Source of the DNA: Octopus vulgaris
Lineage: Eukaryota
Direction of reading: 5' to 3'
DNA: 64,000 bases
Assembly (NCBI GenBank): GCA_951406725.2
Contig: OX597828.1
Coordinates: forward strand, 73,408,001-73,472,000
Under the pieces are notes generated by a model, which was not told the origin of the DNA, made no database searches, and was given only the letters and a program-made list of their open reading frames with translations. A program made the translations under genes and the position numbers. This document shows positions 1 to 64,000 of the stretch, one piece after another; positions within the stretch are counted from its first letter, which is position 1, and each line of letters opens with the position of its first letter.

Positions 1-2113
<2,113 letters not shown>

Positions 2114-2339
2114 TAGTGCAATATTTCTGCAGGTTCTCCAGTTTGTGATCTCAAATATCGCCAAGACCAACTTTGCTCATGAATCAGTGACGTTCGATAA
2201 AATATAATATCAATCAATTACTAGCATCAATGGTTTCATCTGAGACTGCTCTCTTAAACATTGCTGGCCTCGTGCCTAAATCAGAAAACACTTATTCATC
2301 TTCTGTTTCTTCTTCACTATCGTCTTCTTCTCAAAACAT

Positions 2340-2443
2340 TACGACGGGCGTCTTTCGAATTCCGTCTGCCAAATCTACTCACAAGGTTTTGTTCTGCCCG
2401 AGGCTATAGTACAAGACACTTGCCCAAGATGCCACGCGGTGCC
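2340..2443 (-). mobile_element. Fragment of SINE family A
   Basis: Matches the reverse complement of the 5' half of 23866-24325. Confidence 0.75.
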
Positions 2444-2444
2444 A

Positions 2445-2596
2445 CGTTTTGTATCTATTTTTCACCCGATGAGATACATCTGCACCGCCGGATGCTCCTG
2501 AACCAGTTGCTGCGTGTGCCACCCGTGAGGAATAGATTCTAGATGTGTCGTGATTAACATTAGATTCTCATATATTCTATATCCCGTCTTTCATTT

Positions 2597-2598
<2 letters not shown>
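2445..2598 (+). mobile_element. PLE-type tail fragment, same family as 5670-5840, with GAAAC/stem III deleted
   Basis: tcacccga..catctgcacc.ccggatgctcctga.ccagttg shared with 5684-5731; ends in (TA)n. Confidence 0.65.
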
Positions 2599-2630
<32 letters not shown>

Positions 2631-2633
<3 letters not shown>

Positions 2634-4067
2634 CCGTCCGATCTCACTCACCTCACATATCATCAAGGTATTTGAGAGGGTGGTGAGATCTCGAATAACC
2701 CAATTTCTGGAAAGCAACAGACGGCTGATCTCCAACCAACATGGGTTCCGTAATGGAAGGGACTGCCTAACGCAGCTCCTGCATCACTTTGATGACATCT
2801 TGAGAGCTTTGGGAGAGGGCTCCAACACCGATGTCATCTACCTTGATTTCAGTAAGGCCTTCGACAGGGTCGATCACAAGATCCTATTGAAAAAACTATC
2901 CAACATTGGTGTCTCTGGAAAGTTACTGAAATGGATCAAGTGTTTCCTGACAGACAGATCTCAACATGTTGTAGTTGAAGGGGTAAAATCAAGCCCAGCC
3001 AAAGTCAGTAGTGGCGTTCCGCAAGGCACTGTGCTGGGCCCACTTCTTTTCATCATTTACATTAATGACATTAATGACATCATCAAGCACAGCAACATAA
3101 AAATTTTTGCAGATGATTCCAAGCTACAGAAGGTCATAAATGAGGCGAGTGACCAGATCTACTGGCTGTTATCCAATGGGCAGAAAAAAACAATATGCTG
3201 CTGAACGAGGATAAATTTGAGTTAATCCACTTTGGAAAAGAGGATGCCCTGAAACTCCCATACTCCCTTCCTTCAGGTGAAACTCTCGCGGCGTCCAACA
3301 ACATCAGAGACTTGGGAGTAATTGTGGACAACAACATAAGTTGGGCCACTCATATAAACACCAAAGTTGACATGGCCCGCAGAATGTGTTCCTGGATTCT
3401 CAGAACTTTCCAGTCGAGAGATATCCACACCATTATCCTTCTCTTCTCCACTTTTGCCCGACCCCACCTTGAATACTGTTGTCCACTGTGGTCTCCCCAC
3501 ACAATACAAGGTATCATAAAAGTTGAAGCACCTCAAAGGGCAATCACAAAAAAGATAGATGGCATGACAGGCCTCGACTATTGGGGTCGACTAGAAAAGC
3601 TAAAACTTTATTCTCTCCAACGTCGTCGTGAGCGCTACATCATCTGCATGATGTGGAAAATATTCCATCAGCATTGCCCAAATGATGTTGGCATCACCTT
3701 TAGGGTACATCCAAGGCTTGGGCCCCGTGCCATCCGCCCAAAACAAAAATCGCACTCTCATCTCATAACAACAATATGGCACAATTATTTCACCTCAATT
3801 GGCCCCGCTCTCTTTAACATTACACCAAAACACATTAAAACAGAAACTGACCCTATAGGGTTCAAGAAGTCTTTGGACAGATTCTTTCAAGAAATCCCGG
3901 ATAAACCCCCTACACCCGGATATGTCTCTGTAAACAATAACTCTCTACTTGAGTGGGCCATAGTGCCCAAATTCTGACTTGAAAGACTTCACCAGGTGGT
4001 GCTATTAAGTTAGACATGGCCTGGGCCAATAATGGCCGAAACCTATCAAAGTATCAAAGTATCAAAG
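2631..4067 (+). mobile_element. CR1-group LINE, 5'-truncated, frameshifted RT, inserted in (TA)n
   Basis: RPISLTS, QHGFR, YLDFSKAFD, SGVPQGTVLGPLLF, FADD, RDLGV, RPHLEY; frameshift near 3150; 3' tail (TATCAAAG)x3 at 4044-4067, an octamer tail typical of CR1. Confidence 0.88.
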
Positions 4068-4593
4068 TATATATATATATATATGTATACAGCATATATA
4101 TATATATGTACACACATACACACATGTATATAAGTAAAATATGTAAGTTATATACACACATATTTTGTTAGTGTGTCGCAATACAGTCTGCTGAGAGAGA
4201 GACTGCGAACATGAATTGCAACGATGTCGAATGTGGTTTGATATCAATAACCTGTCACGAAAGAAACAGTTCATCGCATTAATCTGTTATATTCTAACGA
4301 CCAATATGTCTGCGAGTCTATCCAATATTTTGGTGTGAGGTCAACACAACATGATTACACTTAATATGATTACGCAGACCTACTCCTTGTCAAATTCAAC
4401 AGGAAGTAGGTCGATATTTGTACAAGCCTCTTTAATCTTAATGACTTAATCTGTTATTGTGGTTGTTGATACTCATTTTTGTGAGTGTCTGGTGTCATAA
4501 CCACAGTCTTTCAATCATGTGCATATTACAATTTAGAGCCTTCTGAGATAGATACATACATACAAACACACACACACGCACACACACACACAA

Positions 4594-4653
<60 letters not shown>

Positions 4654-4730
4654 GTATATATGGCTATATATATATATACACACTTATATATACAGCTATG
4701 TATGTATGTAAATATGTGTGTATTTATGAA

Positions 4731-4937
4731 GCAGCGAGCTGGCAGAAACGGTAGCACGCCAGGCGAAATGCTTGGCGATATTTCGTCTGTCTTTGCGTTC
4801 TGAGTTCAAATTCTGCCTAGGTCGAAATCGGTTTTTATCTGGATCGATAAATTAAATACCACATGCATACTGGGGTCTTTCTAATCGCCTGTGCCCTGCC
4901 CCAAAATTTCGGGCCTTGCACCTAAAGTAGAATAGAA
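4731..4937 (+). mobile_element. SINE family B (tRNA-derived head, Meta-domain-like centre)
   Basis: A-box-like gagctggcagaa, B-box gagttcaaattc; homologous to 50537-50750. Confidence 0.75.
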
Positions 4938-4989
4938 TATGTGTGTATATATGTACATAAATACATGTATATACGAATCTATGCATTCA

Positions 4990-5190
<201 letters not shown>

Positions 5191-5368
5191 CAATACTTGC
5201 TTATATATTGAGTTCAACTGAAAATAATTTAAATTATACTGAGTCTGTATTTGGTCTATCTCCATCTCTTTGCAACTGATGTTGGTGTGTTATTTATACC
5301 CACTGTAAGTTAACGGTAAGTCCTGGAGGTCAATTTCTTCGACCAAAACCCTTTAAAGCAGAGCTTTA

Positions 5369-5428
<60 letters not shown>

Positions 5429-5430
<2 letters not shown>

Positions 5431-5840
5431 TAAATGAAAGACAGAAGATGGATTAAACGAAAACTCTATTATCAATCATGACAATAGTTTCGACACATCT
5501 AGCATCGATTCCTCATAATGCTTTTGCCGCTGGATTGCGTGTTCGTTTCTTTTTGTACCATCTGTGATTTTCTATGTGTACCTGTATATAAATGAAGATA
5601 TTTCCTCCGTCTGGCTGTTTTTCTCTCTACCAAACGGGAAGTTACATTGCGGAACAGTTATTTTAACGAGTTGTATTTATTTATCACCCGACGGGATGCA
5701 TCTGCACCACCGGATGCTCCTGATCCAGTTGTTGAGTGTCCAACCGATGATGAATCAATGCTAGATATATCGAAACAATTGTCGTGATGAATGATTAATA
5801 ATAAATCTTCGTATATTCCATCTTCTGTCTCTCATTTGCC
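5429..5840. mobile_element. PLE-derived element with ~90-bp diverged terminal inverted repeats carrying a degenerate HHR
   Basis: 5429-5516 is approximately the reverse complement of 5748-5840; CCGATGA(5744)...GAAAC AATT GTC(5772-5783); left end at (TA)n. Confidence 0.7.
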
Positions 5841-6151
5841 ATATACGGAACGATCACTGTGAAAGTGACTGTGCTATACAAGTAAGCTCCACAAAATCAA
5901 TGTAGGAGCATATTGATCGTTTTGCACTTTTCAATCAGCCGATAGTTTCTTTCTTGACACTTATCAGATTTTCGGTCTGATAAGAACCATGCACGAAACG
6001 TTTGACCCTTGTGTCAAATTTTGTAATTTTCCGCCGATTAAAAAATTTAATTTGTATGCATTTCAGCAGAAGGCCTAACTTATGCTAAACTAACAGTGCC
6101 TCTATATTAGTAACAACGTTTGTTTGTTTGTTTGTGTGTATATGTATATAG

Positions 6152-6190
<39 letters not shown>

Positions 6191-6225
6191 TATATGTTAA
6201 TATAGATATACATACATATACACAC

Positions 6226-6302
<77 letters not shown>

Positions 6303-6567
6303 TGTGTGCGTTTATCTATGTCACACACCCGTGATTTTATGTATTCCAGTAATATGAAGAATTTAATTGAATCAAGTTTAATTCTTTAATATTCTACAAA
6401 ACAACATAATTATCTCCTTTTTTCTTGCCTGCAAGAACGAATCTATTAAATTTCACACTCACACATATGAAATTATGCATGTATATATATATATATATAT
6501 AAGCGCATGTGTGTGTGTCATTTTTGTTTCTGTCTTTTAATCACTCCGTATTTACGTATATACGTAC

Positions 6568-6606
<39 letters not shown>

Positions 6607-6646
6607 TGTATATACACATATACACACACATACACACACACATATA

Positions 6647-7881
6647 TATCAAGTAAACAACGTTTTGAACCATAAAGAATCTGCATTTTTTAAGCATTTT
6701 TTCCCAATCGACTGATAACTCAGACAGAGTCTTGCCCAAATGCATTACTAAATTGACATTGACAATTTTTTTTACTGTTGTTACAATCATCTGAAATGGT
6801 TCTGTCAAAGCGAGATAATCGGGCTATTTTGCTGTTCAACTACAAATAAGGACGTAAAGCAGCTGAAACTGCTTGCGATATCAACAAAACTTTTGTTGAA
6901 GAAATGACCAGTGAGTGGTCAGCTCGAAAAGGATTTAAACGATTTCGCAGTGGAGACTTGAGCTTTGAAGATCGTGATTGTAGTGGAAGCCCATCTTTCA
7001 TCGATGACGGTCAATTACAGACTGTCGTTGAGAAAGATCCACGTAAACTACTCGATAACTGGCAAAAGAAATTGAAGTTAGCCAGAAAACTGCCCGCAAC
7101 CATTTGCATGCGATCGGAAAATCAAAAAAGCTCGGCAAATGGGTACCACACGATTTGAATGAAAATCAGAAAATGCGCAGATATGAAATTTGCTCGTCGT
7201 TTCTCCGTAAACAGATCGATCCATTTCTCGACTGTATTGTAACTTGCGATGAAAAGTGGATTCTGTACAATAATAAAAAACGTTCTTCACAGTGGTTGGA
7301 CCAAAATGAAGCATCGAAAACCTTCTCTAAACCCGAGCTCTTCAAGAAAAAGGTTCCGGTGACTGTTTGGGAGTGTACTGCCGGACTCATCCACTATAAC
7401 TTCTTAAAACACAGAAAAACCATTACCGCAGAAACATATTGCCATGAAATGGCCACAATGAATGAAAAACTGCTACTCCTCCATCACAGATTGTTCAGCA
7501 GAAGAGGGCCATGACAATGCTCGACCACACGTTTCACCAATGATGCTCTAGAAGTTGAGGGAACTTAACTACGAAATTCCTCGCCACCCAGCTTATTCCC
7601 CAGACCTTTCTCCTACCGACTACCACTTTTTCACACACGTCGATGGTTTCCCGCAGGAGAAGGAGTTCAAAAATTAAACCGATGCTGAAAGCTCATTCAA
7701 AGAGTTCCTCAGTTCCAGAACTCCAGATTCGTATGTTACCGGAACAATCGTATAACTTGTTGGCAAAAATATTTTGATTGCAATGGTAATTACTTTGAGG
7801 AATAAAGTTTCCACATTGATGAAATATATTGTGATGAATTTCATGTTTCAAAACGTTGCTTACTTTTTACTCAACATGATA
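6647..7881 (+). mobile_element. mariner (DD34D-type) transposon, decayed
   Basis: WVPHDL, IVTCDEKW, HDNARPH, HPAYSPDLSPTDY across frameshifts and stops; terminal aagtaaacaacgttttgaa / ttcaaaacgttgcttactt inverted match. Confidence 0.92.
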
Positions 7882-7934
7882 CACACACACACACTCACAC
7901 ACACATATATATATATACATATTATATATATATT

Positions 7935-8123
7935 CTTTTATTCTTTTATTTGTTTCAGTCATTTGTTTCATGCTGTAGCACCGCCTTTAGTCGAACAAAT
8001 CGACCCCAGAACTTATTTTTTGAACTTTTTTATCAGCCTCTTTTTGCCGAACCGCGAATTTACAGTGACGTAAACTCTCCAACATAGGTTGTTAAGACAC
8101 ACAAACACACACACACACAAACA

Positions 8124-8173
<50 letters not shown>

Positions 8174-8333
8174 TAGCTTCTTCCAGTTCCCATCTACCAA
8201 ATCCACTCACAAGGCTTTGGTCGGCCCGAGGCTATAGTAGAAGACACTCGCCCAACGTACCACACAGTAGGACTGAACCCGGAGCCATGTGGTTGGTAAA
8301 GAAGCTACTTACAACACAGCCACTCCTGCGCCT
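7935..8333 (-). mobile_element. SINE family A with internal (TA)n
   Basis: Reverse complement of 23866-24325. Confidence 0.88.
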
Positions 8334-8347
8334 ATATATATTATATA

Positions 8348-8381
<34 letters not shown>

Positions 8382-8407
8382 CATATATATATACTCACAT
8401 ACATACA

Positions 8408-8440
<33 letters not shown>

Positions 8441-8878
8441 GTATATATAAATTGAGCACGGATGTGTTATATAATAATAAGCTGTTAATATTAGCAATTA
8501 TGAATAAATAGGAAATTTAATTTAACACTTTAGAAGTGCTTACCCAATATGATTAATCATAGACTTCGAAATCGAATTACGTATTATTCGCAATCCAAGA
8601 GTCTGAACCAACCATTACACGAAAGAATTTCTGCCTCATTTCGTCCACTTATATTAGCGCTTATAAAAGTGTTACGTTACAAGTAACTCTTTTTTGTGTT
8701 TTGAGATCTTTGCAACAGAATGCAATAAAATGTTCCCTTGATGATCCATTGCAATTAGGCGTCAGTATACACTCGAGACATCCGAGCCTGAGTTCCAAAC
8801 AATTACATTTGCGAAACTTACGTAGGAACGAAATATTTATACTAATGTTCATCATAATAGTTCAATATACATATATGG

Positions 8879-8920
<42 letters not shown>

Positions 8921-9005
8921 ATTATTTGAAGGAATATTATGCCTAACTTACAGGGGAAAATTCAATTTAGAAATACTAAATCAAATTTCACAAAAATAAT
9001 ATATT

Positions 9006-9416
9006 ACTTTTACTCGTTTACTTGTTTCAGCCATTTGACTGCAGCCATGCTGGAGCACCGCCTTTAATCGAGCAACTCGACCCCGGGACTTATTCCTTGT
9101 AAGCCCAGTACTTATTCTATCGGTCTCTTTTGCCGAACCGCTAAGTGACGGGGACGTAAACACCCCAGCGTCGGTTGTCAAGCAATGCTAGGGGAACAAA
9201 CACAGATACACAAATAAACACGCACATATATATATATATATATACATATATACGACGGGCTTCTTTCAGTTTCCGTCTACCAAATCCACTTACGAGGCTT
9301 TGGTCGTCCCAGGGCTATAGCAGAATACACTTGCCTAAGGTGCCACGTAGTGGGACTGAACCCGGAACCATGTGGCTGGTAAGCAAGCTACTTACCACAC
9401 AGCCACTCCTGCGCCT
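9006..9416 (-). mobile_element. SINE family A, full length
   Basis: tRNA-like head aggcgcaggagtggctgtgtggtaag..gggttcagtccc, internal microsatellite, gagtaaaa-type tail. Confidence 0.92.
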
Positions 9417-9597
9417 ATATATATATATATATATATGTATTAGAAAAAAATACCTTTTATCAGTTCAAAATGAACAATTAAATTACACCATCTAGAAAAT
9501 TACATATAACAGAAATATTAAAATTAAAATAACAATGATATACCGATGTGTAAGTAAATTGCAAAATAATAATAAAAACGTATATATTTTGTATACT

Positions 9598-9635
<38 letters not shown>

Positions 9636-9654
9636 CATATATATACATATATTC

Positions 9655-9696
<42 letters not shown>

Positions 9697-9811
9697 TATA
9701 TCCATACACATATATATATATCTATATATATGATTCTATATATGTATATATATATACACACACCTACATATATGTATAAATATATATATATATGTATATA
9801 TATATATGTAT
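9417..9811 (+). repeat. Copy 1 of a ~400-bp direct repeat (copy 2 at 10411-10826)
   Basis: Unique core gtattagaaaaaaa.accttttatcag...ttttgtatactc and the following microsatellite pattern recur with few differences. Confidence 0.95.
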
Positions 9812-10290
9812 GTTTCAAGATTAGTCATCACAACACTTCTATCATCAGCTCAGAAACTCCTTGGTTTGGATTTGAAAACACTGAAAGTGAGAGCATACTC
9901 CTTCGGCCTCTCATCGCTTTCGAAGATCTGCTCGTAACTAACAGTGCCAACAAACTCAAACATGCAAGCGAAGAATTTCTGCTCTCCCCTTTCCACCAGC
10001 GTGGGTTAAAATCAACAAACACTCTGCTTATTTCGGTAAAATCCGAAGCATTAATTAGAGGGAGATTAATTATAATTTCAACAATTGAAAAGTTTTGAAA
10101 AGCGATGAGAGGCCGAAGGAGTATGCTCTCACTTTCAGTGTTTTCAAATCCAAACCAAGGAGTTTCTGAGCTGATGATAGAAGTGTTGTGATGACTAATC
10201 TTGAAACGTACGTTCTCAAATAACCTTTGCATTTGATTTTTTGATGTCTTTACCCCCAAACTTTCGTGAGTTGAGTTGACCAAACACTAT
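9812..10290. mobile_element. PLE-type fold-back insertion with 109-bp perfect inverted arms (9812-9920 / 10099-10207)
   Basis: Arms are exact reverse complements, confirmed by the identical peptide FKISHH...LIAF in opposite-strand ORFs; arms contain an HHR core. Confidence 0.85.
10167..10218 (+). ncRNA. Type I hammerhead ribozyme motif
   Basis: tgag-CTGATGA(10171)-weak stem II aga/tct-GAAAC GTAC GTT(10203-10214)-ctca; palindromic loop III; GUU triplet. Confidence 0.7.
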
Positions 10291-10406
10291 ATGAGAGAGA
10301 TTTTCTTTAAGTATTAGAAATGGTTTTTTAAAAAAGCTTTTTAGCTGCTATTTCTAATGAGTTCAGTATGCGGCAAAGTAATTTATTTTACTAAGCCCTT
10401 TTATAT

Positions 10407-10410
<4 letters not shown>

Positions 10411-10453
<43 letters not shown>

Positions 10454-10610
10454 TAGAAAAAAACACCTTTTATCAGTTCAAAATGAACAATTAAATTACA
10501 CCATCTAGAAAATTACATATAACAGAAATATTAAAATTAAAATAACAATGATATACCGATGTGTAAGTAAATTGCAAAATAATAATAAAAACGTATATAT
10601 TTTGTATACT

Positions 10611-10650
<40 letters not shown>

Positions 10651-10669
10651 CATATATATACATATATTC

Positions 10670-10719
<50 letters not shown>

Positions 10720-10826
10720 CCATACACATATATATATATCTATATATATGATTCTATGTATGTATATATATATACACACACCTACATATATGTATAAATA
10801 TATATATATATGTATATATATGTATG
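10411..10826 (+). repeat. Copy 2 of the ~400-bp direct repeat
   Basis: See 9417-9811. Confidence 0.95.
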
Positions 10827-10929
10827 TATCATCAAAATCATCATCATCATCGTCATCATCATCTTAAATCCTTTATTCCGACACATTTTCCTACGTTTTT
10901 GTTTCCTATTCTCTCCATTTTTCTCTCTC

Positions 10930-11062
10930 ATCCATCTCTCTCGAAGGACGTAGGCTCGAAACGTCAACGACATCTCCATTCATACCTAGCGTGAAACTAA
11001 TATTCTGCTTGCTGTTGGCTCACTTGCCTTTACCGTTTGTTTTCTGTATATTTGAAATATAT
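10930..11062 (+). mobile_element. PLE tail fragment with degenerate HHR, same family as 37165-37295
   Basis: gaag..cgtaggctcGAAACGTC followed by agcgt.aaactaatat..ctgcttg.tgtt, as at 37178-37250. Confidence 0.65.
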
Positions 11063-11067
11063 ATGGA

Positions 11068-12560
11068 TATGATTAGAATCGAAGGGCCTTAGAGTCAACC
11101 TAGCTAAAACCAAAGTCCTAATAAGTAGGAAGGTAGACAATCCACAAATGTCTTCAGTTAGATGGCCCTGCTCGATCTGTAGAAAAGGCGTAGTTAGAAA
11201 CTCTATAAGATGTACCCAGTGTAAGCTATGGACACATAAGAGGTGCAGCAATATCAAAGGAAGGCTAACTGGGAAGATAGTTTTTGTATGTGGCAGATAC
11301 TCAGGTGCAATAAACACTGAAAATCTGCAGAAAACAACTTCCGTCACTTTCCGGGGGGAAAAACTAGAAGTAGTTGATAACTTCCGTTACCTAGGTGACC
11401 AAGTCAGTAGCGGGGGTGGGTGTGCTGAAAGTGTAACTGCTAGAGTAAGAATAGCCTGGGCAAAGTTCAGGGAGCTCTTACCTCTGCTGGTGACTAAAGG
11501 CCTCTCGCTCAGAGTAAAAGGCAGACTGTATGATGCATGTGTACGAACAGCCATGCTACATGGCAGTGAAACATGGGCCGTGACTGCTGAGGACATGCGT
11601 AAGGTCACGAGGAATGAAGCCAGTATGCTCTGATGGATGTGTAATGTCAGTGTACATACTCGACAGAGTGTAAGTACTTTGAAAGAAATGTTGGACTTAA
11701 GAAGCATCAGCTGTGGTGTGCAAGAGAGACGATTGCGCTGGTATGGTCATGTGGCGAGAATGGATGAAGATAGGTGTGTGAAAAAGTGTCAATCATTAGC
11801 AGTTGAGTGAACCCGTGAAAGAAGTAGACCCATGAAAACCTGGGACGAGGTGGTGAAGCACGACCTTCGAACTTTAGGTCTCACCGAGGCAATGACTAGC
11901 GACCGAGTTCTATGGAAATATGCCGTGCGTGAAAAGACCAGGCAGGACAAGTGAATCCATCCCAGTCAGCCCACTTATGCATGCCTTTTCCTCCCTTGGA
12001 CACACGAAGACCTGCTGAGGCAAGCGAAGTCGAAATCGAACCTCATCCGACGACAGGCACCCATGCCAACCTCCCTTCATTGGACATAAACTCTGCTTGC
12101 GAAGACCTGTTGGGACAAGTGAAATCGGAATCGAAATTGAACCAATCCTATGACTGGCACCCGGCAATTGCCAGGACCGCTGGACTGACTCCTGTGCAGG
12201 TGGCAAGTAAAGAAACACCGTTTCGACCCTGTGCTTGAAGAAATCCATTGAGTCAAGTACACCAACATCAAAAATCAATGAAAACTGCAATTGTGATCCC
12301 TGTGCCGGTGGCACGTAAAAAAACACCATCCGAACGTGGCCGATGCCAGCGTCGCCTTGACTGGCTTCCGTACCGGTGGCACGTAAAAAGCACCCACTAC
12401 ACTCACGGAGTGGTTAGCGTTAGGAAGGGAATCCAGCTGTAGAAGCACTTCCAGATCAGACTGGAGCCCGATGCAGCCTCCTGGCTTCCCAGATCCCCGG
12501 TCGAACCGTCCAACCCATGCTAGCATGGAGAACGGACGTTAAACGATGATGATGATGATG
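11068..12560 (+). mobile_element. RTE-clade LINE, 5'-truncated, (GAT)n tail
   Basis: KGLRVNLAKTKV, FRYLG, RVRIAWAKFREL, MLHGSETW, RLRWYGHVARM; premature stops; 3' end ggaagggaatccagctgtag...gttaaac(gat)n. Confidence 0.9.
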
Positions 12561-12749
12561 AGTGCGGCCATCACAGTAATCTCGTCTTACGGATCTCAGT
12601 TTGCACAGTTATCCGATGCAGAGAAGAATATAGTAAAGTGTCCAATCGGCCTAAATCCAGAAGATCTGGCCATTGGAGTTATTACATAAGAAGTATAAAT
12701 ACATACTAATAATAAAGCTCAGGATGTATGAGAGGGAAACACATTTACC

Positions 12750-13022
12750 TGTGTCCGGAAGCTTCACTGTAAACATTCTTTCCGTGGGAAAATTTGCTAT
12801 AGGAAATTTCAACGTAAATAGGTATACAAGCAAACTATACCTTAGATACCTCGTTTTAAAGAAATTAACTTCCTCTAATTGGCAGGTTAATTGCTGAAAT
12901 TTCCAGCTTAAGAAAACAGCTTTTTCGTTTCATTCTAATTTTCTTTTCTGAAATAAAATTTTTTTATTTCGGCGAATTTTTCCGTGGGAAAGGTGTTTAC
13001 GGAAAAAAAATTCCTACAGTCA
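12750..13022. mobile_element. Possible old MITE with degenerate terminal inverted repeats
   Basis: gtaaacattctttccgtgggaaaatttgc resembles the reverse complement of gcgaatttttccgtgggaaaggtgtttac. Confidence 0.35.
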
Positions 13023-13278
13023 TATTTATTTAACCACTTGACATGCTTAGGATTACAGCCGTTTCATAGCATTCTTCATGTAGTAATAAGTTCAGTATGG
13101 AAGAACTTATGCTAACATGTTTTCATTAATATGTTTGATTTCCATACTGAAATTATTACTACATGAATAAGCGTGCGAAACGACTGCAATCCTAAGTATT
13201 TTAAGTGGTTAAATAGATATATTCACCTGTTCTACACTTTGATTATTGTGCTTTATATATATAATCATACAAACTCGG

Positions 13279-13315
<37 letters not shown>

Positions 13316-13547
13316 TATATATATATACACATACGTGTTTTTATATCCTGTATTGGAGATCTGATATAACGAAGCGGGGGAGTAAAGTATATACACGACG
13401 CACTTCTATATCTATTACACGAAGCACAATGCTCACAGTGAACGGCTACCAACATGAGCAACGTATCGCTCGCAGTTCATTAATTTATAACAATAAGTCA
13501 GTCCAGCTGTTTTCGCTTGGGGATGAGGGGAATCTTTGCACAACACA

Positions 13548-13620
<73 letters not shown>

Positions 13621-13735
13621 GCATACGTACATACATATATATGTATATATCTATCTATTCATTTATCTCTCTCCCTATATATATATATACATACACACAC
13701 GCATATGCATACATATACATATATATATATATATA

Positions 13736-14456
13736 TAAGAATGAATGTTTTTATATATAAAGAACGTGAAACACAGGAAGGGACGAACACGGAACACAGA
13801 CAAATCATTCGAAGCCTTCAATCTTCAGTCAGACACCGAACCATCATAGCAAATTTCGGCTGTTCAATTCTGATATTTGCTCCAACTCGGCCAGCCCCAA
13901 GAAAAAAAAAAAAAAAAAACTAAGCTGTAAGCATTAGATTTCTTGGTAGAAGACAGGAATGTGAACGCACAAGACGGATGTAAACACAAGAGACGAAAAC
14001 GAAATTGAAAACGGTAATGAACAAACAAAACATATATAACGGTGGTTGTCATACGACTTTAGACCAAATGAGACAGAAACAACAACAACATAGCTGGCGT
14101 AGAAATAATTACCGTTTCGGTAGCGGGGACACATGTTGGTCGAGATACGAAGGCCAACAGAATGGTTTAAGAAGCAGCAGGTCGCAGGAGGGAGAGAGAA
14201 AGAGAGACAGAGAGAGAGGGAATCAAAGAGGGTGGAAGGCAGGGGACAGAATCAGTGACCAAGAGAAAAGGAGAAAGAAGGGATTAAGGAGGATGGGAGG
14301 AAGAGGGGAGGAGGATGGGAGGAAGAGAGGGAAGAATCGGAGGGCGCCAAAAAGTTTGGTGAAGAAGCAATGGCGGGCAGGAAAGACAGTGTGTATAGAA
14401 GTCGTGCAGGGTTTAAAATTGGACAAACAAACGGGGGGGGGGTGCACGTAACGCCG

Positions 14457-14459
<3 letters not shown>
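13736..14459 (-). mobile_element. Probable PLE 3' remnant between (TA)n tracts
   Basis: On the minus strand, a pyrimidine-rich tract followed by HHR-like remnants (GAAACGGTA near 14111-14119; CTGAAGA..cttcGAA near 13808-13828); same layout as 36299-37295. Confidence 0.4.
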
Positions 14460-14501
<42 letters not shown>

Positions 14502-14550
14502 TATATGTATATATATATATACACGTATATATATATGTGTGAATATATAT

Positions 14551-14631
<81 letters not shown>

Positions 14632-14632
14632 A

Positions 14633-14687
<55 letters not shown>

Positions 14688-15389
14688 CATGCATTATACG
14701 GTATGTTCCCTACACACGTTCGTCAATCAAATCCATTCAAAAGGCATTGATCATCCCACTCTACGATAACAATCATTTATTCAGTGTGTCTCACACTGAT
14801 ACTGAATCAGGTGTTTGAGTAGCAAACGTCTTCAATGCAGAGCCGTCTTCGTTATGATTTTTCTAATTGTTCAGCAAAATGATTCTTATTTTTTTACATG
14901 AAAAGCTCGATTGATTCGGGAGTTTTTATATTCTTGAAGAGCTATTTTGCCAAGACAAATTGGTTGTGTATAATTTGTTTTTTGTAATCGCTAATTTATA
15001 TATTTATTTATTTGTAAAAGACATCCTCCGGCACAGTTGTTACTATTTCAATTATTTCTTCCTGGCTTTATTTTTTTTATTTATTTTTTGTTTTGGTGCT
15101 TGTTATTTATGTTTGAATCCTGGTTACCGTATTTAATCAATATATATGCACGATTATGCTTTTGCGGTCGAGTTTCTTCCTCATTTGCGTGTGAGTGTAT
15201 GTGTGTATGTGCGTCTGTTCTTAAAAGTAATTGCTGACACTCTGACGGTGAGTGTAGTGATGCGGGAGTGTGATTTTAACAAATATGTAAACATTTTGTT
15301 GCTATTATGATTCTGACAAAGCTCACATAGGACTCAGCGTGATACCTACCGAAATTTAACGAGAAACTCTGCGCAACAAAACACGCTTC

Positions 15390-15620
15390 CTGAATTCAAC
15401 CTTTGTGAACAATCCTTGTCTACAGAGCATGTGATCTATCAAAGATACGTTACACCGGACAACATAAGTGTAAACCTGGTAAGACTGATAAGAAATATGT
15501 CACATAACTCGGATCTTCAGCATGTGAATATCACACACATGAACTCATCCACTGCATTCAATGCTCCAGATATTGGCATTTGCAGCACATAAAAAAACGA
15601 TGGAAATTTTCGAAACTATA
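15390..15620 (+). pseudogene. Possible highly decayed PLE GIY-YIG endonuclease remnant
   Basis: LSTEHVIYQRYVT...STA...YWHL...RWKF resembles the CLxxxVIYQ..V..ST.LS..W.L..W.I pattern of PLE endonucleases. Confidence 0.3.
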
Positions 15621-16739
15621 ATCATTAATGAGAGGAATTATATTTATACATTTGTCGAAGTAAATTCTGGAATAGATTAGGAGGGAATATAAAATAACAA
15701 AACCAAATTAAGCTCATAATGTAACGTTTATCGATACTACATTTAGGAGAGAAATAGGATATTATTGAAAAAGTATAAGAAATAAAGCACTCCCTCCCAC
15801 CAAAAACCAATAAAAGTGTTCCAATTTGGGTTGTAATACACCACATGAATTCTATTGGTAGTGCAGCCTACAACCATAAAACTAATGAGCTTTAATTGGG
15901 TGAAGGATTAAAGATTATTGGTGTAGTAGCTATTTAAAGAATCCAACACCTATAGTTTAGTAATTTTGTCATGAGATGGATTGCTAATCAATATCGATTT
16001 TAAAATATACCTTGCATTTCGACAAATATACATACACGGTTCAGCATTTCGACTGTTTACGGGAGAAGTTACGGTGAATGTAACTAAACTGACGCTTGTC
16101 TGAAAAAAAAAACGTGAGTAGGGGTGGTTACAGCTCGAAGTAAGCTATGGATATGAATTGCATAACAGGAAACACACTAACGACGACGACGACGACGATG
16201 ATGATGATGATGATGATGATAGTTATGATACTGATTATGATGATGGTTATGATGATGGCACACTGTAATACATAACGCAAAGTAAGTTCTAGTATTCATG
16301 TTTGGATGTCTCTATGTGCACATAAATATGTCGTGAAGACCTATGGGTATATGTATATATATATATATACATATATATATACACAAATATGTAGCAAAAA
16401 AAGAAACGTGCGGTAAAAACGTATATCAAACTCTTATCTGTGCCTCCGACAAAACAATAAAATAACAAAGCAAAACAATTGTAGAAAGTAGAAAGTCACC
16501 ATTGACAGTTTTGTTTCGTAATTCTTATCATCGTCAGCGAGATTTACATGTTATTATTGTCGACGTCAGTTAATCCGAAAATGGTTTGCTGGTTCTCGTC
16601 TCTGCTAAACTTCCTGGCACGATGCATTATCTCTTGTGTTTTAGCTTTCACTTATCTTTTTCCGATTTAGTTTTCGTAACGTACATTCCAATATATTAAG
16701 ATGTCTGACATGCATTTGCTATAAATATAGCAAATGTTG

Positions 16740-17140
16740 AAGGCGGTGAGCAAGCAGAAGCGTTCGCACGCCGCTAAAAATGCTTAGCGGCATTCCGTCC
16801 ATCTTTACGTTCTGAGATCGAATTCCGCCGAGGTTAATTTTGCCGTTCATCCTTTCCGGATCGATAAAATAAGTTTCTGTTGAGCATTGGGATAGATGCA
16901 ATCGATCTTCTCCTTTCATTGAAGTTGCTGACCTTTTGCCATAATTTGAAATCAATTCTACAACTGTTCCCGCAAGGCACCGAGGTGGCAGAATCGTTAG
17001 CACGCCGCTAAAATTGCTTACCAGTATTTCGTCCGTTTTAATGTTCTGAGTTCAATTTCCACCGAGGTCGACTTGGTCTTTTATTCTTTCGGGGCCGATA
17101 AAAACTGCTGGCCTTGTTCCAAAATCTGAAACCAATTTTA
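16740..17140 (+). mobile_element. Two tandem SINE family B copies
   Basis: Heads at ~16740 and ~16975; gttctgag.tc.aattcc.ccgaggt and ctttc.gg..cgataaaa motifs. Confidence 0.8.
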
Positions 17141-17499
17141 CAACCGTTCTCTGAATCAGCCCATAAGCAAGCAGTGTTTACAATATTTCTATTCTTAGAA
17201 TAATGGGAATAAATCTCAAAGCGCTGCTTGTTCCTGAATGTTACAGTCACGTTGTTCTGTCCACATTTTTTGAAAAATACACAGAGGATATTTCTAATAT
17301 CGACCGCGTGTATAGTGTTTACCTATTTTTCTTTCATCGCTTTTCTAGTCAATGCATAATCTATCGCCGAGCAAGTATGGTAAACGTATGTCATATCGAA
17401 AATAATGAGAAATACGAAGCGCATAATATTTATTCTTACGACTTAAATTGTTTATCGCATTCGTCAAATGATGTTTCTTTACAGAATTTCTGATTTTAT

Positions 17500-17960
17500 A
17501 TTTATTCCTATTATCCTAATCTATTATTAGCGTAGCTTCTGATTGACCTAAATATTATATCTGTTGTGTTTAATGCGTGTTTCGGCAATTTCCAAGCGCA
17601 TTCATCTATTCTATAGCCAGGGTCATATAATATAATTTATGTGTGGTTCTTTTGTTTCAACTTGGTAATAGGTCTGTTGTACTGTATGTAATTTGCGTCT
17701 GTAATCTCGTGTGATTTTGATCAATATACCTGAGTATCGCTCATTTACTAGTGTTTGTTTTAAGTTATTAATGCCATATTTTAATGTTGTCTACGTGGAG
17801 GAACGTCTGAAGGTCGTTTTCTGTGCAGATTTTATGGCTAGTTTTATAGCCCTGTAGAAATTAGCTCTACCCTCCTTGTATAGGCCATAGCTTTTATTTT
17901 TTCCATGCGTGTATTCATGAAATATGCGTTCCGCTCTCCTTACATTTAATGAGGTTTTCT
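17500..17960 (-). pseudogene. Decayed PLE RT thumb/linker fragment
   Basis: Minus-strand peptides AYTRRVELIST and NLKQTLVNERYS resemble the PLE RA..ISS...LKQ.L.NNGY motif. Confidence 0.4.
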
Positions 17961-18659
17961 ATATAATGGTGTGTTACAGCTTTGCTCGCACACGCATGCG
18001 ATCTCTCTTACACACATTATTTTACACGTCCTCATATGCATAAAGTCAGATGTGTACAAGTCTTTCTAGGTCTAAATGCATGTGTGTGTGTGTGTGTGTG
18101 CTTGTGTGTACGTTTAAGCTTGTGTGTGTAAGTATGAAGTGGTACAAAATATAAGACGTATAAACCCAACTTGACTATACAATAGATATGTGTGTGTGAC
18201 TGTGAGTGTGTATGTGTATGTGCTTGTGTGTGTGTATGCGTGCGTGTCTGTGTGTGAGTGTGTATTTGAATAAAAATCTTGCGCTTAGATTTTATGCAAG
18301 TCATATATTCATATTTGTCAGTCGATAGCTCTAGGTCTAAAGTTCATAGTCGATATATAATTGATGGAATTTTGTTGGTAGATAGATGTAGGCGTAAATT
18401 TAGAGTAAGCAGGTGAACGCATCTATTAGAATTATTTAGCCCGTAATACTTGACGTATGTAGAATAATCACGTAAGCAAAGAGACTGTGGACAATATTAT
18501 GCCTAAAGTGATGGTACGATAAACGTATGATGGCACTTCCAGCAAACCTAAATGAAAATTCTTACAATTTTATCATCATCATCATCATCATCGTCGTCTT
18601 CGTCGTCATCATCATCATCAACATCATCGTCATCATCATCAACATTATTATTATTATTA

Positions 18660-18885
18660 CTAAGTAAAAGAGCAGTGCATGCCATTTTGATGGCATGCAC
18701 TGCTCTTTTACTTAGTGACACTGGGATAAAATATACGAAGCCCACTATATCCATCATGACTACCCGTCTGATAAGGGTACACTAGGCACATGCATCACAA
18801 ACATATGTGCGCGACATAGTGATCTCATATCAAGATAAACAGCTCATGACCTTGCAGGTGAGGCCCAGTTAGAATGTTCTTCTGG
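18660..18885 (-). mobile_element. 3' part of the (TAA)n-associated non-coding element (family of 41499-42054)
   Basis: Reverse complement of 41860-42054; abuts (TTA)n; locally rearranged into a palindrome at 18660-18715. Confidence 0.85.
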
Positions 18886-19789
18886 TCATCGCATAATGTT
18901 GGCACAGCTTACAGTGTATATAGGTCCCAAATCTGCCATGTCTGGATATATTCCTTCATAGCTGGGTCTGGCCAACCAGAGATAATCTGATCTGTTTGTT
19001 TCCTCATCACTACAGATTCTGCAGTTACTTATATTATTTTTTTTTCGTTGTGTCTTCCTGCTGGTTCCTCAACAAAAATTACCAATTTGAAACAGAACAG
19101 AAGTGAATAGTAAACCGCCAAATAAACCCCAAAACACAAGAATAAAAGTTAGCGAACCAAACACCACAACCAAAGCACAAAGCTCACCAGGGAAAATATG
19201 TTAATAATAGAAATAATAGACAAAAAAGGATCTATTTTTTAGGGTTAGGACAGCAAACATCGGAGAAAGAAAAAAGTTCAAGAAGAAGCAACTGTTAAAC
19301 AACTGATAGGAAAGACCCTAAAATTATTAATGCGTCAAATCATCATCTTCATTGTTCGAGACAATGGAATTTACTATGTTACGCCAGACTTCACGGTCCA
19401 TCATAGCATTACGGAGGTCCTGTTATCCCTGGAGATTACATCAGCGTATGAGAGTCAGTCAGGTCAGGTCTGATGTATGCAGGATCGGATCCTGCTACTG
19501 GTAAACTGTAAACCAGTACAACCTTAGTCAGTGGGGTAGAAAGGGCTCCTTAGCCGTAGTGAAGGCAATCTGTCTAGGAAGATAACCTAACAATAAATCA
19601 CTCGGTTCACAGCTTAGAAATACTGGGTTGACATCCAGCGGGAACAGCTTTCTTTCATGGAGGAGGAAAGATCTTCTTTAGTGTTTGGTTGTACAATGCT
19701 TTCCAATGTGTGTAGTAGCGGCGCGCGCACACATTATTATCCATTTGAAAAGACTATGCGTCAAAATGAAATATAGACAGTGACGAACT

Positions 19790-20125
19790 TCGACGATTAT
19801 TGATGAAAGGACTAAAATTCACATCTACACCTACAGTCGACCATCAGGAATTGGAGGAAGATATCCAAAACTGCTGTCGGAAACTACGACTTGTAATTCA
19901 ATGACATCTTCTCCACATTTCCACCGAGGCACAATATTTTCAGCGAACATATAGATTTGAAATATTCAGCTTGTCGGAGCCTTCTGAAAGGTATAAAAAG
20001 AAGACGTCCGTCATTTTACTACAGTCGTCAAGAACTCAACCCAACCGTCGATCAATACATTCTGAAATCTGATGATTATTATGAGCGTATGAAAGCGTTA
20101 ATTGAACTTGATGAACATTACTAAA
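19790..20125 (+). pseudogene. Decayed PLE (Neptune-like) pre-RT N-terminal fragment
   Basis: LMKGLKFTSTPTVDHQELEEDIQNCCRKLRL matches the L.KGL.F.PTP..D...RKLRL motif; later ILKSDDYYERMKALI.LDEHY. Confidence 0.55.
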
Positions 20126-20269
20126 TTTTGCTCTTTCATGTTTAACACACTTCAATGTTGTAAACATTTTAAAAATACGTGAAAACCAGATAAAAGGCAT
20201 AAAAAGCAGACCACGTTGTAACTTTATTCAACTGATATATTATTCTATACACATTTACGCAATTTCGGA

Positions 20270-20314
<45 letters not shown>

Positions 20315-20346
20315 AAAGACCAATGTCGACAGTTAGTATACAGGCA

Positions 20347-20349
20347 ATG

Positions 20350-20426
<77 letters not shown>

Positions 20427-20442
20427 TTCAATAGTAATAATG

Positions 20443-20521
<79 letters not shown>
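20347..20521. repeat. (AAT)n
   Basis: Directly visible. Confidence 0.98.
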
Positions 20522-20522
<1 letters not shown>

Positions 20523-20715
20523 TTAAGGGAAAAGACGATTTTTTCTACATTTTCTTGTATTTATCTACCTCTGGAAATAGCAACAGAAATGTGGATAAAA
20601 TTTTAAAAATAGATAAATGAAATATAAGAAAATGAAGAACGCATATTTCCCCCTCACCTCTTAAGCAATATTCAAAAGTAATCACCCCCAGAAGAAATAT
20701 ATTATCAAATGAAAT

Positions 20716-20817
<102 letters not shown>

Positions 20818-21437
20818 TGTTTGCGAGCGCGCGTCGCAAGATTATGAGCTTGCGGCTATTTTCCTGTCTGATGAAGGTTTGAGACTAATCGATTATGTAT
20901 ATTGAAGAATCTATTATGAAGACACAAAACATATACCAATAGCTGCACTATACAACCAATCGGTGGAGCTTCGAAATACTTGATCTTCCAAACGCTCACA
21001 AGGTGGCGCTTTCTTTACTTTTCTTTCATTTTTATTTTGTTGGTGGGTAAGGACAAAATTCTTATGTTCTAGTTGTTCCGGTTATAATCAAAATAAAATG
21101 ATTAGACATTTTATGGGGAAACTTTCTGTCTGGCTCTGTTTCTATGCATAAAGAAAATGATTCGGTTCTTTTTATTTTTTCATCTTTTTTCTGTTTTTAT
21201 TATAACGGGGACTTACTATGTAGAATAGAAATATTTTCTTTGAAAAATGTGTTATTACTGATCAGGAGAAGCAAATACAAATTCAATCACACATACACAC
21301 ACACACACACATACATACATACATACATACGTACGTATTTACATATATACATTATATCAGTACGTACGTACATACATGCATACGTACATATACATCAAAC
21401 TACATACAGGGAGAGAGAGAGAGAGGCAGAACGATGA

Positions 21438-22044
<607 letters not shown>

Positions 22045-22045
22045 A

Positions 22046-23010
22046 TATGAATTTCTTTATTGGCCACACAGGGCTAAACACAGAGGGGACAATTACAATG
22101 TAGAGTTTTTCCTTTCGTTGGCGGGGGGGGGGGGGAGGCGAAAACAAAGTAAAAAATAGGGACAACGATCAAAATAGATCGAAATCGTTGGGGATATATG
22201 CAAAAAATGTCGAAATAGTACAAAAAGTTCCCAAGAAATGGGGAGGTTTATCTGTGGAAGGAAAAACCTACGGAAATACCACAGTAACCTCGGGCAATTA
22301 CATCACGTATTAACATTTATTTACAAATAAATAACTCTCTGTATTAAATTTTTTTACTGGTCATAGGATCATGCTCTAGGTGGGTCTGTCATTTATACGT
22401 GCCATCCTTGCAACGTTTACCCATTTTTTTAAAAAACATTCGCTAGACAAAACTTGATGAGAGATTGACCAGAGAGGAAAGTGTTTGTCTCTAATCCTTT
22501 CAGACGCGTCCACCAGATACATTCTTTCGCCATAGCCACAAGGATGAAGAAAATAGCTCTTCCTCCCCGTTTGAAGGAAGGAGGCGTGACAATATTGACG
22601 ATAGACTCGGCTGATAAACCGACTCGTCTCACACGTGACAGCAGCCGTTCGACATAAGCCCACAGGTCGGAAATGGTTGGACACTGCACGATTGCGTGCA
22701 GAACGGTTTCGTCGCTCTGACCGCATCTCAAGCAGGTCGGCCCCGTGTTTCTCGAACCATGTCTATAGAGCTTATCCGGAACGGGTAGCGCTTCTCGATA
22801 GCACTGCCAGGCCAGGGATCTCTGGAAATTGTACATAAGTCCCGGCCCGAAAGTTGTCTTGAAAAGGCGGGTCAGGTAATGCTCGTCGACGTCCAGGTCC
22901 GCCCCGAGATCGTTGTCGTACCTCCCCTTCACTATTCCCCTATAAAATGCTTTCGTGGTGATGCGGTCACTCAAGTTCGACCCGGGACAGTAAAGTTGCT
23001 GGAGAGCAAC
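22046..23010 (-). mobile_element. Tx1/L1-clade LINE 3' fragment embedded in (TATC)n
   Basis: zf-RVT-like W..YREALPV.DKL...CLRC....ETVLHAIVQC....LW; 3'UTR ending gtggccaataaagaaat then (tatc)n; GATA arrays on both sides. Confidence 0.8.
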
Positions 23011-23013
23011 GCG

Positions 23014-23185
<172 letters not shown>

Positions 23186-23865
23186 GATACAATACCAACC
23201 CGTCTGGAGCAAAATGTATCTGAAAGACCCTAGGATATAAAGGATAAGAAAAGAATATGCTTTGTTTTAAAATCATGCCACCGAGTAGATTGTCACTCAA
23301 AATTCCCTCTAAATTAAAACAGAAAAAGTATAATCATACATTCATACATATATTCATGCGTTCATACATAGGTGCATATGTATGTACATGCATATATGGG
23401 GTGAGAGGCCGTTTCTCTAAGAAATAAATGCTAACATTATAACCAGAACATAGATCGCTTTACGTATATTACAAAATTGGTGGAAAATCTTCGTGTTTCA
23501 TGTCCTTAAATGGATTATCCAAAATATCAAATGCTCAGAGTCTCTGAATTTCTCCGGCTGAACGATCTGAAACATTTTGCTTCTGCACCCAACTTATGCA
23601 TTTCCATCTCTATCTGCCTTCAAGAGAATTCGAAACTCATCAAGTTGGTTAAATCTACAAGTGGAGAACAATGAAAATATGAATATTTCATTTGATTTAG
23701 CTAGAAATAGAAGTGGTTCGTATCCTCTCATATTCATTAAGTTAAGTAGGTGAAGGAAACACGTGAAAGATGACTTCTTTTCGGTTAGTTAAATCCTTAT
23801 GATAGAATGGTTATGCTTTGTTTGACAACAGCGTCTTACTTATTTGGATATCTCAAAGAATGATA

Positions 23866-24032
23866 TAGACGCAGGAGTGGCTGTGTGGTAAGTAGCTTGC
23901 TAACCAACCACATGGTTCCGGGTTCAGTCCCACTGCGTGGCATCTTGGGCAAGTGTCTTCTGCTCAAGCCCCGGCCGACCAATGCCTTGCGAGTGGATTT
24001 GGTAGACGGAAACTGAAAAGAAGCCTGTCGTA

Positions 24033-24115
<83 letters not shown>

Positions 24116-24325
24116 TTGTGTGTCTGTGGTTGTCCCCCTAGCATTGCTTGACAACAGATGCTGGTATGTTTACGTCCCCGTCACTTAGCGGTTCGGCAAA
24201 AGAGACCGATAGAATAAGTACTCGGCTTACAAAGAATAAATCCCGAGGTCGATTTGCTCGACTAAAGGCTGTGCTCCAGCATGACTGCAGTCAAATGACT
24301 GAAACAAGTTAAAGGGTAAAAGAGT
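23866..24325 (+). mobile_element. SINE family A, full length (reference copy)
   Basis: A box tggctgtgtggt, B box gggttcagtccc, CORE-like cttgggcaagtgtctt, internal (TA)n(TG)n, tail gggtaaaagagt. Confidence 0.92.
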
Positions 24326-24557
24326 AATGATTGTAAGAGAAAAAGACCACACATATATACAAACACATAGAGGTATGCAAATATATAATACATATAATAA
24401 TACATATAATAATAATATATATATATATATGAGTTAAGTACAGAGACATACTTAACTCAGTGACTATGAGAGTATACAAACTACTCTTATTTCGGCTGCC
24501 GGTCTGATAAACTATCTATCTGACCAATTGAAAGCAGGGATAAGCACCGGAGTTTAT

Positions 24558-24848
24558 ACTTCATTTAGGGAATTGATTTCCACAGGGATTAGTCCTCACT
24601 TTGTAGTATGGCCTTGCGATGGAATTACCATTTTATTTACGATAATTGTCACTTATGTATTCACACTTATAGACGAAACTGAATACAGGTATCCAAAATT
24701 ATACATCCATGTATGTATGTATGTATGTATGTATGTATGTAGGTGTGAATGAGCGAGTAAGTAGTGTTTTATATATGGTAATTCTCTGACAAGGCCAGAC
24801 TACAAGTCCGTCTTGAATCCCAGAGGAAATCAATTCCCTTAATAAATC
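24558..24848. repeat. Diverged ~110-bp inverted repeat around a (TATG)n spacer
   Basis: agggaattgatttcc..gggatt...ttgtagt.tggccttg....gaattacca at 24567-24630 and its reverse complement at 24776-24840. Confidence 0.85.
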
Positions 24849-25080
24849 TTTACATCTCTCTACCCACTCTCTGTCTCTGTCTCTGTCTCTGCATATATAT
24901 ATATCTACAGATATGCATATATATTTATTGATAATCATCCACACATATAGAGATATCTATATCTATCTATCTATCTTTCTATCTCTCTCTCTATATATAT
25001 ATATATATGTATATATGCATCTTTCTATCCATTCATTTATCCCTCTATCTGTCTCTCTCATATTCATATATATATGTATA

Positions 25081-25134
<54 letters not shown>

Positions 25135-25250
25135 TAGATAGATAGATAGATACATATACATATATACATAAATACACGCATACATACACACGCAATCAGT
25201 CGAGGACACTTCTTGTGTTTTGTGTACGAGATACCGTTTACGATTGCTAT

Positions 25251-25290
25251 AACCGGCTGATGACATTAAATAAAACGACTGTCCTTGTTT
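25251..25290 (+). ncRNA. Degenerate hammerhead-like motif
   Basis: aaccgg-CTGATGA(25257)-cattaaat-AAAAC gact GTC-cttgtt; G12 lost. Confidence 0.35.
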
Positions 25291-25321
25291 AATTGGTCTT
25301 CATTTTGATCTTACTGCTGCT

Positions 25322-25322
25322 A

Positions 25323-25367
<45 letters not shown>

Positions 25368-25395
25368 CAGCAGCAGCAGCAGCAGCAGCAGAGCT

Positions 25396-25435
<40 letters not shown>

Positions 25436-25470
25436 GAGGAGGAGGAGGAGGAGGAGGAGGAGGAGGAGAA
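25322..25470. repeat. Compound (TAG)n(CAG)n(TAG)n(GAG)n
   Basis: Directly visible. Confidence 0.98.
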
Positions 25471-25707
25471 GGTAATCTCTCGAAAGCTTCCACCATTGTT
25501 ATCGCAATATCATTACCACCACCAGCACCAGTCAACGCGACCGCTACCATCGTCTTCACCATGATCATCTTCAAGACACGCCCCCACCATTTCCAGCGAC
25601 ACTGTCATGAACCAAACTAAAATCAAAATCCCACCAACATCAACACCAGCACACCAACTGTCCAACTGCACCACGGAGACAAACACCACCGTCATTACCA
25701 AAACTAA

Positions 25708-25753
<46 letters not shown>

Positions 25754-25891
25754 ACGTATATACATACAGCCGTACACAAACTCACACACACATACACACA
25801 TAAAAAACTTTTTTACTTCCCGGGCGTTAAACTAATACATCTGTTTGTTGTTTACACACCAGTCTTCGAATTTTCTTTACTTCGTAAATTC

Positions 25892-25987
<96 letters not shown>

Positions 25988-26029
25988 TACATACATACAT
26001 ACATATACATATATATACACACACATATA

Positions 26030-27658
26030 CGGTGGCGGCCAAAATGTTCAGAACGGCATTGTTTTCGTCAGAAAAGTAGATATAATTTTTTATCAAAGTT
26101 GTTTTATATTCTATAATTTTAACAGACAATAAATACAATATTATTTGTTATTGCATGAGTTTTTGGTTTAATTTGAGAGGATAATACAAAAGTTATGGAT
26201 GATTTAGTGATTTACTGCAAAACCCATGGCGGCGAAAATGATCAGAACGGTTGCTTTTACTCCGTGTTTTAGTATAATTAACCGGCGAACTCTAATGTTT
26301 TGAATTTATTTATGTGACGGTTCGTTTACTAAACATAAGTAAGAATATTTGCAGTGTACTTTGTTAATATAATGCTACTTACTCCGTTACAAATTCGTCA
26401 GCAGATTATTAAGCTTCGAAGGAAGGATAATTTAAGTATTGGATCTATTGCAAAGATTGTTAACAAGTCAAAAAGCGTTGTACACGGTATTCTTAAGGTC
26501 TACGATGATTGTGGTTCGTGTGAAGCAAGAAGGTTTACAGGTAAGCCAAGAAAAACGACCAAGAGAGAAGATCGTGCTATGGTAAAGTTGGTTAAAAAGG
26601 ACATATTTAAAACTGCTGCTGCTGTTTCTCGGAAAATGAGCATTGTATTGAAGAAAACTTTATCTCGAAAAACTGTGTCTCATCGTTTAGTTGAACATGA
26701 TCTACAAGCAAGAGCACCTGCAGTGAAGCCACTGATCAGCTCCAAGAATAAAAAGTGTCGTCTTAACTTTGCAACCGAACATGTGTTGTGGTCTCAAGAA
26801 AAATGGCAAACGGTGCATTTCAGTGATGAATCTAAGTTTATGTTATTTGGCTCAGATGGGAAAAGGTACGTTCGTCGAAGAGTAGGTGAAAAATTTTCGC
26901 CTAAATGCCTTAAGACTAGTGTTAAATTCGGGGGAGGAAGTGTCATGGTTTGGGGGATGATATCTGGGGATGGTATGGGCCCTTTGGTGCGATTACATGG
27001 AAAGGTAAATGCAAGAGTTTATAAACAACTTGTAAAAGATCATGTCTTGCCTGTGCTGAGGAATTCAACTAAGCGACCACCCATATTCATGCAGGACAAT
27101 GCCCCATGTCACAAGGCTAAGGTGGTCATGAACTTCCTCAAGGCTGAAAAGGTTATTGTTATGGATTGGCCTGCTCAAAGCACAGATCTCAATCCTATTG
27201 AAAATGCATGGAATATTCTAGGAGAACGTTCGAAAGCCAGAAATCCTAAAACAACTGAGCAATTACGCAATGCCCTTCAGGAAGAATGGAATTAGATCAC
27301 CCAACAAGAAATTGAAAATTTAATTTCCTCATGCAGTCGAAGAAGTCAGAGTGTGATTGAAGCTAAAGGGCTTCACACTAAATATTAAATAATTCCAGTA
27401 TTCCTTGTCATTTTTTATTATTTTGTTATTTTTTCAACCGTTCTGATCATTTTGGCCGCCATAAGTTTTGCAGTAAATCACTAAATCATCCATAACTTTT
27501 GTATTATCCTCTCAAATTACACCAAAATCTCAGACAATAACAAATAATATTGTATTTATTGTCTGTCAAAATTATAGAAGATAAAACTACTTTGATAAAT
27601 AGTTATACTCACTTTTCTGACGAAAACAATGCTGTTCTGAACATTTTGGCCGCAACTG
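26030..27658 (+). mobile_element. Full-length Tc1 transposon with ~225-bp IR/DR terminal repeats and TA target duplication
   Basis: TA|cggtggcggccaaaatgttcagaac ... gttctgaacattttggccgcaactg|TA; inner direct repeats at ~26228-26253 and ~27435-27462. Confidence 0.96.
26372..27388 (+). pseudogene. Tc1 DD34E transposase with a single premature stop (TAG 27293-27295)
   Basis: GKPRK (GRPR-like), FSDESKF, QDNAPCH, 34 residues to the E of DLNPIE; frame continues ITQQEIENLISSCSRR...KGLHTKY*. Confidence 0.93.
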
Positions 27659-27826
27659 TATGTCTCTGTCTATGTATACATATATATCCATACATATACA
27701 TAATATATATATATATATATATATATATAGATAGATAGATAGATATAGATATATATACATATGTATATATATATATATATACATACACATATATATATAT
27801 ATACATATATATATATGTATATATAT

Positions 27827-27980
27827 ACGACGGGCTTCTTTCAGTTTCCGTCTACCAAATCGACTGACAATTCTTTGTTCAGCCCAAGCCTATAGTAGAA
27901 GACAATTGCCCATGGTGCCATGCAGTGGGACTTAACCCAGAATCATGTGTTTGGGAAGCAAGCTCTTTGCCACGCTTGCG

Positions 27981-27983
<3 letters not shown>
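27827..27983 (-). mobile_element. SINE family A, 5' half
   Basis: Homology to 23866-24030. Confidence 0.8.
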
Positions 27984-28025
<42 letters not shown>

Positions 28026-28373
28026 ACAGAGGGAGGGATAGATAGATAGATACATACATACATACATACATAATGCAACGAAAAAGTTATAAGGAATCTA
28101 AAAGTCAACGTGTAAATATCTTTAACTAAATAATAGGAACCCAAGTAAAAGATCACTATACAGCCATTATCTTCCGACTAGTGTCCTATTTTCTGGCACT
28201 AAATAGATATATGCATCAGACATTTTGTTTAGCAAACAGTGTGACTGAAATAATATACTTGATCTTCATCATTGTGTAGAGAGTTTCCGAATCCCTTTGC
28301 ACAGAATTATTTTGATGGTCGTAAGAATGTTTAAATCACCGTTAAGTTTTCTTTTTCCCTTAACAAAATGCAG

Positions 28374-28429
28374 ATCATTACCACCTCTACAAAATGGCGA
28401 CGTTTTATGCGTCTGGTCTCAGGACTTAG
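28374..28429 (+). CDS. Candidate terminal coding exon (D)HYHLYKMATFYASGLRT*
   Basis: ttttctttttcccttaacaaaatgcag acceptor; phase-1 frame open to TAG; no homology recognised. Confidence 0.25.
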
Positions 28430-28895
28430 GATTGAAGACACGCTAATCATTATTGTGTTCGTGGATGCAACAACAACAACATTTTCTTCGTGCTTTCCTA
28501 AACAGCTTTGCTTCTGTTATTATAATTTCATCATTTCGAATGATTTTTCAGGAAAAATTATCGCAAATGCTTCTTGATGACAATATATATATATATATAT
28601 ATATACATATTTGTATAAGAAAAACAACAATGGGACTGAATTGTTGTCGATATTTTCAAAGAATTCATTTGCTTCCTAATGAAGTGTGTTGCATTGTTTC
28701 TTGTGGTTGGATTTGTTTCGCTTTTCTGGGCAATTAAAGCAGATAGATGAGATAGTTATGAACAGTGGCTGGGTGGAAGACTTGAAGGAGTGGAAAGGAA
28801 AAACATCCACCAGAATAACCGCACTTCTTTTCTTTCTAAGAATAGGGATATGCAGATATATGCATGAATATATGTGTGTGCGTATGTGTGTGCTT

Positions 28896-28955
<60 letters not shown>

Positions 28956-28992
28956 ATAGATATAGATATAGATAAATAGATTGATAGCTAGC

Positions 28993-29030
<38 letters not shown>

Positions 29031-29421
29031 TGCATAAGTATTTATATACATATATATATATATGTATATAAATATCACATATACATATATATATATATAC
29101 GCATGCATATATATGCAATTATGTACATATAAAATGCATTATACATACTAATATACATGTGTATATGTTATATAAAGAAACATGTACACGTATATACATA
29201 TTAATAGATAGATACAGGTAAATAGTTAGATATATAGATACCCTGTGAACATAAATGTGTGTGTGTCTAACTGTGTGTATGTGTGTATGTGTGCATATGT
29301 GTGTATGTATATATGTGTGTTTATCTGTGTATATGTGTGTGCGCGCGCGTGTTTTTGCATGCGTGTGTGTGCATGTATGTGTGTGTGTGTGTGTATACAT
29401 GTCCCTCCTCTTTGTTTTTAG

Positions 29422-29474
29422 CTTCAGTAGCAGCAAGGGAGGTGTTGCGAAGACAGATGAGTGATGTGGATTGA
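29422..29474 (+). CDS. Candidate terminal coding exon (A)SVAAREVLRRQMSDVD*
   Basis: Strong acceptor ccctcctctttgtttttag; GC-richer than flanks; phase 1; no homology recognised. Confidence 0.35.
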
Positions 29475-29715
29475 CGTTGCATGGGTGCGTCTGCATCGGC
29501 ACAGATCTCCGGAGAATTGTTTAATAGGCCCTCCTTATAGTACTTAACGAGACATTCAATTGAATTAGCTTTCGTTTCATAGACAATCATCTTTGTTGTC
29601 TTTGTAGAACTAACAATCTCATTGCTCTCACGCATCTATTTTCTTTTTCTTGCTGTTATCATTTAATTCTGTTGCTCTTTCAATCGGCAGCACCACCACC
29701 ACCACGGATACTTCT

Positions 29716-29940
29716 ACAGAGAAGAAGAAGAAGAAGAAGAAGAAGAAGAAGAAGAAGAAGAAGAAGAAGAAGAAGAAGAAGAAGAAAAGGAGGAGGAGAA
29801 AAGGAGGAGAAAGAAGAAAAAGAAGTTGAAGAAGAAGAAGAAGAAGAAAAAGAAAAAGAAGAAGAAGAAGGAGAAGAACAAGAAGAAGAACAAGAAGAAG
29901 AAGAACAACAACAACAATAGCAACAACAAGGAGAAGAAGA
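29716..29940. repeat. (GAA)n-rich degenerate trinucleotide array
   Basis: Directly visible. Confidence 0.95.
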
Positions 29941-30061
29941 ACTGTGGCATCCTGTGTATCATACTTGCCGAACGTGTGTATTTTCAGCTAGTGCGATGGT
30001 TAAGTAAATAAAGTTAGTGGAAGAGAATAAAACCGCTCTCATCAATGTATTATTATTATTA

Positions 30062-30136
<75 letters not shown>

Positions 30137-31079
30137 GTGTTTTCTTTGATTAATTAATTTGTGTTGAAGACACGGGAAGGCGGTAAATATAATTTGTGAG
30201 ATAAAATGAAGAAAATTTGAGGAGTTTCAAAGCAACCTGGTTGCGGTGACTGACGTGGAGGGACTGAAGCTTTTATGTTTGTTCTTTTTTTTGTTTTTCT
30301 TTCATGTCGTCTTCATATTTAATTTTCTGCAGAACAAGTTATCAGCTGAAGAACAGCCAGCGACATCTACAGTATCAGAAGAATCAATAACAACAACGAC
30401 AACAACAACAGCAACAACAAGAAATGCTTGTATTTAATTTCGTTTGTCTTATTTGTGACACAACCGTATCAATGATTTCTAAGTATGCTAGAAATAGCAG
30501 CCAAATCTAATTAAAGAAATACCTCATTGTGATAATCTAGTCCTGCTTAAACCGTCTGGATGTAAAATAAGAAACCAGAGCTGGAGATAATTTGCTCATA
30601 GATCTACTCATTCAGGCCCGGGCTGGGTTTAATAAAAAACACATCGATATCATATATATAAAGGTGATGCCCCAGCACGGCCACAGTTGGAGCTGCAACA
30701 CAGAGCAATAAAGGAATATTAAGAACAGAAATCAAGTCGTCTGTTATAGAAAATGTTTGCGTCCGTGAAATACATTTCGAAAATTCGAAAGGATAAAATT
30801 TCAGTTGTAAATATGTACCAAAGAATCTTCAAATTTATACTAAAAATGGTTTGATGAAGAATACTTCCGGGAATTGGTATTTCAATGGATATACATTTCC
30901 AAGGCTTTACGGAAACATCTGTTGAGATTTGTGCATAGAAAATACACCAAATGCACCAAAGAGAAGAACTATATTCCCAAAGGTAAGTAAATATGGAGAC
31001 GAGAATTAGAGGATTTAACAAAAAGCTAAGACATCAATTTCGATTCATAAAGTACCCAGACTAATTGATAGATAATCTT

Positions 31080-31140
31080 GGGGACATTGGGGTCCCGGGG
31101 ATATTGGGGTCCTGGGGACATTGAGGTCCTGGGGACATTG
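31080..31140. repeat. 17-bp tandem repeat GGGGACATTGGGGTCCT, ~3.5 copies
   Basis: Directly visible; resembles subterminal repeats of DNA transposons. Confidence 0.9.
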
Positions 31141-31879
31141 TTGGATGCAGAAAAGCTGAAGAATTAGAAATAACTTCAGTAAAGATAGGCCAACTTTAAA
31201 ATCTGAAAAAAAGCAACAAAAGCCATTGCAGAATCTGTTCGAGTCAGCACGAAAGAACTTTAGGTTTTCTTTCTTCTTGGCGAAAGCATTTTTATGAGTT
31301 TGTCTGAAATGCCTATTTTTGTCATCGGATTTTGAATTTGCCATTGTTTCATACGTTCTGTGAAATAAATAATCTTTCTCCTCGCAGATTCCAAGTTACT
31401 CTGGTGGTTGAAACAATTAACAATGCGCATCTCATAACACCCACAGGAGAGGCAAATGATTAACAAATGGCAACAATAAATAAAAGACAAAGCATTCTTT
31501 AAACAAAATGACCAACACGAACAAACCAAAACAAACAAATATTTACTCTAAATAAATAAAAACACGGCTCTGTTGATTCAGATATTACACCATACAGTAT
31601 TTTAATCACAAGGATAGTCAGAAAAGAAACAGATGACATTAGAAGATTGGCGGCATTCACTTCTCATAGGAAATCAGAAGAATAATGGATGCATATACAC
31701 ACTAGGTCCAGAAATATTTAGCGAATATTTTGCGAAATCAACTCAACGGGAAAATGAAGACACCACTTCTGCAAAACATTTCATTCGAAATCATTACTCA
31801 AATGATTTCCGTGATCATCAACTAGAGACGGGATGACGTTTACTGACGGAGTAAATGGGGTCTTCGTGGTGTTGTTCTT

Positions 31880-31996
31880 ACAGACGGTGCCCACTGACCC
31901 TACTATACTGTGTAGTCGACAGAATCAAAAACAAACTATGCGCACGCGCAAAATTAACAGTATAAGATGACGACACTTTACACATCGCAGACTGTA
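31880..31996 (-). mobile_element. Terminal fragment related to the maT-like element at 38222-39087
   Basis: cctactatactgtgta.tcgaca.aatcaaaa..aaac.atgcgc shared with 38998-39045; ends ctgTA. Confidence 0.7.
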
Positions 31997-32005
31997 CACA
32001 CAAAC

Positions 32006-32037
<32 letters not shown>

Positions 32038-32539
32038 GCACGCACACACATGAAAGTGTGTGCACAAATTATACAAATATGTCTACAACATACACGGCTG
32101 TAATTTTATGATGTAATAAAAGATGAGTTCAAAAGTTCAAAAGAAACATTTTGTATGAATTAGCTGCTAAGAATTTCAAATGAAGGGCACTTTGGGACCG
32201 AAGAGCGTAACATATTCTATGAACGTAACACACACCCACACACACATACACACGCGTGCGAGCGCGCACGCACGCACATGTACACACATACATATACGCA
32301 CAACACACACACACAAGCACACACATACTCACTTACCTATGTATAAATATATGTATCGTTATATACGATTTCTATATACTTCTTACCTTATATATACTCA
32401 CTAATATGCAGACATATATATCAATGCGCTCCAAATAAACAGGTCTACAGAGTAGAATGTATTTCTATGAATACATACGGACACACACGTGCACATACAT
32501 ATATGTAGTTAGATAGATAGGAGGATAGATAGATAGAAG

Positions 32540-32573
<34 letters not shown>

Positions 32574-32574
32574 G

Positions 32575-32649
<75 letters not shown>

Positions 32650-32687
32650 CAGACAGATAGACAGATAGATAGTTAGATAGATAGATA

Positions 32688-33200
32688 AGTTTCTTTATTG
32701 GCCACACAGGGCTGCACACAGATGGGACAAGTTACAAGGTAGAGCTTTTCTTTTGGGGGATGAAGAAAATAAAAAAAAGGGGGGTGGCATAGGTTTTCGA
32801 TCAAGAGGGATCGTAAAAGGGAAGAAAAGAACAAAAAAATAAATAAATAAATAAAATAAAAAATAAAAAGAATAAAGAAAAAAAAAGGAAAAGGAACAAG
32901 AGAAAAGAGAAATGAAAAAAGAAGAAAAAAGGGGGAAAAAAAAGGGGAAGAGGAAAAAAAAGAACGACCGATAGGAATCGTGTATCACAGTGTTATGGTA
33001 TATGGTGTAAAGGGGAAAGCAAGTAAGGTTTATCCGTGGGAAGAAAATCCTACGAAAAAGACCACGGTAACCTTGGTCAATATTGCTATATGTTACCACA
33101 TTTGTTTGCAAGTGGGTAACCCTCTGTTTTCAATTTCTGGGTTCATAGGATTATGCTCAAGGTGGCTTCGTCATTCATACGTGCCATCCTTGCTACATTC
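32688..33200 (-). mobile_element. Tx1/L1-type LINE 3'UTR fragment related to 22046-22430, ending in (TATC)n
   Basis: tttctttattggccacacagggct..acacaga.gggacaa.tacaa.gtagag.ttttc and cataggat.atgctc.aggtgg shared with the 22 kb copy. Confidence 0.85.
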
Positions 33201-33485
33201 ACCCAGCATGGCCGCAGTCAAATGACTGAAACGAGTAAAATAGTAAATAGATATTAGTGTGGTAAAGAGCTGATTCGTAATCCAGCAGAGAAAATAACCT
33301 TGAGTGTTAAACACTAAAAAGTATCCAGATATTATATCGGAAACCCTAATTATAGTCGGGAATAAGTCCATAAGTCCAAAAGTCCAAAAGTCCAAAGTAA
33401 AGTGAGTCACCTGGTTATGCTTTGGACGCTCCCAACTTCAAGAACAGCAATTATGCTGACCAAATTTTACTTCAGGAGATAATGT

Positions 33486-33870
33486 AACTCTCTTTACTCT
33501 TTTACTTGTTTCAGTCATTTGACTGCGGCCATGCTGGAGCAGCGCCTTTAGTCGAACAAATCGACCCCGGGACTTATTCTTTGTAAGCCCAGTACTTATT
33601 CTATCGGTCTCTTTTGCCGAACCGCTAAGTGACGGGGACGTAAACACACCAGCATCGGTTGTCAAGCAATGCTAGGAGGACAAACACAGACACACAAACA
33701 CACACACATACATATATATATACATATATACGACGGGCTTCTTTCAGTTTCCGTCTACCAAATCCACTCACAAGGCATTGGTCGGCCCGGGGCTATAGTA
33801 GAAGACACTTACCCAAGATGCCACGCAGTGGGACTGAACCCGGAACCATGTGGTTGGTTAGCAATCTACT
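33486..33870 (-). mobile_element. SINE family A, nearly full length
   Basis: Reverse complement of 23890-24325. Confidence 0.9.
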
Positions 33871-34109
33871 TTATTTCATATGATTTGCCACTAGGGCAGT
33901 ACAAAGAGTAGCTGCGGGCTGGACAAAAACATTAATGAATGATGGTGATGGACGAAGATGGTGATGGGAGAAGACGAAAGCGCCCGCCGACTTTCGCTTC
34001 TCTAAGACATTGTTCTTTTTTTTCCAAGGTTTTACAAAAATTTCAAATTTTACAAATTTTACCAGAGGCAATAAACCTCTTTTTCAATATAATACAATGT
34101 TCAGTAAGT

Positions 34110-34710
34110 CTATGTTACCCGGCCGACCAGCGCTCTTGCCTCAACGAGGCAATCATCGCTGGTCAGTTCGTGGTCTAGAGGTATAATTTGAAATGAGTCC
34201 ATCGGGAAGGAACTCGTGATCCTGCCCAGATTACCCCTCCCTATGACCTCTGCAGCCAGCTGCAAAGGCCACTCGGGGTCTTCCGTGCAGGACCGAAGTC
34301 CCTCCCAATGGCCCCGCTTTCTCATTTTACTCATCTCACCTTCCACTGTTCCACCTTTAAAAAAGAGGACCACAAATTGTTCCAGAAATTGTTCCTCAGG
34401 CGGCACACCCGCCTGAGAAGACTTGGGAGACGCCGTCTGCGTATCACAATCCGCCGGCGGCGTCCTGTTTCTCCTCTTCCTTTTGTTCTTTTTACCTTGG
34501 GCCGCGGGAGGTTGAGGTTTTGGTGTTGCACACACCGGGTTCACTTCTTCTCCCGCAGCTTCCGGGTCTTTTGGTGGGTCGCCATTGCTTCCCACTTTTC
34601 TCTTTCTCGTTGAGGAAGTCGTCGCTTCCCCGCTCTGTTTCTCTCCCTCCATTGGGGGGGGGGGCAGGGAGAGGCTCCGATATCAACTGCTCCAGGATCC
34701 TAAGTATTAT
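34110..34710 (-). pseudogene. GC-rich basic/proline-rich ORF fragment, possibly LINE ORF1 C-terminus
   Basis: 180-aa ORF with K/R clusters (TRKRK, KKNKRKRR) and coding-like composition; same strand as and upstream of the 32688-33200 LINE tail; family assignment is inference. Confidence 0.4.
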
Positions 34711-35057
34711 GTCTAACGTTTAGTTAACGCCACCTCTGACGCTCTTGATGTAATGAAGTCAACCTAATACAATGAAACCGACTCGCTTTCATTGATGTTA
34801 AATGTTGACTGTACAAATAGATGTACGACTGTTATTGTGGTGTTTAGAGGTCCACGTAGATTGCTGTCATCCTGTCTGCTTCCATTAGAATGGTTTCACA
34901 GCTTCTAAGAAGTATCAATACTTATGATTATACGCGGTTATTGTATACACGTGTATGTGCATGTGTAGAAAACAATGTGAGCAAGTGTGTGTCGTGTGTG
35001 CGTACGCACACATATCTGCGTATACATATATATATATATATGCGTGTGTGTGTGTGC

Positions 35058-35123
<66 letters not shown>

Positions 35124-35230
35124 ACATATATAAATACATATACACATACATATACACATACATACATACATATACACATACATACATACATACATACATA
35201 CATACATACATACATACATACATACAATAT

Positions 35231-35341
35231 TCTTCAGTTGATAAGCAACTGTTGCTTGTTGCAAGAAACTTGAGCAGGAATTGGTAAACTTTACCTTTAA
35301 TTCGATAAATATCTGCATACCATCTCCTGTCCTTTTCCATT
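35231..35341 (+). mobile_element. Short PLE-type tail with degenerate HHR between microsatellites
   Basis: TTGATAA(35238)-gcaac..gttgc-aa-GAAAC(35265) ttga GCA. Confidence 0.35.
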
Positions 35342-35452
35342 TACACACACACACACACGCACACAGAAATCGCACTCACACACACACGCACGCATACATA
35401 CTCGTACAGACACACATAAACACACGTACACACACACATACACATACATTCA

Positions 35453-35534
<82 letters not shown>

Positions 35535-36209
35535 TAAACTTCATTTTTCAGTCTCAAAGTGATACTTATTTGAAATTCTTAACAGCTAATTCATTGATAA
35601 TGTCTATTATGTCCGTCTTCAAATTTCCAAAGATTCCTCGTTTCTTGCATTACAAAATTCTTGTATTTCTCACTTTAAATCTATTGATAATGTTACAGGC
35701 GATGTAACGAAACGCTAATATTTACCAATAGTATTATTTCGAATCGTAATATATTCACAAAGTGTCTGCAATGTTGCGTTTTACGTTCAGATGCGTTAAA
35801 TGTAAAATGAAATGAATAAATTTATGAACAAATAAGAAACAGTAAAAAGCTGTTACGTAAGAAGGTGTTATTTGGAAAATATCCGTATCTTGCTGCTCGT
35901 ATTCTTGCCATTTTGGTATTTAATGGGGGTAACGCTAATCTATCCACCCACTCTAGCTAGGAAAGACGCAGGATATTTTTTCAATACGTTTCTATCGCCA
36001 AGTATTCGATTAATATCGACAAATAGGCAACCAAATATTAGAGAAATTTTCATCAAGTATGGAACCAAGTATTCGACATATCTTTAATGTGTGGAGCACC
36101 ATTTTTGATTTACACTTAATACAGGATCATGACCAATGGAAAATGATTATGTATGTCATAAATGTAGGAAATATGTACACAGATACCGTGCGTATAATTG
36201 TGCTTATGT

Positions 36210-36298
<89 letters not shown>

Positions 36299-36301
<3 letters not shown>

Positions 36302-37295
36302 CAACCTAGTTCCCCTGCTGCCGCCCACGCGGCCGCACTTGCCCCTGCCTCTCCAACAACAACACCTCACAGGCACCCATCATCGTCCCTATCATATCAC
36401 CGACTTCTTTACCTGCACATCTAGCAAGATCATTTACTGCATCTCCTGCTCTTTTTGCTCTCCTCTGCACATTGATTAAACGCGACGACGCGTGGCTGAC
36501 CGGTTCACGGAGCACCTCCGAGACACCAGACTCGCCATTTCCGCTCTACCGGTCATTCACTACAACACTTGTCTATGTTCAGATTGTCTTTGTCCAGGTG
36601 CCATCTGGACTCCCACCTTCACCGTGAACAAGGAATTAGCCTTCTCTTCGCTCCTTTGTGGCGCATGAGCTTAACCCCCTCCTCTCATCTCTTCATCTGA
36701 CACGTGCTTCCTCTCTTCACTCGTACTCACCTTCATTAATACCTCTCGCATCCCGTCACCCACACCACACACATATCCCACCCCAACATCCCCCACACAT
36801 CCACACCACACCCACATCATACCTCACTCCACCCCACACCACCGCACCACACCACCGCACCACACCACCGCACCACATCACACCATTCTCAGCACACTCA
36901 CACACCATCATCGGCACACCCACACACCCACACGTTACAGACGCACACACTTACACACGCACACATCGACACATGTCAAAGTCACTAGTCCCATCCACAC
37001 ACTTCAACATTCTAACATACACACCCACGCCGCTCACCTTCATTTTGGGATCACCAGGACTTTATTACCCCCCTTCTTTCAACCTCTCCTGTCAGTCCCT
37101 TTTTTCCAACCAGTCGCCATACTTGACCACAAGTTTTTATTCTCTCCCTATTTATCTCATCGTGTTCCTTTCTGTTGAAGAGCGTAGGCGCGAAACATAA
37201 AAGACTTTCACCTTCCCGAGCGTCAAACTAATATAACTGCTTGTTGTTCATACTTCTATTTTCGTCTTTTGTTTTCCTGTAAATTTTTACTATAT
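36299..37295 (+). mobile_element. Neptune-type Penelope-like element 3' part: Zn-finger/GIY-YIG remnant, C/A-rich UTR, HHR, tail
   Basis: [54 protein letters not shown]..; starts at (TA)n. Confidence 0.85.
37168..37203 (+). ncRNA. Minimal variant hammerhead motif of the PLE repeat
   Basis: cttt-CTGTTGA(37172)-a-gagc gtag gcgc-GAAAC ATA-aaag; the sister copy at ~10945-10965 retains GCTC and GAAACGTC. Confidence 0.55.
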
Positions 37296-37338
37296 ATACT
37301 TCTACATACATACATACATACATACATACATACATACA

Positions 37339-37402
<64 letters not shown>

Positions 37403-37409
37403 CAGATAT

Positions 37410-37483
<74 letters not shown>

Positions 37484-37502
37484 GGATATGAATTGAAAGG
37501 TA

Positions 37503-38043
37503 TAATGAATAAACGCTCCAGTCGGTCAATACAAGTTTATATCATTCCCAAATTATCATAAATCGAATATAAATACATATTAAAACAACAGGGCACCCAA
37601 TGGTAAACCCCAACAGACATGTGAAGCCTTTGTAAGTTTTCTCTTAATGCAAAGGTGTTACCTTCGAATTTCCTTAATGGATTGTACATTAACGATGTAA
37701 AGCAGCATCCTTTGAAACGATCAGAGAAATGGGCTTGAGTGCACTCTTCTCTCATTACCTTACACATTATTTTTATATTTATATATTTATATGATTTTAG
37801 CTCTCTTGCCTTAATATTTTAGTCTCCTTTATCATGCATTAATTCCATATATTTTTCTTCATTCTACTACACCGGTATTATCCATTTAGTTTTTATCACC
37901 CTTTTATTCGTGTATGTGTATATTTTATATTGGCGGGTTTCACCATTGGGTGTCCTGTTGTTCTGATATATATTTATATTCGATTTATGATAATTTGAGA
38001 ATGATATAAAGTTGTTTTGCCCGATCGGTGTGTTCATTCATTA
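37503..38043. mobile_element. ~540-bp element with ~110-bp diverged terminal inverted repeats
   Basis: tttatatcattcccaaattatcataaatcgaatataaata...acccaatggt (37536-37605) versus its reverse complement at 37942-38010. Confidence 0.8.
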
Positions 38044-38221
38044 CTCCTTTCACTGTATTTCTCCTTTCGCCTCGGTGTCAGCTAAGCAATTCCAGATGCA
38101 GTCCTATTTCTATTTTTGCTCTTCGGTTTAACGAAATTGCTTTTCGGTTTAACTATAAAATAATCTTGTTATATATATGTATGTATGTTTGTATGTATGT
38201 ATATGTATACGTATGTATATA

Positions 38222-39087
38222 CAGAGAATGCGGTGAACAAACTGCCGTCTAAAGTAAAGCAAAGATGAAAATAACATTGACATCTCATTTGAACATAAAT
38301 TTATCAAAATTACATAAAAAATATTTTGAAATACTAAAAAGTAACTTTATTTCAAAAAATCGCCATTGTCTTCAACCACGGCCTCCAGACGAATTCGGAA
38401 TTTCCTGCAACTCTGCTGGGCAGTCTCCTTGTTTACGTTGGGGAATACTGCCATAATCTTTGCCTTCAGTTCATCTTTGGTATTACAAGGGATTTTGTTG
38501 GTCTCTCGCTCAACTGCGCCCCATATACAATAATCAAGAGGGCTGAAGTCTGGACAGATAGGTGAGGGGAGGTGTGGTCGCAGACTTTTCTGATATCCAT
38601 GTTTGAGTTCTCCTGCATGTGTGACATGGGGCAGAGTCCTGTTACCAGACGTTTGATCTTCCAGCAACCACCGTCTTGACCCAGGGCAGCACTACCTCCT
38701 CCAGGAACTTGACCTCAGCCTCCGTTTTGAATCTGAGGCGGTGTGGGAAGATGAATAGAGGCGTAACGTCGCCATCACTAGTGATCTCTCCATGATGTTG
38801 ACTGGATGTTTCGTTTTTATCACTCTCGGTAGATGGCCACAATTTTCAGTGAACGCAGATTGACACCCAAACACTCGGAGATGTTCGTATTGGAGCTTCC
38901 GGTTCGAATGCCAAGCAGTACAGCATGACGTTTCAAAAGTCTTGGCAGAGCGAATTCAGTTTGGTGCTGTTTTTCAAACAAATGGTGCCCAACTGCTCCT
39001 ACTATACTGTGTAATCGACAAAATCAAAACCAAACGATGCGCGAAACTAAAAATATATAATGGCGACAATTAACCCATTGCACCCTG
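38222..39087 (-). mobile_element. maT/DD37D-like Tc1-mariner element, internally deleted
   Basis: W*QDSAPCHT and PDFSPLDYCIWGAVE...CRKFRIRLEAVVEDNGDF; TA|cag...ctg|TA ends with diverged TIRs. Confidence 0.8.
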
Positions 39088-41144
39088 TATATAAGTGTAC
39101 ATATGTATATATATATATTAATAGTTATCGCCATACTAATATGGCAGTCTATAAATATAAGACTAAAGCTGTCGCTGATTAGCTCCAAGAGGCCATCGCC
39201 TCTAGCTAGCTATATGACACACGAACCAGCGTCCATTACAACCTTCGAACAGGGGAGGTCAGCCGCTTCACCTTGCTAGTCAGACATCTGCAATGAGAAT
39301 AAGAGACAGAATGAAAACAATGTAAGGGGGGCGTTGTAAGCTATTTGATGTATACACCCACGAATGCACAAGCTGACAAACACCCACACAAGCTTACACG
39401 AAAACGACGTAGCTGTGCGCATACGAAGAATGTCAGTATACACACACACACACACACACACAAATATATTTATATATATATATACATATATACATAAACA
39501 TACATATACATGCATAGAAATATACATATACACATATATATTCTAAGGTATACACATGATCAAAGATACGAATGTGTATATGCATACCTGTTAGGGTGCA
39601 TATATTAAAAACCAAAGAATACATTATAAGTACAGGTACATGCACACTTAGACGTAAATCTTTCTAAACGAATACAAGAATATATTTAAACAACACAAAC
39701 ATACACACATGCTGACGTACGTTGCAAGTTAATTACAGGTAATGGCAGGAATTGGGAATTGTGCGACAATAAAACTGAAATGGAGACAGGTGAACAACGT
39801 TTTATGTTCAGTTATAGATTTATGAAATCATACTCAGCAAAAATACACTCACGCCCACCTTATGCGTACGTTGAAGACTGCTGGGGCAAATAGAAAAAGG
39901 AAATAAGAAAACATATATGTAGTAAGATTTAGGAGATGATATGACTCTCAAGGGAATTAGAAAGTAAGCGAATAAGTTTGTTGTAAGAATCGAAATATCT
40001 GGGAGCTATACAGATTTCATCATCGCCACGTAATGTTAATATAGGGTAGTATGTAGAAGCCATAGTTTGATATAATGGTTAATAAACTTGGAGGAAGCTT
40101 CTACCAGCGAACATCATAATTATGCTAAATGTTAAACAGATTAATATCCGTTCTAGACAGAAGGAAAGGCGAGGGGCCTTGCGGAATTTCCAGTAACTAC
40201 ATATAGTGAGTGACAGGAATTTCTTAAAAAGGATTAAAGTTTTGCAGAGATGGAGGTGTTGTGTAATCCATGTAAACATCTTCTAATGACTCATCTAGAG
40301 GAGAAAATTGAATTTCCTTAGAAAGTTAAATATAAATTTAGAGTGATTAACTAATATTGTTAAATGGAAGTTTGGGTTTGTTGCTGAGGAAGGTGTTGCC
40401 TAATCTAGGTTTACATCTTACAATAAGTTCCCCAAAACTATTAATAGAGTTCTAATTGCGGGAGTTTAATGTTAAAGCAATTACTTAAGGACCGAACGGT
40501 ACTCCACTCTCAAGGGATTTAATCTAGGGAAATGTAATATACCTTTTGACCCAGGACTTGAGGAACGCACTGGGACTTTCCAATCGAGATTCTCACGGAT
40601 CAGTCTCAAGGAACACAATGACAATTTTATTACTAACGCGCATGCTCGTCAAACTTTCCCTCATCGATCGCATATTTGCAAGACTCTAATAAAACTATTT
40701 TTCTCACTCCCTGTTTATAAGTTGGTGCTGAAACTTTTGCAAGGGGCCTCGCTTTTCCTCGCCCCTCGTTTCGTATGTAATCTGTTTAGCATTTTGCATA
40801 ATTGTGAAATTCGCTGGAAGACGTTTCTCCTAATTTGATCGTGTGTATATCTAAGAATATATGTGTGCGTATTTATATGTATGCCTACATTTATATTCTT
40901 AAGTATGCAAAGGCAAGCCTAAAATTAAATCCTAAACAGTTATGCAAAGTACGCATGCGTTTACATAGGCTCTGTATGCATGTGTATGTGGGCGTGTGCA
41001 CGCGTGCATCTACATGCTTGTGAGTGTGTGCGTGTGTGTGTGTGTGCATTCGTGTGTGTGAGTGTGTGTACCAATGCATTCATGTGTCTATGCACAGAGT
41101 TAACCTACGACTGCCCTCTTATTGTGTCCTCTTTTACTTTTTTT

Positions 41145-41256
41145 ATGTGATGGGATGAAATGCAAAGTCGATCTCGGCGACATTTGAACTCAGAACATGA
41201 AGACTGGCGAAATACCGCTAGCATTTTGCCCGGCGGGCTAACGATACTGCCAGCTC

Positions 41257-41257
<1 letters not shown>
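41145..41257 (-). mobile_element. SINE family B head
   Basis: Reverse complement reads gagctggcagtatcgttagcccgccgggcaaaatgc..gttctgagttcaaat. Confidence 0.8.
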
Positions 41258-41324
<67 letters not shown>

Positions 41325-41346
41325 TAACAATAACAATAACAATAAC

Positions 41347-42054
<708 letters not shown>

Positions 42055-42064
42055 AATAATGATG

Positions 42065-42141
<77 letters not shown>

Positions 42142-42159
42142 TATAGTAATAATAATTTT

Positions 42160-42320
42160 GGCACAAAAGCAGCAATTTCGGAGAGGGGATAAGTCGATTA
42201 CATCGACCCCATTGGCCCCGATAGGCTGAAAGGCAAAGTCGACGTCGGTGGAATTTGAACTCAGACCGTAAGGACGGACGAAATACCGCAGAGCATTTCG
42301 CCCGGCTAACGATTCTACAA
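42160..42320 (-). mobile_element. SINE family B
   Basis: aaaggcaaagtcgac.tcgg.ggaatttgaactcaga. Confidence 0.75.
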
Positions 42321-42811
42321 TAATGATATTTCCTCTACCCTCATCATCGAAAACATTATCATTGTAAGGCTCAATAGCACCGAACTAGCGAGGTGTGGGC
42401 TGCCTCATCATCATGAACGTCACCGCCGCGCAGTCACCGACAACACGTAAACCAGCTACCGACTACTTGCCTGCACGCCCACCTGCATACCTTCCCCACC
42501 CGCCAAATATGTAGGTGTACTAAGTCAGTAAGTAATATATCTATTGGAACCAATCAACGCAGCAGGTAAATTATAGCAACTGTTGCTGCTAATTAATGAC
42601 GTCGATCTATTCTGACATTCTCTGATGTAGTCGAAATTACATTCAATAATTAAATAACCGATTCTTCTATTCTTCGATTCATCTATTCATTTATTCATTC
42701 ATTCTCGCTCTGTGTTCCATATTCTCTCTAATGTCTATTCAATTTTACAGCCTTGCACTCGGCATACAGTCTCTTCCGTTCCATTTACAATCACATTATA
42801 TACCTCTTTGT

Positions 42812-42870
<59 letters not shown>

Positions 42871-42984
42871 TATGTAGATATAGATAGAGATATCCATATA
42901 TAGATGAATATAAGTATGCAAATATATATGTGTATATAAAGAATATATATCCATATCTATCTAGATTTATATACCAATATCTAT

Positions 42985-43057
<73 letters not shown>

Positions 43058-43063
43058 GTATAT

Positions 43064-43096
<33 letters not shown>

Positions 43097-43126
43097 GTAT
43101 ATATACATATACATATATATATATAT

Positions 43127-43181
<55 letters not shown>

Positions 43182-43317
43182 CTTACATATATACATTGGA
43201 AAAGTGGTAAAGGATGAGAAGAAATAGAGGGGGAAACGGCGACTTGATCGGATTTGAATAAATCTGCTAATTTCAGAAAATATTGACTCGAAGTCGTTAT
43301 AATGTTACAATATGACA

Positions 43318-43480
43318 CAGGCAGCAGAATCGTTACAGCTCCGGACCTAATGTTTAGTGGCATTTCGTCCGGAGATGATTTTACCATTCATTCTTTCGGT
43401 ATCATTAAAATATGTACTGTTTGAGTGCTGGCGTCCATGTAATCCAGTGAACCGACTTCCTCCGGAGTTGCTCGGTTTTT
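43318..43480 (+). mobile_element. SINE family B, degraded
   Basis: gcagaatcgtta..ccgga..aatg.ttag.ggcatttcgtcc...ttcattctttcgg. Confidence 0.55.
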
Positions 43481-43822
43481 GAAACCCACATAACGACATG
43501 ACTAGCTTTAACACTGTCGTTCATTCCTGCGATATCTGCAATGCATTTGTGTTGCGGGTGTATAAATGAGTGCGCACCAGAATCTAATAAACGAGGGAAG
43601 AATATATTGGCAAAGTCTCACAGAAACATTATGCTTGTGACAAGTTGAAGAAAAGGCATAAAAGGAATAATACAAAGCGGGGGAATATTATGGCGAAGGT
43701 TCTTTCGAAGTGGACTACAAGTATGACATACAGACAGACATACAAAAACGCGCACACATACACACACGAGCAAAAAATACGTATGTATAACAAACAGATA
43801 TATATGTCTACTACTCAATTAT

Positions 43823-44856
43823 GGTAGTTGTTGAATAACATTCTTAAGGCCGCAATTTACTCTCACGCAGCATCTTTCAGTGCTTGTCTCTAATTCAGTT
43901 CTTAACCAAATTGAAAACTGTAAACATTTCTGCTACATTTTAGCATAAAATAATTGAGATTTAGTCCAGCAGAAAAATGGTTTACATCAAAACTTTTAGC
44001 AACGTTATAGGAGAGTAATTAAAGCTTCCAATCAAGTTTAGATCTAAATAACTTTTTAATTTTAAAAGCAAAATATATTTATCTTAGCTTCAATGATAGA
44101 AGGAAACGTAAGGAATTTCACAGTCTTATTCCCATGCAACAAAAATTTGTATCAAAATCGTTGTGAGGTAGAATATCGTGAAAAAAATATAAGTAAGCCC
44201 AAAAATTTGATCTAAATATAATTAACTTTTTTACTTTGAAAACAAACTATATTTTGATTTATTTTACATGAAAGTTCTCAATTCGAGGAATATTATGGTA
44301 TCAATTTCATGCAATGAAGTTTTAAAACAAAAAAGTTATGAGTGTTTGTTTTTCAAATTTGAGGGTGATAGTATAGCTCTATACTTTTTTATGAATATAG
44401 TTCTACAAGGGGACTTTTGATATATGTCACCGGCATCATTGAGGTAAGGAAAAAAATTATCAACGACACCACTAGTTTGCAATTAGTTCAATTACATCAT
44501 GTTTATTCATTAATGCAATTATATCATCTAAGCAGTATCCCGTAATATCTGAGACGCGAAACAGATTCGTAGTAGTTGACATAGACAGGAATTTTTGTTT
44601 TTAAGGTATGTCAACTACGGTATTTAGGTATTCAACTACGGTAGTAATTGAATAATATTCTTAAGACCACAATTTACTCACACACAGCATCTTTCGGGGC
44701 TTTGTCGCCAGTTCAGTTCCTAACCAAATTGAAAACTGTTAACATCTTTGGAGACGAATGGTCTCTGTAAGTAATGTCTCCAGTCAAGTTTAGATCTAAA
44801 TAACTTCTTTATTTTAATAGCAAAATATATTTATCTTAGCTTAAATGACAGAAGAA
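43823..44856. repeat. Diverged direct duplication (43823-44103 vs 44640-44856)
   Basis: ttgaataa.attcttaag.cc.caatttactc.cac.cagcatctttc and tcaagtttagatctaaataactt...gcaaaatatatttatcttagctt each occur twice. Confidence 0.85.
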
Positions 44857-45129
44857 AGCATAAAGTCAAATGTTAAATTATTAATTAACGCATTATTAAC
44901 TAGCACAACAGCATAGCCTGGAAAAACATGGATTACATGGGAAAATATAAGCAAGAGAAATAATATTCTTAAAATTATTAACCTGGAAAACTAAAGGACA
45001 AGTTATAACACTTGGAAAATTTCAGGACAACTTATTACATCTGAAAATGTTTACTTAAAATATTGCAGCTAAGGATAAAATTTGAATATTAAAAATTATT
45101 TGATACAATTTACAAAGTAATATTATAGT

Positions 45130-45195
45130 TAAAAACCAAAATCGGTTGTCATGCGACAGTGGAGGGACAAACCCAGACACAAACACACAAATATG

Positions 45196-45238
<43 letters not shown>

Positions 45239-45401
45239 GGCAGGCTTCTTTCAGCTTCTGTTTACCAAATTCACTGACAAGTCTTGGGTCGGCCGGAGGC
45301 TGTATCAGGAAATCCTTGCCCAAGATACCACGCAGTAGAGCTGAACCCGTAACCATGTGGTTGGGAAGCAAGCTTCTTAACACACATCCACACATGCGCC
45401 T
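45130..45401 (-). mobile_element. SINE family A, diverged, 3'-truncated
   Basis: Homology to 23866-24170. Confidence 0.8.
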
Positions 45402-45413
45402 ATATATATAAAT

Positions 45414-45464
<51 letters not shown>

Positions 45465-45557
45465 CGAAACCACCATCGTAGGATTAAGTGTGCAACACCC
45501 TAACCATTAACGGATACGCCTACACACACATACATACACATATGTATACATACATGC

Positions 45558-45588
<31 letters not shown>

Positions 45589-45598
45589 CATACATACA

Positions 45599-45629
<31 letters not shown>

Positions 45630-46499
45630 GCATTATGACAGAGATAAAATGGCTGTGAATATATGAATCGGCAATTTGTATTCCAATCTGCGTTATCATT
45701 TAGTTTAGCAACTTCTTTTAAGCATGAAAAACGAAGATTCTCTATTAAGTCAATTCAGATTTTCTTTTCTCTAAACTGAATACAGATAATTTTTAATATG
45801 TTCTAGCGTTGTAGGATTATGGGTATTACCTTGAGCTAAGATTAATCTAGAGCTATGCGGTACGCGCAGCACTTCAACAGTTTCAACACAGAAAGTGCAC
45901 ACGCACACAATCATATATATACATATATATATATATATATGCACACACATTCGTATGTATTTATGTGTATGGGCATGTACACACGATGGTACAGAATTAC
46001 ATATTTATGGACACTGATATCTCGCCAAGGACGAATGGAAAACTGTAGATGCAATTGCACTTAAAAGAACGAAAGTTTTTATAAGCTCTGCAAATACATT
46101 GGGCTAATTGCTAGGAAAGTACAAAGTACTTTGAAACATAAAGTTCAGAGCATTTATTGAATTAAACGCGTTAATATACTTACATATGGGTAAAAACAAT
46201 ATTATTACCTCGCTTGCTTGAGTCTTTCGTCCTTGTAATAAAGAAGCCATACCATGTGATGTGGTGCGGTGGCCTGTGCATTGGAGAATAAGAAAACATA
46301 TCTAAGCTATAATAAACAAGACCAATGGCTGGTTTACAACAATGGATTCTTAGAATATTGGTGGAACCAAATCTAAAGCCCCCACTCCGAAATTTTAATT
46401 TAAAGTAACACTTGTGGTATATTTTATAAAAAAGCTTAAAGCAGAAGTTAAACATGACATTTTATGGAAATCAACAATCTAGTTTATGTTTAGAAATAT

Positions 46500-47270
46500 A
46501 TCATTTCATTTCTACTCTAGACACAAGGACTAAATCTACGAAAGTTGGTGAGTATCTAAGTAATGATACTGCACAGGTATTTACAGCCTTCACTAGATTC
46601 GAACCATTTAGCTTTGACTTCATTAGCTTCCTCACTCTTCTCATGTACTCCTTCTCGATTTCCGTTTTCCTTTCTATAGTTAGTAATCTGTCGGATTCTA
46701 ATACTCCTAGATACTTATAACTCTCTCCTCCTTTCAAAGGTTTCTGGCCATCTGGTAATTGGATCCCTTCGCTCTTGACTACCTGTCCCTTTCTCATGAC
46801 TAATATTGCACACTTATTCCATGCCTATATCTTTGTTGTAGAGTCTTACAGTCTATATCAAGGAATCTATCTTTTTATCATTCTTACTAAAAAGGTTCAG
46901 ATCATCCATGTAGAGCAAATGGTTAATTTTTTTCCATTTCTATTTCTGATCTGACATCCTGCCTTTGCCTTCCTCAATACAACGTTGAACGGGAATCAAA
47001 CATAACACAAATAAACTTGGGGAGGGGGCCAGTTGATTCGATCGACCCTAGTACGCAATTGGTACTTAATTTATCGACCTCGAGAGGATGAAACGCAAAG
47101 TCGACCTCGACGGAATTGGAGCTCAGAACGTAAAGACAGACGAAAAGCTGTTAAGCATTCTGCCCCGCATGGTAACATTTCTGCCAGCCCGCCGCCTTAC
47201 ATAAAATAAATATTAAATGTGTCAACGAGTCGTCCTGCAAAATATCTTTTTTAAAATTAACTTTCCCTGT
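46500..47270 (-). mobile_element. Second, older R4/Dong-like LINE RT fragment split by a SINE
   Basis: GKVNFKKDILQDDSL, NHLLYMDDLNLFSK, ESYKYLGVLE, EYMRRVRKLMKSKLNGSNLVKAVNTCAV; colinear with the 113-856 protein. Confidence 0.8.
47022..47200 (-). mobile_element. SINE family B nested in the R4/Dong fragment
   Basis: ggtacttaatttatcgacctcgagaggatgaaacgcaaagtcgacc. Confidence 0.82.
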
Positions 47271-47435
47271 TATTATTATTAATATTTTGGTTTGATTCGG
47301 GTTCGGTCTTATTTCTGGTAAGAACTATGAGCTGAGTGGCTTACTACCTGTAACCTTATGTATCCACAGGTTTTCAGCAGTCTTTCCAGTTCTTAGAGCT
47401 CACCTGATATTATTATTATAATTGTTATTATTTTT

Positions 47436-47987
47436 GAGTGAGAGAGCTGTACATACCATCAAAGTGACACTGGGGAAAAATATACGAAACCCAATATACC
47501 CATCATGACTACCCCTCTGATAAGGGTACACCAGGCAAACCCATCACAAATATATGTGTGCGACGAAGTCATCTCATAACATAATGAACAGCGCATGACC
47601 TTGCAGTTGGGGCCCAGCTAGAATTTCCTTAAGGTCGAAGAGCCCCGCCAGATAAAAGGTCCCTGAACAAGGGTGGTTTAAGAATGATGAAAAAAACAAC
47701 AATTTTTCCAAAGGTGAATTATCCAAACCCCAAAGAATTTCTCCCAATACGTGGCTATGATGCTCCCACACTAGTTCTGCTGGTGATCAGAGATGCACAT
47801 ATCGTCAGCCACTAAGGGACATGCTCAACTGGTTAAGGTCAAACAACTGACAAGTCTGTAGTATTGAGCAGAATATTTGCTGTAGCCCATCTTTTACACC
47901 AAAACAAAACAACGTACATGATAACACCTCCAATCAGTTAAGATCAGAAGCCATGAGAGCTACTGTCTGTTACTACATCAGGGTATT
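47436..47987 (-). mobile_element. Second full-length copy of the (TAA)n-associated non-coding element
   Basis: Reverse complement of 41499-42054; flanked by (TTA)n and (ATC)n(ATT)n. Confidence 0.9.
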
Positions 47988-48013
47988 TATCATCATCATC
48001 ATCATCATCATCA

Positions 48014-48063
<50 letters not shown>

Positions 48064-48157
48064 GAATGATGATTACCGCAATGCATGGTGTGCCTCTCAT
48101 AATTACAAAAGCGACGACGTCGCGTAAAGTCATTTTTGTAAGAAGGACCACATATAG

Positions 48158-48217
<60 letters not shown>

Positions 48218-48299
48218 ATATAGATACATATATATATATGAGTGTGTGTGTATGTATAAATCTATGTATATATATATATATATATCTGTGTGTATATAT

Positions 48300-48378
<79 letters not shown>

Positions 48379-48444
48379 ATGGGAGTTAATGTCTGTATTT
48401 TTGCAAAGATACATATATGTATATATATATATATATATATATAC

Positions 48445-48537
<93 letters not shown>

Positions 48538-48719
48538 CTTATAATTTGTTATATTCTCCTTCTTGAGTAGACAATTTTCTTACAGACAATTTTCTTGATA
48601 TTACCAAGCAAAATTTCTTTGAAATTCTATTATTTTCGCCACCACCAACGATACACACGCAAAAAAATATATATAACATTAAGCAAAAACAAACAATCTA
48701 AAGTAGATAAATAAATGCG

Positions 48720-49170
<451 letters not shown>

Positions 49171-49408
49171 TTTGGAAGAACAAAATAAAAGACTTTCTTT
49201 GTTGGGAAATTTTGTGAAGTATCTCAGTAAAGTTATACAATAATAAAAGCATAAAATATTCTGTTTCCATTAATCCGGAATATTGGTCTCTCTCGTCGGA
49301 ATAACGGCAAAAGATATTGAATACAGCTTATTTATGCTTTAATATATTCATTCTGATAAAGAAACACTATATACACTCATACATATACCAAAACGCACAC
49401 ACACACAC

Positions 49409-49452
<44 letters not shown>

Positions 49453-49520
49453 GTATATATGTATGTATGTATATGTATATATATATATATTACGTATGTG
49501 TGTATAGATATGTATATTAC

Positions 49521-49571
<51 letters not shown>

Positions 49572-49661
49572 TGTATATATATGTACATATACGTATGTAT
49601 ATATGCATATATATGTGATTGATATTATTATATGTATATAACTTAGGAAAATTAATACATA

Positions 49662-49718
<57 letters not shown>

Positions 49719-50536
49719 TTAACGTCCATATATGTGTTTGCATGGATGCCTAGGTATGTACATATATACATATATACGTATGAGTCTGTGTGTACAATAA
49801 TTTACATACACCGTATCTGCATTTGCAATCGCTTTGACGTTATTTATCATGTTTCTCTAAGAAGTCTTCCTGAATATCAGAATCATATTTTGTATATATT
49901 TACCGTATGCATCACCACTATTCAGCAGCAAGGTCCACACGGCTTTGCTTCATATTTCATTCCAAAACATATTTATTTTGTATATCAAAAATATTTCAAA
50001 TATACATAAAATATTATTCTATACAAAGACACGTCATGAAATCATTTACAGATTTTCCCTCTAGGCTGTCGACGTTCTGTTGTTTGTTGCAGGCCATGTC
50101 TAACGTACAGGTGAACTTTAATTACATTTATCGTTAATTTCCCTCATTCATCATATTCACCTGTCACACAAATACTTATACTTTTCCTCTGCACCTCTAT
50201 TACCGTTCCTTTATTACTGGACATGAAAAGTAATGAACGCATTTGTTTTAGCTAAGAGGGCGTAATATGACAGAATGATATTTAGGTTTATAACCAGAAT
50301 ATCAAAGATCCGGATAAATTAAATTAATATCAGTTCTGGAGATAATAGTTTTATTTCCTCGCTCTACATTTTGTGTAGGTCAAATTTTTGTTATTTGAAA
50401 TGTTGGAATTGTCACCCTTTGCCTTGATAATCATTAATTAACATTAGTTGTTCAGTTTATACTTCAATATCCAGCGAGTAAAGAAAATTTATATTAATCA
50501 TAATTATTTTGTCTACAATATAAAATCTATCACTAG

Positions 50537-50892
50537 AGCGGTGAGCTGGCAGAAACGTTAGCACGCCGGGCGAATTGTTTAGTGGTATTTCTTAACGTTC
50601 TGAGTTCAAACTCCGCCGAGGTTGACTTTGCCTTTCATCCTTTCGGGGTCGATTAAATAAGTACGAGTTACGCACTGGGGTCGATATAATCGACTTAATC
50701 CGTGTGTTTGTCCTCTCTGTGTTTAGCCCCTTGTGGGTAGTAAAGAAATAGGTATTTCGCCTGTCTTAACGTTCTGAGTTGAAATTTTGCTGAGGTCGAC
50801 TCTGCCTTTCATCCTTTCGGATTCGATAAATTAAATACCAGTCAAGTAGCCCTCTCCCAAAATTTCAGGCTTTGTGCCTAGAATAGAAAAAA
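50537..50892 (+). mobile_element. SINE family B dimer: unit with Tx1-like tail (50537-50750) plus headless second unit
   Basis: gttctgagtt.aaa...gaggt.gact.tgcctttcatcctttcgg occurs twice; first unit ends gtttagccccttgtgggtagtaaagaaata. Confidence 0.85.
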
Positions 50893-50964
50893 ATATAAAA
50901 TATAACTGAAGTATTCGCTGAACAAAACTTTCATCAGAATCATTTTAGCCATGCCCAGTTGTCT

Positions 50965-51068
50965 ATTTATGGCTCAATAAACACTCACAATGCCCGGACT
51001 AAGAATCGAAACCGCACTCTTACGGCCGCGAGTCCGCTGCCCTAAATACTGGGCCATTGCGCCTACAC
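50965..51068 (-). mobile_element. SINE family C head (tRNA-Arg-like)
   Basis: Homologous to 62034-62131. Confidence 0.78.
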
Positions 51069-51557
51069 TGTTGTTGTGGTTGGAAATGTTTTTATTTCAT
51101 CTTACCTCCGATTTAATTGACAGAAACAGTTTAGCCCATCTTCCTCTTCTCATTCTAAATTTTTCCGGGGATATTTCTTCCACGTTTAAACCTTCAAGAT
51201 TATCTTTATATATAGTTCTTTCTCCAGTTCTTTACGCTCTGAGTTCTAATTCTTTCTAGATAAATTTTAGTCTCCAACCCCCAGGAGTAAATAAATTAAA
51301 ATACCAGTCAACTACTGGGGCTGATATAGTGGGAGACCGACCTCTCGATTTTGATCCTTTGTACTATAAGTAAAATTTGGTTCATTACTACTTAATGATC
51401 GTCGCTAAAAATCAGTCAGTTAATTAAATAATCTATCCTTAATAAAGAGAAATGGAAGTCAGACTCTATAGAAAGTGAAACTAAATCGACTTTAAGCTTT
51501 AATCCCCTTTGTATATTATTTATGATCTTGGCCGAAATCCTACTGAGAACTATCTAG

Positions 51558-51634
51558 GTTTACATCGCACCGGAAGTCTACAAAGAAGGACCAGTCACGT
51601 GCAGGACTTGGCTGCGCTTGATTTGATCGACTAA
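51558..51634 (+). CDS. Candidate terminal coding exon (G)LHRTGSLQRRTSHVQDLAALDLID*
   Basis: GC-rich island; phase-1 frame after ctatctag; protein-like with RxxS/RRxS motifs; acceptor weak; no homology recognised. Confidence 0.35.
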
Positions 51635-51834
51635 ACCAACACTTGAAAATGCGTGTTTGGGCCTCAGAATTAAAAAAAAAATCGATGCACGTCTATGCTG
51701 CTGATTATTGTCCCCGTCAAATCATGCCTGGAGAATATATTTCATGAAATTCTTTCCATCCGTGACTGGACCAACATTTTTCATTCTGATATAAGATTAC
51801 ATTGTCCTATGTACATACATATGTGTATGTGTGC

Positions 51835-51899
<65 letters not shown>

Positions 51900-51916
51900 T
51901 GTGTGTGCGTGTATTA

Positions 51917-52105
51917 GGTGGTGAGCTGACATACCGAAAGAAATGGTTCGCAGCATTTCGTCCGTCTTTACGTTCCGTGTTCAAATTTCGCCCAGATTAA
52001 CATTGACTTTCGTCTTGTCGGGGTCGATAAGATAAATATTGAGATCGATGTCATCGGCACACCCATCCCCAGAATCTGCTGGTCTTTTGCCAGATTTACA
52101 AATAT
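51917..52105 (+). mobile_element. SINE family B, diverged
   Basis: ggtggtgagctgaca...gttcaaattt...ggggtcgataa. Confidence 0.7.
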
Positions 52106-52108
52106 GTG

Positions 52109-52149
<41 letters not shown>

Positions 52150-52174
52150 ATATATAATGTATACAAATATTTAA

Positions 52175-52218
<44 letters not shown>

Positions 52219-54914
52219 TATATATTTATACATATATACATATGTATGTATATATACATATATATACACACACATATACATCTATGTACATGTATGTATT
52301 TTGTGTGTGGATGAATGGACATTCATGTGTGTGTATATATATATATAGATATATATATATATATATATACATATATATATGTATATATATATATGTCTTT
52401 CTAACTATCTATATGTCTATACATATATATGTGTGAGTGTGTGCGTGTGTGTACGCACCCACCACACCACACACACACACGCACATACACGCACAAGCAA
52501 CTGCACATGTGCTCCCAATTCGACCAACTTATTCTTTTTCATATTACGTATTCGCAATACGATTTTACTTCTTTTAAACTTTTTTCACCAAATAAATGTT
52601 TCTCCTTTCAGTATTTTTACCCTTGAACTAACCAGTTCATTTATTTCCTGTCCTCGTTTAAGACTTCTTCCACCCCTAAATGTCCCTGCTTCATATTATA
52701 TAAATTATTTGTCTAAGAGTTGTTATTTCCTTTGAGTATTATAGTCATATTCGTTCTATATCAAATCTAAGACACTACACCCCAATACAGATAAATAATT
52801 TCTTTATTTCTTTTTTTTATTACAAACCTTGATTCGATTCGTCAAATGTTCCGTTTATTACAATAATCCACTGCAATATAATCAGATATTCGATGTGTGG
52901 CTGTCTGTTATTTCTATTTTATTTTATTCTTGGTATTCAGACTAGTATTAAAACAGAGTTTGAATGGACGACATTGCTGTTTCACACCCGTGAAAATGTA
53001 ATACCTATTTATTGTTTCCTCCCTCCCAGGGCTTACTTTAAGTCCCTCCAAATCCTTCTATGATTAACTTGACTTTTTCTTCCCCTGGGTTAGTGAAATA
53101 AGTAACGGAAATATATTTCGAATCATTCTATAGAATATATTTCCATTTCTGTTTCCTTCAGAAATTCGTCTCAATATTATGTGACAGTAACCAACGTTAT
53201 TCTAACTTGTCTATAATATTCTTTATTAAATGTTTGTTATATTTCTCCATTGACCAGAAGCCTATAGCACGAGATGGATGGACACGGTCCGTTACATCGA
53301 CTCTAGTATATATTGTTATTGCATTTATCGACCTTGGAGAATGGAAATATCAAATTCGATATGGCGTGTTTTGAACTCAAACTCTCATAATCACCATCGT
53401 CATCATCCTTCAACGTGTTTGACCAAGTAATACCAATGAGTCGCGATACTCGGTACTGGTTGTACTGTTCCTCCTTTCGATCGCTGAATTCATAATGTGG
53501 CTCACGACACCTCCGGGGGCGGGTGATTTTCTTGAATCCCCACCTCATCTTTGTACGCCACAATGTCCGTTGTACGCCACAGTCTCTACCAGAATGATAC
53601 CCCAGTTACAGCTGCGTGAACGGGAGCAATTTGAAATGAAGTGTATTGCTCGAGAACGCAACACATATCCGGTTTGAGAATTCAAATTATGATCTTGCGA
53701 TCGTGAGAGCAACAACTAACGACTAAACTTGGCGTCTTCCCACATTATTAGACAGCCGTTCACAATTTTGCGGTCTTCCGCCCTGCGACAAGTTCTGTTT
53801 TACGTCCTGCAGATCCTCCAATAGATCACGCTCCTTACTAAGCAAGCTTGGTGGCGTTAGAGGCTTAATAGCTGATAATCAGACAATGCAACCGTTTGTA
53901 CTAGGTTACATATTACCAGTAAGCATTCGAGAAAGACCTGACACAAAATGGATGAAACTACACATTTCGTAGCTTTTATTTAGTCTTAACTTTGATTTCA
54001 TTATATTTTTCATGCTTACTCGGCAGAGCGTATTTCTGGACTCTTGAACTCCGAACGGTTTCCCAGTCTGACAGGCTTAAAGTGGTTAAGACCTAGTTAC
54101 AACATTTGAGAATCTATATTTGCAGTAAATCTGAAGGAAAAAGTAAAATTCCAGATGTTTAACGGACCGGGTTGGAAGGAGTGTTCAGATAAGTCCAGTG
54201 CAGAAACAAGGCATTGACAGAATATAGGCAACGCAAGGAAGTCAAACACAATTTTAAAGAGTAGCGTATATAGAGATATCATTCAATAAGCAACTTCTGT
54301 GGAAAAAGTGTAATAACGATAAAATGGTAGGATCCGTGTTTTAGAGCTCGAAGTTTGTTGATGATTCCTTGGAAACTGGTTGGATTTCTTTTCAGATGCG
54401 GTATTGAATGTTGGTGTATATGGAAGCAGCATGGCCCCAGGTTTTGGGAGAGTGGCTGTGTGGTAAGTAGCTTGCTTACCAGCCACATGGTTACGGGTTC
54501 ATTGTTATTGTTGCTGTAGTTGCTGCAGCTGCTGCTGCACTCTGCCGGATTTTGTGTCCTGTATGGAAAGACAGTTTGTTGACAGTGCAGTCATGGGTAA
54601 CAAGCTGTGAATATATCTTTAATACTAGTCAATCATTAATCACATTAACCTCAACAGTCAAGGAGAAATCTAAAGTTCATCAGTACTACTACGTCTTCCA
54701 AATAAACCAATTTTATGCCTTAAATATCGATTAAAAGGGTTTTAGTGACATTTTAAAAGTGTTTTCTGTTGATGTCCTTTTGTGTTTGGAAGTGTGTTGC
54801 AATTTTTCCTATATTTTAAGGGCCTGGTGAGCCTCCGAAACAAAGTGGCACAAGTCTAGAATTGTGAATTTTGAACTTTTTCTTTTATAATAAGATATCT
54901 GAAATATAATTTAA

Positions 54915-55062
54915 GTTTCCGTCTACCAAATCCACTCACAAGGCTTTGGTCGGCCTGAGGCTAGAGTAGAAGACACTTGCCCAAGATGCCACGCAGTGGG
55001 ACTGAACCCGGAACCATGTGGTTGGTAAGCAAGCTACTTACCACACAGCCACTCCTGCGCCT
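54915..55062 (-). mobile_element. SINE family A, 5' half
   Basis: Near identical to the reverse complement of 23866-24015. Confidence 0.88.
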
Positions 55063-55109
55063 ATAAAACGGATTACGCCCGCAGAGGGACTCGAACCCGC
55101 GACCCATTT

Positions 55110-55172
<63 letters not shown>

Positions 55173-55421
55173 AACATGGATATTTGCCATGGTGTGGCTC
55201 CGCATCGGCATATTTTTCATAGATTAATTGAGTTGCTGTCGAGATATTCGTTGTTATGTGCATCTTTAGGTCTTGTTAAACCCAGCTAACTCCAGATATC
55301 GAAACAAAGAATTTCTTCCAGGAGCAGCGAAATAAGGAGTCAGAAGAAAGACGAGAGAGAATAGGATACAAAGATAGATAGATAGATAGATAGATAGACA
55401 GATTGATAGATAGAGAGATAG

Positions 55422-55462
<41 letters not shown>

Positions 55463-56089
55463 AATAGTTACATACATGCATACATACATACATACATACA
55501 TACATACATACGTACATACATATATACATACAAACACACATACATAGACAGACAGATTGATTGATACATATATTGGATATATATTAGATAGAGACCAAGA
55601 AAGTAAATAAGCGAAATGAAAGGAATGAGTCGGACCTAGTATAGGATTGTAGTTTATGAATCTGTCTTGAAATACCGGAACGAACATTTGACGTTGGCAG
55701 TATTAGAACTTCAGTATTTAAAGTACAGAGAGCTGAACTGCATGGTACAAGAATTCGTTCTGGCCCTTTGCGCATTTTATCCAACCTTGAAACGATTCCA
55801 ACTAATTCTCTCCATGGTATGTGTAGATACATACATATATACATCTACGTACACACACATACACATAGATACACACACGCGCGCACACATACACATACAC
55901 TCACACACACATATATTTATATGCATACACATATGCATACGTCTGTGTACCACTCTATTACTATCGTAACCTATACATTCACACACACACACATATATGC
56001 AAATGTCTGAATATATATATATATATATACATACATATCAATAAATCTATATTTGTATCAACTATACATTCATAAGCTTAAATGCATGC

Positions 56090-56136
<47 letters not shown>

Positions 56137-56180
56137 TATATGTATATATATTTATATATATATACATATATATATATATT

Positions 56181-56240
<60 letters not shown>

Positions 56241-56717
56241 ATATGTTCCCACATACACGTGCACGGTTTCCTACCTATACCTACAACACGAAATATTAAT
56301 AAAATTTCTCTGTCAATATTTCCAGGGCTTTTAATATATCTTTACTTAAGTGATTATTAATTCAATAAAGATCTCGTTATTGTCCACTTAAACCGGAAAC
56401 CTTGCACCGCCATTTTTTTGGTCGTATTTCTTCCTGTAGATCCATTGTGCATGAAGTAATCAAGCAGAGTGGATGAAACCCGTAATTAAATGATAAACAT
56501 TTGAATGCCTTCCATTTAGCATCGTCTATTTTGTTCTTTCGCCTCACAAACCCTAAACCATTTTCGCCAACTCATAGATCTTCATATATTCGCGTTTATA
56601 ATCTATCGGCCATCACTAATTTTCTACTCCTACGCGTCTTCACTCTCCTCAATTCTCCGCATCATACGCTTCCATTTCTTATTCTTATTCATGCAACACT
56701 ACCTCTCTCGTTACCTT

Positions 56718-56804
<87 letters not shown>

Positions 56805-57144
56805 GCTCTCTTTCTTTGCTCAGGTCTGTTTTAGTTTAGCTTTACTTTCGAAATTGCAGAATAATTTCGTTGCATTTTCTTGTGTCTGTTACAATAAAAA
56901 CTATATATGTACATTTAATCTGGCAAAAACCACTCACAGACACAAAAAGACATACCGGCACTCACATAAACACACACACGCATGATGTGTGGGTGTGTGT
57001 GCGTGTGTGCGTATGTGAGTGTGTGTGTGTATAAGTGTGTGCGTGTTCACGTGTTTGAGTAGACACATCAACACGTACTCCCACTATATATTTATTTATT
57101 CATTAATTATTTATCTATCTGGCTAACCATCTATCTGTGTGTGA

Positions 57145-57182
<38 letters not shown>

Positions 57183-57404
57183 CTTTAGTGCATATAAGTA
57201 ATCTCTATCATTATATATAATTTAAACATTAATTTCCTTTATGTTTAACATTCACTATTAATATCCTACGCTTTCTATAAGTTACTTCCGACGTTATGTC
57301 ATATAACGTTTTTTCAAACAATGTTAATAGCGTTCAGTAAATCACTGTACATATCCATCATTTTTTTTGCTAAAATGTCTTATTAACGAGTTTCGTTTAT
57401 TCAC

Positions 57405-57487
57405 TTTCCTGAAGAGAAGATTACATTGCTTTATACCATTTATTCTTTTGAATAATATCATTGAAATCTTCGAAACATATGTCGAAA
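57405..57487 (+). ncRNA. Canonical type I hammerhead ribozyme in a PLE-type tail
   Basis: tttc-CTGAAGA(57409)-gaagatt..aatcttc-GAAAC ATAT GTC(57472-57483)-gaaa; AATAAA and (TA)n follow. Confidence 0.85.
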
Positions 57488-57521
57488 TAAAAGTATTTGA
57501 TTTATACCTGCGTTAAACTCC

Positions 57522-57572
<51 letters not shown>

Positions 57573-57676
57573 GGAGTAAACACATAAATGTGAAACAAGG
57601 TGGTAAAAAAAGAGTACTCAAATACCAGTGGTAGAGTAATATGCTTTATTTAAAGCAGCAGAAAATTCAGCAATAT

Positions 57677-57714
57677 CTGTTACTCTGAGTTTCTCGTTGC
57701 CATTCATCAGACAG
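57677..57714 (-). ncRNA. Hammerhead ribozyme motif, minus arm
   Basis: Reverse complement reads ctgt-CTGATGA-atg gcaa cga-GAAAC tcaga GTA-acag. Confidence 0.7.
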
Positions 57715-57729
57715 TTTTTGCTAGAAAAA

Positions 57730-57767
57730 CTGTCTGATGAACGGCAACGAGAAACTCAGAGTAACAG
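57730..57767 (+). ncRNA. Hammerhead ribozyme motif, plus arm
   Basis: ctgt-CTGATGA(57734)-acg gcaa cga-GAAAC tcaga GTA-acag. Confidence 0.75.
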
Positions 57768-57860
57768 ATTTTGTTGAATTCTCTGCTGCTTTAAATAAAG
57801 TATATATATATATATATATAACAAAACAGTGGGTGGTGTTTCAACGCAGGAGAAAATATT

Positions 57861-58048
<188 letters not shown>

Positions 58049-58330
58049 TGGTGGTTGTCTACTTGTTATGCAGTCTAACCGTCTCTTATACCTACACTTT
58101 AGATCTATACATATGTGCGCTCGCGCGCGTGTGTGTATGAGTGTGTGTGTGTGTCTGTGTCTGTGTCTGTCTGCGTGCGTGTGTATAAATACAAGGGTAA
58201 GAATTATTAGATTAATTTATATCAGTAGTTAGCATACGTAGGAAATGTGAGAAAACATAAATGTTTTTATAATATAAGGGTGTATAAAAATGTATACACG
58301 GAGAGAAGACCAAAATGTGGACTTCTTAAT

Positions 58331-58629
58331 TGCTAAAAAGGGCAGTCAAATCCCAAACCACGAAAAACTTCTAATTTATGCCACATTGCTTGTTTTGGAA
58401 CAGGACATTTGAATGAATAAAAATACCAGTTAACTCTGTACCCATTAGTCAATTGATTAATTATTCATCTGTGGCTCGTCAATGGAGTCGCTGGAAAATG
58501 TATAATTATACAACAATAATCCATACCTAAAACACAGTATTCGTTCAAGGGTCCTGCTCACCTACAAGAAATGTGTCATAAATAAGAATGATTTTTCGTG
58601 GTTTTGGATTTGACTTCTCCTTTTAAGCA
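58331..58629. mobile_element. ~300-bp MITE with ~90-bp TIRs, possibly Kolobok/T2-like
   Basis: aaaagggcagtcaaatcccaaaccacgaaaaa... / ...tttttcgtggttttggatttgacttctccttttaa; TTAA at the right end. Confidence 0.7.
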
Positions 58630-58865
58630 TGTCTTCTCTCCGTGAATGAATTTTTATACATTCATATATTATATATACGTATATATGTATATATATGTAC
58701 TACACACAAACTGAGAGGGAGGGGAAGAGAGAGGGAGAGAGAGAAGTATATATACGCATATACATATACATATATATATATACATATACATATATATATA
58801 CATACATATATATATATATGTGTGTATGTAGATATATATATATGTATATATATATGTATGTATGC

Positions 58866-58913
<48 letters not shown>

Positions 58914-58936
58914 GTATATGTATATATATGTATATG

Positions 58937-58981
<45 letters not shown>

Positions 58982-59070
58982 ATGTATATATATATATACG
59001 TATATACATATATATATATATATATATACAGATATATATATACATAAACATATATATATATATGCATATA

Positions 59071-59278
59071 CGTGTTTGTCCCTCTAGCATTGCTTGACAA
59101 CCGATGCTGGTGTGTTTACGTCCCCATCACTTAGCGGTTCGGCAAAAGAGACCGATAGAATAAGTACTGGTCTTACAAAGAATAAGTCCAGGGGTCGATT
59201 TGCTCGACTAAAGGCGGTGCTCCAGTATGGCCGCAGTCAAATGTCTGAAACAAGTAAAAGAGTAAAAGAGTAAAGAGC
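59071..59278 (+). mobile_element. SINE family A, 3' half, preceded by ~330 bp of TA/TG repeat
   Basis: Homology to 24120-24325. Confidence 0.88.
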
Positions 59279-59537
59279 ATACGTGTATATATATATATGC
59301 ATAAATATATATAAATATGTGTGCACATGTGCATGTATCTGTGTGTGTAAGTGAATGAGAGTATGTGTGTATGTGAATGTATATACATAAATATATATAT
59401 ATTTATATATGCAAGTACGTAGTTTACTGACTAACGGACTTGCGTATAACACCAGAATTCTCCTTTTCAGCGTGAGATAATTTATGCAAATTTAAAAGAG
59501 AGAAGTTTATATTGAAATTTGTCTGTTTCCTCACCAG

Positions 59538-59614
59538 CAGCAGCAGCGTATAGAAGCAGAACCCCGGATGTTTACCATATTTCATCATCACCACCAGACT
59601 TATTTCTTTGTTAA
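59538..59614 (+). CDS. Candidate terminal coding exon (A)AAAYRSRTPDVYHISSSPPDLFLC*
   Basis: Acceptor tttgtctgtttcctcaccag with tandem CAGs; phase 1; followed by ~800 bp of unique AT-rich sequence containing AATAAA; no homology recognised. Confidence 0.3.
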
Positions 59615-60586
59615 TATCAGTTGTCATTCTCTCCCTCATAACTACCTAACAAGAGGGATCGCTGACTTGAATTTTCAAACGCCCTCTTATCGAGTATAAA
59701 TTTATAAAAAAAAATTTTAAATGCTTTATTTATAAGAGTATTATCACATGGAATAATGCTTTACCGTGAAAACTAAAACAAAGAAACATTTTTTCACTGT
59801 CAAATTTCAAAAAATCATTAAAACTCACCTTCTGCTGAACCAAACTCATTTAAATTCTTTGTTTTATGAAACTGCAGCATATATGCCATTTTTAATATTT
59901 TATATTTCCAGACTTAAAGAGATTTACTTTTTATATACGCTTTTGATCGCTTTTCTTGCATACAAAGGATGTTCTTTTATCTGTTTTTTACATAATTATT
60001 GACCTATTTATTGTTTTAATTTTTGACCTCCCACCAACTTGCTGAAATCAGCCAAGCTGCCAAATTGCTTAATCCGAATTTTTTTGCAATTTCTGAAAAA
60101 ACTTTTGAAATTTTTACTTATTGTAATCGATAAAAAAATATTCGATGTAAATTGGATTAATACATTTATATATATTTATTATGGCTTTTTTCTTTCCGTA
60201 CATTCTGGACAGATTCTGATAATCTGGTTAATGGTCATAATCCCACATAATTTCAGTTTAGTTATTGAGCACTCTCATTGAAAAACTGACTCAATTATAC
60301 TAATTTCTATGTACCTTAAGAGGTTCACGTTTGTTTCTAAACCACATGACTTATTGATTAGATAAGTTTCCGTGTTTATTGATATCACTGCCCAATAAAT
60401 AAATAAATAGACAGAAAAGTGAATAGGAAGGAAAATGAATATGTTTAATAACTACTTAGCTTAGGGAATAAATGAGCTATTGATTGAAAGATGAATAAAC
60501 AGATAAGTAGAGAGTTTTACAGAGAGAGACAGACAGAAAGATAGTGAGAGACAAGATAAATAGGTATAGCACTATATATATAAACA

Positions 60587-60650
<64 letters not shown>

Positions 60651-60683
60651 TACTTATTTATCCTTTCTCTCTCTCTACATATG

Positions 60684-60715
<32 letters not shown>

Positions 60716-60838
60716 TATGTATACATATATGTGTGCATATATGTATACATACATACATGTGTATACTAATTTTACTATCAATTTAGCATTCTGCATATCA
60801 TTTCTCAACGTCCGGTTAACACAACCCCACTATTTACT

Positions 60839-60888
<50 letters not shown>

Positions 60889-60891
60889 AAC

Positions 60892-60923
<32 letters not shown>

Positions 60924-60924
60924 G

Positions 60925-60992
60925 CGAAACAAGGTGGGGAAATATAGTGCTCAAATACGGGAGGTAGAGTAATATGCATTATTAATAAAATA
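60925..60992 (-). mobile_element. PLE tail remnant, family of 57571-57650
   Basis: gaaacaaggtgg..aaa.a.agt.ctcaaatac...ggtagagtaatatgc.ttatt beside (TA)n. Confidence 0.75.
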
Positions 60993-61750
60993 CGGTTACA
61001 TGCATAAATACACAATTATTTTGATTGATACCTATCAAAGTAATTGCATATATATGCAAATAACTGTATTTTGTCCCATTCTGAACGAAAACTTTCCGAC
61101 TAACGGAAACGTTAAAATCGGAATGACACTTTTTGTGATGTCTTTGCAGCTTTACGCGCGCACACACACCCGCATACAGACACACACACACGCATACTCG
61201 TGAAGCAAACAACTTTTCAGCACCCACTCTTATACCTGTGTGTGTGTGCGTGTATATATATATATATGTATATATATACATAGATATGTATATATATGTA
61301 TATATATACATAGATATGTATATATATGTATATATACATATATATAAACACACACACACATATATATGTATGTATATATATATATATATATAAACACACA
61401 CATACATATATACACACATATATATCGTTGCTATTATGTTAAACTGCCGTATGTCCAAAATTGGGCATATGCGGTGTAATATTTATTTATACTTGCAATA
61501 GTCGGTTCTTTTGGTCAAACCATCGTATCTCCAGCTGATTGAGATACCAAAATATAAAAAATTATCAAAGTTTTGTACAACGGTTTTGCTGAGGAAAGGT
61601 GAAAGTATTTTTTCTTTGTTTTTCGAAAAAGCAACGTTTTGTACTCACGACACTTCTGCATAATAGCAACGATATATACATACACACACAGATATATATA
61701 TACATACATAGATATACATATATATAGATGTATATACAAATATACACATA

Positions 61751-61821
<71 letters not shown>

Positions 61822-62131
61822 CACCGTGACCGTGACCGACCAGGCTATCAGATGTTGCTACACATCGCTGATCACAATGCGCTTCGCATTGTTTTAGCCT
61901 TGAAATGACGCCACCCCACTGGCTAAGCGAGCAGGCCAACAGAAGAAAGAGTGAGAGAAAGTTGTAGCGAATAGAGTACAGCAGGGATCGCCACCAACCA
62001 CTGCCGGAGCCTCGTGGAGCTTAAGGTGTTTTCGCTCAATAAACACTCAGAACGCCCGTTCTGGGAATCGAAACTGCGATCCCTACGACCGCGAGTCCGC
62101 TGCTCTAATTACTGGGCTATTACGCCTCCAC
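61822..62131 (-). mobile_element. SINE family C (tRNA-Arg-like head), full length
   Basis: Minus strand gtggaggcgtaatagcccagtaattagagcagcggactcgcggtc..gtttcgattccc; tail (cggtca)n. Confidence 0.82.
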
Positions 62132-62140
62132 TTTTTTTTG

Positions 62141-62175
<35 letters not shown>

Positions 62176-62178
<3 letters not shown>

Positions 62179-62945
62179 CAAACAATTTAGATTCAAATGA
62201 ATATGGTACTTAATTTAGATGCACCAGAATTTTTTATGGTATTACCCATAAAAATATGCGGGGTGATTATAATAAAAAAAAGCAACAAGAATGGATCCGG
62301 TAATTTAGTACAATTGTTTCATACTATAACATTTTAACCTTGATTTCCTTAATGTATTTTTCTCTGCTATTAACTTAAAACCCTTTTACAGCTTTCCTTA
62401 TATCTCCCTTCCCTGGATTCCTACTAAAAATTCTGATGGCTTTCATTTGAAAGTAAGGTAAGCTTCACAGTTTCTTAAGAATTTAGTGTTCCTCCCACAG
62501 TGACCTAAATCTCCTGTCACCACAGAAATAGATTGACCCTTTGTTCTAGTGTCAATCTGTTTTGTCTTTTACATCTTCTAAATATTTTTCCCCTTCTTTT
62601 CTTCAACTAACTTGATTCCTTAACCTGCCCTCACCACCATTCTTATAACTAAGGAAATTTTTCGTACAACAGTTAGTTGTGAACTTAATTTTGGTCTGTT
62701 TGGCATCCTAACAATACTACCTCATGTTCCTGAAATTCATATCTACATCTTTATCTGTATATTTACCTTCCCTAAGATGTTACTAATTGATTTGAGAACT
62801 TTATATTATCGGAAAACCTATATGAAATTAGCTGAAGGTTACTTGACATATCATATCTGCTGTAATATTTACAGCTTTTCATAAAATGTTATAGTATGAA
62901 ACAATTGTACTAAATTACCGGATCCATTCTTGTTGCTTATTTTTG
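62176..62945. mobile_element. PLE-type insertion with a 57-bp perfect inverted repeat (62280-62336 / 62882-62938), between (TA)n tracts
   Basis: Arms identical as reverse complements; they include the HHR 3' half GAAAC AATT GTA. Confidence 0.82.
62826..62916 (+). ncRNA. Hammerhead motif with A9G variant
   Basis: aattag-CTGAAGG(62832)-ttacttgacat..atgttatagtat-GAAAC AATT GTA(62898-62909)-ctaaatt. Confidence 0.6.
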
Positions 62946-62969
62946 AGTATATATATATCTATCTATCTA

Positions 62970-63001
<32 letters not shown>

Positions 63002-63192
63002 AAAATTTTTATAATTATGAGTATAATTATAATTAGGTTTTAGCAGCAATTTGCTTCGCCACATACCGAAATTTAGAAATACCAGTTAAAACTAACTATT
63101 TCACTACCATAATAAAATCTCCCAGACAGCAGTACCCAACAACTCACGCTGGTAAAGATAAAAAAATAACGAATCCACCCGGCTTTGATTAA

Positions 63193-63274
63193 CTGTATAC
63201 CCGTTTCAGAGTTAGATAGATGTGAAAAGTGTAAAATTCAAATTTCCACTCTATCATTCTCCTCTTCAGTACAG
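63193..63274 (-). ncRNA. Hammerhead ribozyme motif in a minus-strand PLE-type tail (about 63000-63345)
   Basis: Minus strand ctgta-CTGAAGA-ggag..gataga.gtggaaa/tttcac.tctatc..ctct-GAAAC GG GTA-tacag. Confidence 0.75.
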
Positions 63275-63365
63275 CAATTCAAGATTTTAATTTTGAGAGC
63301 ACTGCCAAAAATTAAACATACGTATCTGACCAGGCGTCAGCAGACAACACACACATATATATCTA

Positions 63366-63504
<139 letters not shown>

Positions 63505-63522
63505 ATATATATATATATATAT

Positions 63523-63555
<33 letters not shown>

Positions 63556-63579
63556 TATATATATGTGTGTGTGTGTATG

Positions 63580-63615
<36 letters not shown>

Positions 63616-64000
63616 TTTATGCATGTAGGTATATAATTATGACTCATTTGAATTAGAATTTAAATTGGGGCACCTTTTTAGGTCAGTATGATCCCTACAC
63701 CTAAACAATATTGAATATTGAATATCAAGAGATTCCGTGAAGGGGGTGTTTGTACTAAATATTGCTGCAGTGTGTGCAGGCAACGCAATGCAGGTGAGTG
63801 AAGATATTCGCTCTCGGTAATGAATATTTTATAAAGGTACATTCTATATTATTTCCGAAGTAAAAATTCCAAATTAGATGAACAGAATATAAATGAGTAA
63901 CAATAATGTACAGGTGTCACTTCCTAACACCTGTTTCAAACGGCTCCTTTATTTGGATAAAGAAAACATTACATCAATTAGAAATACTTCAAACATTAAG

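What the first reader, a model, noticed from the sequence alone, without database searches (positions are those of the whole stretch)
57644..57800. 157-bp hairpin encoding a complete hammerhead on each strand
Seen: 76-bp arms, 5-nt spacer, 4 mismatches; each strand reads ctgt-CTGATGA-a(c/t)ggcaacga-GAAAC-tcaga-GTA-acag, arranged divergently from the spacer and embedded in (TA)n. Both arms share the imperfect stem II base, consistent with snap-back copying of one template. Established: PLEs form inverted pseudo-LTRs, and ribozymes in both polarities on a rod-like RNA typify viroid-like replicons. Inference: a minimal ambisense-ribozyme module transcribable in either direction, in which the hairpin competes with ribozyme folding. 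It may be a tiny mobile unit or just an insertion by-product.
Basis: partly seen in the sequence, partly recalled or inferred. Interest (0 to 1): 0.75.

Follow-up and report, generated by a model that had tools for sequence, protein, structure and literature searches.

The report
Smallest Penelope retroelement insertion, twin hammerheads
This hairpin is one of more than 700 back-to-back double copies of the ribozyme-bearing end of a Penelope-type jumping gene, likely made anew at each insertion from two short DNA copies of the element's RNA rather than being a viroid-like or self-moving unit.

Summary
The hairpin is real: 76-bp arms, 5-nt spacer, 4 mismatches, one hammerhead core per strand. 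The unit is larger than reported (57570-57800): one arm carries an extra 74-bp tail, and both ends sit in (TA)n. Both arms are the pseudo-LTR of a 3,352-bp autonomous Penelope-like element with Hydra-clade motifs (727-aa RT plus GIY-YIG). Its insertions are typically inverted pairs of 5'-truncated arms, one ending at +138 and one at +71. The hairpin is the shortest class (716 genome-wide, plus 408 in sister subfamilies). Junctions vary (34 strings in 51 copies), a subfamily marker is the same on both arms in 75 of 75, and either arm can reach further, so hairpins are likely rebuilt at each insertion from two cDNAs, not copied whole or made by snap-back of one cDNA. Arms stop sharply near -16/-17, likely the RNA's 5' end. 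The ribozyme is the dimer-type minimal form and is predicted not to fold in an RNA holding both arms. The structure is known in kind; this scan noted similar hairpins before on other DNA. The new part is the copy-level evidence on how such ends form.

The parts
57570..57800 (.). Whole insertion: two divergent, 5'-truncated copies of the parent's pseudo-LTR
   Evidence: Same two ends in the 30 loci; arms align to parent L032 with 4 substitutions plus a 2-nt insertion (long) and 2 substitutions (short)
57570..57726 (-). Long arm, from -16 to +138 relative to the first C of the ribozyme core; includes the tail
57725..57800 (+). Short arm, from -9 to the second stereotyped end (+66, +71 counting TA microhomology); no tail
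57570..57643 (-). Tail: the stretch between the two stereotyped 3' ends, inferred to lie between two reverse-transcription start sites
   Evidence: Only on the long arm in the paired insertions; meaning inferred from PMC11167929
57720..57726 (.). Junction of the two arms with a 2-nt (AA) microhomology; this exact junction string occurs 48 times in G000
57730..57767 (+). Minimal type I hammerhead motif; predicted cut after 57763; stem II closed by A.A
   Evidence: activity not tested
57677..57714 (-). Minimal type I hammerhead motif; predicted cut between 57681 and 57680; stem II has a private C>T change at a CpG
   Evidence: activity not tested
57525..57569 (.). (TA)n target microsatellite, left part
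57801..57820 (.). (TA)n target microsatellite, right part

Best explanation
The hairpin is the shortest insertion class of an autonomous Penelope-like retroelement in this genome, and is likely built anew at each insertion when two cDNAs, primed on the two strands of a cut (TA)n site, run off the 5' end of the element's RNA and are joined. Shown: both arms are the parent's pseudo-LTR; one ends at +138 and one at +71; both come from one source haplotype; each has its own 5' truncation; joins use 0-4 nt of microhomology or short templated inserts; arms pile up at -13 to -17. Inferred (from in vitro work on an anole element): the endonuclease nicks both strands and the RT starts at two internal RNA sites. 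Inferred, about 0.6: the -16/-17 edge is the RNA's 5' end (an initiator-like CCATTCT lies there), so an ordinary transcript primed at its first pseudo-LTR gives only this 230-bp product, while long copies need tandem or circular templates. The two hammerheads are passengers; the copy is likely a dead end.
For: Parent: 3,352-bp unit with a 727-aa ORF and the arm as its repeat; RT and GIY-YIG-type motifs and Hydra-clade motifs RWK, DKT, CxCx5C, CxxC, CxH. Of 67 loci around the first 100 exact ribozyme matches, read by eye: 27 pairs with both arms short, 18 with both long, 2 intermediate, 0 with one arm at the edge and the other long (about 22 expected if independent); 18 unpaired or interrupted; 2 merged as duplicates. 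716 short hairpins. 34 junction strings in 51 position-listed copies; tailless arm reaches further in 23, tailed arm in 16, equal in 12. T/A marker identical on both arms in 75 of 75 scorable, 4 unscorable; the four commonest junctions each occur in both subfamilies. All three hairpin haplotypes also occur in long copies. 2,334 arms reach -15 but 1,618 reach -19. Sister subfamilies give 408 more hairpins whose listed junctions stop at the homologous place. 4 of 80 long arms end in CCGGT-CTA, the parent's leader sequence. Two internal RT starts bounding the tail, extension of both strands, and no need for ribozyme cleavage are reported in PMC11167929.
Against: No RNA end was seen: only contigs were available. 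The edge also coincides with the base of the predicted extended stem I and lies next to an acceptor-like TTCTAG, so an RT stop or a trimmed end is possible. The edge is not absolute: two intermediate pairs, and three closely spaced pairs past -19 in the listing. None of 27 longer-than-unit copies with a visible 5' end stops at -13 to -19 of the upstream repeat, although some would be expected if RNAs starting there were also primed one unit downstream; 5 of 27 stop at +61 to +68, unexplained. The anole element belongs to another clade, and its RT starts at sites not homologous to the target, whereas both ends here show TA-like microhomology. Whether one or two RNA molecules serve the two arms is not resolved. 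Pfam and PDB sequences gave no match for the ORF, so its identity rests on motifs.
Confidence: 0.85

Rival explanations
1. One-arm non-autonomous element: existing hairpins are transcribed outward from their centre into about 155-nt RNAs, which the parent's protein reinserts, rebuilding the palindrome each cycle.
For: Would also give variable junctions, matching markers on both arms and both-short pairs. An internal promoter downstream of the start site is reported for Drosophila Penelope (PMC2377424). The T haplotype is somewhat commoner among position-listed hairpins (17 of 51, counted) than among long arms (10 of 53 scorable).
Against: No hairpin-only haplotype among three seen. Few hairpins keep the initiator-like site (9 of 51 reach -17 or beyond). 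They lack all sequence downstream of the tail, which the anole protein needs. CCGGT-CTA ends point to the parent's leader.
Confidence: 0.08
2. One reading: an ambisense double-ribozyme module copied or replicated as a whole, viroid-like.
For: A ribozyme core on each strand, a rod-like fold, hundreds of near-identical copies; the 30 nearest loci look like one fixed family.
Against: The fixed look came from picking by similarity: the window's junction occurs 48 times against 716 hairpins. Ribozyme fold probability about 1e-51 in a two-arm RNA. Each polarity has one dimer-type ribozyme only. 214 hairpins are centred inside the ribozyme. No tandem arrays of the hairpin among the loci read. Arm-asymmetric changes shared by copies are few and mostly cross junction types.
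Confidence: 0.03
3. Self-priming (snap-back) of a single cDNA or of an antisense template makes the second arm, as proposed for rotifer Penelope elements.
For: Perfect palindromic junctions at CTAG are common (11 of 80 hairpins); markers match on both arms; proposed in PMC3846280.
Against: A copy of one cDNA cannot hold more than its template, yet the tailless arm reaches further 5' in 23 of 51 hairpins and in long pairs such as L033, L073, L090, L098, while the other arm alone holds the tail.
Confidence: 0.04

Closest known systems
Inverted 5'-truncated pseudo-LTR with optional tail of endonuclease-bearing Penelope-like elements (PMC8557442, PMC3846280, PMC2377424; passages read)
   Same: Inverted truncated copy joined at the 5' end, tail on one side only, palindrome or microhomology at the junction, microsatellite target.
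   Different: Both copies are cut down to the pseudo-LTR alone, hundreds of times, at one sharp edge; the tail is about 70 bp, not 30-40 bp.
Hydra clade of Penelope-like elements (PMC8557442 section 11)
   Same: C-terminal nuclease, RWK, DKT, CxCx5C, CxxC, CxH, hammerhead, (TA)n insertion.
   Different: Unit is 3.35 kb with a 1-kb 3' UTR (described families generally under 3 kb); hundreds of young copies; placement by tree not done.
Minimal dimer-type hammerheads of metazoan Penelope-like elements (PMC4209133)
   Same: Type I, short self-complementary helix III, predicted to pair as a dimer; dual motifs on opposite strands 100-700 bp apart already noted there as truncated elements.
   Different: Helix II is only 2-3 bp with a GNRA loop, and the young subfamily has A.A where sister subfamilies mostly have A-U; the two motifs are about 24 bp apart.
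Non-LTR retrozymes (PMC7229834 passages; bioRxiv 10.64898/2026.07.22.740005 part 1 of 5)
   Same: Small, non-coding, hammerhead-bearing, derived from a Penelope-like pseudo-LTR.
   Different: Retrozymes are head-to-tail tandems whose two same-sense ribozymes release a circle; this is an inverted pair with one ribozyme per polarity.
Viroid-like RNAs with ribozymes in both polarities (recalled, not from a call)
   Same: Rod-like fold, a ribozyme motif on each strand.
   Different: Here the two motifs are exact complements that mask each other, and the DNA is a retroelement insertion.

Membership tests
Penelope-like element inverted pseudo-LTR insertion | Sequence is the terminal repeat of an RT + GIY-YIG element | tested here: met
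Penelope-like element inverted pseudo-LTR insertion | Inverted, 5'-truncated copy joined at the 5' end | tested here: met
   47 paired insertions among 67 loci
Penelope-like element inverted pseudo-LTR insertion | Tail on one end only | tested here: met
   +138 versus +71 ends
Hydra clade (parent) | RWK, DKT, CxCx5C linker, CxxC and CxH motifs, C-terminal nuclease | tested here: met
Hydra clade (parent) | Hammerhead present and (TA)n insertion | tested here: met
Hydra clade (parent) | N-terminal GxKF/Y motif not conserved | tested here: inconclusive
   A GNKY string lies at residue 67; no alignment to reference families made
Hydra clade (parent) | Groups with Hydra families in an RT tree | not tested
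   No reference proteins fetched
Minimal type I hammerhead | Core CUGANGA, GAAA, UH triplet and helices I-III | tested here: met
   86% of cells paired against 32-44% for slid controls in 12 sequences; no compensatory change on both sides
Minimal type I hammerhead | 10.1-11.1 base pair | tested here: not met
   A.A in both window arms; A-U in 7 of 12 aligned rows, all from sister subfamilies
Minimal type I hammerhead | Self-cleavage (as dimer or with protein) | not testable with these tools
   Two same-sense copies co-fold into the double hammerhead, -28.2 against -26.0 kcal/mol for two monomers; prediction only
Non-LTR retrozyme | Head-to-tail tandem units each with a hammerhead | tested here: not met
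   Inverted single pairs in the loci read
Non-LTR retrozyme or viroid-like RNA | Circular RNA, cleavage in each polarity | not testable with these tools
   Contigs only; folding argues against cis activity
Non-autonomous element copied as a unit (MITE/SINE-like) | One internal structure inherited by descent | tested here: not met
   34 junctions in 51 copies; junction classes cross subfamilies

The most novel reading that the evidence does not exclude
The 1,100-plus hairpins are the run-off product of the element's ordinary transcript: they map its RNA 5' end to the base of the ribozyme's stem I and show in a genome that Penelope-type inverted ends arise from two cDNAs started at two internal sites on sense RNA, not from self-priming, and that long copies need tandem or circular templates. 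A bolder version, in which hairpins themselves fire one-arm RNAs that are reinserted, is not excluded (about 0.08).
Probability: 0.5. Interest if true: 0.6.

Novelty: new member of a known kind. Interest (0 to 1): 0.4.

Why it matters
As an object it is an ordinary remnant. As a population it bears on an open question: how Penelope-like elements make their tandem and inverted ends is called unresolved in PMC8557442, and self-priming on an antisense template was the earlier proposal (PMC3846280). A young family with intact ORFs, two fixed 3' ends and one sharp 5' edge gives exact predictions for 5' RACE and an in vitro assay. Thousands of such inverted pairs would also form long double-stranded RNA when read through, a known substrate for A-to-I editing (PMC5625713 makes this point for a palindromic frog repeat); not tested here.

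Tried and rejected
Rfam: no family at gathering score in the window; matches at E up to 10 are generic hairpin families below their cut-offs, no hammerhead. Pfam and PDB sequence searches with the parent ORF: 0 hits. Sequencing runs: no RNA holder listed on record; contigs of 7 coded runs (6 guessed RNA) lie on the element and the parent but cannot show strand, ends or which copy; no joint that would mark an intron ending before the ribozyme was listed, which does not exclude one. The excess of T>C over A>G places is not used: alleles and other copies mimic editing. Fewer changes in the ribozyme core (3 of 67 against 13 expected) is not used: copies were picked by exact or near match to the core. 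The idea that +61 to +68 stops mark one lap on a circular RNA failed: only 3 of those 5 copies end at +71, against 19 of 29 overall. One search was a poorly aimed pattern and hit unrelated repeats. One search used a misregistered structure and is replaced. The first impression of one fixed family was rejected as an effect of picking by similarity. Eight literature searches found no paper on this stereotyped short class or on a twin-cDNA origin of the inverted ends; the library lacks most subscription papers, and bioRxiv supplements were closed, so a prior description may exist.

Full report
Observation. The arms (57644-57719, 57725-57800), 5-nt spacer and 4 mismatches are as described. The fold is far beyond chance (z = -23, 0 of 200 shuffles). 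A hammerhead core begins at 57734 on + and 57710 on -. The unit is larger than reported: the left arm continues for 74 bp to 57570, and only then meets (TA)n; the right arm meets (TA)n at 57801. Positions below count from the first C of the core (0).

It is a repeat. A search of G000 (2.8 Gb, 227 contigs) gave 1,210 candidates; all 40 scored were near full-length at 94-100%, and the 30 fetched had the same two ends in (TA)n. The exact 34-mer core occurs 3,674 times, control 0. Many matches form divergent pairs at spacings from 9 bp to over 5 kb, and some are tandem at about 3.35 kb.

The parent. Those loci hold a 3,352-bp unit: the arm, a 727-aa ORF, a 1-kb 3' UTR, and the arm again. The ORF has RT motifs (DIIDFYPS, MGAYDG, YRDD), a C-terminal GVVY...YTG nuclease, and RWK, DKT, CxCx5C, CxxC and CxH, the features given for the Hydra clade of Penelope-like elements, with hammerheads and (TA)n insertion (PMC8557442 section 11). 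Pfam and PDB gave no hit, and no tree was built, so clade membership rests on motifs. The window's arms differ from the parent's repeat by 4 substitutions plus a 2-nt insertion and by 2 substitutions.

Anatomy of insertions. I mapped 67 loci around the first 100 exact matches (odd cases read; classes counted by eye). 47 are inverted pairs, with few exceptions one arm ending at +138 and the other at +71: 27 with both arms short (none past -24), 18 with both long (170 bp to more than one unit), 2 intermediate. None pairs an arm at the short edge with a long arm, where independence predicts about 22. 18 loci are unpaired or interrupted and 2 were merged as duplicates. The window's hairpin is thus the shortest class of the family's normal product. 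Genome-wide, 716 hairpins have both cores starting within 30 bp of linker, 214 shorter ones are centred inside the ribozyme (by eye 14 of the 50 listed on the stem III palindrome), and sister subfamilies add 408.

Copied whole or rebuilt? One search scored 80 hairpins (10 duplicate loci left out; five listed hairpins with internal deletions were missed by the matcher; one ambiguous row dropped later, leaving 79). The 28 picked by similarity show 4 junctions; the 51 listed by position show 34. The window's junction occurs 48 times. A T/A subfamily marker is the same on both arms in 75 of 75 scorable copies, the four commonest junctions occur in both subfamilies, and mirror-image junctions both occur. 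Changes on one arm only are mostly private or cross junction types. All three haplotypes of the hairpins also occur in long copies. So the palindrome is rebuilt at insertion from one source haplotype.

One cDNA or two? The tailless arm reaches further 5' in 23 of 51 hairpins, the tailed arm in 16, equal in 12, and the same holds in long pairs. Each arm can hold sequence the other lacks, which a fold-back copy of one cDNA cannot give. It fits PMC11167929 (parts 1-2 of 4 read): an anole element nicks and extends both target strands, starts at two internal RNA sites that bound the tail, needs RNA downstream of them, and does not need ribozyme cleavage. Transfer of that mechanism to this clade is inference; the ends here show TA-like microhomology, which that study did not find.

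The 5' edge. 34 of 51 hairpins reach -14 to -17 and 2 reach -18 or -19 (the pattern cannot list longer ones). Independently, 2,334 arms reach -15 but only 1,618 reach -19. Listed junctions of sister subfamilies stop at the homologous place despite other sequence. An initiator-like CCATTCT (consensus recalled) has its A at -17, and Drosophila Penelope starts inside its pseudo-LTR from an internal promoter (PMC2377424 passages). I infer, at about 0.6, that this is the RNA's 5' end and that hairpins are run-off copies from the first pseudo-LTR of the transcript; 4 of 80 long arms end with three letters of the parent's leader. Against: the edge also marks the base of the predicted stem I; a few close pairs pass -19; and 0 of 27 longer-than-unit copies stop there, while 5 stop at +61 to +68 and 1 at the predicted cut site.

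The ribozymes. Helices I-III pair in 86% of cells over 12 sequences, with no two-sided change. Helix III is 3 bp and self-complementary; two same-sense copies co-fold into the double hammerhead, the dimer type that showed no cleavage as a monomer in PMC4209133 (parts 1-2 of 4 read). That paper already notes dual motifs on opposite strands 100-700 bp apart as likely truncated elements. The young subfamily has A.A at 10.1-11.1 where most sister rows have A-U. In an RNA holding both arms the ribozyme fold costs 71-74 kcal/mol; in single arms 9-10. By eye, 10 of the 50 hairpins listed could have an arm starting at the cut site, but microhomology explains them equally; a hint only.

RNA. No run is on record as RNA; contigs lie on the element and the parent but show no strand or end. 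Expression, cleavage and circles remain untested.

Verdict. Known in kind: inverted pseudo-LTR with one-sided tail (PMC8557442 passages). It is not a retrozyme (tandem units required; PMC7229834 passages; bioRxiv 10.64898/2026.07.22.740005 part 1 of 5) and works unlike a viroid-like RNA. Two earlier notes of this scan describe similar hairpins. Eight searches found no account of the stereotyped short class or of its two-cDNA origin, within a library that lacks many papers. Interest 0.4, for the mechanism that the copies make testable.

Noticed in passing
window 60918-60983: Tail-only fragment of an older related subfamily, 82% identical to the tail of the finding, beside (TA)n.
   Followed up: partly
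L158, L160, L170, L174, L182 (about position 1465): 5 of 27 longer-than-unit copies have their 5' end at +61 to +68 of the upstream repeat, at the AATAAA and the short-arm end; unexplained; a one-lap circle model was not supported.
   Followed up: partly
L156:1431: One longer-than-unit copy starts at the predicted ribozyme cut site.
   Followed up: no
L032:297-7898: A 7.6-kb palindrome of two partial tandems, with one open 727-aa ORF and one frameshifted.
   Followed up: partly
L140-L154: Sister subfamilies carry a CCGACGA core (U4 to C) and mostly keep the A-U pair at the base of stem II; the young subfamily has the standard core but A.A.
   Followed up: partly
L088, L114, L136, L138 junctions: Short inserts copied from neighbouring sequence at the arm junction, resembling templated end-joining or RT jumps (resemblance recalled).
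   Followed up: no
L041/L042 and L103: Copies duplicated with their flanks in inverted orientation, so some counts include segmental duplicates.
   Followed up: partly
window 857-3977, 7059-7514, 11073-11633, 26339-27295: Open frames that look like LINE reverse transcriptase pieces and Tc1/mariner transposases, judged from memory of motifs; the last is a 318-aa frame.
   Followed up: no
window 9848 (-) and 10171 (+): Two further CTGATGA...GAAAC strings in a local inverted duplication; spacing does not fit a compact hammerhead.
   Followed up: no
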